Assembly: GCA_963669175.1 (NCBI GenBank)
Contig: OY769902.1
Span: 3,872,001-3,936,000 of the forward strand
DNA length: 64,000 nt
Direction: 5' to 3'
From: a bacterium
Lineage (GTDB): Bacteria > Electryoneota > Electryoneia > Electryoneales > Electryoneaceae
Position 1 is the stretch's first letter, and the number at the start of each line of letters is the position of its first letter. Below, piece by piece: positions 1 to 64,000 of this stretch. The position numbers and the translations under genes were made by a program. Under the pieces are notes generated by a model. It made no database searches and was not told the origin of the DNA. It saw nothing but the letters and a program-made list of their open reading frames with translations.

Positions 1-1
1 G

Positions 2-3000
2 TGCAACCGGCCACATCCCCAGGTTGCATACCCACTCGTACTCGGTCAGATCCGGTGCAAAACGGAAGACATCGCCGTCAGAGTTCCCGCCGTAAAGCAT
101 ACCGTCCTTCACATCGTAGGCGAGATCCAGAAGTCCCATCCCGTCAGCGCTGATCATTTCACCCGGATAGGTCCGTGCGGCAATCGGATTGCCTGCATGA
201 CTGAACTGATACAGGAAATTATCTCCGATATCAGAGTTGGGAATGTAGACTGCACTGACATAGATACCGTCTTCCAGGGTAACAGCGCCATAGATGCCTG
301 GATTCATTGTCAACGACTGTGCATCAAAGGTCATCAGGTGATCGAACAGATCATCCAGTTCGCCCATCGACTGAATCGGACCGGAGCCTTCTTTGGCAAA
401 AGCGATACCGTTGCTGAGAATCGACTGGTTGGAAGAACCGGTTGTTTTCCGCATCATACGGCCACTGCGCTGCTGTTGTGGACCGGCATTGATGACTTTC
501 CCGCCTGTTTCCTCTTCAGCCAACGTGTGTGGTCCATCAACCACCCAGATGTAGCTGTACCAGTCCAATGGTCCTGTCCCCACGCTGCTGATTTGGATGG
601 AAGTTGTACCAATAGAATCACCCACCAGCTCGTTGAAGTTGACAAAAACTTCAAGCGCCGTTGTGTTCAAGTCGCCATCCGGGTATACCAACGCTCGTCC
701 GGACGCGTTTGTGAAGTTCACTTCGATGGTATCCCTTTCCAGCAATTCCGTATCATCTGCGCGTGACGGCCAGTAACAGGGATACTCGGTTATGATGTTC
801 AGCGTATCATCTGCCGGAGAATTAAACAGGAAGTAGTAGCCTGATGCATCCGTATACGCTTCATAGGCCGGGTATTCTTCCACATACACCCGCACACCTT
901 CCACTGGCTCATCGTCGGAATCCATGACAAATCCATAGATGCTCCCGCGCGGAGTACCTTCTACTCCCCAAAGTTCAAGTTCATCAATAGCAACACCGTA
1001 ATAGCTGTTCCCGCTACCGTCACTACCGAACCTGAACCTGATGAGGAATGAATCGGCATCTGCCACATAGTTGGTCAAGTCGTAGGTTACCTGTGCCCAG
1101 GCGTTGGATGAAGCGGACCATCCTGGTTCAGCATCCAATCCGCTGACACCACCCTCGTAGTTATAGCCATCGATCGGGGAAACGACAGTCCAGGTTCCGC
1201 CATCGTTGGTGGAGACCTGCAGGTTGTACCCATCATAGTAGGACTCAAACTGATACCAGTGATAGTACATCAGCAGGACTGCGCCTTCAGCGGGTATCCA
1301 GGCATGCTCGCTTTCCATGATAGCATCATCGTTGTTGTTGTAGATCCCATCCATATACGTAGCGTAGCAGTAGTCGCCGTCATGCGCTTCACCCGGTCCG
1401 GCAGTAGGAGTGCCCAATGTCCAGATATCGCCATCTTCAAAGGGGATATCCTGTTCCGGTTGCACTCCGGGTTCAAAGCTGCTCCAATAGGGCGCGCTGC
1501 CTATCTGAATCAGGGTCTCACCTTCGTCACCGGTTCCGATGCCAGCAGCGGAATAGTTAGGCACTTCGTCAAACGCTTCCACCTTATAGGAATAGTAACC
1601 GGCCGTTAAGACCTGATCGTTGTATGACCATGCTTCCGGATCATCAAGCGTGGCAATCAACTCATTATCACGATAGATGTTAAATCCAGCCAGATCGACC
1701 AGGTCCGTTCCGTCTTCGTTTTCTGTTGGAACTTCCCAGGTTATAACCGACGTCAACGCATTGTGATCAATGTCGCTGACCGAGACATCGGACGGTGCAT
1801 CCGGCGGCATCCAGAACCAGGTTTCCACATCATCTGTCGGATCAGATTCAATGATCTCACCTTCGACAGTATTCTGGGCAGTGACATAGTAGTAGACGTG
1901 GTTGCCTTCTTCGCCTTCTTCGTCACTTTCCCAGTCGCTACCGTATACCAACAGGTAAGGAATCTGGTTTTCCGTAACTGGATCGTCGTTGTACAGTTCG
2001 AATTCTTCACCGTCCGTTGAAACGTAGAAGAAATAACCGTCGAACTCGTCGAGTTCGTTGTTGGCAATAAGCCCTTCACGAACGAATACACCTGGACGAA
2101 GTGGATTGGGACCATCACAGAAACCGTGTTTATCCGAACTTCCGTGAACAGCCGCATTCAACGGGATAATCGAATCACGATTCGGCACGGATTCCCTTGA
2201 TGGAAGTGTTGGATGTTCGGCCATGAACATGTCATCCTGGAATCCCAGCACCCAGGCCCGTACCATGGGATCACCATTCACATTATGGTTCGTGGCTGTA
2301 TCCCAACCGTTTGTGGTGTAGTACAAATAGCTCTGCGGCTCATTCAGCGAGGCGTCTACACAAATCGCTTCTGATGTATTCTCGGTTGGGGGGACATAGA
2401 AACCGAGCCAGAATACATCCTCTGCCGTCACGCCCGGTTCGAAAATAGCCCACGGTTCATCTGCAGAGGTGGTGATTTCTCCAGAAGTATAGAGCAGCTC
2501 ACCCGGCAGATCGTCGTCCCCATTCGCCCAGCACATGGCAATGATCGGGTCATGCACACCATCCGGCCAGGGAGCGGGTGTCCATTGTTCACTCTCTGAT
2601 GTCAGGCGAATTTCACCTTGTACTACTGTCGCTGTGCCATCAAGGAAGAACGGAACCCCCCAATTGTAGTTTTCACCGTTGGTGTTCAAGTATGTCGCAT
2701 TCCCCGGTGTACCGTCATCATATGTCAGGTAGATCAGATCGCCGACAAACCCGGGAGGCATGACTGTTACATAAACACCGTCATCATGGTACTTGTTATC
2801 ACTTACAAGGACAGGCGGTGTTTCTGGCGACACCCACTCCATCTCCACATTCACCGTAAGCGTATAGACCTCTTCACCGAATTCAAGATCTGTGTGATCG
2901 GTGTTCGGATTGTACTGGTTCGCGATAACTTCCATATCGTAGGTCAAATCCCGATCCAGGATGCGCACAAATTCGTACCAGCCGTTTTCATCCGTTGAAG

Positions 3001-5989
3001 TGGAGTATCTCCCATCATCCGAATCCGTCAAAGTGACCTGGGCATTTTCTACGATATTGTCATCAACGTCCGTGATCGTTCCCTCAATGCTGCCCATGGG
3101 CACCAACTCGAGATCCACATCCAGGAAGTATTCAGCCTCAGCAAAGGTCAAGTCTGTCTCTTCTCCGGAAGCATACCCCTCTGCGGAAACAGTGATGGAG
3201 AATGTTTCATCAAGGTTGAATTCGCGTACAAATTCGTAGTAACCATCTTCATCAGTCGTAGTTGTCCAGGTGTCGCCTTCATCGCTTTCAGCGACTACTG
3301 TTGCACCTTCAACAGGATCGTCATCGGAATAATCCAGGATAGAACCGGAGATGGTTCCAGCCGGGAGAAGCGACACGTCAATCGAGATGTCGAAACCTTC
3401 AACAATCGTAATATCTTCTACTGTTCTTGAAGTGTATCCGATCGCCTCGTAGTCAACATCCCACGGACCATCCGCACTGTCCACGAGTACGGAATACCAG
3501 CCGTTCTCATCCGATTCTGCATACCATGTATCACCTTCAGAATCCGTCGCCACGACTTCGCAACCGACAACAGGATCACCGGTGATGGAGTCGCTTACGA
3601 CGCCATTGATACCGGCCCAACTCCAGTCTGGTGGCTGGAATGTAATCGCGAACTCATTTTCAAGTGACTGGTAAGGATAGGTGTACGCAACAGTACCATC
3701 CGAGTTTTCGATACCAACACCGCCACGGATGTAGTAGCTCCAGTCATCTGCCTCTTCATACTGGAATTTTATCGCTCCTGTTTCGCAGTCCAGTACCGCT
3801 TCATAGGAGAAACGGTAGTCCGTGTTACCGCTATAGGGACGGAGGTAGAATTGGATGATAACCTGATCGTTTTCTGTATCCTCCAGGTACCAGATACCTA
3901 TACCATCTCCAGCAGCGCCACCGTGATAATCACCGTTCAAGGGAAGTAAAACTGTGTTTGGCGCGGAAGTCGCAGGAATGTTTACAGTTATGGAAGTGGA
4001 CGTAAAGTCTGTAAAACTGAACCAGCCGTTGGTGCAGGCGCCAAAGGAATCGTACTCATCGCCGAAATAAGGGAAAGTCAGTTCGTCCAATGAAACCTCA
4101 CCGCTGTTCGCATCATCACCTGCATCAACAGCGACAGAACCTTCACCACCATTGTTCGGGTTAATCTCTATCCAGTCATATTGCGATTCTGAGACAATGT
4201 ATGTCGAGGCGACCGGGAGTGGACGACCGTATAGAGGTTCACAGAACACGAGATAATCGTCACCATATCCATAGTCCGCAGCTACTGCCGCACCATACAT
4301 GGTGCCGTTCGCCAGACCGCTGACAGTATAACTCTCGCCATTGATAACATTGTCAAGGATGTCTTCCATGCCATTCGGATAGATCAATTTCACACGATAT
4401 CCCTGGAAATCCATCAGCTCATCCAGCTCCTGCCCGTTTCCCATGGCTCGAATCATATCATCATGGATGTTCTGGAGCATGTGGATACGTTTTTCCACCA
4501 ATGGCAGTTTGGCGATTTCCTGCGGTATGTTGCGGCTCCGAATATCATCGATAGATAGATACAGGTTTTCTATCTCCTCGGCAATCAGCAACACGTCTTC
4601 TTCAGGATGGTTGTCTGGCGCCCCCCAGACAAGGTCAAGTTCAGTATCGCCTATACTCATCGAGAAAGCGGTTGGTGGAAGAACTTCATACACCTCAAAT
4701 TCCAACGGCATTTCATCTTCGCTTACCTCAACGGCAGGCATAAATTTATCATGATAGCCATCCGATCCTGCAGGATCTCCGCTTATAACAAAGGTGTAAT
4801 AACCAACAGCCTGCGAGCCCAGGTTAAAACCGCCATTCTCATCGGTAACGCCACTGACGTTCAGCACTGGAATGGATACGGTTATTCCCTCAACAGGATT
4901 ATCAGGATTATCTGCCGAATAGACTGTCCCGGAGATCTCAGTTTCAATAGCATTGTTGTAATCAAGGATGAAATTGACAACTGTGGTATCGTCAGAAGCA
5001 ATACTTACGCTGTCCTCTGAGGCCAGAAAGTATCCAGGCGCCATTGCTTTTACGATATAATCCATCTCGAAAAGGGTTTCTTCAAGGATATAATCGCCGT
5101 TTTCATCAGTGTAGACATTTGCTACAAACGACGTGTCTTCCTGAATCCATACTGAAATCTCAGTCCCGGCAACCGGTTCATCATCAATGTCTATCACCGT
5201 TCCCATCAAGGTTCCCCAACGGGGATGATAGATCACGTAGTCAAGAGTATTCGGAAGCAGGTAAGCGCCGACATAATCGTGGCTCCACATGTGCGCATAG
5301 GTCATCGTAGTTGCAATGACATGACCATGACCATATTCGTATTCAATCAACGTGGGCAAAGTGCCATCTGCATTCCGGGAAATGATGACATTGGCATCAT
5401 CCGGATACCCGGTCAGGTAACCGTGGTTACAACTGCTTCCTTCAGGGTTGGGTTCATCCAGGACAATCGGGTGATCTTCATCCTGGATATAGTTGACTGT
5501 GCTGTTATCCGAGTAGATATGGCCGGTGCCATCCCACAATTCCCATCCGGGAGTATGTGTGTTGGTTCCACCGTGATATTCCAGCCAACCACCGTCTTCG
5601 ACATACTCCTGCAGAACACCTATTGCAGCATTCAGGTTAGTATAGAATGTTGCATCCTGGTTGCCTGAAACAACAACAGCGACATATTCCGAAAAATCCG
5701 TATTCTGTACATTGGCGGAATTAATGATGTCATACGTTACATCTTCCATGACATCAAGCACTCCGGTTATATCCCCCCACCAGTTGTCAATGTCCTGAAT
5801 GAGCGCCACATTCAACTCATCCAGTTCGCTGTATCTTGGCGCAACAGGAATCACAGGCATCCCGGTCGTCCAGCTTGGGAGTACTGCCTCCTGATCTGCC
5901 ACCACGCCTTCAAGCTCAGCCTGTGCCAGCACACTGCATAGCGACACAAGCATCAGCCCGACAACCAACAACCAAGTCAATCGTCTCAT
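2..5989 (-). CDS. Giant secreted multidomain surface protein (>1996 aa, C-terminus beyond the left window edge) with carboxypeptidase-regulatory-like/Ig- and FN3-like modules
   Basis: ATG at 5989 preceded by AGGGAG. Begins MRRLTWLLVVGLMLVSLCSVLAQAE (signal peptide). The same frame gave sensible acidic beta-rich protein at every point checked (~5820, 4420, 2050, 350, 2-60). Repeats of G-x-I-x-G-x-(V/I)-x-D...G-x-Y. Absent from the ORF track because its stop lies outside the window. Confidence 0.88.
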   Translation of the reverse strand, partial: MRRLTWLLVVGLMLVSLCSVLAQAELEGVVADQEAVLPSWTTGMPVIPVAPRYSELDELNVALIQDIDNWWGDITGVLDVMEDVTYDIINSANVQNTDFSEYVAVVVSGNQDATFYTNLNAAIGVLQEYVEDGGWLEYHGGTNTHTPGWELWDGTGHIYSDNSTVNYIQDEDHPIVLDEPNPEGSSCNHGYLTGYPDDANVIISRNADGTLPTLIEYEYGHGHVIATTMTYAHMWSHDYVGAYLLPNTLDYVIYHPRWGTLMGTVIDIDDEPVAGTEISVWIQEDTSFVANVYTDENGDYILEETLFEMDYIVKAMAPGYFLASEDSVSIASDDTTVVNFILDYNNAIETEISGTVYSADNPDNPVEGITVSIPVLNVSGVTDENGGFNLGSQAVGYYTFVISGDPAGSDGYHDKFMPAVEVSEDEMPLEFEVYEVLPPTAFSMSIGDTELDLVWGAPDNHPEEDVLLIAEEIENLYLSIDDIRSRNIPQEIAKLPLVEKRIHMLQNIHDDMIRAMGNGQELDELMDFQGYRVKLIYPNGMEDILDNVINGESYTVSGLANGTMYGAAVAADYGYGDDYLVFCEPLYGRPLPVASTYIVSESQYDWIEINPNNGGEGSVAVDAGDDANSGEVSLDELTFPYFGDEYDSFGACTNGWFSFTDFTSTSITVNIPATSAPNTVLLPLNGDYHGGAAGDGIGIWYLEDTENDQVIIQFYLRPYSGNTDYRFSYEAVLDCETGAIKFQYEEADDWSYYIRGGVGIENSDGTVAYTYPYQSLENEFAITFQPPDWSWAGINGVVSDSITGDPVVGCEVVATDSEGDTWYAESDENGWYSVLVDSADGPWDVDYEAIGYTSRTVEDITIVEGFDISIDVSLLPAGTISGSILDYSDDDPVEGATVVAESDEGDTWTTTTDEDGYYEFVREFNLDETFSITVSAEGYASGEETDLTFAEAEYFLDVDLELVPMGSIEGTITDVDDNIVENAQVTLTDSDDGRYSTSTDENGWYEFVRILDRDLTYDMEVIANQYNPNTDHTDLEFGEEVYTLTVNVEMEWVSPETPPVLVSDNKYHDDGVYVTVMPPGFVGDLIYLTYDDGTPGNATYLNTNGENYNWGVPFFLDGTATVVQGEIRLTSESEQWTPAPWPDGVHDPIIAMCWANGDDDLPGELLYTSGEITTSADEPWAIFEPGVTAEDVFWLGFYVPPTENTSEAICVDASLNEPQSYLYYTTNGWDTATNHNVNGDPMVRAWVLGFQDDMFMAEHPTLPSRESVPNRDSIIPLNAAVHGSSDKHGFCDGPNPLRPGVFVREGLIANNELDEFDGYFFYVSTDGEEFELYNDDPVTENQIPYLLVYGSDWESDEEGEEGNHVYYYVTAQNTVEGEIIESDPTDDVETWFWMPPDAPSDVSVSDIDHNALTSVITWEVPTENEDGTDLVDLAGFNIYRDNELIATLDDPEAWSYNDQVLTAGYYSYKVEAFDEVPNYSAAGIGTGDEGETLIQIGSAPYWSSFEPGVQPEQDIPFEDGDIWTLGTPTAGPGEAHDGDYCYATYMDGIYNNNDDAIMESEHAWIPAEGAVLLMYYHWYQFESYYDGYNLQVSTNDGGTWTVVSPIDGYNYEGGVSGLDAEPGWSASSNAWAQVTYDLTNYVADADSFLIRFRFGSDGSGNSYYGVAIDELELWGVEGTPRGSIYGFVMDSDDEPVEGVRVYVEEYPAYEAYTDASGYYFLFNSPADDTLNIITEYPCYWPSRADDTELLERDTIEVNFTNASGRALVYPDGDLNTTALEVFVNFNELVGDSIGTTSIQISSVGTGPLDWYSYIWVVDGPHTLAEEETGGKVINAGPQQQRSGRMMRKTTGSSNQSILSNGIAFAKEGSGPIQSMGELDDLFDHLMTFDAQSLTMNPGIYGAVTLEDGIYVSAVYIPNSDIGDNFLYQFSHAGNPIAARTYPGEMISADGMGLLDLAYDVKDGMLYGGNSDGDVFRFAPDLTEYEWVCNLGMWPVA

Positions 5990-6454
5990 GCTAAGGCTCC
6001 CTAGTGAATTAAACGATATGCAAAAAGTCAGCTTTGTGTTAACACCACTTGGGCCGTGGAATAATCAGGCAGGGTCGTGTAGGGGCAAATCCACTGACAC
6101 CATAATACTGAAAGGTTAATGATAGTTATAAACTAAATTGGAAAATCTTGAGCTTTCAAGAAGCAAGCGTCAATTAAATAAAAAACTCTACCTCCACCTA
6201 AACAATTTTCCATCGAGGGGCCTTTGAAAATGTTCTGTCCATTGGAACAGTCCCGCTGCGCCATTGTCGCCATATCTGCATTAAAGTTAGAATCGCCAAA
6301 CTTTAATTCAAGTGTCATGGACCAATCAGTTTTTCTCCCGGTTCCTTTCCTGGTTGTTTTGTTGAAAATCTGGCGTCTGCATATAAACAGGACTGAACTG
6401 ATGCATCTTTCAGATTCGTTGCTTACCTTGCGCGGAACAACCCGGGGCATGCAT

Positions 6455-7093
6455 ATGATGAATTACATCTGGTTCGTTCTTTTTGCGGTCGGCATCCTTG
6501 TGGGGATGTTTACCGGTACGTTGGACGAAGTAACCGCTGCGACTCTCGAAGCCGGTAAAACAGCCGTAACACTGGCGATAGGCCTGATAGGTGTGATGGC
6601 GCTCTGGCTGGGGTTGATGCGTGTTGCCGAAAAGGCCGGACTGGTGAGAATTGTGGCCAGGTTGCTTCAGCCAGTAATGAAAAGAATATTTCCGGAAATC
6701 CCTCCTGATCATCCAGCAATGGGCAGCATGCTGGCTAATATTGCAGCCAACATGCTTGGACTCGGGAATTCTGCTACCGCCCTGGGACTCAAAGCGATGG
6801 AAGATCTTCAATCCATAAACCAGGACAAGGACAGCGCCTCCAATGCCATGGCCACATTTCTGGCGATCAACACATCATCGGTAACAATCATTCCGGCAAC
6901 TGTAATCGCGGTGCGTATATCAGCAGGCGCAACCAATGCAACAGAAATCATTGGTCCGGCGATTATCGCAACCGGTGTCAGTACAACCGTGGGTATCATA
7001 GCGGCTCGATTGTTACAGAAAGCAGTACCGCCTCAAAAAGCATCTTCTCCCGAGAATGGCAATGGTCATGTCGAGGGAGGTGATCATGCCTGA
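6455..7093 (+). CDS. spmA: SpmA-family nucleoside-recognition (gate) membrane protein
   Basis: Motifs W-x-G-L-M-x-V-A-E-K-A-G and ANMLGLGNSATALGLKAM. Start placed at the MMNYIW ATG rather than the track start. Confidence 0.85.
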   Translation: MMNYIWFVLFAVGILVGMFTGTLDEVTAATLEAGKTAVTLAIGLIGVMALWLGLMRVAEKAGLVRIVARLLQPVMKRIFPEIPPDHPAMGSMLANIAANMLGLGNSATALGLKAMEDLQSINQDKDSASNAMATFLAINTSSVTIIPATVIAVRISAGATNATEIIGPAIIATGVSTTVGIIAARLLQKAVPPQKASSPENGNGHVEGGDHA

Positions 7094-7628
7094 GTCAATC
7101 CACGGTTTTATCGAAGAACTGAGTAGCTGGGCCATACCGCTTACAATTCTGTTGGTTTTGAGTGTTGGCCTGATTCGAAAAGTCAAGATATATGAAGAAT
7201 TTGTGGATGGTGCGAAGGAAGGATTTCAGGTTGGTGTGCGAATCATTCCATACCTGGTAGCGATCCTGGCGGCAATTGCAGCGTTTCGTGCATCTGGCGC
7301 CCTGGACATGCTGACAAGTATGCTGGCTCCGTTATTCAGCCTGGTAGGATTTCCGCCTGAAGCCCTGCCCATGGCCCTGATTCGCCCCCTGTCCGGAAGT
7401 GGCGCTTTGGGGGTTATGACCGAACTGATCAACACACACGGACCTGAGTCTTTCATCGGACGACTGGCATCTGTGATGATGGGCTCAACCGAGACCACAT
7501 TTTATATTCTGGCTGTTTATCTTGGCGCGGTTGGCATCAGGAATGGACGTCATACTCTGGCAGCATGCCTGATTGCGGATGCTTCAGGACTGATTGCGGC
7601 TTTCCTTGTGTGCAAATGGTTTTTCTAA
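7086..7628 (+). CDS. spmB: SpmB-family membrane protein
   Basis: IYEEFVDGAKEG, RPLSGSG and MGSTETTFY motifs; overlaps the spmA stop. Confidence 0.85.
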   Translation: MPESIHGFIEELSSWAIPLTILLVLSVGLIRKVKIYEEFVDGAKEGFQVGVRIIPYLVAILAAIAAFRASGALDMLTSMLAPLFSLVGFPPEALPMALIRPLSGSGALGVMTELINTHGPESFIGRLASVMMGSTETTFYILAVYLGAVGIRNGRHTLAACLIADASGLIAAFLVCKWFF

Positions 7629-7649
7629 AAAGTGATTGGTACGTAGTTC

Positions 7650-8330
7650 ATGATTAACCCGTATTCAAACGAGGCAGCCCTGATCATTCTCAACGGTTCC
7701 GATCCGTTTGAGACATTCGATATGGACCAGATTTCTTCCTATTCTTTCAGGCTTGCCGTTGATGGCGCGCTTGATCGCCTGCTAGCACACGGCATTCATC
7801 CTGAAGCCGTAACAGGTGATTTTGACAGCGTTTCCCAATCCGCCTTAGAAGAATACCGCGTCTCTGGTGGTCGGGTGTTGCATGACGCCGACCAGAACTC
7901 GACGGATTATGAAAAAGCATTAAAATTCTGTGTGAACAATGAGATACATAATGTTGATATTATCGGTTATCACGGTAGTCGCCTGGACCAGATGCTCGCT
8001 GTTTTCGGTGTGGCCTTGAAATATGAGAACCGAATTCACCAGCAGTTTTTCGATCCAGTCGCCATGACCCGCGTTCTGCTCGGTGAGGACAGGGGCGGAA
8101 GGCGACTCGAGCTGACCAACCTCGAACACCATGTTTGCAGTATCATTCCTCTGATGCCATGCAAGCGTGTTTCACTGGAAGGCTTCAAGTGGCCCCTGTA
8201 TAAGACAGATATGGCCATGGATGGCATGGTGTCATCCTCTAACGAGGTCGTATATCCCTTCGCTGGAATTCAGGTTGACATGGGCGCGTTGCTTGTAATC
8301 CTGCATCATAAGCCGGGACAGGCGCCGTGA
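7650..8330 (+). CDS. thiN: Thiamine pyrophosphokinase
   Basis: AVDGA, GDFDS, DQNSTDYEKAL, GFKWPL and SSN motifs. Confidence 0.88.
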   Translation: MINPYSNEAALIILNGSDPFETFDMDQISSYSFRLAVDGALDRLLAHGIHPEAVTGDFDSVSQSALEEYRVSGGRVLHDADQNSTDYEKALKFCVNNEIHNVDIIGYHGSRLDQMLAVFGVALKYENRIHQQFFDPVAMTRVLLGEDRGGRRLELTNLEHHVCSIIPLMPCKRVSLEGFKWPLYKTDMAMDGMVSSSNEVVYPFAGIQVDMGALLVILHHKPGQAP

Positions 8331-9745
8331 CCGCTTCTTCTGATATCCCCAGGCTTTCCTTGATTGATGGTTCCCTGGTCGTACTCTACCTGGTCATCCT
8401 GTGGGCCGTTGCTTTCTGGGCTTCACGTCGCAAGAATACCGGTGAAGATTATCTCCTGGCGGGAAGAAGCCTGACCCTGCCGGCCTTCGTTGCAACCCTG
8501 GTTTCCACCTGGTACGGTGGTATCCTGGGAGTAGGTGAGTTCGGCTGGCGATACGGCATCAGTACCTGGCTGGTGTTCGGACTCCCCTATTACCTTCATG
8601 CCATTCTGTTTGCGATTTTCATTGCACCACGTGCGCGTCGTGGCTTGTACGTCAACCTTCCGGATCAACTGGAACGCGCGTATGGACGAAAGCCTGCTAT
8701 CGCCGGCGCCGTAATCTTGCTCATCATGATTATCCCGGCGGCTTACCTGTTAATGTTGGCCACTCTTCTTCGCATGCTGCTTCCTGTCCCCCATCTTGTC
8801 GCATTGATCATGGCAGCATTTTTTTCCACCGCCTATCTGTGGTCCGGCGGTTTCAACGCCGTAGTGCGAACGGACAAGCTGCAGTTTTCCCTGATGTTTG
8901 TGGGGTTCATCGTATTGGCATGGTTTTGCATTCGTGAAATGCCTCTACCGGCTCTCTGGTCAACATTATCACGTGAAGCGCCGGATCATCTTTCCTGGCA
9001 TGGCGGCAACACTACCACTTATATCCTCCTCTGGTACGTGGTTGCCGCTCAAACCTATATCGAACCTACTTTCCACCAGCGTTGTTATGCGGCCAGGAGC
9101 GAAAAAGTCGCACGTAATGGCGTCCTGATCAGTGTAGCCGCGTGGCTTGTTTTTGATATGCTTACCACACTCACAGCGATTTATTCCCGCGCCCTGGCGC
9201 CTGAGCTGGCAAATCCGGTGGCTGCTTTTCCTGCACTGGCAGTGAAGGTTCTCCCTGTTGGCCTGCTGGGTATATTCATTACAGCCCTGTTTGCGACTGT
9301 GATGTCTACGTTGGACAGCTACACTTTCCTCGCTGCAGTTACGCTGGGGCGTGATGTGGTGGGACGACTGAAAAACAGGATGAGCGAACCAGTCACCGAC
9401 AGGTGGGTGCGCATCTCTCTGATCGTTGTGGCCCTGGCTTCTATTTCGCTGGCAGCCTGGAAGGATTCGGCAGTCGATCTTTTTGTAGCGCTGGGCTCAA
9501 TTGGAGTGCCCGCCTTACTCATCCCGGTGTTAAGCAGCTTCTGGAAAACCTCCGCCATGTCACCCAAAGGCGCACTGATCGCAATACTCGCTGCTGCCGG
9601 AATATCGCTGTTCTGGACAATAGTACCCTTGGTTTTTGCAAATCTCGCGCTTTTTTCTGAAGTCGAGCCGCTATATCCCGGTCTTTTTGCTTCCTTTTTG
9701 TGTTATTTTCTTGATCGAATCTGGTCACGAAAACATAGAGGTTGA
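8327..9745 (+). CDS. Sodium:solute symporter (SSS) family transporter
   Basis: DYLLAGRSL, ATWYGG-like, GGFNAVVRTD and MSTLDS motifs with many TM helices; GTGA overlap with thiN. Confidence 0.85.
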   Translation: MTASSDIPRLSLIDGSLVVLYLVILWAVAFWASRRKNTGEDYLLAGRSLTLPAFVATLVSTWYGGILGVGEFGWRYGISTWLVFGLPYYLHAILFAIFIAPRARRGLYVNLPDQLERAYGRKPAIAGAVILLIMIIPAAYLLMLATLLRMLLPVPHLVALIMAAFFSTAYLWSGGFNAVVRTDKLQFSLMFVGFIVLAWFCIREMPLPALWSTLSREAPDHLSWHGGNTTTYILLWYVVAAQTYIEPTFHQRCYAARSEKVARNGVLISVAAWLVFDMLTTLTAIYSRALAPELANPVAAFPALAVKVLPVGLLGIFITALFATVMSTLDSYTFLAAVTLGRDVVGRLKNRMSEPVTDRWVRISLIVVALASISLAAWKDSAVDLFVALGSIGVPALLIPVLSSFWKTSAMSPKGALIAILAAAGISLFWTIVPLVFANLALFSEVEPLYPGLFASFLCYFLDRIWSRKHRG

Positions 9746-9833
9746 TTTTCTCGGAATGCTTGCTTTTTGATGAGAATAATCTGATACTATTACTTTGGTA
9801 TTTTTGTCAGCATCAGGAACCGATGCAGGGGCC

Positions 9834-10934
9834 ATGAGAACACCCATTATCTACATAGCATTTGCTGGGGTTTTCATTTTTCTTTACCTGGCAGCGCCGC
9901 TTCACTCCCAGGAAGCTACCGAGTGGCCTGTGGATGTTTACGCGCAGCTACAGGAAGGGATTTCTCCGAAAGTAACCATTGCCCTTGGGGACGAACGGCG
10001 TGGTCGCATCCGCATCAGTGAGGATTCCTGGTGGATGTTCCTCCTTCATCTTCGCCCTCTCGATGAAGGCGCCCCGTTAAGTTTGCGCACAACCAAAGAC
10101 CTCTTGATCAATTTCTGGAATACAGGCAGTAAGAACGTGCAGTTGACAGATGAAGCCGGTTCTTATGACACTATGGGTAAGAAGGTTTATTATGCGGAAG
10201 CGCTGTTTACACAAGGCACCATTCGAACTCGTTTCCTGGTATGGGATGATCCTGAGCGAAATCGCCGTTATATCGCCGACATGAATATCAACATAGGAAA
10301 AGACACGCCGGATTCACTGCTGTTGGTTACACAACAACTTATCGCCTTATCCGCTCGAGCATACAATACTCCGCCACCGGGCAACCTGCCGGAATGGCTA
10401 TCCAAAGAGGAATCCTTTGAGGATATAAACCTGTCCATCAACATTCCTGAAGACTGCTCTGCTTCTACCTTCCCTGGCTTCAATAGTCTTCGTGGTGAAC
10501 GCCCTGCATCGGAATGGGCCTCCATGTGGGTATTACCCAAGGGCTCAAACTGGCGCATGGACCTGACCTGGGGGCCTCAAGCGGCCGAGTCCCCGGAAGA
10601 ATGGATTAAGGAACAACTGCCGGACTCCCTGGGAAGTGAAGCTATTGTTGAGGTCAAACAGGTCAAGCTTGAAGAGATTGCCCCCGGCCAATGGATAGGA
10701 AACGCTGTAACCACAACCACATTCAACAGGCGTGAAACCGTCGAGTCCTGGCGTCTTGTCGCTGCCGAATGGAAATCCCAGGGCAATACCTACCGCTCGC
10801 TGGTAGCTTGCAATGTTTTCAATGACAAGTGGGGAATCAAGATTGACGGCATGATTGATGATTCACTGCTTCACTCCCGCGCTGCGCGCTGGTTTGCACG
10901 AATTCAAAGCGCTCCTGCATGGCAGGCCAGGTAA
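9834..10934 (+). CDS. Hypothetical exported protein
   Basis: Long ORF with signal-peptide-like N-terminus MRTPIIYIAFAGVFIFLYLAAPLHS; no family recognised. Confidence 0.7.
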   Translation: MRTPIIYIAFAGVFIFLYLAAPLHSQEATEWPVDVYAQLQEGISPKVTIALGDERRGRIRISEDSWWMFLLHLRPLDEGAPLSLRTTKDLLINFWNTGSKNVQLTDEAGSYDTMGKKVYYAEALFTQGTIRTRFLVWDDPERNRRYIADMNINIGKDTPDSLLLVTQQLIALSARAYNTPPPGNLPEWLSKEESFEDINLSINIPEDCSASTFPGFNSLRGERPASEWASMWVLPKGSNWRMDLTWGPQAAESPEEWIKEQLPDSLGSEAIVEVKQVKLEEIAPGQWIGNAVTTTTFNRRETVESWRLVAAEWKSQGNTYRSLVACNVFNDKWGIKIDGMIDDSLLHSRAARWFARIQSAPAWQAR

Positions 10935-11041
10935 CCTCCCCCCATAGAGCAATTGACTTCACCTGAAAACCGTACTACCATTTGGTTTCTCATAAAAGGG
11001 TAATCCTTTTCTAACAGAACTCTGGCAAATCCGGAAAATCC

Positions 11042-11923
11042 ATGTCATTGTGGCAAAAATACAGGCAAACCTTGAAACCCGTTGTTGTAGAAGAATGGGT
11101 GGATCTGCTGCTATACCGTCCACTCGGGTTCGCAGTTGCCTATCCCCTTTCCTTTACGCCTGTTACGCCTAACCAGGTAACCTTATTATCCACTCTCGCA
11201 GGCGTGGCCGGTGGGGTATGCATCTGGCTGGGAAAGCACGACATGATGGTTTGGGGTGCATTGCTTTACCTTTTCTCCAATGTGTTGGATTGCACCGATG
11301 GTCAACTTGCACGGTTAACCCGGAAGTTCTCCCCGTTCGGACGCATTTTCGATGGAGTTGCGGACTACATCGTTGGGCTGGCATTCTTTTCAGCTATCGG
11401 CTTTGCATTACAACCTGCTTCCTATTCGAACTGGCTCTGGTGGTCGCTTGTCCTTGCCGGGGTGGCATTGACTGCGTTCCAGGGAATGTTCCTGAATCAT
11501 GTCCGGGAAGCCTACTTGAACGCGACACGTTTTTCCGCTCGCAGCAAAGAAAAAGATATTGAAACAGAACAGCAGCAATCCTCCAGGAAACGTAAATTCT
11601 TCCTGGCGCCGTTTGTATGGCTTTATTCTTTATATCTATCCATCGAGAATGGCGCACGAAAAAGTGTGAGGATGCCGAAGCATATTTCACCTGCTTCCCC
11701 ACGCGCCCTTGCATTAAAAATCGCTTTGGTTTTGTGGACATTCACCGGCAAGGGAACTCACGTAACATTGCTGGGTATATTCCTATTGATGGGTAAGCCC
11801 GAATACTATTTCTGGTTTATCCTGATTCCGATGAACCTTTGGCTGTTTGTCGCCTGGACAGGCCATCAGCTTGCACTCAAGTCACTGGCCAACAACAAGT
11901 TGCTTTCAAAGAAGAAGGGCTGA
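11042..11923 (+). CDS. CDP-alcohol phosphatidyltransferase family protein
   Basis: TPNQVT plus the signature DCTDGQLAR-x7-G-x3-DGVAD. Confidence 0.9.
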   Translation: MSLWQKYRQTLKPVVVEEWVDLLLYRPLGFAVAYPLSFTPVTPNQVTLLSTLAGVAGGVCIWLGKHDMMVWGALLYLFSNVLDCTDGQLARLTRKFSPFGRIFDGVADYIVGLAFFSAIGFALQPASYSNWLWWSLVLAGVALTAFQGMFLNHVREAYLNATRFSARSKEKDIETEQQQSSRKRKFFLAPFVWLYSLYLSIENGARKSVRMPKHISPASPRALALKIALVLWTFTGKGTHVTLLGIFLLMGKPEYYFWFILIPMNLWLFVAWTGHQLALKSLANNKLLSKKKG

Positions 11924-11926
11924 ACC

Positions 11927-12667
11927 ATGACAGGGTTGATTCTTGTTGCCGGAAACTCTCGTCGAATGGGTGAACTGACCGCCTATCGTCATAAAACCAT
12001 GCTGAAGGTTAAAAGCCAGCCCATCCTTCATCACATGCTGACAGCTCTGGTCCATGAAGGGATCAACAAGGTCTGTTTTGTCTGTGGCTACCGGCAGGAA
12101 GAACTGAAACAGTATGTTGCCGATAACTTCAGCGATCTGGAAGTGATATGGATCGAAAACCCTGTTTACGCTGAAACAAACACAGCCTACTCGGTCTGGC
12201 TTACTCGGGACACGCTGGAAAATGCGGGTGATGACGTCCTGCTGATCAACGGTGATGTGGTCCTTGATCATCATGCCATACACACAACCCTGGTCGCAGA
12301 TGGCGATACTGTGCTTGCGGTACGACGCGACCGTGTAGCGGAAGAAGAAGTGAAGGTCCGTCTCGATGATCAGGAACGCATTATTGAGATCGGAAAGCAT
12401 CTGGTTCCTGCTGAATCGGCCGGAGAATCTGTAGGCATTAACCGCTTGAGTACTTCTCTATTACCGAAACTATACGATACTTTCGAAGACCGGATTCAGA
12501 ACGGCAACGGTAAGCGAGAGTTCTACGAAGCTTCATTTGATGCTTTAATTCAAAAGGGTGAAGTATTTACTATAGCAGATGTTACTAACGACCCCGTAAT
12601 GGAAGTAGATACGCCAGAGGATTATGAGGAGGTCTGTAAATCAATCGCGCCACGATTACAAGCCTGA
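11927..12667 (+). CDS. LicC/IPCT-like nucleotidyltransferase (phosphocholine cytidylyltransferase family)
   Basis: LILVAGNSRRM, NPVYAETNTAYS, LLINGDV and EVDTPEDY motifs. Confidence 0.82.
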   Translation: MTGLILVAGNSRRMGELTAYRHKTMLKVKSQPILHHMLTALVHEGINKVCFVCGYRQEELKQYVADNFSDLEVIWIENPVYAETNTAYSVWLTRDTLENAGDDVLLINGDVVLDHHAIHTTLVADGDTVLAVRRDRVAEEEVKVRLDDQERIIEIGKHLVPAESAGESVGINRLSTSLLPKLYDTFEDRIQNGNGKREFYEASFDALIQKGEVFTIADVTNDPVMEVDTPEDYEEVCKSIAPRLQA

Positions 12668-12677
12668 TGCGTGAAGT

Positions 12678-13580
12678 ATGATACTTGCAGGTGAATTTGC
12701 TGCCCTGGGAACAGCTCTCTGCTGGTCCATCGGGCCGGTACTGTTTACGCTCGCCGGGAAACAGATCGGCGCCATGAATGTCAACAGGTTCCGCCTGCTC
12801 CTGGCATTTGTATTCTTCTATCTAACCTACCTGCTGGTATTCCGCAAGCCATTCCCCACGGATCTACCGACACCGGGAATAATGTTTCTTCTTGCAAGCG
12901 GTATTTCAGGCATGGCGATCGGCGATTCCATGATGTACCAGGCGTTCCTTCATTTCGGGCCACGCCGTACCATGCTGATCACCGCGATTGTTCCCCTGAT
13001 CAGCACCCTGGCAGCATGGGGATTTCTGTTTGAGATCCCGTCAATATTGCAGGTATTGGGAATTCTGCTTTCAATCTCCGGTGTGGCATGGGTAGTTATG
13101 GCCCGTAGCGAGCAGGCTTCTGTCGGCAAATCCAACTTGACACGTGGAACACTCCTTGCTTTCGGCGCTGCACTGGGACAGGCAGGCGGCTTGATCCTGG
13201 CCAAACATGCCATGGTGACGTATGATATCAGTCCGCTTCCAACGAACCTGATCAGAAATATTGGAGCGCTCACCGTCTTATGGGGGATCACCGTATTCAG
13301 CGGGAAAGCCGGCGCTACTTTCCGGACGATCAAGAATACCAAGGTCATTCTGATCATGATTGTTGCCAGCCTGATCGGTCCCTTTGCCGGGATAGGCTTG
13401 TCGATGGTGGCAATTAATCTTGCACCGGTCGGGGTTGCATCGGCGATCATGGCTACGAATCCGATTATCATTATTCCGTTTTCTCATTTCATCCTGGGTG
13501 ACCGTGCCGGATGGCGTGGCGCAGGCGGCGCGGTACTGGCTGTTGCTGGCGTGGTTCTGTTGATGCTGGTAAGCTCGTAA
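12678..13580 (+). CDS. EamA/DMT family transporter
   Basis: About 10 TM helices in two repeated halves; GEFAALGTALCW start typical of DMT proteins. Confidence 0.85.
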   Translation: MILAGEFAALGTALCWSIGPVLFTLAGKQIGAMNVNRFRLLLAFVFFYLTYLLVFRKPFPTDLPTPGIMFLLASGISGMAIGDSMMYQAFLHFGPRRTMLITAIVPLISTLAAWGFLFEIPSILQVLGILLSISGVAWVVMARSEQASVGKSNLTRGTLLAFGAALGQAGGLILAKHAMVTYDISPLPTNLIRNIGALTVLWGITVFSGKAGATFRTIKNTKVILIMIVASLIGPFAGIGLSMVAINLAPVGVASAIMATNPIIIIPFSHFILGDRAGWRGAGGAVLAVAGVVLLMLVSS

Positions 13581-13966
13581 CTGATATCATCAGATATCAC
13601 TCTGGAGACGGAGCAGGCCCTTCAATCGCGCTCCCATCGCCACTTTTAGCGTTTTTGACGCTTTGGCTTATACCACTTCTCACACATATCGTTATTTAAC
13701 AATAAATTAACATTTTTTTCAATTGTATATTTTTGGGAATAAAAAGACGGAAAACGTGTTATCATCACGTCTCTCATGCAACAAACAGCACTCAAAGAAA
13801 TGCGCGTTTTTTGTTTGAGACCTTGATTCACAAGTATAATGCGCTATATTTCCGCTAGTAAGAAGCACTGGGGTCGGGGGCAATATTGAATCGGAACGCG
13901 CTTCTTGCATTGATTAGGAAGCAGCATACCCAAGGATATGTGATTCCGTAAAACAAGGAGGACGGG

Positions 13967-14239
13967 ATGAACAAGGCCGAATTGGTGGACGCCATCGCCA
14001 AAGAGACGGGCGAAACCAAGCGTAGTGCAGAGAAGTTCCTCAATGCTTTTGTCGACACAGTGATGGGCGCAGTCGCCAAGGGTGAAAAGGTCAGCGTTGT
14101 TGGCTTCGGGAACTTTGAACGGAAAAAGCGTGAAGCCCGCAAGGGCCGCAATCCTCGCACCGGCGAAACAATCAAGATTCCGGCAAAGAAGTATCCGGCA
14201 TTCTCACCCGGCAAGGGCTTCAAGGATCAGGTCGCTTGA
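13967..14239 (+). CDS. hup: HU family DNA-binding protein
   Basis: MNKAELVDAIA, GFGNF and GRNPRTGE; GGAGG RBS. Confidence 0.97.
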   Translation: MNKAELVDAIAKETGETKRSAEKFLNAFVDTVMGAVAKGEKVSVVGFGNFERKKREARKGRNPRTGETIKIPAKKYPAFSPGKGFKDQVA

Positions 14240-14270
14240 GAACTTGACCAGTAAGTTTTCGTTTTTAATT

Positions 14271-14305
14271 GCGCAGTCCCGGATTGGGGGGCTGCGTTTT
14301 TCTTT
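14271..14305 (+). terminator. Intrinsic terminator after hup
   Basis: GCGCAGTCCC...GGGCTGCGT stem followed by a T-run. Confidence 0.7.
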
Positions 14306-14409
14306 ACCTGGAACTCCTCTACTCCCCGGAAAAGTAGTGGCAGAGCGAACCACGCTTGCGTTGGGGCCGCCGTTCCTCTATTTTCGGAGCAGATAACCAG
14401 GGGGTTTGC

Positions 14410-14763
14410 ATGGATTACGATAAGGATAACATCTTCGCCAAAATTCTCCGGAAGGAAATTCCGGCGAACATCGTCTTTGAGAATGATTTTGTGATGGCGT
14501 TTGAGGATGTGCGGCCCCAGGCGCCGGTTCATGTCCTGATCATTCCAAAGGCAGAAGTTCCGTCGGTAAACGAGCTGGAAGATGAGCACAAGATCTATAT
14601 TGGCGAGATGGTGCTGGCAGCGAAAGCTGTAGCAAAGAAGCTGGGAATTGCTGAAAACGGTTACCGGCTTGTTTTTAACACCTATGATGATGGCGGTCAG
14701 GAGATTTACCATATTCATCTGCACCTGCTGGGTGGTCGAAGGATGAAATGGCCTCCCGGGTGA
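14410..14763 (+). CDS. hinT: Histidine triad nucleotide-binding protein
   Basis: IFAKI, PQAPVHVLIIPK and HIHLHLLGGR motifs. Confidence 0.93.
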   Translation: MDYDKDNIFAKILRKEIPANIVFENDFVMAFEDVRPQAPVHVLIIPKAEVPSVNELEDEHKIYIGEMVLAAKAVAKKLGIAENGYRLVFNTYDDGGQEIYHIHLHLLGGRRMKWPPG

Positions 14764-14876
14764 GAGACCGTGCAGTTCTCAAGAGGTAATTGCATATTAC
14801 AGAATCATGGACATATATTCCATGATTCTGTTTTTTTAGGACAATCTTAACTGGCACGCGAAGGAGGTGAGTGCGA

Positions 14877-15083
14877 GTGCCGTACATCAAAGTACGTGAA
14901 AACGAACCGTTTGATAAAGCGTTCCGTCGCTTCACCAAGGCTTGCGAAAAGGCAGGTCTGATGGCAGAAGTACGTAAGCATCAGCGGTACGAGAAGCCGT
15001 CAGAAGCCCGTAAGCGTAAGTCAAATATCGCCCGGCGCAAGATGCGGAAGCTCCAGGCAGCGTTGGATCGCAAGGGTCGTTAA
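14877..15083 (+). CDS. rpsU: 30S ribosomal protein S21
   Basis: [14 protein letters not shown] and YEKPS; AAGGAGG RBS before the GTG at 14877. Confidence 0.96.
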
Positions 15084-15128
15084 TCAGCGCTTTTGCCGAG
15101 TAACACTGAAGCAAGTTCGAGACGCACG

Positions 15129-15569
15129 ATGGAAGCAAAACTGACAGAAGCCATAAAGCATGCCATGAAATCGGGCGACAAGCCACGATTGATGGCGTTG
15201 CGTGCGGTCAAGTCGGCGCTGACCAATGAGCGCACTCGTCATGGTGGACCGTTAAGTGACGATGATGCCGTCAAAGTTGTCGCCTCACATCGCAAGAAGA
15301 TGATGGGCGCACGAGAGCAGTATGTATCCGCGAATCGCCAGGACATGGCGGATCAAGCGGATGTGGAAATCGCAGTCTGCGATGAACTGCTGCCGGCACA
15401 GCTTTCTCCTGAAGATGTAACCCGTAAGGTTGACGAAGCCATTGAAAAGGCTGGCGCGACCAAACCGGCAGACATGGGCAAGGTTATGGGACCGCTCATG
15501 AAGGAGCTGGCTGGACAGGTTGACGGCAACGAAGTGAAACGTCTGGTCATGCAGCGTCTTGGAGGCTAA
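15129..15569 (+). CDS. yqeY: GatB/YqeY domain protein
   Basis: AMKSGDK and DMGKVMG motifs; canonical position after rpsU. Confidence 0.92.
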   Translation: MEAKLTEAIKHAMKSGDKPRLMALRAVKSALTNERTRHGGPLSDDDAVKVVASHRKKMMGAREQYVSANRQDMADQADVEIAVCDELLPAQLSPEDVTRKVDEAIEKAGATKPADMGKVMGPLMKELAGQVDGNEVKRLVMQRLGG

Positions 15570-16451
15570 ATGACAGTCCTTGACTGGACATTGCTGGCCA
15601 TTATCGGTTTTTTTCTTATCCGCGGATTATTTCGCGGATTTTTACTCGAACTGTTCGAAATCATTGTACTGGTTGCCGGCTATATGGCAGCCAGTTTTTT
15701 TGGTCCGCAATTGGGAGCATTTGCTTCCAACCTGACCGGGATGAACCGCTTCCTGTCCGGCGCCCTTTCTTTTGTCATCATTTTCGTGCTTACAGCGGTT
15801 GCCCTGGGCTATTTGGCTATCCTGCTCCGCAAGGCGGTGCGTGCAGCTCAACTTGGCTGGCTGGATCGTAGTGGTGGCGGTTTACTGGCCACGATGAAAG
15901 CGCTCATAGCCATCCTGATTGGCCTCCTGCTGTTCAGTTTCCTCCCGCTCAGCACGAAGACGGAGAACTTCCTGGCAAACGGAGCCGTGTCCGGAAAAGC
16001 ATGGTTTGTCATCAGTATTCTCCATACACGGTTGGGACTATCGCCAGTTTCGCCGGAAACGCTGCCCTCAACGACGCAAATCACTTTGTCGAAGGATTTA
16101 CCCGGAACACTGAACGAAGAGGCTCAGAAGGCGATTCTGACGCTTGTACCGGGCGCATCAACCCAGAGCATGGCCGATGTCATGCGTGCCTGGGGACTGA
16201 ACGACGAAATCGTCCACATTGTCACCGACAACCTGGATCTGATGCGTTCCATCCTGCTGCAGACACCAAAAGACAGTGGCCTGCCGGTCGAAGACATTGC
16301 CAAGGGCGATCCGGCGCTTGATCTTCCTGACAAGTTGGGTATCACAGAACAGCAACAGGAAACGATTGTCGCCATGCTGGAAAATGCCGATCTGAACCCC
16401 GAGGAAAAGGGTAAACAGTTCTGGACGCTTATCACTCCCCCGACCGAGTAA
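15570..16451 (+). CDS. cvpA: CvpA (colicin V production) family protein with extended soluble C-terminal region
   Basis: LDW...RGLFRGFLLE and LGWLDRSGG motifs. Confidence 0.8.
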   Translation: MTVLDWTLLAIIGFFLIRGLFRGFLLELFEIIVLVAGYMAASFFGPQLGAFASNLTGMNRFLSGALSFVIIFVLTAVALGYLAILLRKAVRAAQLGWLDRSGGGLLATMKALIAILIGLLLFSFLPLSTKTENFLANGAVSGKAWFVISILHTRLGLSPVSPETLPSTTQITLSKDLPGTLNEEAQKAILTLVPGASTQSMADVMRAWGLNDEIVHIVTDNLDLMRSILLQTPKDSGLPVEDIAKGDPALDLPDKLGITEQQQETIVAMLENADLNPEEKGKQFWTLITPPTE

Positions 16452-16457
16452 AGTAGC

Positions 16458-17372
16458 ATGCCTGTCCCGTTGATTCCCATGCAGGAACGCGCTGAAGTGG
16501 CAATGGAACGTCTGCCACATCTCAAACGCCTTATGGCGCGCTGCCGTTTATGCCCCCAACATTGCAACATTCGGAGATATCGTGGCGAACGTGGTGAATG
16601 CGGGATAGACGCCCATCCGTTTGTATCCAGTTCGCATCTCCATCCGGGTGAAGAACCGGTTATCTCGGGGCGGCGTGGATCGGGGACGGTTTTCTTCAGC
16701 GGCTGCAACCTGGCCTGCCTGTTCTGCCAGAATTATCCCATCAGCCAGTTGCAGTCCGGGGAAGCCGAGACGGTTGCTCAGCTTGCAGAGCGTTTTCTCG
16801 AGCTGCAACGTATGGGCGCACATAATATAAACCTGGTCACTCCTACCCCCCAGATTGCAGTGATCGTGGAAGCGTTGATCATCGCCTGGCAAAACGGGCT
16901 TTCTCTTCCCATCGCTTACAACTGCGGCGGGTATGAAAGTGTTGACGTCCTGCGACTGCTTGATGGGCTGATCGACATCTACATGCCCGACATGAAATAC
17001 GGTCAGGATGAGTTGGGAACAGTATCCGGCATAGCCGACTATTCCACCCGTGCCAGGGCAGCACTGAAAGAGATGCATCGCCAGGTGGGTGATCTTGAAG
17101 TTAATGATGACGGTATCGCGGTACGGGGCATGATCGTGCGGCATCTTGTGCTTCCCAACGGTCAGTCAGGAACACCGGACGTGTTGCGGTTTCTGGCGCA
17201 GGAACTGGGAACCTGCCTGTATATCAGCCTGATGTCACAATATTACCCTTCGTACAAAGCTGAAAAATCGCCTCAACTGAATCGGCGCCTGCATGCCAAT
17301 GAATACGAAGAAGTGGAGCAACTGGTTGAGGAATTGGGACTGGTGAATGGATGGGTGCAACCGTTCTGTTGA
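16458..17372 (+). CDS. PflX-like radical SAM protein
   Basis: HPGEEPVISG, GCNLACLFCQN (CxxxCxxC), NINLVTPT and RHLVLP. Confidence 0.88.
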   Translation: MPVPLIPMQERAEVAMERLPHLKRLMARCRLCPQHCNIRRYRGERGECGIDAHPFVSSSHLHPGEEPVISGRRGSGTVFFSGCNLACLFCQNYPISQLQSGEAETVAQLAERFLELQRMGAHNINLVTPTPQIAVIVEALIIAWQNGLSLPIAYNCGGYESVDVLRLLDGLIDIYMPDMKYGQDELGTVSGIADYSTRARAALKEMHRQVGDLEVNDDGIAVRGMIVRHLVLPNGQSGTPDVLRFLAQELGTCLYISLMSQYYPSYKAEKSPQLNRRLHANEYEEVEQLVEELGLVNGWVQPFC

Positions 17373-17428
17373 ATTAAGAATTAAGAATTAAAAATTAAAA
17401 ATTAAAAATTAAAAAAATAAGAATATAA
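17371..17428 (+). repeat. 7-bp AT-rich microsatellite (G/A)AATTAA, about 7-8 units, interrupted by the IS
   Basis: gaattaa gaattaa gaattaa aaattaa aaattaa aaattaa...; degenerate heptamers resume after 18892. Confidence 0.8.
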
Positions 17429-18891
17429 CTCGGTTTTGCTCATTTTAGCGGATCAAGCGGCTTTGTGAATAAGGAATTTAAGGATATTGCTTTTCTTTTT
17501 TAAGAATCCGCGTGGCTGCTTGCATTCGGGAAAAATCGCCTGCATCCACAATTCAGCACGCAATGCCTGATGCACGTCTGAGAAACTGGGTTCCAGTTTT
17601 GTGTACCACTCTGTTTGCGCAACAGCTTTCTGCTCTGGCTGCTGACTATACCAAACAACCATCAGACTGAACAAGCCAAACAGCAGGGGCACTGTTCTTT
17701 GAATCGATTTTTTTGACCAGTTTTCTGTCGTTTCGATACGCAGATGTTTCCGTGACTCTTCAAACGTGGTTTCCAACGCCCATCGTCGTACATATGAGCT
17801 GACAACCTGGGCCGGGGTTAAGTCTGTTTTGGATGTAGATAAGACAATGTCCTTGTTTTTGCCGTCGGGATCACGCGCCACCACCCAGCGTATCAGGACA
17901 ACATCTTCCCCGGAACGATACCAGCAGCCAACACCGGAAAGCAGCAACAGGTCTTTTGTCTTGTTCCCATACCAGAGGCAAGACGCTTTTTCCCAGGCAG
18001 CATCCGGCTTTTTCGCCTCTTGTCCCGGTGCGGGCAAACGGTCACCGACTTTGCGCGGACGTCCACGTTTCCCGTTCGGTGGAGGCGGCGGATCATGCAG
18101 CACCGTATCCATACGCGAATGCCCGATGATAGCAAGACGGTTCTCTTTCGCCACGAAACGGTGAAGTTCGTGGGCATTCAACGTACCGTCGGCAAGAATC
18201 AGAAAACGGCGGTCCGGAAACCATCGAAGCAGCAGACGCACCCCGAGAATGATCAGGTGTACAGGACTGCGGTACTTCGATTCCGGAACACGCTTTTTGG
18301 CGATCTCCGGAAACACGAATACAGGAAGCGCCCAGATCTGCGAACGATAACGGGTGCGCAAACCAATCGAAATCACCATCCATTGAAGACCGCGAGCATA
18401 AACGACTTTTGTCCCTGCTTTGCCCGAACGGACGGGATCACGGTGAACGGATATCTGGTAAACATGCTTTCCCCAACGACGGATCAGGGTATCATCCACG
18501 ATCAGAAGGATCGGATCACGTTCGGCAATCTGATCAAGTATCAAAGAGCAGAGAATCTTTGCCAGTTTCAGGGCGGACCAGTTGGCAGACGAAAGAAAAT
18601 GGTGATAACAAGACCAACTCTTTTCAACCGGTCCGGGAAATACACGTAATAACTGACAGACTGTCTGACGACCGAAATTCAATACAGCGCCGATAGCCAA
18701 CAGTACAAAATTCTCATAAACAGGTTTCCGAAACACCGGACGAAAACTTGCAAGTAACTCAAAAAATGACGATGTTATGGCAGGCATGGTTATCTCCTTT
18801 ACAACCCTGAAAGACTTGGACATCTTCTTGGTTGTAAAATGAACCATGCCTTTTACTTTTTGCAAGACCTGAGTAATTCAACAAAACCGAG
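17429..18891 (-). mobile_element. IS701-like insertion sequence, 1463 bp
   Basis: TIRs CTCGGTTTTG(C/T)T at 17429 and 18891; AATATAA direct repeat on both flanks (17422-17428, 18892-18898); contains a DDE transposase. Confidence 0.88.
17453..18787 (-). CDS. IS701-like DDE transposase
   Basis: IVDDT, LADG and Y-x2-RW-x2-E-x2-F motifs; AAAGGAGA RBS before ATG 18787. Confidence 0.9.
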   Translation of the reverse strand: MPAITSSFFELLASFRPVFRKPVYENFVLLAIGAVLNFGRQTVCQLLRVFPGPVEKSWSCYHHFLSSANWSALKLAKILCSLILDQIAERDPILLIVDDTLIRRWGKHVYQISVHRDPVRSGKAGTKVVYARGLQWMVISIGLRTRYRSQIWALPVFVFPEIAKKRVPESKYRSPVHLIILGVRLLLRWFPDRRFLILADGTLNAHELHRFVAKENRLAIIGHSRMDTVLHDPPPPPNGKRGRPRKVGDRLPAPGQEAKKPDAAWEKASCLWYGNKTKDLLLLSGVGCWYRSGEDVVLIRWVVARDPDGKNKDIVLSTSKTDLTPAQVVSSYVRRWALETTFEESRKHLRIETTENWSKKSIQRTVPLLFGLFSLMVVWYSQQPEQKAVAQTEWYTKLEPSFSDVHQALRAELWMQAIFPECKQPRGFLKKKSNILKFLIHKAA

Positions 18892-19163
18892 AATATAAAA
18901 GAATCGTTAATTAGGAATCAGAAATGACAAGTTAGAAATCGACTAATAATTTATGATTTATGTTTTAGTCAAATAGAGCAGTACAACCGCCCGAGTGCAA
19001 GCACTCCGGGCCACGCGAATGTATCAGGCTTTCAGGCTTATCGGTTTCGCGGCAAACATAGGACAATTCTCCCGGCCAGGCATACGCCGGAAAACGTACA
19101 GGTGGCCGGGCTACTTAATACCTTCTTTACTTTTTGTTACTTTTTTTACCTTTTTCACTTCTT

Positions 19164-21764
19164 TCACTGCCCACTTTTTTCACTTATATCGTACAACTTC
19201 CGTCCCAGCGCGCTGATTTTCCGCCAGTGATCTCGAATCCGGTCAGCATCCGATTGCAGAATCCACGCGATCTCGCGTCCGGCCTCCCCTTTCAGGTTCA
19301 GCTCATTGCGGCTACGTTTCCCCGCCAGGATCATCCGCATCTCCCATTCACGCAAAATTCCATACCCTTCCTGCGCATCTCGCCAACCTGCATCACCTGT
19401 AAGATCAGCAAGATGATCAAACCTGTCCGATAGTGATGGTTGCCATAGCTCAAAAGGTATCCCTTGCTTCCAGTAGGCAAAAACAGTGGCGAATTCAAAA
19501 TCCATCATACCACCGCGTCCCTTTTTGATTGCGAGACGATCAGGGTTGGGACGTGCGCTCGCAGCCGCACGTTTCCTCGCATTGTGAATCACCTTCCAGC
19601 CTTCAGCGGCAGGTGGTGTTTCAACAAAAGATGCAAACATCGATGTCGTTTTGTCAGCAAGATCTCGATTCGTCCCGATCACTCGCGCCCGTGACCACGC
19701 CAGCTTTTCCCAGGCAGACGCTCGCGTTTGTATATAGTCTTGCAACCGGTCAATCGTGACAACCATAGGCGATCCCGACCCCTCCGGCCGGAGACGGGGG
19801 TCCATCAGGAGTTTCCCGTTCAACGAGATGGTTTCCATCCAGCGAGCGACAATAGTCTGAAGCTCTGCAAGTTCAGTGGTATCTTTTATGGTTGTAACCG
19901 GGATAACATCCAGATCACCGTAAGGGGCCAGCTCATTCCCGCCCCACTTTCCCAACGCAACCAGCGCCAGGGAATCCAGCGGCAATTCGCGGCTGCTCTT
20001 CATGGCAGACAGGACAGCATGATCAACCTGACCTGTCCATATCCGCGTACACTCCTGCACGTCCACATGACCATTCAAGAAAGCGCCGCCAATGCGGAAC
20101 AGTATCTCGCTGAGCTGACGATCTGTTTCTTTCAGGGAAACACTATCGACCTGTTTCGCTGCCGGTTCTGGCAGGCCATGTCCATAACGTCCCCAGAATC
20201 CCGGGAAATTCTGAGCCTCTTCACACAACAAAGCGCCACGAACGATCAGCCCTGTTATTTCTCTATATAATTTCCTATTACCAACGACTCCTTCAAGCCA
20301 TACTTTAGGTCCGCCAACAGCGGATACAGCACTCTCCAGCCTGGTTATTACTGTTTCCGGCGATGGTGCAGATTCGATCATTGCCATATCAATAAGCTGA
20401 CCGACTTCTCCCCACGGTCCTGACAATCTGCGTGCCAGGGAAGACAGTCGTCCCGATGCGGACGATGCTTCTTTTTCACCTTGCGGATCACTCCAGCCTG
20501 AAGCTATCACCGCCCCCAATACCAACTCCCCGAAAACGATCTGGTTGATTAGTTCTCGCTTATCTGATAGTCTTTGCATCAGCTCTTCTTCGCTGACTCC
20601 CAGTCCCCAGGCCAGTTTGATGGCAGCGGGAGTGCCAAGGGCGGGAAATGTGAATACAGGACGGTCACCATCAGCCTGCAATGCATTTTCAATCGTTCTT
20701 AGCAAACGGTAGCCGTCAGAAAGAACGATCACCTTTTCTTTTTCCAGTATACCTTCATCAGCAAGTATATCAAGCAATTGAAGCACGGTGCCTTTGCGCA
20801 ATCTCTTAATCTGACGTCCGAAAGCCAACTGGAATCCGGCGACAAGGAACTCCACGTCACGAATTCCGCCGGGGGCTCGTTTGATATCTGTTGGAGATGC
20901 GTTCTGATGAATGGCGAACAGCATCCCGGCAGTTTCCTCAAGGCGCTTGTGTGGGTCCGTTCCAGGCGGGAAAAGGAAACTGTTCAACAGGCTTTCAAAC
21001 CAGTCCGGCGCATCACCATGAACCAGGCGAGCTCTCAGGTAAGCGATCCGTTCCCATGGCGCCGCGCGTCGCATCAGGTATTCTTCCAGCTTTGCATAGC
21101 GGAACACCAGTGGACCATTGTCCCCTTCCGGGCGCAGGCGAAGATCGACACGATATACTTCCGGTTCACCAGGCGGGACAAAGCGTTTCAGCCATTCACG
21201 GACAGATTTGTCCGCCTCTTCCGGTTCAAGAGCATCTGTTCGAAATAGTATGGGATCAATATCACTGGAAGCATTCAGCTCGTTGCCTCCCCATTTCCCC
21301 ATAGCCCAGAGCCCCAGTCCTTCCGGGAACGGATCAAACGCTTTCAGGCACACATCATCGGCAAGTTCAGACAAATCCGCCAGTGTGTGTTCCAGCGGTA
21401 CAAGGTTCATACGATCGCGGAGAAGGATTTTCAGCCAGATGTGACGTTTATACCGTCCTATGCGGGGTAACGGCGATGGGTTATCCTGGAACGGCCGGTC
21501 TATCCAGCCTTTTTGAAAAAACGGTGTGGCAAGTTCAGGATAGCGAATAACCTCATCTACAGGCGCTTCACCCAGTCCAAGAAGATGCTTGAGGATATCA
21601 ATACCGAATGGGTCCAGGTACTGAAGCACTCGTGTTACGATAGGAAGCGCCTGACGCAACCGTATAAATCGGGCATCGAGTGTTTCACGGTGTCCGTTCC
21701 GGGCAACCAGATCGTTGAAACGATCCAGTATCAGTATATCCTGGTTTGTATTCAGCACAATCAA
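19164..21764 (-). CDS. glnE: Bifunctional glutamine synthetase adenylyltransferase/removase (GlnE-like)
   Basis: Two NT domains: MGKWGGNELNASSDID...VDLRLRPEG...WER...DIKRAPGGIRDVEF and LGKWGGNEL..GDLD...DPRLRPEG...WEK...KKGRGGMMDFEF. Start uncertain. Confidence 0.88.
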   Translation of the reverse strand: MIVLNTNQDILILDRFNDLVARNGHRETLDARFIRLRQALPIVTRVLQYLDPFGIDILKHLLGLGEAPVDEVIRYPELATPFFQKGWIDRPFQDNPSPLPRIGRYKRHIWLKILLRDRMNLVPLEHTLADLSELADDVCLKAFDPFPEGLGLWAMGKWGGNELNASSDIDPILFRTDALEPEEADKSVREWLKRFVPPGEPEVYRVDLRLRPEGDNGPLVFRYAKLEEYLMRRAAPWERIAYLRARLVHGDAPDWFESLLNSFLFPPGTDPHKRLEETAGMLFAIHQNASPTDIKRAPGGIRDVEFLVAGFQLAFGRQIKRLRKGTVLQLLDILADEGILEKEKVIVLSDGYRLLRTIENALQADGDRPVFTFPALGTPAAIKLAWGLGVSEEELMQRLSDKRELINQIVFGELVLGAVIASGWSDPQGEKEASSASGRLSSLARRLSGPWGEVGQLIDMAMIESAPSPETVITRLESAVSAVGGPKVWLEGVVGNRKLYREITGLIVRGALLCEEAQNFPGFWGRYGHGLPEPAAKQVDSVSLKETDRQLSEILFRIGGAFLNGHVDVQECTRIWTGQVDHAVLSAMKSSRELPLDSLALVALGKWGGNELAPYGDLDVIPVTTIKDTTELAELQTIVARWMETISLNGKLLMDPRLRPEGSGSPMVVTIDRLQDYIQTRASAWEKLAWSRARVIGTNRDLADKTTSMFASFVETPPAAEGWKVIHNARKRAAASARPNPDRLAIKKGRGGMMDFEFATVFAYWKQGIPFELWQPSLSDRFDHLADLTGDAGWRDAQEGYGILREWEMRMILAGKRSRNELNLKGEAGREIAWILQSDADRIRDHWRKISALGRKLYDISEKSGQ

Positions 21765-21889
21765 AAGTAGGGATGGAAAGCGTTAACATCAATAAAAATC
21801 TTTTCACTCATTCGGCGAATCAGTTGAGTTGTTAAAATTCTGTAAGTACATTCGAATCCGTTTAGTGCTTACCGGGGATGGAGGCAAAG

Positions 21890-24568
21890 ATGACACGGAC
21901 AAGAGCAACGCACTTCGCGCTCTTCTTGTTACTACTGGTTACAGGATACTCTGTTTCATTTGCAACACCGCATGTTTCTCCTGAAGAACTTGACCAGCAA
22001 TTACAGGCTCACCCGCGCTCCTTTTCACCTGAACATACTCCGCTGTTCTACACAAACGAACTCAACGAACTGGATGAATACGAATACGTCCTGCGCATGG
22101 TTGAAGCGCTGGATTTCATGGCTTCTCTCCAGGTAACTGACCAGGGCGCTGATTTCGGCGGCATGATGGAGGGTGAACAGGATCTGGATATCATCCAGAC
22201 GGACAACACGCAGGAGGCGTTGCGGGACTGGTCTTATTTCGGACGTTTATCCGGTGACACAACTCGTTATCGTGATAATATTGATGCGGCCTGGGAATAC
22301 ATCCTGAATTTCCCGGCTTATGATGAAGAGGGTGATGTTAATCCGTACTACTATCGTGTACACAACTGCGGCTGGGGTTTGATGGCAACCATGGAATACA
22401 TGGAGACCTATGGTGACTCTACCTACCTTTGGTATGGCGATAGTTGCGCCAGTTATATCGACACCTACCGTCTCCCCATCAACGGCAACGCCATCAATCC
22501 CCTGGCTGCCGGTTATGGCGCCGGTACTCTGTATATCTACGGTGTCTGGCGTCAAAACCAGGATTGGATTGACGCAGCCCAGGAAATCGCTACGGATGTA
22601 CAAGGCTGGATCGAGGCCGACCCTTCGCGTCTGCACAACTATGAAACCTGGGCCATGTCCGCCGGAACAGCCATGTGGGGTGTGGTGACAGCCCTGTATC
22701 GTGATGATCATGAAGCTGGCGCTGAATGGATTCCCCAGTTTGTGGATTCTCTGGATGTCTATTCCGGCGTGGGAAACTGGAACAACTCCTGGACTGTCTG
22801 GTATGGTCACGCCTGGACTGCTATCCACAGCATTCTGGATGATCCTCAGAGTCTCGCCAACGCGCATGAAGTCGTCGATTTCCTGCTGGACCAGGATGAG
22901 CCGGACCGTGATGGCGGTATCCCGGCAACGGAAGGGATTCATCAAAACGATCAGTCCTGGACAACGGCTTACATGGTCTGGTACACCATGGAACCGATCA
23001 TTGCGGAAACCAACCCGCAGTATGATGCGACCCTGCTGAGTCTCGACAACCATGATCCAGACTGGCCCTTGTTCCAGGACGATACTTTCAACTTCGACCT
23101 GACCATCGGCAATTCAGGCCTGTATCCCCTGGACAGCATCATCGTTCAAATGCAGTACGGTCCGTTTACATTCGCAGATACTGTTGATCTTGAGTTTGGG
23201 CAATATGGCACAGTTCACCTTGAACCGGGCTGGATGCCAGACGAAACAAGTGATGTTGAGCTCGAATTTACTCTGATCCATCCTGACGACGGCAATCCGG
23301 CAAACAACACGCTGAATGTCACTTACAATGTGCTTCCCGTTGAAAGAGTAGCAGGAATGATCTATGACCCGGACTCGACCGATGGAGTACTGAGTCGGCT
23401 TGACGCTTACCTGTACTGGAATGAATCGGATTCGCTGTACAGAAGTATCGAAAACGATACGACCGGTGAATTTTCCGGTATGCTGGGCAGGGGTACATAC
23501 AGGCTGGAATTTGTTCCCCTCGCCCCCCCATATACTCCACGGGTTATTGACAGCCTGGAGATCAATGAAGGTGGCGTTGATGATATCGAAATCGAATTGA
23601 CACGTGCACCGCTGTTACTGGTTCTGGAAGATGGTAATGGTGATTATGAACGCTATTATACGGAAGTCCTTGATTCGCTTGACATTGACACCTATATCTG
23701 GAAATCCTACGAATATGGTATCCCGGATGATACGATTAAATATTTCCATTCCGTAATCTGGTCCTGTGGTGACCTGGATGACCATATCCTTGCCATGAGT
23801 AACTGGAGTGAAATCAATTCATTCCTTCAGGAAGGCGGATCTATCCTGCTCACAGGACAGAACATCCAGGATAAGTGGCATGGATTCTCAATCCTGCGCA
23901 ACGGCTTCCGTGTCGATGAAGGCACACTGGGCATTACCGGCGACCCAAGCCTCCGGATTCTCCATGGAGTGGATGGTGATACGGTCGTTTATAATGACAG
24001 CCTGATCATCTTCGGTATCAATGGCGGGGCAAACAACCAGGTAGCTCCTGATGAAGCCGTACCGGCAGATAACGAAGCCATGCCTATCCTGTACTATGGG
24101 CATTCTGATTCTGTCGCTGCTGTCGCTTTCCAACATCCTGAGATTGGATATCATACCGTCTTTTGCGGGTTTGGTGTGGAGGCTATCAATAGTCAACCGC
24201 CGGATGGCTACATCACTCGTGTCGATTTCCTGCGCCGGGTTCTGGCATGGTTTGAATTGATTGACGATACCGTGAATGTTCAAGAGCCAGGGTCTACTCT
24301 TCTCCCCACAGAACTGGCGCTGAAAACATGGCCCAACCCGTTTAACCATGTGCTTCGCCTTGAAGTCGCGCTTCCCATGAAAAGTGAAGTGGAGATCAAA
24401 GTGTTTGATATCCTCGGGCGTGAAGTGGCGGCATGGGAACCGAGAACCATGTCAACCGGATTGCATCGATTTACCTGGAACGCTACAAACCTGGCCAGCG
24501 GAACCTATTTTGTCCGGATTCGCACACAAAACCAGCAACTGGTCAAGAAGGCATTGCTGCTGAAATAG
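21890..24568 (+). CDS. Secreted protein with alpha/alpha-barrel-like N-domain, CARDB/Ig-like modules and Por/T9SS-type C-terminal sorting domain
   Basis: Signal peptide, GGAGG RBS, and C-terminal WPNPFN...VFDILGREV...WNATNLASGTYFVRI...LLK. Confidence 0.85.
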   Translation: MTRTRATHFALFLLLLVTGYSVSFATPHVSPEELDQQLQAHPRSFSPEHTPLFYTNELNELDEYEYVLRMVEALDFMASLQVTDQGADFGGMMEGEQDLDIIQTDNTQEALRDWSYFGRLSGDTTRYRDNIDAAWEYILNFPAYDEEGDVNPYYYRVHNCGWGLMATMEYMETYGDSTYLWYGDSCASYIDTYRLPINGNAINPLAAGYGAGTLYIYGVWRQNQDWIDAAQEIATDVQGWIEADPSRLHNYETWAMSAGTAMWGVVTALYRDDHEAGAEWIPQFVDSLDVYSGVGNWNNSWTVWYGHAWTAIHSILDDPQSLANAHEVVDFLLDQDEPDRDGGIPATEGIHQNDQSWTTAYMVWYTMEPIIAETNPQYDATLLSLDNHDPDWPLFQDDTFNFDLTIGNSGLYPLDSIIVQMQYGPFTFADTVDLEFGQYGTVHLEPGWMPDETSDVELEFTLIHPDDGNPANNTLNVTYNVLPVERVAGMIYDPDSTDGVLSRLDAYLYWNESDSLYRSIENDTTGEFSGMLGRGTYRLEFVPLAPPYTPRVIDSLEINEGGVDDIEIELTRAPLLLVLEDGNGDYERYYTEVLDSLDIDTYIWKSYEYGIPDDTIKYFHSVIWSCGDLDDHILAMSNWSEINSFLQEGGSILLTGQNIQDKWHGFSILRNGFRVDEGTLGITGDPSLRILHGVDGDTVVYNDSLIIFGINGGANNQVAPDEAVPADNEAMPILYYGHSDSVAAVAFQHPEIGYHTVFCGFGVEAINSQPPDGYITRVDFLRRVLAWFELIDDTVNVQEPGSTLLPTELALKTWPNPFNHVLRLEVALPMKSEVEIKVFDILGREVAAWEPRTMSTGLHRFTWNATNLASGTYFVRIRTQNQQLVKKALLLK

Positions 24569-24623
24569 GAATCCAGGTACAATTCCTGTCTGCCCGGTGA
24601 AGCTCACGATAGATTGAATAGCG

Positions 24624-25592
24624 ATGCAAAAACCGTATTCAGTGCAAAAGATGATGGCCGGGATGATTGATTATACCGGTCCATTCTCACCTGATAAGCT
24701 CACGTTGAAGACGGCGTTGCATACCTTCTCCGCATGCCGGTTTCGACCGGATGTCTGGATGCTTTCCCGGTTTATTGTTCCTGTAGCGATGCTGAACAGA
24801 TTGCCGGAATTCAGAGACGATGTTTTCGCGGCCTTTCCCCCGTTTCCCCTTGGTGTGTCGGGCAAACATGCGGAAGACGAATCGCATTTCGTCCAAACGA
24901 TAGAAGATGATCTCCAGACCATAGAAAAATTGCATAACACTCTGCCGGGATGGGTGCGTGTGGATGTTCTGGAAACAGGCTTGCCCGCTGCACTTTTCAC
25001 TGGGGAACAGAACTACACGGATATCATTGCGGAACTTTCAGCACTGCTTGAAGACAACGGTCCACGGTATTTCTCGCCGTTCCTGGAAATCCCCTGGGCA
25101 GACGGATGGAATGATAATCGGGACACCTTTATCAAAACGCTGGCAAAGCAGAACAGAAGTACAGAGATCACTGTGGGGATCAAGGTCAGTACCGGAGGCG
25201 CCACGCCTGAAGCGTTTCCCGGTACAGATGTTCTGGCGCATATCATCGGTATCTGTCGCGATCACAACATCCCATTGAAAATGACAGGCGGCCTCCTGCA
25301 TCCTTTCCGTCATCATGATGAATCTATGAATACAGACATGCACGGTTTCATCAATGTTATCACGGCTGTCACCCTGGCGAGAACAGCTTTCCTGGAATAT
25401 ACTGACATCGAGACTATCCTGAAGGATCAGAACGCCGACCACTTCATCCTCAATGATGAAGGCATAGCCTATGGCGATTGGTCCGCCAGCACGGATGATA
25501 TTAGCCTGGCACGTCAGCAGGGACTGGTTTCAATCGGGATAGAAGACCTTCATCTCGCAATAGACAGCCTACGTAAATCGAAACTGCTATAA
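24624..25592 (+). CDS. Conserved hypothetical protein (probable TIM-barrel enzyme-like)
   Basis: IDYTGPF.P, K.STGG...AFP and KMTGGL.HP.R...HGFIN motifs resemble an uncharacterised conserved family. Confidence 0.65.
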   Translation: MQKPYSVQKMMAGMIDYTGPFSPDKLTLKTALHTFSACRFRPDVWMLSRFIVPVAMLNRLPEFRDDVFAAFPPFPLGVSGKHAEDESHFVQTIEDDLQTIEKLHNTLPGWVRVDVLETGLPAALFTGEQNYTDIIAELSALLEDNGPRYFSPFLEIPWADGWNDNRDTFIKTLAKQNRSTEITVGIKVSTGGATPEAFPGTDVLAHIIGICRDHNIPLKMTGGLLHPFRHHDESMNTDMHGFINVITAVTLARTAFLEYTDIETILKDQNADHFILNDEGIAYGDWSASTDDISLARQQGLVSIGIEDLHLAIDSLRKSKLL

Positions 25593-25742
25593 TCTTGACA
25601 TTAGCGAAAGCAAAAGGGAGCACAGTTATGCTAATGGACCGATTCACAAGAAGTTCCTGAAAGTCATTGCCGTTTCAGGTTGACGGTAGATTCATTCTGG
25701 CGCTGACCATCTGTCTTGTCTAGAGTACGCTTCTTCTTGGCT

Positions 25743-25880
25743 GACCGCTTTCGGAAACATATTTATCGATTCTTTCTGGCGGACCACTTTCGGAAACATA
25801 TTTATCGATTCTTTCTGGCGGACCACTTTCGGAAACATATTTATCGATTCTTTCTGGCGGACCACTTTCGGAAACATATT
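25743..25880. repeat. 39-bp tandem repeat, about 3.5 copies
   Basis: Unit GACCACTTTCGGAAACATATTTATCGATTCTTTCTGGCG starting at 25743, 25782, 25821 and 25860; no spacers. Confidence 0.95.
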
Positions 25881-25889
25881 CATTTGTTT

Positions 25890-26500
25890 TAGCAGGCTTT
25901 AGCCTGCTCCTCTTAGCCCCCGGCTTCAGCCCTGTCTCTTACCCACATCTTCTGAAAGCTGTATCAGTAAAAGAGTTGTGGACATAGCATTTTTAGAATC
26001 CCGGCGGGATTCCCTATTTTAGCATAGTGTACAGGCCGTCTGTTTGGCCTGTACACTATGTCAGGTATTCTAACGAATAATCAACCCTGGAAGGGTTGCA
26101 TAATACGCGATTCATATTAGTACGTTCAATAAATACAGGAAATAACGCATTTTATATTCTATACAAACCAATTGGGTGTAAATTATACGTTATGCAACCC
26201 TTCCAGGGTTGAGATAAGGTTTGATCTTTTTCGTAGGGTAGACGCTAAACAGATAGCGTCAACCCTACGCTAAAATATACCACCCCCTCTGGGGTGGCAG
26301 AAACACGAAGATGTGAGCAAGAGACAGGGCTTCAGCCGGGGGGGACTGGGGCACAACGATATCGAGCGCCCTTCAGGGTGCTTTCCTGATTTGAAATAGT
26401 TTTATCACGAGAAAGCACGCTAAAGCGCGCTCATCGTTTTTGTTAAATCCATCCACCCGGCTGAAGCCGGGTGCTAAGAGGAGCCTGCTGAAGCAGGCTA
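25890..26500. repeat. REPIN-like palindromic element, family A copy 1 (interrupted by MITE)
   Basis: Left hairpins AGCAGGCTTTAGCCTGCT, CCCGGCTTCAGCCGGG and AGCGCCCTTCAGGGTGCT are mirrored on the right by AGCACGCTAAAGCGCGCT, CCCGGCTGAAGCCGGG and AGCCTGCTGAAGCAGGCT. Confidence 0.8.
25932..26327 (+). mobile_element. Non-autonomous IS4-family (IS50-like ends) MITE, copy 1, 396 bp
   Basis: TIRs CTGTCTCTTACCCACATCTTC / GAAGATGTGAGCAAGAGACAG; 10-bp direct repeat GGCTTCAGCC at 25922-25931 and 26328-26337. Confidence 0.9.
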
Positions 26501-26530
26501 ATTTTTTTCGAATCAGCAAATACTTTCGTG

Positions 26531-26754
26531 GACTACGAGATTCCCCCACTGTCCTTTGATTGTTCTACTAAACAGGGGAACTACGAGATTCCCCCACTGT
26601 CCTTTGGTTGTTTTACTAAACAGGGGGACTACGAGATTCCCCCACTGTCCTTTGGTTGTTCTACTAAACAGGGGAACTACGAGATTCCCCCACTGTCCTT
26701 TGGTTGTTCTACTATACAGGGGGACTACGAGATTCCCCCACTGTCCATTGGTTA
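26531..26754. repeat. 48-bp tandem repeat, about 4.7 copies
   Basis: Unit (G/A)ACTACGAGATTCCCCCACTGTCCTTTGGTTGTTCTACTAAACAGGGG at 26531, 26579, 26627, 26675 and 26723. Confidence 0.95.
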
Positions 26755-26913
26755 TACCTCTGCACAGAAGGTCTCACAGTGAATTGTAACCACAAGATAT
26801 TCTTACTATTTACAGCCCTCCGGTTCTATATTTCCGCCTCTGCTCCAATATGTTTCTGCATAAAACGGTCGTACCTTTTTCGTCCTGATATAGTCACAGA
26901 AAAGGTGTCATCC

Positions 26914-27582
26914 TTGTCCTCAACCAAAGAAAAGCCCGCCCTGCAATGGCGTCCCCAGAGCCAGGGTGAAGAGATAGCCAACAGCATCACGCATGGCATC
27001 GGCATCGCTATCGGCGTAGCTGCGCTGGTGCTGCTGGTGGTTTTTGCCGCAAGACGTGGCGATGCCTGGGCTGTAACCAGCTTCAGCATCTACGGCGCTT
27101 CCATGATACTGCTATACACGGCCTCAACCCTGTATCACAGTTTCCGTGACGAAAAGATCAAACGCCTGTTCAAACTGTTCGATCACGCCTCCATTTACCT
27201 GCTGATCGCCGGAACCTATACCCCGATTCTGCTCACCATGATGCGTGGCGCCTGGGGCTGGTCGTTGTTCGGTGTGATATGGGGACTGGCAATCTTTGGC
27301 GTGGCTTTCAAAATCATGTTTGTCGGACGGTTCAAAGTGTTATCCGTCCTGATATACCTGGCAATGGGCTGGATGATTGTTGTTGCCTTCAAGCCGATGC
27401 TGGCTGCAGTCCCCACTGGCTTCCTGATCTGGCTGATGATCGGCGGCGCCTGCTATACGCTTGGTGTCATTTTTTACGTCTGGCGCACCTTTCCCTATCA
27501 CCATTCTGTCTGGCATCTGTTCGTGCTAGGCGGAAGCATCTCCCATTTCTTCGGGCTGTTGTTTCACGTGGCCTTGAAGTAG
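26914..27582 (+). CDS. Hemolysin III / PAQR family membrane protein (TrhA/YqfA-like)
   Basis: EEIANSITHG, STLYH, DHASIYLLIAGTYTP and HSVWHLFV. TTG start inferred, since the track start lies inside the repeat. Confidence 0.92.
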   Translation: MSSTKEKPALQWRPQSQGEEIANSITHGIGIAIGVAALVLLVVFAARRGDAWAVTSFSIYGASMILLYTASTLYHSFRDEKIKRLFKLFDHASIYLLIAGTYTPILLTMMRGAWGWSLFGVIWGLAIFGVAFKIMFVGRFKVLSVLIYLAMGWMIVVAFKPMLAAVPTGFLIWLMIGGACYTLGVIFYVWRTFPYHHSVWHLFVLGGSISHFFGLLFHVALK

Positions 27583-27656
27583 GGGTATGAATGCGGGAAA
27601 GTCCAACTCAGGCTTTTCCGCAGTTTCCCTGAAAAGGGACAAAATGGACGTAAAAA

Positions 27657-27679
27657 ACCCACCTACATCCGGTGGGTTG
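27657..27679. terminator. Probable terminator hairpin between convergent genes
   Basis: AACCCACC-TACATCC-GGTGGGTT preceded by an A-run (T-run on the minus strand). Confidence 0.5.
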
Positions 27680-27713
27680 AATTTGCTACCTGCTTCCATG
27701 AACACCCAGTATG

Positions 27714-28397
27714 CTACTGGTGAAACCTCATTGTCGGGGCGACCAGGATATGGCTGGCGACATCACGATCCAGGCACATGGTATGATCACCGACGCTTAC
27801 GACCAGTTTTCCGACCATTGGATCATTAAGTCGTGAAATGGGACGACCGGGATGACCTCCGATTTCACTGAGTCCTGCCAGCTCCTTGTGACTCCGATGA
27901 TCGACACGGCTTAAAATCGCACGTCCCCCCTCCTCAAGATCTGTCAGGGGAATCAGGTGCTTTTCCGGCATATTGCCATCCTCGTCCGGGATGGGATCGC
28001 CATACGGGCTGTATGCAGGATGTCCAAGCTTGGTATCAATCCGCTCCAAGAGCTTGTCGCTTACGGTATGTTCCAGGAGACGCACTTCATCATGCACATC
28101 TTCTGTCGTATAGTTCAAAAATTGAACCAGAAAAGTCTCGAGAATACGATGCCTGCGGATCAGGCGAACCGCCAGACGACGTCCCTGTTCGGTTAATTCG
28201 GGCGGACGATAACGTCGATAACGAATCCAGCCACGATAATGCAGCCGCCGTAACATGCCGGTCACAGAAGGCGCCTTAACCCCGAACATCTCAGCCAGTT
28301 TACTGGTGCCAGGACGCTTGCCTTCGTATTCAAAACGAAACAGTGCCAACAGGTATTCTTCCGCTGAATGCGAAATGCGAGGTCTGTAGGCTGTCAT
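27714..28397 (-). CDS. DtxR/MntR family metal-dependent repressor with FeoA-like C-terminal domain
   Basis: EEYL, APSVTGML, RRHRILETFL, LEH and P.GDPIP motifs; GGAGG RBS before ATG 28397. Confidence 0.92.
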   Translation of the reverse strand: MTAYRPRISHSAEEYLLALFRFEYEGKRPGTSKLAEMFGVKAPSVTGMLRRLHYRGWIRYRRYRPPELTEQGRRLAVRLIRRHRILETFLVQFLNYTTEDVHDEVRLLEHTVSDKLLERIDTKLGHPAYSPYGDPIPDEDGNMPEKHLIPLTDLEEGGRAILSRVDHRSHKELAGLSEIGGHPGRPISRLNDPMVGKLVVSVGDHTMCLDRDVASHILVAPTMRFHQ

Positions 28398-28412
28398 GTA
28401 TGCCTCCATCAG

Positions 28413-28426
28413 TTAGGGTATCCTAA
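28413..28426. promoter_or_regulatory. Putative DtxR-family operator
   Basis: Palindrome TTAGG-GTAT-CCTAA immediately upstream of the RBS of the DtxR-family gene. Confidence 0.65.
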
Positions 28427-28566
28427 TATGATCCCCTGCAAGTAAGTCTTTCAACATCGATCCTAACCTTCTCCAGGCGAAGAGAGTCATCCGCAGGATC
28501 CTGCTGTTTTCTTTCTATTCGAAGACAGGCATGTTACCTTACGGGATCGGGTAGACTAACGGTTAG

Positions 28567-29880
28567 ATGATGAATCTGCTAGATCGTTACATCGTAAAAG
28601 AGCACATTGCTCCCTTCTTCATGAGCATCTCCATGATCATGCTCATCTTCATCCTGAATCTGCTTTTCAGGATGTTGAGGCGTATTGTGGGGCAAGGACT
28701 GCCGCTTAATGTAATAGGTGAGTTCTTCTTCCTTAACCTGGCCTGGATTCTTACGTTAGCGATCCCCATGGCAGTACTGATGGCCTGTTTGATCGCATAT
28801 GGACGCATGGCCAGCGACATGGAAATCGTAGCGCTGAAGGCGTCCGGCGTGGGGGTTGTTCGCCTGATGAGACCCATGATTATCGTCGGTCTCCTGATCG
28901 GTGGAGCCACTTTTTATTTCATGGATCAGATACTACCTGACTTCAATTACCGAAATAAACTGCTGACCATATCCATTCGAAGAAAGAAGCCGAATATTGC
29001 AATCAAGGAAGGCATATTTACACGTGAACTCAGCAAACAGACCATACTAGTGCGTGAGATCAATGAAGAAACCGGCATACTGTACTCGGTAAAGATTTTT
29101 GACGATGGGAATCCAGAACAACCTGCGACAGTGGTAGCAGACTCTGGCATGCTGACTTACATCGACACACTGGGGATGTACCAGTTCAGGCTCTACAGCG
29201 GCTCCATACACCAGATGAAACCTTCTGAGCCGGAATCTTATGAAACTCTTGATTTTACGGAATCCATTTTCAGAATAAATTCCCCTGAACAGAATTTGCA
29301 TTTGCGTGAAAGGGGGTATCGCGGCGACCGTGAGCTTGATTTGGAGGGATTAAGCCGACGTATTGAAGAGCTGCGTGGTCGTCCCAATGCGGACCAGTTG
29401 ACCAAACAGATCAACCGTTATCGGGTGGAGTATCATAAAAAATACTCTATCCCGGCTGCGACACTCATCTTTGTCCTGATTGGAGCGCCGTTGGGAATCA
29501 AGCTCAGGAAAGGAGGCGCCGGTACCAGTGTTGTCCTGTCCATCAGCTTCTTTCTGGTTTACTGGATATTCCTGATCGGCGGTGAAGACATCGGCGACCG
29601 TGGCTGGATACATCCCGGTCTCGCTATGTGGGCGCCCAATATTCTGCTGGGCTTGTTCGGTATCTTCCTGATTCATATGGAAACCAGGTCGCACAGCACT
29701 CTACGGATGCCATGGCAGAAAAAGGGTACGGTTGAAGTGGTGGCTTCTGATAACTGGCATCTTTCCAGCGAAGAGATCGAAAAACTGGCTGAAGCGGAAC
29801 TTGCCAAACAGCAAGAGCCGACGCCTTCAGAAGAAACTGGTGATGAGCCCGTTGACGAATCCCGGGAGGATTCGCAATGA
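28567..29880 (+). CDS. lptF: LPS export permease LptF/LptG family (LptF-like)
   Basis: LDRYI, P.AVL.ACL..YGRM..D.E..ALKASG and IGAPLG motifs. Confidence 0.85.
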   Translation: MMNLLDRYIVKEHIAPFFMSISMIMLIFILNLLFRMLRRIVGQGLPLNVIGEFFFLNLAWILTLAIPMAVLMACLIAYGRMASDMEIVALKASGVGVVRLMRPMIIVGLLIGGATFYFMDQILPDFNYRNKLLTISIRRKKPNIAIKEGIFTRELSKQTILVREINEETGILYSVKIFDDGNPEQPATVVADSGMLTYIDTLGMYQFRLYSGSIHQMKPSEPESYETLDFTESIFRINSPEQNLHLRERGYRGDRELDLEGLSRRIEELRGRPNADQLTKQINRYRVEYHKKYSIPAATLIFVLIGAPLGIKLRKGGAGTSVVLSISFFLVYWIFLIGGEDIGDRGWIHPGLAMWAPNILLGLFGIFLIHMETRSHSTLRMPWQKKGTVEVVASDNWHLSSEEIEKLAEAELAKQQEPTPSEETGDEPVDESREDSQ

Positions 29881-30950
29881 AGCGCATCGACCGTTATGTT
29901 TCTTCACGTTTCTTCACCTTTTTCTTCCTGTCAATCCTGATCGCACTGGTGATTTACCTGGTAGTAGATCCGATTGAAAATCTGGATAAATTTCTCGACA
30001 AAGGTGTCCCAACCAAGGATATCTTCAAGTATTACGTGCTGTATATCCCCTACATCATGTATTTGACTTACCCTGTTGCCATGTTGCTGGCGACTCTGAT
30101 CAGTATCGGCGGTCTGAATTCAAGCCGTGAACTGCTGGCCATGACGGCATCGGGAATTCCGCTTCACCGTCACCTGCTGAACCTTGGTTTTATTGGGCTG
30201 GTCATGAGTATTCTCGCCTTTTACTGGGGAGAAACTCTTGTCCCCTACACCAACAAGGAACGCATGGCGATCTGGCGTGAACAGGTGAAGAAAAAGGTGG
30301 ACTGGCGGCTCCTTGATCAGGGGCAGGTTTACCTTCAGGTATCCAAAACCGAAATCCTTCACCTGAATCTATATCAACCACGTCATCAGCTCGGTCATGG
30401 TATGGATTTGTTTGTCTTCGAGAACAATCGGATCAAGGAACGGTTCAGCGCGAAGACCTTATCCTGGAATGGCAAACAGTGGATCGCCAACGCGGTCATG
30501 CGCCGTGAATTTACCGATCATGGCGAATACATTGACCGATTGCAGCGTTTGGAGATGAACTTCAAACTTGTTCCGGATGACTTCATCGAGCTTCAGGTTG
30601 AGCCCGAGGAAATGGGCTATGAGGAACTGAAGCGGTTTGTTGAACGCATCCGTATCACCGGCGGGTCCATCGAAAAATGGCAGGTTGACCTGCATTCCAA
30701 GATCGCCATGCCTTTTGCCGGGGTTATTATCATCCTCTTCGGCCTCCCCATCTCCTCCACCTTCAGGCGTAGTGGCATGGTGTTGGGTTTCGGGATGAGT
30801 GTTGCCGTAGCGTTTATATATTTCGGCCTGTTGCAGGTGGGGAAAGTGCTGGGCTACAAGGAAATACTTGATCCATTCTTGGCTGCCTGGCTGGGCAACA
30901 TTGTCTTCCTTGCCATTGGATCGATTCTATACGTTCGTGCACCTAAATAG
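29877..30950 (+). CDS. lptG: LPS export permease LptF/LptG family (LptG-like)
   Basis: IDRYV, ELLAMTASG and AAWLGN; ATGA overlap with the previous gene. Confidence 0.85.
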   Translation: MKRIDRYVSSRFFTFFFLSILIALVIYLVVDPIENLDKFLDKGVPTKDIFKYYVLYIPYIMYLTYPVAMLLATLISIGGLNSSRELLAMTASGIPLHRHLLNLGFIGLVMSILAFYWGETLVPYTNKERMAIWREQVKKKVDWRLLDQGQVYLQVSKTEILHLNLYQPRHQLGHGMDLFVFENNRIKERFSAKTLSWNGKQWIANAVMRREFTDHGEYIDRLQRLEMNFKLVPDDFIELQVEPEEMGYEELKRFVERIRITGGSIEKWQVDLHSKIAMPFAGVIIILFGLPISSTFRRSGMVLGFGMSVAVAFIYFGLLQVGKVLGYKEILDPFLAAWLGNIVFLAIGSILYVRAPK

Positions 30951-30961
30951 AGGGTAAAACA

Positions 30962-31510
30962 GTGATATTCCATCAGACATCTATTCCGGGTGTTGTTGAA
31001 ATTGAAGCAAAGATCCTGGGAGATTCTCGCGGCTATTTCATGGAATTTTATCATCAGGACAGGTTTCGCGAAGCCGGGATCGATGTATCATTTGTCCAGG
31101 ACAATATGAGCAGTTCCACTAAAAATGTCCTTCGCGGTTTGCACTACCAGTTGGGCAAACCCCAGGGAAAACTTGTTTCCGTTTTCCGCGGCGAAGTGTT
31201 TGATGTAGCGGTAGACATTCGGAAAGGCAGCCCGACGTTTGGCAAGTGGACCTATACCATCCTGACGGAAGAGAAGCATAACGCCCTGTATATCCCGCCG
31301 GGCTTCGCGCATGGATTCTGTGTGCTCTCCGATTATGCCGAATTCTTTTACAAGTGTTCCGAGCTGTATTATCCCCAGGGCGACCGTTCGATCCGCTGGA
31401 ATGATCCAGAGATTGGTGTGGAATGGCCGGTAAAAGCCCCGTTGCTGTCTGACAAGGACAAGCTTGCCCCATTCATGAAAGACGCCGAGTTGACAACCTA
31501 CAACGGATAG
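30962..31510 (+). CDS. rfbC: dTDP-4-dehydrorhamnose 3,5-epimerase
   Basis: GDSRGYF, QDN.S.S..NVLRGLHYQ, DVAVDIRKGSPTFG and GFAHGF. Confidence 0.96.
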   Translation: MIFHQTSIPGVVEIEAKILGDSRGYFMEFYHQDRFREAGIDVSFVQDNMSSSTKNVLRGLHYQLGKPQGKLVSVFRGEVFDVAVDIRKGSPTFGKWTYTILTEEKHNALYIPPGFAHGFCVLSDYAEFFYKCSELYYPQGDRSIRWNDPEIGVEWPVKAPLLSDKDKLAPFMKDAELTTYNG

Positions 31511-31522
31511 AGGGAGGAAAAC

Positions 31523-32014
31523 GTGATTGCCAATGAACCGGTAGTCCCCTTCAAGTGGCAACGACGTTTTATCGAGCTGGCCCGTTTCTGGGCGCAGTTT
31601 ATGACCTGCGACCGTGCCCAGGTCGGCGCGATTATCGTAAAGGGAAAGCGTGTGATCGCCTCCGGGTACGGCGGCGCTCCTTCAGGATCGAAGACCTGTG
31701 ATGAAATCGGCCATGCCATGGTTGGTAATCACTGTGTGCGCACGGTTCACGCGGAAATGAACGCCATCGCCCAGGCGGCGCGGTTCGGGCCATCTGTCGA
31801 TGGTTGTGACATGTATTGTACGGTTATGCCCTGCTGGAATTGCGCGAAAATGATTGCGGCGTGTGGTATCGCTCGAGTGTATTATGTCGAAGAATATCAT
31901 CCGGAAGAATGGGAATTCTACAAAGCGCTCTACGATGGCCTCCAGACGGAATTTATTCACCTGGATCTTAGTAAGGCGACTGAACAGAGCGATGGCGATC
32001 CGAAGGAATGGTGA
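31523..32014 (+). CDS. dCMP deaminase / ComEB family
   Basis: VGAIIV, HAEMNA and PCWNC zinc-binding motifs. Confidence 0.9.
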   Translation: MIANEPVVPFKWQRRFIELARFWAQFMTCDRAQVGAIIVKGKRVIASGYGGAPSGSKTCDEIGHAMVGNHCVRTVHAEMNAIAQAARFGPSVDGCDMYCTVMPCWNCAKMIAACGIARVYYVEEYHPEEWEFYKALYDGLQTEFIHLDLSKATEQSDGDPKEW

Positions 32015-32065
32015 TGTGAAGTTTGAAGGTTATAAAGTTAATGCAAGTGAAATGGGAAAATGGCG

Positions 32066-32269
32066 AAAATGGGGACTGCTACACTTTTTCGCTTGTGAGT
32101 ATTTCGATAGTTGTTGATAGGACTATTTTGTAAGCATGAGCATTCATTCCCGAGAAGACATGTTGCGAAAAAGGTAGCTGTCCCAGCATTTTCCTACTCC
32201 GGATTTTGCTACTATGGCGTTCACATATTTACGGAATAAGCGAAAAAGGTAGCTGTCCCAGCATTTTCC
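32066..32269. repeat. REP-like cluster, family C: one left unit and two identical 30-bp right units
   Basis: AAAATGGGGACTGCTACACTTTTTCGC (32066-32092) faces GCGAAAAAGGTAGCTGTCCCAGCATTTTCC at 32165 and 32240. Confidence 0.65.
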
Positions 32270-32372
32270 CTACCCGTTTTCCTGAACAATAAATCCTGTT
32301 TCCACTTGCCGATTTTGCTCATCTCCCCTACCTTGGGACATGATGAGGGTATAAACCGGGCATAGAAAACCC

Positions 32373-33218
32373 ATGAGTGATTCGATCTCCATCGCACGCC
32401 GTCTCATCGCGACCACCACAGACCTCCCGGTGCTGGATCCAGTGGTGACTCGTGTGTTGCAGCTTGTCTCCGACCTTGAAACGGACCCGTCCGACCTTGC
32501 CCGTGAAATTACACGTGATCCTTCCCTGAGCGCTCGCGTTTTAAAACTCAGCAATTCAGCCATGATGGGGCTGCCACGCAAAGTGGATACACTGGAACGC
32601 GCCATTCTCACCCTTGGGTTCCAGGAAATCAGGAACCTGGTTTTGCTTACCGCGACCTATGATTTTGTCAGTCGTGGTACTGATCAGCGGCTCTTTGTTC
32701 CGTTGTGGGAACACTTCATTACGGTTGCTATCTCCGCCCGTTTTATTGCTGAGCTCTGGGTGCCGGAGACCCGGGATCACGCGCACCTTGCCGGGCTGAT
32801 GCATGATTTGGGAAAAGTCGTCTTTGCCATCCGTTTCCCGGATCAATACGTCGAGATTCTCCTGAATCGTGACAATGGACCGGGTGAGTCGCTGGAGCAT
32901 GAAATGCGCCTCTTTGGCTGCAATCACCAGCAATTAGGCCGTATCATGCTGGAAGAGTGGAACTTTCCGGAAGTATTTGTCGAAGTGGCCGGTGATCATC
33001 ATGGAACGACCGATGGGAACGGATCATCAGTCGTTTTATCAGAAGTGATCGAGCTGAGTGATTTGCTTGCCTATGTCATCCGTGGACGTTCTATTTCTCC
33101 GGAACATGCACTGGAACTATTACAAGCTCTGAATATTCCACGTGATGGATGGTTGGAATTGCCCGACCGGGTTCGTGAGCGAATCCAGATCGAACGTGAT
33201 GCTTTGGAGCGACCATGA
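32373..33218 (+). CDS. HDOD domain protein
   Basis: DPSLSARVLKLSNS, AILTLG, AGLMHDLGK and W.FP...HH. Confidence 0.92.
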   Translation: MSDSISIARRLIATTTDLPVLDPVVTRVLQLVSDLETDPSDLAREITRDPSLSARVLKLSNSAMMGLPRKVDTLERAILTLGFQEIRNLVLLTATYDFVSRGTDQRLFVPLWEHFITVAISARFIAELWVPETRDHAHLAGLMHDLGKVVFAIRFPDQYVEILLNRDNGPGESLEHEMRLFGCNHQQLGRIMLEEWNFPEVFVEVAGDHHGTTDGNGSSVVLSEVIELSDLLAYVIRGRSISPEHALELLQALNIPRDGWLELPDRVRERIQIERDALERP

Positions 33219-34723
33219 GTACTGGACAGCGAAAAAAAGAGTATTTGAAATATGTCGAGCAAAAGGGCAACCTTGAGAGCTACTCCCCCATCGCCCTGAA
33301 GATCAAGCAGGTTGCAGAAGATCCCAACGCATCCGCGGCGGACCTGGCCAACGTCATCCTGCACGATCACGCTTTGACCACGAAGGTTCTGAAACTGGCC
33401 AATTCGTCCTATTACGCTCATTACCGTCGCCAGATCACAACCCTTACCCACGCCATTGTCCTGATGGGGTTTAACACCATACGCAACATGGCATTGACCC
33501 TGTCTATTATCGAACGCTTCCAGCGTGGTGGCATCACCAGCAAGTTCGACATGCGCCAGTTCTGGATTCATAGCCTGTCCGCGGCAATCTGCGCCACTCG
33601 TCTGGCTGAAAAAGTCGGGTACAAGGCCAAGGAAGAGGCGTATGTCGCAGGATTCCTGCATGACCTGGGACGCTTGGCTATTGGCGCTTTCACCCCGATT
33701 GACTATGAAAAGATATATGAACGAGAAGCGCGTGGGATTCCATCACTTCAGGCCGAGCTCCAGATTATCGGCGTATACCATTCCGAAGTCGGGGCACACC
33801 TTGCCAGGCAGTGGAACTTCCCGGAAACCCTGGTCAATGTGATCGAAGGGCATCACCGTATCGGGATGACGGAAGACAAGCGCAGTGGCGATGCGCTGAT
33901 TGATATCGTCTTCATTGCCAACCTGATGGCCCATCGCATCTTCCCCAGCGACCGTGGCGGGAAGGTGTATATCCGTGATCTGAAACGTCAGGCGTTGTTC
34001 TGGTTCCGCTTGCAGGGTGAAGAAGTTGACGACATCATCGAATCTGTAAAAAGTGACATTATAGAAACAGCGGAAGAGCTTGCCATCCCTGTAAGTGGTC
34101 GTGATATCAAGAGTATGCAGCAACGTACCATCGCGCAGGATGCCGAAGAGACGCCGCCTGAGATTAAACCGGAAGACAGGAAAGAATTCGATTCCTTGCG
34201 TGCGGCGCTGCATCGAAAAGAAATCGAGAATAAGCTGATGCTGGAGCTGACCCGTGCTTATCTGTCGGCGACCAGCTCAGAAGAGGTGTTGACCTGCCTG
34301 ACAGAAAGCATATACCGTCATGGCCTGTTCACGAAAGTCCTGTTGATGCAGGTAAACCGTTCTGATGGTGTACTCGAAGCCACTCTCGGCTATGGTGTGC
34401 CATCCCAGCAGACGGTTAAAGGCCTTTTCTGCCGTTTCAGCAACGAGGAAAACCTGTTCATCCAGACCATGAACAAAGGCAAGCCTGAGCTGGTTGTGGA
34501 TGTCACCAAACCGGTGTACCAGGACAGGCTGGGACGTGATTTTATCAAGGATTTCAACATCGGGATTTTTGCGGCGGTTCCGATTGTCCTGCGTGACCAG
34601 GCTGAAGCTGTGCTGATTGTCGGCTATCCGAGCGGTGACCTGATTATCACCGACGAGATGGTTGAAACGGTGGATACCCTGGCGCAACAGGCAGGCATCG
34701 CCATGGAGAGATTCGTTAAATAG
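33215..34723 (+). CDS. HDOD domain protein with C-terminal GAF domain
   Basis: VLKLANSSYY, WIHS and GFLHDLGR; C-terminal FAAVPIV...LAQQAGIAME GAF pattern. Confidence 0.88.
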   Translation: MSTGQRKKEYLKYVEQKGNLESYSPIALKIKQVAEDPNASAADLANVILHDHALTTKVLKLANSSYYAHYRRQITTLTHAIVLMGFNTIRNMALTLSIIERFQRGGITSKFDMRQFWIHSLSAAICATRLAEKVGYKAKEEAYVAGFLHDLGRLAIGAFTPIDYEKIYEREARGIPSLQAELQIIGVYHSEVGAHLARQWNFPETLVNVIEGHHRIGMTEDKRSGDALIDIVFIANLMAHRIFPSDRGGKVYIRDLKRQALFWFRLQGEEVDDIIESVKSDIIETAEELAIPVSGRDIKSMQQRTIAQDAEETPPEIKPEDRKEFDSLRAALHRKEIENKLMLELTRAYLSATSSEEVLTCLTESIYRHGLFTKVLLMQVNRSDGVLEATLGYGVPSQQTVKGLFCRFSNEENLFIQTMNKGKPELVVDVTKPVYQDRLGRDFIKDFNIGIFAAVPIVLRDQAEAVLIVGYPSGDLIITDEMVETVDTLAQQAGIAMERFVK

Positions 34724-34745
34724 CGTACCAAGACATAAACAGGGC

Positions 34746-34830
34746 GGAAAATGGGACTGTTACCTTTTCATTTTTATTAAATTACAACCTTATAACAAGC
34801 ATATCCGAAAAGGTAACTGTACCTGATTTT
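34746..34830. repeat. REP-like inverted pair, family C
   Basis: GGAAAATGGGACTGTTACCTTTTC ... GAAAAGGTAACTGTACCTGATTTT, similar to the units at 32066-32269. Confidence 0.6.
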
Positions 34831-34898
34831 TCGCCTGCGATAAAGACAAGGTCTGGGCTGAAAAGTGCCGAGAACCTACCCTGTACCTCGTATTATCC

Positions 34899-37688
34899 TC
34901 ACTTCACCAGTGTCATCTTCTGCACCTGAACCTGGCCTTCCCACTGTCCACGGATAAAATAGACTCCTGACGCCAATGGCTGCCCGGCCTTATTGTTGCC
35001 ATCCCAGGTCACCTCATGCACCCCCGCGTTGGCACCCCCGTTCCACAAGGTGCAAACTTCACGTCCCAGCACGTCAAAGACAGCAACCCGGACATTCCCG
35101 GCTGCCGGCAGTGAATACTGGATGCGGGTTGTCGAGTTGAACGGATTCGGCCAGGGCGCCGCAAGTGAAAAAGTGGCAGGCACAAGCGATGTTTCATCAT
35201 CTCGTCCAACTCCCTGCGATCCATTGCTGTCCATTTTCTGGACCAGGTTGTACGATTGTTTCCTGATGTTGATCACCAGGTCACCGTTCGAATCGACATA
35301 GAAGAAACGGTTGTCCCCGAATCCGACACTCAGGTCAGCAACATAGCCAGCCCCCTCAAGCCCATATCCCTCCACAGGATTCAGATCAGCATTAAACAGG
35401 TAGGCACGGTTGCTTCCGCAAACCCAGAGACCTCCATGCCCGGTGGGCAGCATGCTGACGATGGAATCACCTTCTGCAAAGGAAACAAGTTGCGGGCCCG
35501 GTACGCCAGCCATGTCAAACGCCCTGATTTTCCAGTCAGTGTGTCCTGCAATCCGGTACACCAGGTAAACGTCATCATCCTGAAAAGCCGCGTATGCATC
35601 AGGCCCGATCAGGGCATTAACCAGGCACATATACCTGAGTTCACGGTGTTCATTCACATACTCAACCAGGGGAATAGCCTGTTGTGTTTCTCCGCTGAAC
35701 CTGTCATAGGAACAAAGAGTTATTGTGGAATCGTAGTAAACGACAGAACGCGCAACCGTATCATCCAACGTCACATCCAACATGATACCGGGGTTGTCAT
35801 GCTCATAGGAAACCGGCTCACGTGTATCCCGGTCAATTCCCCAGAAGAAACGATGCTCCATATTCAACGAATCCCTGAACGCGAACAACACGGTATTGTC
35901 AATACATTTTTTCACAATATCGACATCTGGCGGCAGGCTGAGTTCCGTCGGGATTGGAACAGGCTCAATGATATCACCATCGAGTTCTCCATTTGCATCG
36001 ACAAACGCAAGGCGACGGTGTTCTTCCAAGGATTCATCACCTTGAAAGAACAGTACCGGGTAAGGCGGTTCCGGGAGATCGAACATGGCATCACGAAAAC
36101 AGAAACGCTCCGATTCAGGGAAAGGATACACCAGTGTTTCATTCAACTGTGGTTCTCCAGAGCTGTCATAACGCTGCAATCCCTTTCCTGATGACAACCA
36201 GACGTCAGATCCAATCCCGGAAAGTATCCTGAATGCACCATTTTCTTCTGTTCTCAGTACTTCAATCCTGGTTGTGCTTTCGCTCCATTCACCATCATTG
36301 TTCAGGAGATGGATACCATAGAATGAGGGAGGCGCCCAATCGGGGTAATCCCATCGCTGTTCCTCCCACTGTACCCATAGTTGCGCGTCGGCTACAGGTC
36401 CCATCGAGGATAACCCGTACAGAGAATTGGAATGAAGCCCGAAAACAGGCTCCGCAGTCGTGTCAACATCGCCTGTATTCAGGCTCCAAACAGCTCGCGA
36501 GTCCAGTCGGTCCGCATAGGTCCAGAACCCGGAGTTGGTTTCCTGCCCTATTGCGCCACCAAGCATCCGGTTCGGAAACCGGCTTACCCAGTTTACATGG
36601 CCCTCGTAATCGAAATAATACAAACTGTCTTCACCGACACCCAGCAGGGAATTGTCATACCGGGGATACATTACGGTGAAGTCTTCGGCATGGCAGATTA
36701 CTCGTGTGTATTCATAATCAAACTCAATGCCTGAATAGGTATAACAGAGCAGGCGTGTGTTTCCCATGGCATAGTCGTAACCAGTAGCATAAAAACGGTT
36801 TTCGGCGCAACCGCCTTCGGGAATCCAGTAATTGTCCGGCAGAGAAGCGCCATCAATATATTCTCCGTCAAAAGAATTCAATTCTATCATCTGGTAAGAA
36901 TTAAATACTTCGTAGGCTATAAACAGCTTGTTGGAAAGGATCTTTATTACTGCTTTACGCGCATCTTCTATCCCCTCTTCACAAAGCTGCTCAAGTCCAT
37001 TTTCCTCATCGTAGTGATAAAGCGCATAACAAGCATTGTTTGCGCCATCACCAACGATCGCAATATATACTTCATCATCCATGATATATCGGGTATCAAA
37101 GTGCCGAATGTAGCCAAAGCTGTTGATCAGGGTTTCTATTTCCTCACCTGTAGTCTGATCTAAAACAGCCATCAGGCTGTTTACTGAATTGGTGTTCGCG
37201 ATAACAAGCACAGCGTTCGGCAGAATTTCAAGTCCGCAATAGTCAAGACTGAGATTCTCATAATCGAACTGGTAACTCCACAGCAGTTCCCCATCCTCAT
37301 CCACCTTGTACACATACATGATCTCATTACGTTCGTCACCGGCCAGCAGGTAACGTCCGCCAGTATCATCCATACGCCAACTGTAAATATTCTCCTGGTA
37401 AACATCTCTGTTATAGGCAATCGTTCCGATCAGCTCCCCATTTTCGGCAAACCTGGCCTCATGAAGTTCCCCCTGAACGAAATAGTCATTCGATTGGTCA
37501 TATTGGGTCAGGATTGCATACTGCCCCCCAGCCTGAACTATCGGCCCCATGGTTTGTGCAATGGAGCTGGTACTCAGGATAGGTTTTCCGTAGTCGCCAT
37601 ACAGCCTCTGGCCGTATGAAACCGCTGTGCAACTGAACAGGAAGAGAACGACAAACAATATGGCGGGAATTCGGTTTTCTTTTCGCAT
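34899..37688 (-). CDS. Secreted beta-propeller-like protein with Por/T9SS-type C-terminal sorting domain
   Basis: Signal peptide and C-terminal PWPNPFNSTTRI.Y.LP....V...VFDVLGREV...WDG...ASGVYF...KMTLVK. Confidence 0.85.
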   Translation of the reverse strand: MRKENRIPAILFVVLFLFSCTAVSYGQRLYGDYGKPILSTSSIAQTMGPIVQAGGQYAILTQYDQSNDYFVQGELHEARFAENGELIGTIAYNRDVYQENIYSWRMDDTGGRYLLAGDERNEIMYVYKVDEDGELLWSYQFDYENLSLDYCGLEILPNAVLVIANTNSVNSLMAVLDQTTGEEIETLINSFGYIRHFDTRYIMDDEVYIAIVGDGANNACYALYHYDEENGLEQLCEEGIEDARKAVIKILSNKLFIAYEVFNSYQMIELNSFDGEYIDGASLPDNYWIPEGGCAENRFYATGYDYAMGNTRLLCYTYSGIEFDYEYTRVICHAEDFTVMYPRYDNSLLGVGEDSLYYFDYEGHVNWVSRFPNRMLGGAIGQETNSGFWTYADRLDSRAVWSLNTGDVDTTAEPVFGLHSNSLYGLSSMGPVADAQLWVQWEEQRWDYPDWAPPSFYGIHLLNNDGEWSESTTRIEVLRTEENGAFRILSGIGSDVWLSSGKGLQRYDSSGEPQLNETLVYPFPESERFCFRDAMFDLPEPPYPVLFFQGDESLEEHRRLAFVDANGELDGDIIEPVPIPTELSLPPDVDIVKKCIDNTVLFAFRDSLNMEHRFFWGIDRDTREPVSYEHDNPGIMLDVTLDDTVARSVVYYDSTITLCSYDRFSGETQQAIPLVEYVNEHRELRYMCLVNALIGPDAYAAFQDDDVYLVYRIAGHTDWKIRAFDMAGVPGPQLVSFAEGDSIVSMLPTGHGGLWVCGSNRAYLFNADLNPVEGYGLEGAGYVADLSVGFGDNRFFYVDSNGDLVINIRKQSYNLVQKMDSNGSQGVGRDDETSLVPATFSLAAPWPNPFNSTTRIQYSLPAAGNVRVAVFDVLGREVCTLWNGGANAGVHEVTWDGNNKAGQPLASGVYFIRGQWEGQVQVQKMTLVK

Positions 37689-38059
37689 TTTCTTGTCTCC
37701 CTCTATGCGCCCATATGTAAAATAGGATCACATTTTCATTTTTATCAACGCGATCAGGGTAGAAATAATATTTTTTTCCTGGTTCCTCGCTGTTTTGTGT
37801 GGGCATCAACATTGTGATCACATATCGAAACTTACCGTCACATCATCCCGGAAACGCTGCAGTTTGGTAATGTTGTGGCAGGTCTTGACGCGACATTCCT
37901 TTTTCGGCTTTCGCAATTTTTTTTCTGAATGCACGATGATACTGAAACCAACTCTCATCCTGTTATTGTCGCGTTGTGACCTGCCACCAGAATCAGCACT
38001 ATCGCTGTCGTCAGGTCACAACATGATGCCTGATGACGATCTATCATGTGATATATAGC

Positions 38060-38454
38060 CTGTCTCTTACCCACATCCTCTGAAAGCTTTATCAGCAAAA
38101 GGATTGTGGACATCGCATTTTTAGAATCCCGGCGGGATTCCCTATTTTAGCATAGTGTACAGGCCGTCTGTTTGGCCTGTACACTATGTCAGGATTTCTA
38201 ACGAACAATCAACCCTGGAAGGGTTGCATAATGAGCAGTCAATATTAGTTTATTCAATTATCACAGGTAATAACGTAATTTATATCCTTTATAAATCAAT
38301 TGGGTATCAATTATATTTTATGCAACCCTTTCAGGGTTGATATGAGGTTTGATCTTTTTCGTAGGGTAGGCGCTAAACAGACAGCGCCTACCCTACGCTA
38401 AAATATCCCACCCCCACGGGGTGGCAGAAACACGAAGATGTGAGTAAGAGACAG
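38060..38454 (+). mobile_element. IS50-end MITE, copy 2 (diverged), 395 bp
   Basis: Same TIRs; perfect 10-bp direct repeat GATATATAGC at 38050-38059 and 38455-38464. Confidence 0.92.
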
Positions 38455-38732
38455 GATATATAGCAGGTGTGGAGTCGAACTGATGTCTGAAATTGGGCGA
38501 AGCAAAAGGCATCACCTCAAGACCTGACGAAACGTACTCGTCGATAATATGGACAAATTCTTGTGATCAGCCTTTTTCCGAAATCGCCCGTCTTCTCTAA
38601 ATCTGGTTTGCAATGAAATTCACTCCCTCCTAACTTTTGTTCAGTATTTTAAATATACTCTTGGTTCACCAGTATCCGTTTCGTATACTCAGTACGTCTC
38701 AACATAATACGCTGGAATAAGGATACTCATTC

Positions 38733-39551
38733 ATGCCGGAACTACCGGAAGTAGAAACCATTGTAAGAGCGTTACGTGAAGCGGTTCCCGGACGGACCAT
38801 CCGGGCGATAGGAAAAATCCATCCCCGCCCTTCGCGCTACTCCTCCCCTGCTCTTCTCATCCGGTACATGGCGAATACAACAATCACACATCTGGACAGA
38901 CGAGGAAAGTACATCCTTTTCGATTTGAAGGATCGTCCGGTTCCCGTCGTTTTTCATATGGGAATGTCCGGTCAGCTTCTTCTGGGGCAGGAAACTTCAG
39001 CGTCACCGCATGTTAAGGCCGAGATCACATTCACCGACGGTGGCTATCTTCATTTCATCGATCCCCGCATGTTCGGGTTGATTTTTATCGGGAATGAATC
39101 ATCCCCGCCCGGCTATCGTAAACTCGGTCCTGATCCCTTATCTTCCACTTTCACAGCCAGAAAACTGGAGACTATCCTGGCCGGTCGCAGCATGATCATC
39201 AAAACACTGCTGTTACAACAACACCTTATCGCCGGGATAGGAAACATTTACGCATCCGAAACCCTGTTTCGTGCCGGGATTCATCCGGAAACGCCCGGCT
39301 GCGAACTGGGAAAAGAACAAATAACAAGGCTTCACCGTACCCTGCGAAAAGTCCTTCGGGAAGCGATTGACCAGATGGGGACCACGTTGTCAGATTTCAG
39401 ACGTCCGGACGGCACTCAGGGTGAATATGGCAACAAGCTGCTGGTCTATGACCGTCATGGTGAGCCTTGTCCACAGTGCGGAACAACGATACAACGAGTG
39501 ATACATCATGCAAGAAGCACTTTTTTCTGTCCACGATGTCAATCGATCTGA
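38733..39551 (+). CDS. mutM: Formamidopyrimidine-DNA glycosylase
   Basis: MPELPEVET, RRGK, AGIGNIYASE and a C-terminal zinc finger. Confidence 0.97.
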   Translation: MPELPEVETIVRALREAVPGRTIRAIGKIHPRPSRYSSPALLIRYMANTTITHLDRRGKYILFDLKDRPVPVVFHMGMSGQLLLGQETSASPHVKAEITFTDGGYLHFIDPRMFGLIFIGNESSPPGYRKLGPDPLSSTFTARKLETILAGRSMIIKTLLLQQHLIAGIGNIYASETLFRAGIHPETPGCELGKEQITRLHRTLRKVLREAIDQMGTTLSDFRRPDGTQGEYGNKLLVYDRHGEPCPQCGTTIQRVIHHARSTFFCPRCQSI

Positions 39552-40290
39552 CGCATCAATCCTCGGTGAGCAGCAACTCCCCGACGGGAGCTGGATAAAA
39601 TGGGGACTGTCACGCAAAGAATTCGGACCGATGTCTTTCGGGAAGCGTCCGGAATGGGACGTTGCTTTTAACCGGATGCAGTTCCTGCGTCTTCACGGTC
39701 TGAAAATCGACCAGGTGGTAGCTCCGATCCTGGATCATACGGCCAATGTTGAAGTCGTGACCTCGTCTGATACCAACCGTGGCGCACGCGAGAAACGGAA
39801 TGCTTTTCAGCAGGTTGACGCTCTGGTCACCCGTGACACCGGGATTGTCCTGATAACCACCCATGCAGACTGTCTTCCCGTCTGGTTGTGCGCTCCGGAT
39901 AACGGTTGGACAGGTATGGCGCATGTGGGACGGCGTGGCCTGCTGGCAGGCATGATCCCGGCGCTGGTCAACAGTATACCCGAAGGAGAACGTGCTGGCT
40001 TGACCCTCGGTATCGGGCCGGGTATTTCACGAGAGCGCTATGAAGTCAGCCGGGAAATCGCCGATGAGTTCAGTAATCATGCTATTCTGAAAAATATCAT
40101 ATTTGAGAATGATAACAGGTATTATCTGGACCTGAAGCAGGGTGTACTGGATGAGGCAAAAGCGCTTGGTGTTTCTGCTGATGACAGCGCATGGCAATGC
40201 ACTTTTGAGACCAGTTATTTAAGTTCATTCCGTCGTGATAGTGACACATTCGCTCCAATGGCCGCATTCATAACAAGGACAAAAGACTGA
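39508..40290 (+). CDS. pgeF: PgeF/YfiH polyphenol oxidase-like family protein
   Basis: DALVT, ADCLPV, AH.G.RG, IGPGIS...YEV and S.RRD; start uncertain. Confidence 0.82.
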   Translation: MQEALFSVHDVNRSDASILGEQQLPDGSWIKWGLSRKEFGPMSFGKRPEWDVAFNRMQFLRLHGLKIDQVVAPILDHTANVEVVTSSDTNRGAREKRNAFQQVDALVTRDTGIVLITTHADCLPVWLCAPDNGWTGMAHVGRRGLLAGMIPALVNSIPEGERAGLTLGIGPGISRERYEVSREIADEFSNHAILKNIIFENDNRYYLDLKQGVLDEAKALGVSADDSAWQCTFETSYLSSFRRDSDTFAPMAAFITRTKD

Positions 40291-41822
40291 TGTTCAGCAA
40301 ATTACACACGGTTGCACTCCAGGGAATCGAATCTACACCGGTAGAGGTCGAGATCCAGATGGAGGGTGGAAATACTTATTTGGCCCTGGTCGGACTGGCG
40401 GGGACTTCCATTCGGGAATCACGTGACCGTGTAGCCGCCGCGATCAAGAATTCAGGATTCATTTACCCGCGAAAAAATGTCACCATCAACCTCGCTCCCG
40501 CCGATCTTCGCAAAGAAGGCGGGATGTATGACCTTCCCATCGCCATCGGTATGATGGCGGCATCCGGGCAGGTCAGCAGTGAACAGATTGACCGTTTTGT
40601 CTTCATGGGCGAGCTATCACTTGACGGACGCTTGCGTCCGGTCCGTGGCGTCCTCCCTGCCGCACTGGCGACACGCAGAGATGGACATCGCGCGTTGATC
40701 ATCCCGGAAGAGAACGCGGAAGAGGCAGCCGTTGCGGAGGGGCTCGATATTTACCCGATGGCGACACTGCGGAATGTGGTTGAGTTCCTCAATGGCGAAA
40801 GTATGGTGCCGCCGTTTACAATCAATATCCGTGAACTGTTTGAACAGCAACGGAACTATGACGTTGACTTCTCTGAGGTGAAAGGACAGGAACGCAGCAA
40901 ACGTGCGCTGGAAATCGCAGCAGCAGGCGGACATAATATTTTGATGATCGGCCCTCCCGGTTCAGGCAAAACCATGCTGGCGCGACGGCTGCCGACCATT
41001 CTACCCGACCCGACTCTCGAAGAGGCTCTGGAAACAACCCAGATCCATTCTGTTGCGGGGACGCTGAAATCGGGGACGGCACTGCTTGCCACGCGCCCGT
41101 TCCGCAGTCCGCATCATACCATCTCGGAAGCCGGTCTAATTGGTGGCGGGACAATCCCGGTTCCCGGCGAGGTCAGCCTGGCACATCGTGGCGTGCTTTT
41201 CCTGGATGAACTTCCCGAATTTAAAAAGACGGCTCTTGAGGCCATGCGGCAGCCGTTGGAAGATGGAGAAGTTACCATTGCACGTGTTGCAACAACGACT
41301 CGCTTTCCTGCACATTACCTTTTTGCTGCTGCGATGAATCCCTGCCCTTGTGGTTACCATGGTGACACAACCCGGTCATGTACCTGTAACCCGGGCCAGG
41401 TAAGGCTTTACCGCAGCAAAATTTCCGGACCGTTGCTGGACCGTATTGACTTGCATGTTCCTGTTCCGGCCGTAAAACCGGAGGAGTTGAGCCTGCGCAA
41501 GGATGGCGAGCCTTCTGCTTCCATACGCTCTCGTGTTATCGAGGCTCGTGAAAGACAGTTGCATCGTTTCCGAGACACCGGCATCTTCTCCAATGGCGAG
41601 ATGCAAAACCGCCATCTTCGTGATCTGGCGCGTTTGACCGCATCCGCAGAAAAAACATTACAGGGTGCAATCCGGCGGCTGAACTTGTCCGCCCGTGCAC
41701 ATAACCGATCAATCAAGGTTGCGCGTACTATCGCTGACCTTGCAGGACATGAGGACATCCAGGATGCTGACGTGCTCGAAGCTGTCAGTTTGCGAGACCT
41801 GGATCGAGAGGCTTTAGACTGA
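40290..41822 (+). CDS. comM: YifB/ComM Mg-chelatase-like AAA+ ATPase
   Basis: INLAPADLRKEG, GPPGSGKT, RSPHH and PGEVSLAHRGVLFLDE. Confidence 0.95.
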   Translation: MFSKLHTVALQGIESTPVEVEIQMEGGNTYLALVGLAGTSIRESRDRVAAAIKNSGFIYPRKNVTINLAPADLRKEGGMYDLPIAIGMMAASGQVSSEQIDRFVFMGELSLDGRLRPVRGVLPAALATRRDGHRALIIPEENAEEAAVAEGLDIYPMATLRNVVEFLNGESMVPPFTINIRELFEQQRNYDVDFSEVKGQERSKRALEIAAAGGHNILMIGPPGSGKTMLARRLPTILPDPTLEEALETTQIHSVAGTLKSGTALLATRPFRSPHHTISEAGLIGGGTIPVPGEVSLAHRGVLFLDELPEFKKTALEAMRQPLEDGEVTIARVATTTRFPAHYLFAAAMNPCPCGYHGDTTRSCTCNPGQVRLYRSKISGPLLDRIDLHVPVPAVKPEELSLRKDGEPSASIRSRVIEARERQLHRFRDTGIFSNGEMQNRHLRDLARLTASAEKTLQGAIRRLNLSARAHNRSIKVARTIADLAGHEDIQDADVLEAVSLRDLDREALD

Positions 41823-43528
41823 TGGACATATCCATACATCAAAATCTGTTCGAACTTTTACAACTTCACGCACAGAAATCCACAGATTCACCCAAACTCT
41901 TCTGGCAGGACCATTCCTTCACCTGGGCGCAGGTCGAGGAAGGAGCCAGACGAGTAGCCGCCGGGTTGAAGGATCTTGGGGTGCAACAGGGTGACCGAGT
42001 TGCGCTGATGCTCCCGAACACTCCCCCTTACCTGTTCATCCAGGCAGGCGTACATCTGCTCGGCGCGACACTGGTTCCGATCCATATTCTTACACGCGGT
42101 CCCGAACTGGGCTATCTGCTGGATGACAGCGAAGCTAAAGTGCTGATCTACTGGAATGGCTTCCAGGAAGTCGCTGAAGAAGCAGCGATTCAGACCGAAA
42201 GCCTACGTCACCGTATCGAAATCGGCGGTGAACCGACTGAGGGGATTCTTGACTTTCATACCTGGATGCTGGAACACGCTCCGCTGATGGATGCCCCCGT
42301 GGGTGGCGGTAATGATCCGGCCCTGATTCGTTATACTGCCGGTGTAACCGGTCGGCCCAAGGGCGCCATGATCAGCCACACCAATGTATTGTACAGCTCC
42401 CGCGCAACCTTGAAAGCGCTACGGGTGCGTCCGATCGAACGTGTTCTGGGTGCAATTCCCTTTTATCATCCTTTCGGCTGCACTCTACAATATTACATGG
42501 TGCTACGTTCCGGGGCGTCGCTGTATCTGCAGACACGATTTGATCCACAGGAAACTCAGGAACTGATCCAGGCCGGCACAGTTAATGCCATGATCGGGCT
42601 TCCCTCCCATTATTCCGGCCTGCTTGAAGCCATGGGGTCAGAAGAAGAAGACGCCGGAAAACTGCTGTTTGCCGTAAGTGGTGGCGGCCCGTTGGATATT
42701 TTGACGCGACGGAAGCTGGAACAACGCTTCAGCACACGTATTGCAACCGTATACGGCACCTGCGAGACCAGTCCTACCATTGCTGTAAACCCGAGCCACA
42801 TCGAGGAAACTCCGGCCGAATCATTCGGTCGGCCCATCAGTGACACGGAAGTCCGCATCGTAGATGAAGAAAACGATGAAGTAGGTGTCGATGAGGTCGG
42901 TGAAATCGTCGTGCGCGGTCCGGGTGTATTCCAGGGCTACTGGAATCGTCCTGATGCGACCAATTTGACTATCGATGAAGAGGGCTGGTTCCATACATCC
43001 GACCTTGGCCGCATCGATATGGATGGTTTCCTGTATGGCGTGGGACGTTTGCACGACCGTATCAACAAAGGCGGCTTCTCCGTATATCCACGCGAAGTTG
43101 AGGGTGTGTTGAATGCGCATCCTTCCATCTATGCAAGCGGCGTGATTGGCGTTCCTGACCCACGGTTGGGAGAAGAGATTGTTGCCTATGTTGTCCCACG
43201 TGGCGGCGCACCGATACTGGAAAACGAGATCATTGAATATTGCACGGAGCGTCTTGCTCGCTTCAAGACTCCGCAGCAGATCATCACTATCGACCAACTT
43301 CCCAGGTCACCGGGTGGCTCGGTATTGCGTCGCGCACTGCGTGAGCACTGGCAGGAGAACCTGTCACAGTCAACAGGGACAGGGACAGGGACAACGACGC
43401 CGAAACCAATACCGATGCCTGAAGAGCGTAACTACAGCACTCCTGTTCCCGTGCCGGATTCAGGTGCGTCAGACAGCCTGATCGAGTTGGTTCCGATGGA
43501 AAAAGTCGACAAGGACGATGAGGAATAG
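41822..43528 (+). CDS. Long-chain fatty acid-CoA ligase (AMP-binding)
   Basis: YTAGVTGRPKG, YGTCE, GWFHTSDLG and VYPREVE; low-complexity C-terminal tail. Confidence 0.9.
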   Translation: MDISIHQNLFELLQLHAQKSTDSPKLFWQDHSFTWAQVEEGARRVAAGLKDLGVQQGDRVALMLPNTPPYLFIQAGVHLLGATLVPIHILTRGPELGYLLDDSEAKVLIYWNGFQEVAEEAAIQTESLRHRIEIGGEPTEGILDFHTWMLEHAPLMDAPVGGGNDPALIRYTAGVTGRPKGAMISHTNVLYSSRATLKALRVRPIERVLGAIPFYHPFGCTLQYYMVLRSGASLYLQTRFDPQETQELIQAGTVNAMIGLPSHYSGLLEAMGSEEEDAGKLLFAVSGGGPLDILTRRKLEQRFSTRIATVYGTCETSPTIAVNPSHIEETPAESFGRPISDTEVRIVDEENDEVGVDEVGEIVVRGPGVFQGYWNRPDATNLTIDEEGWFHTSDLGRIDMDGFLYGVGRLHDRINKGGFSVYPREVEGVLNAHPSIYASGVIGVPDPRLGEEIVAYVVPRGGAPILENEIIEYCTERLARFKTPQQIITIDQLPRSPGGSVLRRALREHWQENLSQSTGTGTGTTTPKPIPMPEERNYSTPVPVPDSGASDSLIELVPMEKVDKDDEE

Positions 43529-43575
43529 CGAAATCCTATAACCGTACTTCAACACGAAAGCTCGACAAAGACGTG

Positions 43576-43609
43576 AAAAGCCGATCAGGTTGCCCTGATC
43601 GGCTTTTTT
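43576..43609 (+). terminator. Intrinsic terminator
   Basis: AAAAGCCGATCAGG-TTGC-CCTGATCGGCTTTTTT. Confidence 0.85.
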
Positions 43610-44519
43610 GCGGATTTCTATCTGAAATCCGCTATCGCAAGGTGCTCCCCGCCGGCAGGAAGGCGCAGGAAAACCCCCGGCGAAAGGGCTTTTGCGTTCT
43701 ATGGGATCACCTACCATCTATATTATCGCATACCAGCAGGTAAACTTCAGTCGCATCTTTTCCACACTTCGCACTCTGACCGCTCCGGGAAGGAATCGCA
43801 TTGCAACCTCGTTGAATTCCCTATCCTTTTCCTTCAAGCAATTCAACTTCGACTCTGAGAGCAGGTTAAAGTAACTGATAAATGCTAGTCTTTTAATTTT
43901 ACAACATGATAACATTCCAAAGCTCAAGTGTTCTTATAGCTAATATTGAAGCAAAATTACAACAATCAATTTCCGCGGCGGGTAGAGATCGCAGAAGGAG
44001 AGCGGAAGGGTTTGGTCATGGGAGATACACTGCTTGCATGCCAATAAGAAGTCAACCAGTAATTTTCATCGCATTGTTAAGGCTGAGAAGCAAGTAATAC
44101 TGCAATTCTTGGCTGATACCCTTAGCTTTTTAAGATACTTCTTATTTATACAACTGTTATTAAAGCAATTACACCAAACAGCTTTCCTTAAAAACTTCGC
44201 AGGGTTTGCTATTCAGGCTACGATCAAACTTGCTTTCCATCAGATAATTGCCATCAACCTTCCTCTGACTTAGGTAAACCTCATCTATTTTTCAACATGT
44301 TACAACTCATCATCTTTCTCTATCCAAGTTACGGATATCACCAATATGGCAACCTCTGCTCATCTGCTTTATCTTTTCCGACTTCTTGTTGCGGGGAACC
44401 CTGCATTAAAGTTGGCGTTCAACCAGTGGATATTTGCACCTGAAGTGGGCCAAAATTGCGAATTGCATTGCTCAGGTTGATCATGTATCCTGAAAGAAGA
44501 AAACATAGGAGCGAATTTC

Positions 44520-45362
44520 ATGCACTCTGTCAAGGGGCAAACGGCGATTATAACCGGCGCAAGTCGTGGTATTGGACGCGCCATAGCAATAAAGCTTGGC
44601 GAAGCCGGGATGAACCTCGTTCTGACGGCTCGTGGTGAAGGAGCGCTACAGGAAACCGCCAGTCTTGTTCCGGGCGAACCTGATTCTGTGCTGGCGATCC
44701 CTGCGGACGTCACTGATAAAAATGATGTAAAGCGTGTCTTCGAGTCTGCGATAGATCGTTTCGGCTCAGTGGATTTGCTAGTTAACAATGCCGGCAGCCT
44801 GGCAGCGATCGGGCCGACATGGGAAGCGGATGCCGCAGACTGGTTGCAGGATATCACCGTCAATCTCCAAGGTGTATTCCTGTGCTGCCGTGCGGCTCTA
44901 CAGATCATGCTGCTTGCTGACAAGGGCCGAATCATCAACATGTCCGGTGGTGGCGCAGGAGGGCCTTTCCCATTTGCCTCGGCTTATGCGACCAGCAAGG
45001 CGGGGGTTGTACGCCTGACGGAAAACATCGCTGCCGAAATGGCGGAAACGTACCCGGCTTCGAACGTCCGCATTTTCAGCATGAGCCCAAGTTTCGTCCG
45101 TACCGCCATGACAGAACAATTCACGGAAACAGAGGATGGACGCAAATGGATGCATCGGCTCTCCGCACGACTCGACCAGGGCCAGAGCGCTCCTCCCGAC
45201 TATGCGGCTGAGCTGGTGCTCGAACTGGCAACCGGGGAGCTGGATTTCCTGCATGGTCGCTTTATCCACGCTGAACAGGATCGTGATCAATGGGATGAGA
45301 TGAAGTCAAATGCAGATGAGATCCGTATGTCACCCAAACGGTTATTGCGGTTTGTCAAATGA
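44520..45362 (+). CDS. Short-chain dehydrogenase/reductase
   Basis: TGASRGIG, NNAG and YATSK. Confidence 0.93.
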   Translation: MHSVKGQTAIITGASRGIGRAIAIKLGEAGMNLVLTARGEGALQETASLVPGEPDSVLAIPADVTDKNDVKRVFESAIDRFGSVDLLVNNAGSLAAIGPTWEADAADWLQDITVNLQGVFLCCRAALQIMLLADKGRIINMSGGGAGGPFPFASAYATSKAGVVRLTENIAAEMAETYPASNVRIFSMSPSFVRTAMTEQFTETEDGRKWMHRLSARLDQGQSAPPDYAAELVLELATGELDFLHGRFIHAEQDRDQWDEMKSNADEIRMSPKRLLRFVK

Positions 45363-45474
45363 TATTGTATGTCATCCAGCGTGATGATCAAGTGGACAAA
45401 TCTCTGGTGAACATCGTGTGGCCCGGCGTGCTTGCACCCGGGCTGTCTTTTATCCGGCATTCCTGAACTACTGT

Positions 45475-46548
45475 TTATTTAACTGCAAAATGCTCCATAC
45501 AGGCTTGCGCGACACGTGTTGCGCCCTGTCCATCCACCAGCGACCGTGCTTTTTGTGCCAGGCTGGAGCGTAGCTGCGAATCAGATGCAAAACGAAGATA
45601 GGCTTGAAGAATCTGATCATCGGTCAGATCATTCAACCAGCCGATCACTTCGGTACATCCCAGGCGTTCCATGGATCGAGCAAACCCAAGCTGATTTTCT
45701 TCAACCGGCAGACAGATATAGGGCGTACCGAGGGCGGCGGCTTCATATTGTGTCGATCCCCCGGCCATTAAAATAAGGTCCGAGTCTTTAAGAAGATCAA
45801 GCCAGTTCTCCGGTTGAACCAGACGTCTCGCAAAGGGCAACCTCTTAATCCTCTGATCCAGCCTTTCCTCGAATGGATACATCGTACCGGTAACAAACAA
45901 CGCTTCTTCCGGGAACTGTTTTTCGGGCAGGGCAGCCAATGCGCTCGCAACACGTCCGGTCACATCATGTTCGTCCACTCCCCCGCCATTGATTAGCACC
46001 TTTCTGATTCGATCCGGCTGATCATATACCTTTCCAACCAATCGCTTCACCACCTGCTCTCGTAATATCGCGTATTCCGGCCCAAGCAGAAGTTCTGTCT
46101 TTGAACTTAGCCTGGAATAATCCAAGTCAGCCGCATCGGCGTAGGCGTTGAATACGAGATCACAATCCCGGTAATCGCGTCCCCCGAAAACATCGCTGAC
46201 CATCACGGCTGTTGATCGGGCGTAGAGCTTCCTGTGCGCATCGGGGATATGGTAGCCATCAATGACTGTCAGGCCGGGCGCTCCCATTGTTCTATTCATA
46301 TGCGACAGAATCCAGCCGGGCTCATCATTTGTTTCTGCTACCTCATCAGGGATTGTTACCGGGTTAATTCCATTCTTCTTCAGCGTAGATATTCCGGAAC
46401 CGTCAACATAGCGGGTGTAGAAAACCGGTTCTAATCCTGCGTCCTTGAGCGCCTGCGCCAAGCCGGTTGATCGCATAATGTGACCGTACCCGATCACATC
46501 TCCCCCATCCACACGCATGATGACGTACTTTTGAGAAGCTGTTGACAT
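45475..46548 (-). CDS. PseG/SpsG-like UDP-sugar hydrolase (GT-B fold)
   Basis: RVDGG..IGYGHIMRS, LLGPEYAILR, GG.D, GST.YE and NQ motifs. Confidence 0.82.
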   Translation of the reverse strand: MSTASQKYVIMRVDGGDVIGYGHIMRSTGLAQALKDAGLEPVFYTRYVDGSGISTLKKNGINPVTIPDEVAETNDEPGWILSHMNRTMGAPGLTVIDGYHIPDAHRKLYARSTAVMVSDVFGGRDYRDCDLVFNAYADAADLDYSRLSSKTELLLGPEYAILREQVVKRLVGKVYDQPDRIRKVLINGGGVDEHDVTGRVASALAALPEKQFPEEALFVTGTMYPFEERLDQRIKRLPFARRLVQPENWLDLLKDSDLILMAGGSTQYEAAALGTPYICLPVEENQLGFARSMERLGCTEVIGWLNDLTDDQILQAYLRFASDSQLRSSLAQKARSLVDGQGATRVAQACMEHFAVK

Positions 46549-46704
46549 GCTGTACTCTCGCAGAGTGAAACGATTTCCTTTCGAGAAACGTACTATCCTT
46601 AACTTCTTTCATGCAATCCGGGGGAGGCGGCGCGGTTTCGTTACGCCGATGTTCGTTGTACCTTCTCCAGATGTTACCATAGAACAAAAAACAGGAGATT
46701 TCCC

Positions 46705-47964
46705 ATGATCACCGATGCCATGCGTGACTTTTACAAGCAGGACGTAAAAGACCGCTTCTTACGCTATGTCCAGGTTTTTACCACATCTGATGAAGATAAC
46801 GAATCGACCCCTTCCACAGAGCGTCAGTTTGACCTCGCACGGATGCTTGAGAAGGAATTGAGCGAACTGGGTTTGAAGGACGTACACGTTTCCGACCATA
46901 GCTATGTTTATGGTATTCTTCCCGCGTCTGAAGGCGTCAACGCACCGACTTTCGGATTGCTGGCGCATTTGGATACCAGCCCGGATCAGCCCGGTGAAAA
47001 TGTCAAGCCACAGATCATTGAGAACTACGATGGCGGCACGATCAGCTATCCTGATGATCCGGAACTGACACTTTCACAGAAAGACAGTCCGGAGCTGGCC
47101 GATTTCATCGGTGACAATATCATCACTGCATCGGGTCTTACCCTGCTTGGTGCGGATGACAAGGCTGGTGTCGCTGAGATCATGGCGGGCATGGCCACAT
47201 TCATCAAGTTCCCGGAACTGAAGCATCCGGAAATCAAGGTCTGCTTCACCCCGGATGAAGAAATCGGCCGTGGCACGATCAAGATCGACGAAGACTGGCT
47301 GCCGCAGTTCTGCTACACCCTGGATGGTGGGTATCCGGGTGAGTTGGAAGGTGAGAATTTTGATGCCTGGCGTGCCGATGTAAAATTCAAGGGCGTTGGC
47401 GTACATCCCGGTTACGCCAAGGGCAAGATGGTCAATGCGATCTCAGTCGCAGCTCATTTTGTAGCGCTGCTTCCCGAATGGCAGACGCCATCGACCACGG
47501 AACTGCGTGAAGGCTTCTATCACCTGGTCAGCATGTCCGGTGATTTTGAAAATGCGGAATGTACTTTTATAATCCGCGATTTTGAAGAACCGAAAAACAT
47601 GGTTCGCATGGAGTACATGCAGGCGCAGAAAGAACTGTTCGAGAAGCGTTACCCGGGACTCGAGATCGACCTGCAGTTCAAGCATCAGTACCAGAACATG
47701 CGTGACATCATCCAGAAATATCCGGAAGTCATGGATGTAGCTGAGAAGGCAATGAGTGAAGTGGGCGTGAAGGTGTTGAAGAAGGCGATTCGTGGTGGTA
47801 CAGACGGCGCTCGCCTGACGCAGCTTGGTCACCCCACCCCGAACCTGTTCGCCGGTGGACTTCTCTTCCATTCACGCCGTGAATGGGTTGCCGAATCCAG
47901 CCTTGCCAAAGCGGTTGAAGTCGTTTTGAACCTTGGTCATCACTGGAGCCAGGTCAGCAAGTAG
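46705..47964 (+). CDS. pepT: Peptidase T
   Basis: AHLDTS, LLGADDKAG, FTPDEEIG, HPGYAKGKMVNA and IRGGTDG. Confidence 0.97.
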   Translation: MITDAMRDFYKQDVKDRFLRYVQVFTTSDEDNESTPSTERQFDLARMLEKELSELGLKDVHVSDHSYVYGILPASEGVNAPTFGLLAHLDTSPDQPGENVKPQIIENYDGGTISYPDDPELTLSQKDSPELADFIGDNIITASGLTLLGADDKAGVAEIMAGMATFIKFPELKHPEIKVCFTPDEEIGRGTIKIDEDWLPQFCYTLDGGYPGELEGENFDAWRADVKFKGVGVHPGYAKGKMVNAISVAAHFVALLPEWQTPSTTELREGFYHLVSMSGDFENAECTFIIRDFEEPKNMVRMEYMQAQKELFEKRYPGLEIDLQFKHQYQNMRDIIQKYPEVMDVAEKAMSEVGVKVLKKAIRGGTDGARLTQLGHPTPNLFAGGLLFHSRREWVAESSLAKAVEVVLNLGHHWSQVSK

Positions 47965-47982
47965 TTTTTCCGATTAGAACAC

Positions 47983-48020
47983 AAAGGCCGGCATTGGTAA
48001 CAGTGCCGGCCTTTTTTTTT
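47983..48020 (+). terminator. Intrinsic terminator after pepT
   Basis: AAAGGCCGGCATTG-GTAA-CAGTGCCGGCC followed by T9. Confidence 0.9.
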
Positions 48021-48243
48021 CTACGAAATGTCAGCCCTTGGACCACGCTCCCAGGGTCGGGTATTCAAGGAATTGATATCACGATGCCCTCTGTCCCGAT
48101 GCGCTCTAAGATTCGTCCTGTCTTTCTGTATCCACAGAGTATTTCAGGGACAGTTATGAAGGAAACAGTGTCTCTTGCGGATCGGCCACCCCAGCCTGAT
48201 CACCTGGGTTTTCATAAATCTCGAGATACTATCCTGACGTTAT

Positions 48244-49212
48244 CTACTCCCCGTCTTTCCACGCATGGCGGATGCAATTCCGGCCTGAACCTTTGGCTTT
48301 GTACAGGCTCTCATCAGCCGCTTTCAGCAGTTCCAGAGACGATTCGATATGATCTTCGGGATAATAAGAGGCGCCGATAGAAATGGTAACCGTCCTCATT
48401 TCAAGATGCTCAAACACACAATCCTTGCAGAAGTCATGCTTTTCTACAAGCCCGCGCAGTTTTTCAGCGACATGCAACACACCATGCTTGGAGGTTGCCG
48501 GGAGCAGGATAACAAACTCCTCCCCGCCATACCGTGCAGCAAAGTCAACCCGGCGCAAAGCGTTGATGACAATCTTGCCCAATTCCTTCAGGACAATATC
48601 ACCGATCAGGTGGCCATAATCATCGTTGACCTGCTTGAAATGATCAATATCGAAAATCAGCACGCCGAGATGTGAGCCATAACGATCCGCGCGTTCGAAC
48701 TCCTGCGCGAACATATCTTCGAAGTATTGACGATTGTAAAGTCCGGTCAATCGATCTGTTACCGCACGCCCCCAAAGCTGTTTGTTCTCTTTAACCAGCA
48801 TATCACGTGCTTTGAGAAGCTCATGAAAACGGAGTGTACGACCGACACGGAACTTGAACTCGTCAATATCAAAGGGTAAATAGATGCAGTCATCAGCGCC
48901 GAGGGCGAGCGTCTGGGCGCCCACATTCTTTTCAAATGCAGTCTCAACAATGACAGGCAGGTCACCAAGATTGGTACGTATCTTCTTCAATAACTCCAGC
49001 CCGTTCATGCCGGGCATGTTCACATCGGTAATAACAAGATCAAACTTGTCTTTATTCAACCGTACCCAGGCATCATCTCCTGAAGAAGCCTGTTCGAGGG
49101 TATATTTGCCAACCATATCGAGAATATCAACCATCAGTTCACGATTGGCATCGTTATCATCGACAATCAGGACGTGATATTTTTCCGGTTCAACAACCTC
49201 AGCTTTAAACAA
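48244..49212 (-). CDS. Response regulator diguanylate cyclase (REC-GGDEF)
   Basis: VLIVDD, DVNMPGMNG, DRLTGLYNR, RYGGEEF and an RxxD I-site (RRVD). Start uncertain; TTG 49212 avoids overlap with nfi. Confidence 0.9.
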   Translation of the reverse strand: MFKAEVVEPEKYHVLIVDDNDANRELMVDILDMVGKYTLEQASSGDDAWVRLNKDKFDLVITDVNMPGMNGLELLKKIRTNLGDLPVIVETAFEKNVGAQTLALGADDCIYLPFDIDEFKFRVGRTLRFHELLKARDMLVKENKQLWGRAVTDRLTGLYNRQYFEDMFAQEFERADRYGSHLGVLIFDIDHFKQVNDDYGHLIGDIVLKELGKIVINALRRVDFAARYGGEEFVILLPATSKHGVLHVAEKLRGLVEKHDFCKDCVFEHLEMRTVTISIGASYYPEDHIESSLELLKAADESLYKAKGSGRNCIRHAWKDGE

Positions 49213-49220
49213 CCCCTTAA

Positions 49221-49901
49221 CTACGGCTGATTTTGCAAATCCATCGTCTGTCTGACTCGACTGGCCTCCCGATGCGCGTGTCGAATCACTTCCGGCAACC
49301 GGTACTTCGTTACGGTAGCCATCGTCCATGCGACTGCTCCCTCATGGTCAACTTTATGTCCCGGCGAGATCCACACTGGCTTCACATTTGTGCGGGTTCT
49401 CACGATACTCCCGATTTGTTCTCCCCTGTCCCAACAAGGCTCGCATTCCCCTTTGGTCAAACCGGGAGTACTACACTCACCTATCAAACGGCTCTTAGCA
49501 CACCCGATACTCGGAATTCCAAGCAAGACTCCGATGTGGGCTGCCAGTCCGCATCGCCTCGGATGTGCAATTCCCTGGCCGTCAACAATCATAATATCCG
49601 GTTTTAGTGATAAGCTCCGCCATGCAGAAAGCAGAACCGGAGCTTCCCTGAAGGATAAAAAACCAGGAACATAGGGAAATGTCACTGGCGCGGTATCTGA
49701 AGCTACTTCCACAAGGTGCAGGTCAGGCCAGCTCAATACGACGGCAACGCCTATCATCCGGGTTTTATCAGGACTGATCGATGCATCCAATCCGGCAATC
49801 AGCGATACTTCACTCGCCAATGGAGCCGACTCCAGAATCACCTGTTCAGCAAGGCGCTGCTGGATATCCCTGGCCTGCTCAATTGAAATAGCTATATCCA
49901 T
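49221..49901 (-). CDS. nfi: Endonuclease V
   Basis: FPYVPGFLSFRE, VDGQGIAHPRRCGLA and GCAKS. Confidence 0.96.
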   Translation of the reverse strand: MDIAISIEQARDIQQRLAEQVILESAPLASEVSLIAGLDASISPDKTRMIGVAVVLSWPDLHLVEVASDTAPVTFPYVPGFLSFREAPVLLSAWRSLSLKPDIMIVDGQGIAHPRRCGLAAHIGVLLGIPSIGCAKSRLIGECSTPGLTKGECEPCWDRGEQIGSIVRTRTNVKPVWISPGHKVDHEGAVAWTMATVTKYRLPEVIRHAHREASRVRQTMDLQNQP

Positions 49902-50063
49902 CCATCCGGCTTTCTGGTCTGCATGGAAAATATTGTATTATCACTTCTTTTACAACTGTTCCCTGATATCACATGTAAGAACTTCTTACAAATATAAAAA
50001 GAAAACCTCTTTACCAGATTCGGAGCAAAGAGGTGGAATCATGTTCTTACAAGTCAACTTGAA

Positions 50064-50426
50064 TTAGAGAGCTGCAATCACTTCTTGTAACTCCCTGATC
50101 CGGAAAGGCTTTGCAAGCACTCCCGCAGCGCCCTTTTCCAGCAATTCATCGGTCACATCACCCTCGCCATACCCACTGACAATATAGATCTTCAGCTCGG
50201 GATTGATCTCATGTAACTTTTCAAATGTTTCCAGCCCATCCATTTCGGGCATGTACAAATCGAGAAGCACGCAATCAAAGGTTTGCTCTTTATTTTCAAC
50301 CTGAACAATTGCCTCGGGACCGCTACCAACTGTAACAGATGAAATATCTAAGATATCAAGCATTTCCTTGAGTGTTTCGCGAACAGGTGCTTCATCGTCA
50401 ACCAGCAATATGCACTTGTCTGCCAT
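50064..50426 (-). CDS. Single-domain response regulator receiver
   Basis: LLVDDE, DLYMPEMDG, SGY and KPF. Confidence 0.92.
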   Translation of the reverse strand: MADKCILLVDDEAPVRETLKEMLDILDISSVTVGSGPEAIVQVENKEQTFDCVLLDLYMPEMDGLETFEKLHEINPELKIYIVSGYGEGDVTDELLEKGAAGVLAKPFRIRELQEVIAAL

Positions 50427-50543
50427 CGTATCTGCCTTCTTTTTACACTGCCCTGGTCAGATCTTCATACGAACAACCTAGGCAATGTACTTGAATTCCT
50501 TGATATGGTCAATAACAATTTTTTCCATGAAGAGGTGCCCATG

Positions 50544-51422
50544 TCATTGAATACTCGTAATAAGGGAGCCGATTTTTTCATTTGTAATCTCGATCCTGTC
50601 CCCTGACCGGATTTCACATACCCCCGCCGGTGTGCCTGTGGCCAGGATATCCCCTTTACGCAACCCGGTTATACCTGCTACAGCGCTGACAAGCTCTGCA
50701 GGCGGCCAGAGCCAGAGCTGCACATCCCCTGTCTGCTTTGATTCACCATTCACAGTTGTTGTAAATGTAAATGACGCAATCTCAGCGGAATCCTTCAATA
50801 CATACACGGCGGGCCCCAAGGGAGCAAAACCGGGACGTCCCTTTCCGGCCAGCCAGGGTTTTCCCTTTTCCTTCAATTGTGATTGTTTTCCACGGTCGGT
50901 AATATCATTAATCAGGGTCACTCCCCAGATCGCAGACAAAGCCTCTTCCTTGTTCACTTCGCCAAACAGGTCTTTGCCGATAATCAGCGCCAGCTCACCT
51001 TCCAGCTCAACACGAATACTGTCGTGAGGTAACGCCAGGGTATGATCAGAAGGGAAAAGACACGTGCGAGGTTTCATGAACAGTATGGGCTCCGAGGGAA
51101 TCGGGTTCCCCAGTTCAGCAGCATGCGCCGCATAATTCCTGCCGACACAGATCAAATCTCCGGCCTGGATGGGAATATCCCAAGTGTATTCATGCGCCTC
51201 CATTGCTGGAATGCTGTCAATAGATGTCTCGATCAATTGAATGAGAAGCTCGCGTTTTTCCAGTTGCACAAGGCTATCCAGTGTAGCTGGAATCCCAGCC
51301 GGTATATAGTGCTGCTCGATAGCTTCCCGCCAGACAGGAAGTAAATCGTGAAACTTCCCCTGTCTATCTGCCGCCGCCAGTATTCTCCGGCCATCAACAG
51401 CCTGCAACATTGCCAGACGCAT
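50544..51422 (-). CDS. Fumarylacetoacetate hydrolase family protein
   Basis: CVGRNYAAHAAELGN, EGELA, ND.T.R and GDILATGTPAGV. Confidence 0.92.
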   Translation of the reverse strand: MRLAMLQAVDGRRILAAADRQGKFHDLLPVWREAIEQHYIPAGIPATLDSLVQLEKRELLIQLIETSIDSIPAMEAHEYTWDIPIQAGDLICVGRNYAAHAAELGNPIPSEPILFMKPRTCLFPSDHTLALPHDSIRVELEGELALIIGKDLFGEVNKEEALSAIWGVTLINDITDRGKQSQLKEKGKPWLAGKGRPGFAPLGPAVYVLKDSAEIASFTFTTTVNGESKQTGDVQLWLWPPAELVSAVAGITGLRKGDILATGTPAGVCEIRSGDRIEITNEKIGSLITSIQ

Positions 51423-51578
51423 TCCAACCTCCACTTGGATTTCTTTTAGATGAAGAAACTATTTACATGATCCTGTGCCGAAGAGCAACAGGCTGGAACT
51501 ACGGAGTGTTTTTAGAGTGTGAAGGTAAGCTCGGCTGAACATTGCTGTTTCCCCCGTTAACATGTAGCTTACACCGTT

Positions 51579-53390
51579 ATGCATACAACACAGACAACAG
51601 ACCGCTGGTTACAGGTTCTCCTGTTTATCGCCGCATTTGGATTAACCCTGGCTGCAACGAGTCTTACGCTTGCGCCGGGTGTCGGAGCAGGTTCAGCCGC
51701 CGCATGGGCAGCAGGATCTTTTGGGATTGGGTCAAGCGATTCCGCCGTGTATTCTCCCCTGTTCCTGATCCTGACGAAAATTGTTCGCTGGCTTGGCCCG
51801 GAAAACTCAACCGCAGAACGGTTGAATTTCTTCTCCTCAATCGGCGTCGCCACAGCAGCAGGCCTGGTCAGTCTTCTCCTGTTCCCGTTCATGAAACGTC
51901 GCGGGTATTGGGGCGTGTTTTCGCTGGCATTGCTGGGTGGTGTGTTGACTGGTATCACTCGTGTTGGCTGGGCTTCCGCCCTGATGATCAATCCCGGCCC
52001 GTGGGCCATTGCCGCAATGCTCGGCGCTTTCCTACTGGTTGGAAGCGGTGAGGCCGATAACAGGCGCATTACGTTCGGTTTCTTCGTCATGGGACTGGCT
52101 GGCGCTTTCCATGTGGCAACCCTAGTCTTTTTTCCGGCATTCCTCTACTGGGGTTTCATGCATTCAACACAGTGGCGTGGTCAGCAGGCTTTCATTCAAA
52201 TGGCCGCCCTATGCGCCCCGTTATGCCTGATGTTGATCCCGAATGCGCAGCCCTTTTTTGCAACGACAGGCCTGTTCACGGGAACGCCGGGATTGCCGGA
52301 TGCCCAGGGATTTGGACTTGTTGGCTGGACTGCGCTCTGGACATTAACACCCGCCGGTCTGCTTCTCGCATTGTGGGGATACTTCCGGCTACCGTCAGAT
52401 AAGAAACAATTCCTCCTGCTGGCAGGCCTTGTTCTGGCAGGAATTGTTATACTCACACTCTTAAAAACAGAAACAGCCCAACTGGCTGCGATTGTTCTCT
52501 CCGTTATCATCGCTATAGGAGCAATCTTCGGGCTGGCAGACCTGTTCAACCGTATCCCTGGTGGACCGGCATTGCTGCTGTGGATCCTGGTTCCGGGACT
52601 GTGGGTCGGGCATGGACTTGCGGTATCACAGGCAAGCGCCGACGAAAGAACAATATGGGAGATCCATAACTCCAACCTGATTCGCACTGTTCGCCTGAAC
52701 AACCTGATCATCACAGAAGATGACAGCTTGACCCTGGCGCCCTATTTTTATCTGGTTCAGGCCAAAAAAATGCGCCCGGACCTGGCATTGATTAACCCGG
52801 CAATGATGTCTGATCCTGGATATCTGGAGTTCATTGAGGCAACCTATCCACATCGGTTCAAGGCAATTCAACCGACACTGGATTCACTCAAAGCTTCACT
52901 TCAGCAAGATGAAAATGATCCGGCAGTTCGTGGAATAGTAGAATCCCTGCTGGCGGAACTGATTGTCAGCGAGATAAAATCGACAGGTGTTGTGCTGTCA
53001 CCAGGCGTCATCGAAGAAATCGAACGGGGGGATTCCACAGCATATCCCGTTCTATTCAAACTGATGACGCAAGATTACCAGGTAGTCCCGGAAGGCCTTT
53101 TCTATCGAGTTTTACCGAAGGAGGACAGGCCTTTCCCCTTCCATTTCTCCGGGCTGGATATGGCCAGAATCAAGTTTGATAATGCTGCGCCAATGCTGCA
53201 AAACCGAATGGTGACCATTTATCCGAAGATGTTCACCAACAGGGGATCATGGATGCTGAGCAGGAAGTTCACGGCGGAAGGAATGGAGTATGTTCGCTGG
53301 GCCTTGAAAATTGCCCCGGACTATACTCCGGCTGTACTCCTGGCTCGTGATTATGGAATCAGTGGCGAACCAACACTGCTGGGCAAGTGA
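51579..53390 (+). CDS. Polytopic membrane protein, possibly DUF2723/GT-C-like glycosyltransferase
   Basis: TLAPGV...GI...YSPLF N-terminus, many TM helices, DD...PYFY....RPDL and a C-terminal TPR-like helix; divergent. Confidence 0.55.
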   Translation: MHTTQTTDRWLQVLLFIAAFGLTLAATSLTLAPGVGAGSAAAWAAGSFGIGSSDSAVYSPLFLILTKIVRWLGPENSTAERLNFFSSIGVATAAGLVSLLLFPFMKRRGYWGVFSLALLGGVLTGITRVGWASALMINPGPWAIAAMLGAFLLVGSGEADNRRITFGFFVMGLAGAFHVATLVFFPAFLYWGFMHSTQWRGQQAFIQMAALCAPLCLMLIPNAQPFFATTGLFTGTPGLPDAQGFGLVGWTALWTLTPAGLLLALWGYFRLPSDKKQFLLLAGLVLAGIVILTLLKTETAQLAAIVLSVIIAIGAIFGLADLFNRIPGGPALLLWILVPGLWVGHGLAVSQASADERTIWEIHNSNLIRTVRLNNLIITEDDSLTLAPYFYLVQAKKMRPDLALINPAMMSDPGYLEFIEATYPHRFKAIQPTLDSLKASLQQDENDPAVRGIVESLLAELIVSEIKSTGVVLSPGVIEEIERGDSTAYPVLFKLMTQDYQVVPEGLFYRVLPKEDRPFPFHFSGLDMARIKFDNAAPMLQNRMVTIYPKMFTNRGSWMLSRKFTAEGMEYVRWALKIAPDYTPAVLLARDYGISGEPTLLGK

Positions 53391-53401
53391 TCTCCAGAAA
53401 A

Positions 53402-53857
53402 TCACTTGCCAGATGTCAGCATATCATCCAGTATTTCTATTGCTGCCGACACATACAGGGGACACTTACTGGTAAACACTTCCTGCTGAACCGCGAGATC
53501 ATGTTCACGTGGATCGCCGATATTATAGCCCAGTAATTGCCTGCATGAAATCGAACCATGTACGTCAAGAAAACGTCTTCGGAATTCATTTACACGTTCA
53601 AACAACCTGTCCCTGGCATCCTGATCCGTTGGGTCCGGCGAAGCCTCCGCTAATCCCAGAGCTATCAACGCCCCTGCAACAGCGCCGCACAATTCACCAT
53701 TCCGTGCGGTTCCCGCACCAAAAGGAGTCGCCAGTTTGGCGGCCGTGGCAGCATCCATCCCCAAGTCCTCTGCAAACGCATCCAGTACCGCCTGCGAGCA
53801 GAGATATCCATTCAGGAATTTATCAACAGCCTTATCACTTCTCTTGTTCGCATCCAC
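53402..53857 (-). CDS. C_GCAxxG_C_C family putative redox protein
   Basis: GYLCSQAV, GELCGAVAG, SISCRQL and C..YV. Confidence 0.88.
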   Translation of the reverse strand: MDANKRSDKAVDKFLNGYLCSQAVLDAFAEDLGMDAATAAKLATPFGAGTARNGELCGAVAGALIALGLAEASPDPTDQDARDRLFERVNEFRRRFLDVHGSISCRQLLGYNIGDPREHDLAVQQEVFTSKCPLYVSAAIEILDDMLTSGK

Positions 53858-54100
53858 CCCATCACCTCCACACATGCATCACTTGTAAACAGTACGCCTG
53901 TATCGATAATTCCAACAAACATTGCATCCTGTGATGCAGGAGGTCAAATGGTAGTCATTCGTTAAGTAGTTTCCGACAGTCCCTGCTGTTTTATATTGAT
54001 CGAAAGATTTCCATGGTTCAAGTATTTGTCATGACAGGCTTCTTCCCCTAGAAGGATATTTCAAGGATATTTCACGGATTAATATCGTCTGATATCAGCT

Positions 54101-54193
54101 ATGTATATCCGCCATGTATATTTGCCATGTATATCTGCTATATATATTTGCCAAATATATCTGCTATGTATATTTGCCATGTATATCTGCTAT
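54101..54193. repeat. 13-bp tandem repeat, about 7 copies
   Basis: Alternating ATGTATATCTGCT / ATGTATATTTGCC units. Confidence 0.9.
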
Positions 54194-54203
54194 CTGACAA
54201 TTT

Positions 54204-54811
54204 TAGCAGGCTTTAGCCCTGTCTCTTGCTCACATCTTCGTGTTTCTGCCACCCCAGAGGGGTGGTATATTTTAGCGTAGGGTTGACGCTGTCTGTTTAG
54301 CGTCTACCCTACGAAAAAGATCAAACCTTATCTCAACCCTGGAAGGGTTGCATAACGTATAATTTACACCCAATTGGTTTGTATAGAATATAAAATGCGT
54401 TATTTCCTGTATTTATTGAACGTACTAATATGAATCGTGTATTATGCAACCCTTCCAGGGTTGATTATTCGTTAGAATACCTGACATAGTGTACAGGCCA
54501 AACAGACGGCCTGTACACTATGCTAAAATAGGGAATCCCGCCGGGATTCTAAAAATGCTATGTCCACAACTCTTTTACTGATACAGCTTTCAGAAGATGT
54601 GGGTAAGAGACAGGGCTGAAGCCTGCTCTTCTTAGCACCCGGCTTCAGCCGGGGTGAAAAGACGCCAACATCATCACGAGCGCGCTTTAGCGTGCTTGCC
54701 TGGTGCAAATCCTGATTCAGGAAAGCACCCTGAAGGGCGCTCACCACTTCTTTATCATCACGAACACCCCGGCTGAAGCCGGGTGCTAAAAAGAGCCTGC
54801 TGAAGCAGGCT
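54204..54811. repeat. REPIN-like element, family A copy 2 (interrupted by inverted MITE)
   Basis: Same three-hairpin arms as 25890-26500, with different spacers. Confidence 0.8.
54219..54613 (-). mobile_element. IS50-end MITE, copy 3 (inverted, near-identical to copy 1), 395 bp
   Basis: TIRs CTGTCTCTTGCTCACATCTTC / GAAGATGTGGGTAAGAGACAG; flanks GGCTTTAGCC and GGCTGAAGCC (8/10 match). Confidence 0.9.
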
Positions 54812-54850
54812 GATAACTATTCGAATCACAAAAATACATTCGGGAGCTCC

Positions 54851-54923
54851 TATAGTACCAGCGTTAAATATAGTACTAGCGTTAAATATAGCGCCAGCGT
54901 TAAATATAGCACCAGCGTTAAAT
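54851..54923. repeat. 18-bp tandem repeat, 4 copies
   Basis: TATAG(T/C)(A/G)C(C/T)AGCGTTAAA x4. Confidence 0.92.
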
Positions 54924-55202
54924 AAAGAAGATAACGCATTGCAAAAGCTGCGTACTTGTCCGCAAGAATCATCAATCCAATTGAATCAGCCGTCTGATTG
55001 TCAGCGAACCTGATTACACAACGATAGGCAGGAGAAGAACAGCCTGCTCCGGGAAACCTGTTTCCATGAAAAGCAGTACAAGGGACAACAGGCTGATTGC
55101 ATATTTTACCTTGCCCTGTCAGCCTGGATAGTATATTGTTTTCGCTCAGGGCGTCGGTTAGCTTGTATAGATAGCAAGCATCAAACAACAAACGGTAATA
55201 CA

Positions 55203-55694
55203 GTGGCAGTAAAGATAAACGACACATCGCCCATTTTCGGGAAGGGCAATCCGGACGTAGAAGAGACGGCCTACGTGGTCCGTACCGAAGGTGACATTGC
55301 CTACGTCCAGATGCAACGCCAGGAAGAGTGTGCCAGTTGCGGGATGAACAAGCTTTGCCATCCTTCAGGGGGAGACGCCCCGATCATAGAAGCCAACAAT
55401 GAGGTTCATGCCTCAGCCGGGGACATTGTCGTTCTGGAGACGGCCGCTTCCACAAGACTGGGCGCTTCTTTCGCCGTATTCATTGTTCCGGTTGTGCTCA
55501 TGGTCATTGGCGCGGTATGGGGACAAAATCTCGATCCGGCATGGCATGAAGGAGTAATCGTTGGCGCTTTGGCGGGATTGGCAGGCGGCATGCTGATTGC
55601 CGGAATCATCAACCGTTTTGCACGGGGCAAACGTGGTATGCGCCCCTACGCTACCAGGATTGTGTATTCCAGCCCAAAGCCCATGCAATCATGA
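55203..55694 (+). CDS. RseC/MucC family protein
   Basis: CASCG...C motif, GDIV and two C-terminal TM helices. Confidence 0.85.
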   Translation: MAVKINDTSPIFGKGNPDVEETAYVVRTEGDIAYVQMQRQEECASCGMNKLCHPSGGDAPIIEANNEVHASAGDIVVLETAASTRLGASFAVFIVPVVLMVIGAVWGQNLDPAWHEGVIVGALAGLAGGMLIAGIINRFARGKRGMRPYATRIVYSSPKPMQS

Positions 55695-56842
55695 TTATGA
55701 GCCCGGTTACCGAGATCAAACAGGCCGCATTGGAAAGCGGCTTTCATTTTGCCGCTATCGCACCTGTTGATCCATCACCACTGGCCCATCACCTGGATAT
55801 CTGGCTGCAACAGGGACACGCTCAGCAGATGCGCTGGATACCGGATCGCAGAATGCTGTTACGTGATCCCCGCCGCGTCTGGCCGGACGCAAAATCCATG
55901 CTTGTCGTCGGCCTCCGGTATAGTTTATCCAGCCACTATGATGCTTTCCTGACCGATCCGTCCCGTGGCGCGATCAGCCGTTACGCCTGGGGACGTGATT
56001 ATCATAAAATCATGGGAAAACGTCTGCTGGCTTTGGGCAAGAACCTCTCCTCCATCCTGCGACAGCCGGTAAACTTCCGAAAATTTGTTGACGCAGGTCC
56101 ACTGCTGGAACGTCCCCTCGCAGCTCGTGCAATTCCCGGTTTCATTGGCAAGAACACCCTGCTCATCCACAAGGCGATTGGCTCAAGCTTTTTCCTCGGT
56201 GAATTGTTGCTGGATATCAGTCTCCCGCCTGATCCTCTACAAGAGTTGGAAGGATGCGGGAAATGCAACGCCTGTATGAAAAACTGTCCCAGCGGAGCAT
56301 TGGGTATTCCCTGGAAACAGGCAACACGCAATTGTCTGTCCTATCATACGATCGAAGGTGGTCCAATTATCTCCCACAGAATTCGTCCACTGCAGGGAAA
56401 CCGGATTTTCGGTTGTGATGAATGCCAGACAATTTGCCCTTTCAATCGGGAGAATGATCAGGATGCCTCCCCGCCTGATCCGGCTTTTGTACCGGACAAT
56501 ATCAACCGTGTCGCGCCATCATTGGCTGATGTGATGCGCTGGTCACGCGACGAATATGACGCACTGTTTGCCGGGAGCGCAGTACGGAGAGTTTCACACG
56601 AGTATTTCCAGAGAAATGCCGTGGTGGCGTTGGGAAACTGGGGCAGCGATGAAGCGTTGGAGATCCTTGCGCCCCTTCGGGATAGTCCTTCGGAGATCCT
56701 TCGTGCTCACGCAGCCTGGGCAATCGGCCAGTGTCATTCTGCGGAAAATGCAACAAACATTCTTGCGAAATGGCAGCAAAACGAAGCCAATCCTTTAGTT
56801 CGCCTCGAGCTACAACTCGCGACGAATACCTCAGGTAATTAA
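55691..56842 (+). CDS. queG: Epoxyqueuosine reductase
   Basis: ISRYAWGRDYH, GFIGKN, CGKCNAC...CP, GCDECQTICPFN and a HEAT-like C-terminus. Confidence 0.93.
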   Translation: MIMSPVTEIKQAALESGFHFAAIAPVDPSPLAHHLDIWLQQGHAQQMRWIPDRRMLLRDPRRVWPDAKSMLVVGLRYSLSSHYDAFLTDPSRGAISRYAWGRDYHKIMGKRLLALGKNLSSILRQPVNFRKFVDAGPLLERPLAARAIPGFIGKNTLLIHKAIGSSFFLGELLLDISLPPDPLQELEGCGKCNACMKNCPSGALGIPWKQATRNCLSYHTIEGGPIISHRIRPLQGNRIFGCDECQTICPFNRENDQDASPPDPAFVPDNINRVAPSLADVMRWSRDEYDALFAGSAVRRVSHEYFQRNAVVALGNWGSDEALEILAPLRDSPSEILRAHAAWAIGQCHSAENATNILAKWQQNEANPLVRLELQLATNTSGN

Positions 56843-58215
56843 AATTCTGTCCCCTCAGGAATGAGTAGAATATTCAAGACTATTGAATCATCAGCAGGGA
56901 TATATTCTACCCGCTCAATTGTGCTATAACCGGTTTTTTCGAAGGTAAGATGCCTGCATCCTGCCTCTACGGTCAGGCAGAATTCCCCATCTGCGTCTGA
57001 AAGGGTTGACGCGCCAGTCTCATCTGAAATATCAACATCACGAAGGGCTTCCATGGTATTGCCGTCACATACTGTCCCGAATACCTGGCCATTTCCTGCT
57101 ACTTCTTGATAAACAGGGATGTCAAGTGTCAGATCTTCGCGCTCTTCCAGAAAAATGGGGATGGTATAAAACAATTCATATCCATATACAGAAACGAGTA
57201 TACGGTATTCCCCACTCGGGATAAAATTGACCAGGTAATTGCCATCTGCGTCCGAAACTGCAGTGCCGGTGTTTGGATATGTGGTAATCCTTGCCCCACC
57301 TATCTTTGCGTTTGTTATCCCGTCATATATACAACCGGATAACGAGCCGTATGGATTTTCCAGGCACAATGTGACAATGGTTGTGTCCCCCGGTACGACG
57401 GAAACTGTCGTATCAACAATTGCAGAGCTATTTATAGACGCACACAGAGAATAGGATCCTCCGACCAGATTATAGAATGCAAAATGGCCATCTTGATCTG
57501 TCATGTCAGGATCACTACCCGGTTCTATTGAGACACGAATACCTTCCAGCCCTTCGTTACTGTACGGATCAATCACAGTGCCAATAATATCACCGTAAAC
57601 ATTTATGTATTCCAAGGCTATATTCACTTCCGTACCTGTAGCGCTATCAACCTGGCAGAAAATTGTTACTGATTCAAAGCCGGCCATGGATGCCAGAATG
57701 GTATAACTCCCGGCTGGCAAGTCAACAAACTCGTAGTATCCCGAGTTATCTGTATACGTATCATCGTAATTCGGGTATTTGCTGATTACAACATTTGCAA
57801 TCGGTTCTGAGTTCTGAAAATCAATCACATGACCAAAGATGTACCCGTTCTCCGGGTTCGGGTCCGGGTCCGATCCAATGGCAGGAAGCAGGGCGAAGTC
57901 CAGGCTTTCTACATCACCAGCATGGGGTCTGACAATCTGGTTCAGCGAGTGGAAACCATCACGGCTGGCATTAATCGTGTATTCGCCGGGGGCAAGGTCA
58001 ACAAAAGAATATGCCCCGTATTCATCGCTATAGGTGGCGATACCGTCAGGAGCAAGATAAAGGCATGTGTTTTCAAGAAAATCACCTGATTCGGAATCAG
58101 TCACAACGCCATTAATACAGCAATATTTCTGTTCCTCATCGTCATCCTGGCAACAGGCAAACAATGATGCAAAGCACAGGATTGGCAGGAGAAACCATCG
58201 AAACCCAGTATTCAT
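56839..58215 (-). CDS. Lipoprotein with five carboxypeptidase-regulatory-like repeats
   Basis: Lipobox LFAC followed by CQDDDEE; repeated G-x-(I/V)-x-G-x-V-x-D...DG-Y...G-x-Y. Confidence 0.8.
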   Translation of the reverse strand: MNTGFRWFLLPILCFASLFACCQDDDEEQKYCCINGVVTDSESGDFLENTCLYLAPDGIATYSDEYGAYSFVDLAPGEYTINASRDGFHSLNQIVRPHAGDVESLDFALLPAIGSDPDPNPENGYIFGHVIDFQNSEPIANVVISKYPNYDDTYTDNSGYYEFVDLPAGSYTILASMAGFESVTIFCQVDSATGTEVNIALEYINVYGDIIGTVIDPYSNEGLEGIRVSIEPGSDPDMTDQDGHFAFYNLVGGSYSLCASINSSAIVDTTVSVVPGDTTIVTLCLENPYGSLSGCIYDGITNAKIGGARITTYPNTGTAVSDADGNYLVNFIPSGEYRILVSVYGYELFYTIPIFLEEREDLTLDIPVYQEVAGNGQVFGTVCDGNTMEALRDVDISDETGASTLSDADGEFCLTVEAGCRHLTFEKTGYSTIERVEYIPADDSIVLNILLIPEGTEF

Positions 58216-58347
58216 GAAAGCCCCCATGAATTCATGTCGGTAGCCCTGTTCGATAGTATGTATCATGATCAAGGGTTTTCTAATATAGGCACCTATTGAA
58301 AAAGTCTCCAGCCTTATCCAGGTAATTCTTCAATATTTTCGTTTGGA

Positions 58348-58617
58348 CTAGTGGACCGGATCACGTGAATCGAGGAGTTCTGCTTGTCACGGACGAGTTG
58401 GGTGCAAGGCGATTTCATGCAGGTGTAGCGGGTTACTGTAAATGAAATCAACGCAGCAGACAGCCGCCTCGTGACAAGCCCGAAGGGAGCACGCCTCATC
58501 GTTCATGACTGCGTTCCATTCCTTTGAAACAACCCGCTATGCCTTCAGGAATGGGCCTTGTCCTGAACGATGATACGCAGCTCAGTATCCATCGATTCAT
58601 GTGATCCGGTCCACTAG
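58348..58617. mobile_element. 270-bp Correia/RUP-like MITE or structured ncRNA with 26-bp terminal inverted repeats
   Basis: CTAGTGGACCGGATCACGTGAATCGA (58348-58373) vs TCGATTCATGTGATCCGGTCCACTAG (58592-58617), 25/26 complementary; interior almost fully paired. Confidence 0.7.
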
Positions 58618-58828
58618 GTTACCGCGTTCCTCGGTTGAGTCTAGCGGATCAGAATATCGAACATGACTGGATTTACGGCTGTCCCAAACAGACGGGACAC
58701 CGCAAGCTTCGGTTCCCATCCCCGATCACTGCTTTCGGGGACAGGCTCTTCGTGGGAATAAATACCACGTACTCGTGAAATATCCGGGTTAGCAGTACCG
58801 ATGTATCAAAAACGACATACTGAAGAGC

Positions 58829-58860
58829 AAAAAGCGGCTGCCGAACGGCAGCCGCTAAAA
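58829..58860 (-). terminator. Intrinsic terminator of the upstream lipoprotein gene
   Basis: GCGGCTGCCG-TT-CGGCAGCCGC followed by TTTTT on the minus strand, about 20 bp after the stop. Confidence 0.85.
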
Positions 58861-58879
58861 GACTCAACAACATGTTGTC

Positions 58880-60193
58880 CTATTTGGCGGAAAGAGCGCT
58901 CATCCCAGCATCAGCAGGCTCGTTTTCCTGAATCTCGTTGATCAGATTAATTGTGTTGGAAGCGCCATCCAGCTCACAAACGACCCAGTACGCACCAACG
59001 CCAGTCTGCGGGACAATAACAGTATTCACCAGACCGTTTTCATCATAAATCTCGACCTGGGCGTTACAGCCGGCAAGATCAGGTGTTCCGGAGTAGTTAT
59101 GTACGAAATAGGTGTACGTCCCTGTAAACACATCATACATGGTAATGGTTTCAGGTCCGTAGCTGCCCATATCATCGATGTCGAGATAAGCGTACGGGGC
59201 TTCATCAGCATAGCCATGGAAGCTATATGAAATATGATAGGTGCTGCCTTCGATCTCCGGTGTCAACAAGTGACTGTCCAGATCGTAGGGCGTCGATTCC
59301 CATGTGAGGACGAAACGAACTTCGCCTTCGCCGGCCAGTTCGGGCGTAATCGCGATGTTGACTTCGAAGATACCGTTTGACGGGATATACCCGTAACGTG
59401 TCGAATTGAAGTAACCGTCAATCGAGGCAGTAATCGCACGATAACCGGCATCGACATTCATGCTGTAGTCGCCATTTGCGTCTGTAGTGGTGGACATGCC
59501 ATCGTCTGCAACAACCGTCACACCTTCAATGGCGCTGCCCGTCAAGGCATCGGTAACCCTGCCATGAACTTCGCCTGTTCCTTCCTGTTCAGGATAGAGC
59601 CCGAGGTTGACAACTTCCGTCTCACCATCGGTCAGCGTGAATTCACCGGAGGTACGCGGATCATAACCGGACGCGTTAATGGTCACAGTGTAGTTGCCAC
59701 CGGCAATATTCGACAAGGTATACTCACCATCATTGTTGCTGGTGGTATTGGATGTCGCCGGGTTGGTCGAAATGGTTGCGCCACTGATAACTGCGCCGGT
59801 CAATGCATCGGTGACAACACCGGAGATGTTGCCCAGCCCGATCAAATCAAGGGCAAAATTCAACGTAGAGACTTCGTCAGCCACGACAGCAGCCGATGCG
59901 CTGGCCTCGAGATAGTCGTCATGGGTTGCTGTGACAACATAGTTTCCTGCATCAAGGTCGTTGAATTGATAAGCGCCGTACGCATCAGTAATACGTGGCA
60001 GCCCACCCGTATTCAAATTCAGTTCAACGCCTTCAATCGCTGCGCCGGTTGCTGCATCTGTAACTGTGCCATGAATGGCGCCATACAGTACATCATCATC
60101 GTCGTCATCGTCCTCGTCATCACCACAACCAATCGCCAGGACAAGGCCCAAAGACAACAAAGCAATCACAAACCACGGTAACACTTTCTTCAT
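58880..60193 (-). CDS. Lipoprotein with three carboxypeptidase-regulatory-like repeats and a C-terminal YfaP/DUF2135-like domain
   Basis: Lipobox AIGC followed by GDDEDDDDDDD; RFVLTW...DLDSH...LDIDD...GPETI...Y.YFVHNY. Confidence 0.82.
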   Translation of the reverse strand: MKKVLPWFVIALLSLGLVLAIGCGDDEDDDDDDDVLYGAIHGTVTDAATGAAIEGVELNLNTGGLPRITDAYGAYQFNDLDAGNYVVTATHDDYLEASASAAVVADEVSTLNFALDLIGLGNISGVVTDALTGAVISGATISTNPATSNTTSNNDGEYTLSNIAGGNYTVTINASGYDPRTSGEFTLTDGETEVVNLGLYPEQEGTGEVHGRVTDALTGSAIEGVTVVADDGMSTTTDANGDYSMNVDAGYRAITASIDGYFNSTRYGYIPSNGIFEVNIAITPELAGEGEVRFVLTWESTPYDLDSHLLTPEIEGSTYHISYSFHGYADEAPYAYLDIDDMGSYGPETITMYDVFTGTYTYFVHNYSGTPDLAGCNAQVEIYDENGLVNTVIVPQTGVGAYWVVCELDGASNTINLINEIQENEPADAGMSALSAK

Positions 60194-60554
60194 GCGAAAC
60201 CTCCAAAAGTAAACATCCGTGAGGTGACATCCCCCTGCAAAAACACCTCACACCCCAAAATCACGATCCGGCTCATCCGGACTAATGTAACAAAGTTCTG
60301 CCAACCGTCAAGTATTCAATTCCCAAGCCGTAAGAAGGCAAAATAAACCTGCCTTAACTCCATGTCAACGACAAGCTCTGAAACTTGGGTCTGAATGAAG
60401 TCTTCACGGTATACGTCGTTCATGGGAACATGTTCCCGGGGGAAATGACTGGAAAATATGTGGCGTAGGCGTAGACACAGATCACAACGAGCTCCTGAAG
60501 ATCTGGATTACAGCTTCATTTCATCAAACAGTTTTTATGATACGCCCGAAAATA

Positions 60555-61340
60555 TCACGCCAAAGCCAGAAAATATATCAGTCCGCCGACACCGAGCACG
60601 AGCGTATAAATACTGAACCCGTACAGTTTTCCACGCTGCAACACCGCCATCAGGATTCCTATGGCAACATAACCACTTATCATGGAAGCAATCACTCCCA
60701 CCCCCATGACACTCCACTCCTTTGCAGTCATTCCACCCAGATCACCCAATTGCAGCACTGCAGCGCCCAGGATAGCCGGAATTGCCAGGAAAAAGCTGAA
60801 GCGTGCAGCGGCATCACGATCAACACCACGGATAAGACCACCAGCAATCGTGGAACCGCTACGACTGATTCCCGGCAGAATAGCCAACGCCTGGAAACAA
60901 CCGATAAGCAAAGCATCCTGCCAACGAATCTTTTCCAGTGGCCGGGATTGTTTTTGCAGTTTCTCGGAAAGAAAGAGAAGCGCACTGGTTACCAGTAAAC
61001 CACCGGATACAAAGGCAGGAGAGGAGAACAGTTCTTCGATCAGATCTTTCAGACCAAGCCCGAAAATCACTGCGGGAACAGTACCAAGGATGATCAGCAA
61101 CGCCACTTTGCGGAGTGGACCACCTTTGAAGAACCCAAGAACCAAGGCGACCAGATCACGCCTGAAGTATACGAATACCGCGAATAATGTTCCCAAATGC
61201 ACAGCAACATCAAAGACCATATTCTCTTCTGCCAGACCGAGAAAATGATGTGCCAGCACCAGGTGGCCGGATGAAGAAATCGGGAGAAATTCCGTCAATC
61301 CCTGGACCAGACCGAGTATAATTGCCTGCCAGAAGCTCAT
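60555..61340 (-). CDS. uppP: Undecaprenyl-diphosphate phosphatase
   Basis: QGLTEFLPISSSGH and PGISRSGSTI. Confidence 0.97.
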   Translation of the reverse strand: MSFWQAIILGLVQGLTEFLPISSSGHLVLAHHFLGLAEENMVFDVAVHLGTLFAVFVYFRRDLVALVLGFFKGGPLRKVALLIILGTVPAVIFGLGLKDLIEELFSSPAFVSGGLLVTSALLFLSEKLQKQSRPLEKIRWQDALLIGCFQALAILPGISRSGSTIAGGLIRGVDRDAAARFSFFLAIPAILGAAVLQLGDLGGMTAKEWSVMGVGVIASMISGYVAIGILMAVLQRGKLYGFSIYTLVLGVGGLIYFLALA

Positions 61341-63176
61341 CTATCGTTGCCTCTCATCTTCTTCCGGATGAAGCAATGCTTCAATGTATTCGCGAACATG
61401 GGCGCTTTCCGATTTTGCCGCAAGGCGAGACCTTCTGAGTTCCGTATCTTCCTCACGGATGAATCCGTCCTGCACCGTGAGCAACCACATTCCCATGCCC
61501 AAATGACGATTGCTGTCAAAGACCTGACGTCCGGAAGCCAGCGACAGTCGTTTCAACTGGTCCAGCTTTTCGGTAATCTCATGCGGACCAACAACACCAC
61601 GTCGGACCGGGGCTAGCAGCAGACGTGCAGCATCATACCCACGCACCTGCCAGTGTGTAGGCCCCTGGATGCCTCGATCGCCCAGCCATTTGCGCAGATA
61701 TTCCAACTGATCGTTATCATCTCCAAGATTATAACAACCGGTAAAAATCATGTTGTTGGCGTAATCACGATGACGATACAGTTCACTCTCATCATACCAG
61801 GCTGAATTGCCTATCCACTGAGTATGAAGATTATAGAATGCAAGTTGTGGCGCGATCAACTCCATGGACCCCGGCTCAATCGGGCAGTAAATGGCATCAA
61901 TGCTGGAAAGTTCGATATCAGTCGGATCGTCAATATCCAGTTCTTCAGCGATATCCTTTCGGAATTGCGCCCATCCGGAAGCGACCATGGCGCTGTCAAC
62001 AAGCATGCCTTCTGTCGTATCCGCCTGCGCCAGGAGATAATTCCTGTATTCGATCTCAAATGCTATGTCACGAATCCGCAGGAACTGCTTCCTCAGGCTG
62101 ACCCCTTCTTCCGGGAAATACCATTCTTCAGCGAGGATGGCGCTGCTGTCACGCCGGGAAATGACATCGGAAAAACCGGCTACATTTTCACGGCAGCGCA
62201 TGGTTGCCGGTGCAATCACGACAATGTGTTTCAGTTGAAGTGAATCTGCTGCGTAGATGGCAGCGATCTCACCTTCACGATACCAGTCTGCATCAATCTG
62301 AATGGTGGAATTACCCAGCGCATAATACCCGGGCCTTCGCATTCCGGGCGTGAGCACCGGTACACCGGAAGCCTGAGCTTCTACAGATGCGGCAACCACA
62401 TCATCATGTTCACCGCCCAGGATAACCCCCCATACACCGGCATCTTCGATAAGGCTGCGGGTTTGAAGCACAGCATCAATAGGTTCGCTGGAATAAGAAC
62501 GCACTTGCATGGATGCTGGCTTATCTGCGGAGAGGTTAAACGCGTCGACAGCAGCTTCAACCCCTCTCACCAGCTCGAGATAAGTGGAATCGTTTTCAGT
62601 AACACCTGGAACAACCACGCCAAGTAAAGGAGTAGTACTGCGAAGCGCGAAATACTGATACAGAAAATCACGAGTATAATCCGTTTGTGCGAAGTTCGTC
62701 AGCAGATGCGCTTTATAACGGATCGATCCTTTTGCCAACTGTCCCAACTTCTCTTCGACAGAATCTTCTAGCTCAGGATCAGGCTGAGAATCGAGACAGG
62801 ATACCAGCGCCCTCGCCGCTTCAAAGTGTTCGCCCATCGTTTGATAAGCGGAAGCAGTCAGATACCAGGCCTGGGCAGCCTGCACACTGTTTGGGTAGAC
62901 ATGGATTACTTTTTGAGCACGCTTTAATGCCTGCGCAACCATGCCAAGTTTCAGCTCAGAACGTCCGGCAATCAGCTCGGCAGTAGCGGCATACCGGCTA
63001 TCGGTATTGGTCTCCGCGAAAGATTGCGCCAGATCGAGCGAAGAACTGTATTCACCATGTTCAAACGCATCAATAGCTTTACTGAGAAGAGGTGGAAGAT
63101 CCTGCTGGGCATAGGCTGTTCCTGCCAGGATTACCACAATGAAAAACCAGGTAAAAACTCGTGCTTTCAACCTCAT
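61341..63176 (-). CDS. Exported TPR + periplasmic-binding-fold protein (LpoA/LppC-like)
   Basis: Signal peptide, TPR-like N-terminus and type-I PBP-like C-half ([14 protein letters not shown]); ATGA overlap with guaA. Confidence 0.7.
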
Positions 63177-64000
63177 TCCCACTCCACCGTTGCCGGGGGT
63201 TTGCTGCTAACGTCATAAACAACGCGGTTCACACCCTTGACTTCGTTGATGATCCTGGTGGACACCTGGCCCAGCAGATCATGCGGTAACGGGCTGAAAT
63301 CAGCCGTCATGAAGTCCCAGGTATTTACCGAACGAAGCGCAACAACATGCTCGTATGTCCTGGCGTCCCCCATCACACCAACACTTTTTACTGGCAATAA
63401 TACCGCCAACGCCTGGCTTACTTTCTCGTACCAGCCGGCGTTTCGTAGTTCCTGAATGAAAATCTGATCTGCCTGGCGAAGCACCTGAAGCCGTTCTTCG
63501 GTCACTTCACCCAGGATTCGCACCGCCAACCCCGGCCCCGGGAAAGGATGGCGGGAAACGATCATTTCAGGTACGCCCAGGTTACGTCCCAGTTCCCGGA
63601 CTTCATCCTTGAACAATTCCCGCAAGGGTTCCACCAGCTTCAGATTCATCTTTTCCGGTAAGCCGCCGACATTATGATGAGACTTGATCGTCACCGATGG
63701 TCCACGGAAGCTGACACTCTCGATCACATCCGGATACAGGGTTCCCTGCGCAAGATATTTGCTGTTTTCATACTTCTTCGCTGCCTGTTCAAATATATCG
63801 ATAAAGGTATGTCCAATACGCTTGCGTTTGACTTCCGGATCGGTCACACCTGCCAACGCATCGAGGAATTGCTTTGATGCGTCAACAACTTCCATCCGAA
63901 CACCAAGCTTGTCACGTAGAACAGCCGCTACTTCTTCACGTTCGCCCAACCGTAAAAGACCGTTATCAACAAAGATAGCAACAAACCTGTCACCAAGCGC
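63173..64000 (-). CDS. guaA: GMP synthase, C-terminal part (5' end beyond the window)
   Basis: [36 protein letters not shown] and [10 protein letters not shown]. Confidence 0.98.

Follow-up and report, generated by a model that had tools for sequence, protein, structure and literature searches.

A mirror-symmetric 270-nt repeat with a conserved multi-arm fold in the Electryoneaceae: a probable non-autonomous DNA transposon

The window analysed here is a 64,000-nt stretch of an Electryoneaceae genome (assembly GCA_963669175.1, contig OY769902.1, positions 3,872,001 to 3,936,000 of the forward strand), and the element that is the subject of this account occupies its positions 58348-58617. It lies between two ORFs read on the - strand, 75 nt upstream of the start of one (56839-58272) and 262 nt downstream of the stop of the other (58880-60193). 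Both ORFs combine a signal-like start with a cysteine and an acidic run (...FACCQDDDEE and ...AIGCGDDEDDDDDDD), features that would fit the label of lipoprotein given to them in a first-pass annotation made from the letters of the window. Two signals on the - strand flank the element: a terminator-like hairpin at 58833-58856 and a weak promoter-like match at 58282-58310, the latter at chance level (shuffles of the region also yield one). The hairpin is strong (10 pairs, 8 of them G-C, then a T run) and begins 24 nt past the stop of the ORF at 58880-60193. A second, unrelated interspersed repeat directly adjoins the element at 58651-58790; it has approximately 10-14 copies in the window's own genome (G000, 5.45 Mb) and many in a genome of the same genus (G001), with up to 94% identity over ~50 nt, and repeats of its type also lie close to other copies, or ends, of the main family (5386382 and 331072 of G000 are examples).

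The element is bounded on each side by CTAG, at 58348-58351 (the TA at 58349-58350 being the core of the duplication) and at 58614-58617. Immediately inside lie the terminal inverted repeats, TGGACCGGATCACGTGAATCGAGGA of subfamily A on the left (58352-58376) and its counterpart on the right (58589-58613). Positions 58348-58373 and 58592-58617 form a 26-nt inverted repeat that is perfect apart from position 18, where a G/A difference gives a G-U pair on the + strand. The 26-bp closing stem with a single G-U mismatch that the first-pass annotation had described is accordingly borne out as pairing; its outermost CTAG is flanking target sequence and not stem. The element proper comes to ~262-266 bp, with ends TGGNCC...GGNCCA. 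The sole ORF of at least 40 amino acids that touches the 270-nt stretch is 61 amino acids long and runs out of it.

The interior consists of two hairpin modules separated by a small hairpin. Arm 1, the inverted-repeat hairpin module at 58380-58479, has outer (58382-58391/58470-58479) and inner (58411-58418/58442-58449) stems, a CAAGGC block in its internal loop (58405-58410), an apical-loop motif GGTGTAGCGGGTT at 58422-58434, and an AACGCAG block at 58450-58456. The central mini hairpin CCCGAAGGG (58480-58488) is part of a conserved block, AAGCCCGAAGGGAGC. Arm 2, the second hairpin module, at 58496-58573, has outer (58496-58505/58564-58573) and inner (58517-58524/58548-58555) stems and an apical-loop motif AACCCGCTATGCC at 58531-58543 that, with its flank TTGAAAYAACCCGCTATG, is the most conserved stretch of the family. 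The reverse complements of the two arm 1 blocks recur in arm 2, GCCTTG at 58555-58560 and CTGCGTT at 58509-58515, the AACGCAG/CTGCGTT columns being near-invariant. On reading positions 58100-58900, every string that had been quoted for these stems was found at its quoted coordinates, and the outer and inner stems of both arms and the CCCGAAGGG hairpin are all perfect in the window copy. The two apical motifs, one of them the partner of the other in a proposed loop-loop ("kissing") helix, can pair along all 13 positions, twice as G-U, in agreement with the earlier claim.

The predicted minimum-energy fold of the window copy is a closed three-way junction. On the + strand its computed energy is -129.1 kcal/mol, against a mean of -82.9 for 200 shuffles (z -9.07, none as good); on the - strand it is -130.6 kcal/mol (z -9.76). 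By these folding calculations the structure of the 270-nt stretch is real and not a chance product, and is equally good on either strand.

This stretch is one member of a repeat family. A profile search of the window's own genome finds 34 matches that do not overlap, and 18 of these are full-length; at least 34 are present in G001, and G004, G010 and G009, from other genera of the family, contribute a few each. Matches thus occur in five of 16 genomes of the host's family, and a search of 25 genomes from the phylum's other families gave none; these figures come mostly from incomplete assemblies, in which a failure to find does not equal absence. A strict pattern of the core matched only the assembly of G001 in a genome collection, a pattern of the ends matched four stretches of a metagenome collection, none of which fits the family profile, and plasmid and phage collections yielded no match. 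No Rfam covariance model matches anywhere in the whole window at its gathering score, and the best weak match near the element, with an E of 1.3, scores 16.9 bits where 66 are needed. Searches of the literature, made by words rather than by sequence, found no published description of the repeat family.

Thirty-eight copies were aligned (18 from G000, 17 from G001, two from G010 and one from G004), leaving out the partial copies L044, L050, L108 and L111 (L044 and L111 being cut by a contig end) and the two-piece copy L038. They fall into subfamilies with average identities of 93-98% within and 66-79% between them. In G000, subfamily A has the ends TGGACCGGATCACATGAATCGA and subfamily B the ends TGGACCATTGCACCTGATATGA; in G001, subfamily C is a young burst that combines an A-like core with B-like ends, and subfamily D ends in TGCTCC...GGAGCA. 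Intact copies measure 269-272 nt in every subfamily and genus. Four of the 18 G000 copies are chimeras, three with an A left half and a B right half (L009, L010, L012) and one with the reverse arrangement (L011); the halves being of different origin, the ends or arm 2 of these copies are unable to pair. Each joint lies in a conserved block, which is the central AAGCCCGAAGGGAGCGCGC in some and the loop of arm 2 in others, making the central mini hairpin a point of recombination between subfamilies. The loop of this hairpin varies (GAA, AAA, TTCG, TACG), with its CCC/GGG stem retained. One repeat copy in G000 (contig C1, 711952-712532) is split by an insert of ~315 bp at element position 191-193. 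Solo ends of the family also occur, with long ORFs beside them.

Each of the 18 full-length G000 copies occupies a gap between long ORFs, and both orientations occur; the longest possible ORF start falls inside the element in a single case. Eight of these copies are in tandem gene contexts (five on the same strand as the genes, three on the opposite one), seven are between divergent genes and three between convergent genes. Such an arrangement, and a fold without strand bias, do not suit the distinct structured ncRNA gene that the first-pass annotation had envisaged: the object is multi-copy, and is found in either orientation and in any gene arrangement.

That the family has moved is shown by empty sites, a check that the first-pass annotation had proposed. 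Two insertions of G001 (L049 and L031) are missing at the matching sites of G000, where there are exactly four bases in place of four bases, element and four bases; a third empty site is paralogous, matching the G000 copy at 5322715 within the same genome. (At the L049 site, positions 607956-607959 of contig C1 in G000 read CGAG, the reverse complement of the right flank CTCG in G001; in diverged sequence, this relation may be due to chance.) For the window copy itself no orthologous empty site was found in G001, G004 or G010, in which the flanking genes match weakly. The 34 copies, the flanking duplications and the empty sites together uphold the suggestion of mobility with inverted-repeat ends and a TA/CTAG target.

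The nature of the duplication is less simple. With the flanks written as N1-T-A-X|TGG... on the left and ...CCA|Y-T-A-N2 on the right, 14 of the 38 aligned copies have CTAG on both sides and are uninformative about the length of the duplication. Five copies, all of the G001 young burst, have perfect non-palindromic direct repeats (TTAG, CTAT, GTAG, and CTAC twice); here X = N2 and Y = N1, which makes the duplication a true one of 4 bp. Three others (L008 and L023 of G000, L033 of G004) have [A/T]TAG on the left and CTAG on the right, with X = G and Y = C fixed and the outer base varying, as expected for a 2-bp TA duplication around an element with ends G...C. The remaining 16 have other changes in their flanks. 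At the paralogous site, the empty sequence is ...CAC CTAT TTCG and the filled one is ...TAC CTAG[element]CTAT TTCG, which requires no mutation on the TA model and one on the 4-bp model. Duplication of TA with fixed ends consequently accommodates L008, L023, L033, the paralogous empty site and also the flanks of the mini-palindromes described below; the five G001 copies contradict it. Either two enzymes are responsible for the two patterns, or the mechanism is one that is not understood. The preferred target is a rare one: G000 has 1571 CTAG sites where ~21,278 are expected (a ratio of 0.07), and 112 of them read CTAGTGG or CCACTAG, the form that CTAG has at the family's ends. CTAA/TTAG is likewise reduced in this genome, to 21% of expectation.

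Conservation of the fold was assessed on the 38-copy alignment with the structure of the window copy and the proposed loop-loop pairs, 104 pairs in all. Standard pairs occupy 89.7% of the cells, compared with 32-41% when partners are slid by one to three columns, and 62 of the 104 pairs have changed on both sides, a number that none of 500 shuffles reaches. The closing stem (helix 1) has two-sided changes in 21 of its 29 pairs. Helices 3 and 4 of arm 1 are paired in 97% and 94% of cells, with two-sided changes in 11 of 20 and eight of nine pairs, respectively; the corresponding values for helices 9 and 10 of arm 2 are 86% and 88%, with 10 of 13 and seven of 10. RNAalifold, given no structure, regained the closing stem, arm 1 and the central hairpin; it did not regain arm 2. 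The base-paired architecture proposed at the outset is, then, retained across related copies through compensatory changes, with the qualification that the copies are related, that the structure was taken from one of them, and that much of the covariation signal comes from a few subfamily splits instead of many independent events. G-U outnumbers A-C by 132 to 83 cells in the stems and by 80 to 58 in the loop helix, so that neither strand is clearly the folded one. As the aligned sequences read, pairing is maintained at the level of the founders of subfamilies; single copies degenerate, and stems are broken in chimeras. Such upkeep could come from selection on the element as a folded single strand while it spreads. 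It could also come from templated correction in quasi-palindromes, a mutational process that generates "compensatory" changes without selection.

The loop-loop helix behaves differently from the stems. Ten of its pairs are paired in 84.7% of cells and the other three in 68.4%, and two-sided changes amount to five cells in total over the 13 pairs. One central pair (columns 83/230) fails to form in 16 of the 38 copies, owing to an A that faces a C in the G001 burst. Variation is mostly one-sided and restricted to the loop of arm 1, that of arm 2 being near-invariant. Duplex energies were computed for the 28 distinct pairs of apical loops, with 300 shuffles of each. For 10 loop pairs, one of them from a distant G010 copy, at most one shuffle in 300 is as good; for five, two to four shuffles are equally good; for three, seven to nine; and for the remaining 10, between 32 and 247. 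The strongest duplexes, at -16 to -25 kcal/mol, belong to subfamily A. Since the duplex beats all or all but one of its shuffles in 10 of 28 cases, selection on loop-loop pairing is conceivable.

A plainer source of the complementarity is found in the design of the element. A 52-nt stretch of arm 1 (element positions 58-109) and the reverse complement of 162-213 in arm 2 match at 71% (E 7e-4): distal arm 2 is an inverted copy of distal arm 1. The stems of the two arms differ, each with its own compensations, and it is the conserved unpaired blocks that correspond: CAAGGC with GCCTTG, apical motif with apical motif, AACGCAG with CTGCGTT. The loops owe their complementarity to this inversion, and any two inverted copies of a module with conserved loops will seem to "kiss". 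The 13-bp helix would then most simply be a side effect of mirror symmetry. What had been anticipated of homologues, that they preserve the complementarity of the loops, is seen to a degree in most lineages, as descent predicts, and is lost in several; upkeep by covariation is what those five two-sided cells fail to provide. With almost no two-sided changes, and with a helix that weakens or vanishes in several subfamilies, the kissing contact finds no support as the defining feature of the element.

Transposase genes of several types occur in G000, none of those examined having the ends of the family. An IS630-type transposase with the same ends had been suggested as something to look for; an IS630-type element does exist, in five near-identical, active-looking copies of 1165 bp that are all flanked by CTAG (contig C1, 3627807, 4008928, 4461038, 4494026 and 4999436), and three of these are inserted exactly in the CTAG bordering an end of this repeat family (of the TGGACC type). 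Its own ends have merely CTAGTG in common with those of the repeat. Four DDE_Tnp_1 elements and an IS3-type element of G000 were rejected as partners, their ends being unrelated, as were a 568-amino acid DDE_Tnp_1 element of G009 and a decayed DDE fragment beside a G001 copy, the ends of which are not common to the repeat. No element of G000 with PF01609, PF13358 or PF00665 has matching ends, and PF13359 gave no match. Among inverted TGGNCC pairs within 5 kb in G000, the only ones enclosing genes are RAYT-linked repeats of other families, and no partner transposase was found in five relatives.

The repeat family to which the 270-nt stretch belongs is probably one of non-autonomous DNA transposons (MITEs). 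The identification is made because the ends are inverted, the duplications are centered on TA, the copies are intergenic and in both orientations, and empty sites exist. Small size, inverted ends, flanking duplication, dispersed copies, and filled as well as empty sites, which are five marks of a MITE, are all found here; the sixth, a related autonomous element with the same ends, did not appear in the searches made. The element inserts at TA-centered sites, mostly the rare CTAG, which is left standing on both sides. Its fold is closed and multi-armed, with the two ends paired together and each half bearing a hairpin module of its own; the modules being mutually inverted, every conserved unpaired block of arm 1 finds its complement in arm 2. 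Movement would occur in trans, by a DDE transposase cutting TA-centered targets: presumably an enzyme of the IS630 type, if the TA pattern of G000 is the guide, or a 4-bp cutter, such as one of the IS5 type, if the pattern of G001 is. Pairing of the stems would serve the spread of the element, or would persist by templated repair of a quasi-palindrome, and would not reflect a dedicated RNA function. Several points count against so plain an account. No transposase gene with matching ends appeared in the searches made, and the loop duplex outdoes its shuffles in 10 of 28 loop pairs. Cut-and-paste transposition needs no internal hairpins, so that the label of MITE does not alone explain their compensatory upkeep and the constant length of ~270 nt. 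The duplication lengths of G000 and G004 and those of the five G001 copies are, moreover, inconsistent.

It is at least conceivable, if improbable, that the element owes its fold, its fixed length and the partial complementarity of its loops to spreading or acting as a single strand of DNA or RNA in folded form, with its arms docked and its ends brought together. In that event it would be a structure-dependent mobile element of a kind undescribed so far, and its minimal form would be seen in the free-standing 26-bp palindromes of G000. Some 20 of these, which consist of the outer 13 nt of both ends (TGGAYCGATTCACATGRATCGRTCCA or the B type), are dispersed in this genome (for example at 1178731, 1200493, 3168098, 3990554, 4778159 and 5272682 of contig C1); the number comes from reading matches, a loose pattern search being near background (254 matches versus 167 in shuffles). 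Most are bordered by CTAG-like tetranucleotides, and their left/right flanks (TTAG/CTAG, GTAG/CTAG, CTAG/CTAT, CTAG/CTAA, CTAG/CTAC) follow the pattern of TA duplication. These palindromes could have arisen from the element as minimal derivatives, or could be the unit from which it was built.

That such palindromes are built of the two end sequences and nothing else also agrees with an unlikely reading of the family as REPIN-like, that is, as moved by a REP-associated tyrosine (Y1/HUH) transposase whose substrate is single-stranded DNA in its folded state. On this view REP-like hairpins would make up the ends, and the enzyme or the replication fork would see the internal hairpins as well, much as conserved hairpins are what the single-strand transposases of IS200/IS605 recognize. 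G000 certainly offers candidate enzymes: 10 Y1_Tnp (RAYT-like) genes (contig C1, 2672127, 5013848, 1503099, 5361261, 3618452, 1916782, 4919424, 5087486, 4082176 and 2242586), each flanked by its own, mostly palindromic, repeats in up to 130 copies, and several of these repeat families start with TGGCCC. (One RAYT-linked repeat is a tandem array of 81-bp period at 2242938-2243262.) Nevertheless, not one of the 10 loci has a copy or an end of the present family within ~1 kb; the flanks of the RAYT gene at 5087369-5087869, considered as a subfamily B-like end, proved on reading to be a different repeat. Y1 transposases, moreover, are not known to make target duplications, and the flanks of this element behave as just that: in the young burst the right-hand tetranucleotides covary with the left-hand ones, which rules out a fixed cleavage site borne by the element.

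The notion that the element is a mobile structured ncRNA, in which a + strand transcript forms a three-way junction locked by the loop-loop helix, is quite unlikely. It has in its favor the very stable fold and the compensated stems, the performance of the loop duplex against shuffles in those 10 of 28 loop pairs, and a central hairpin loop that in two lineages is TTCG or TACG, both of which are stable RNA tetraloops. It must contend with a - strand that folds equally well, with G-U and A-C counts that designate no clear coding strand, with copies in both orientations and all gene contexts, with four of 18 copies that are chimeric and have a broken stem, with the lack of an Rfam match, and with the placement of the window copy between a terminator-like hairpin and, for the next gene, a promoter-like match of chance level. 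Domestication by the host, each copy being selected as a stabilizer of mRNA ends, an RNase III site, an insulator or a protein-binding site, is very unlikely. The exclusively intergenic position of the copies would suit such a role, and there is precedent in the Correia and ERIC MITEs, described as affecting transcripts via RNase III or RNase E (PMC10969869). Selection copy by copy is, on the other hand, hard to reconcile with a set of no more than 18 full-length copies, among which many are decayed, deleted or chimeric, with the inconsistency of orientation and of distance to genes, and with insertion sites that, where compared, are not common to the sister genome.

Taken as a MITE, the element is of an ordinary kind and is unusual in several respects: its three-way fold covaries, its length is fixed, its subfamilies swap halves, 26-bp palindromes exist that may derive from it, and its flanking duplications look like 2 bp in G000 and 4 bp in G001. 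The striking lead of a kissing-loop RNA is removed, and its place is taken by a mirror-symmetric mobile repeat, belonging to a family in which compensatory change has preserved the internal hairpins and the length from genus to genus. The host has many palindromic repeats, 10 RAYT-like genes, and a genome that has lost 93% of its expected CTAG sites. The lineage is a good natural system in which to ask why certain MITEs conserve secondary structure.

Several known systems resemble the family in part. Correia elements duplicate TA. Like Correia/NEMIS of Neisseria, the present element is an intergenic MITE with inverted ends of ~26 bp that would form a long stem when transcribed; it is set apart, as far as the descriptions go, by its host lineage and by its two covarying internal arms, the Correia element being described as one long hairpin that RNase III cuts at the paired ends, with an IHF site (PMC10969869). 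IS630/Tc1-mariner elements duplicate TA, and IS630 is described as preferring the TA within CTAG (PMC2170065); the G000 and G004 copies fit TA duplication with fixed G...C ends, the five G001 copies with their 4-nt duplications do not, and the ends of the 1165-bp element differ beyond CTAGTG. The 4-bp TA-centered duplication of those five copies is shared with IS5, for which the duplicated sequence is given as 5'-YTAR-3' (PMC5009759). Those of G001 (CTAC, CTAT, GTAG, TTAG) are described as NTAG, and by the published definition TTAG alone is YTAR; among the elements examined, no DDE_Tnp_1 gene with matching ends was found. REPINs, described as two inverted REPs moved by RAYTs (PMC3337134), resemble the family in the two inverted palindromic end units around a spacer, the hairpin and the RAYT-rich genome. 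In contrast with REPINs as so described, the present family is without a linked RAYT, has target duplications and has a much longer, structured spacer; tests of a REPIN-RAYT relation failed on the first two counts (0/10 for repeats flanking RAYT genes).

The closest functional analogue documented in the sources consulted is bcr1 of the Bacillus cereus group, a transcribed, dispersed repeat of ~155 bp with 5-bp direct repeats, whose genomic positions differ between strains and whose cruciform-like fold consists of two independent stem-loops held by compensatory changes (all as described in PMC3184786). Compared by description, this element differs from bcr1 in its size of 270 bp, its long inverted-repeat ends, its TA/CTAG target and its mutually inverted arms; the likeness lies in the combination of a dispersed repeat, direct repeats and compensated stem-loops.
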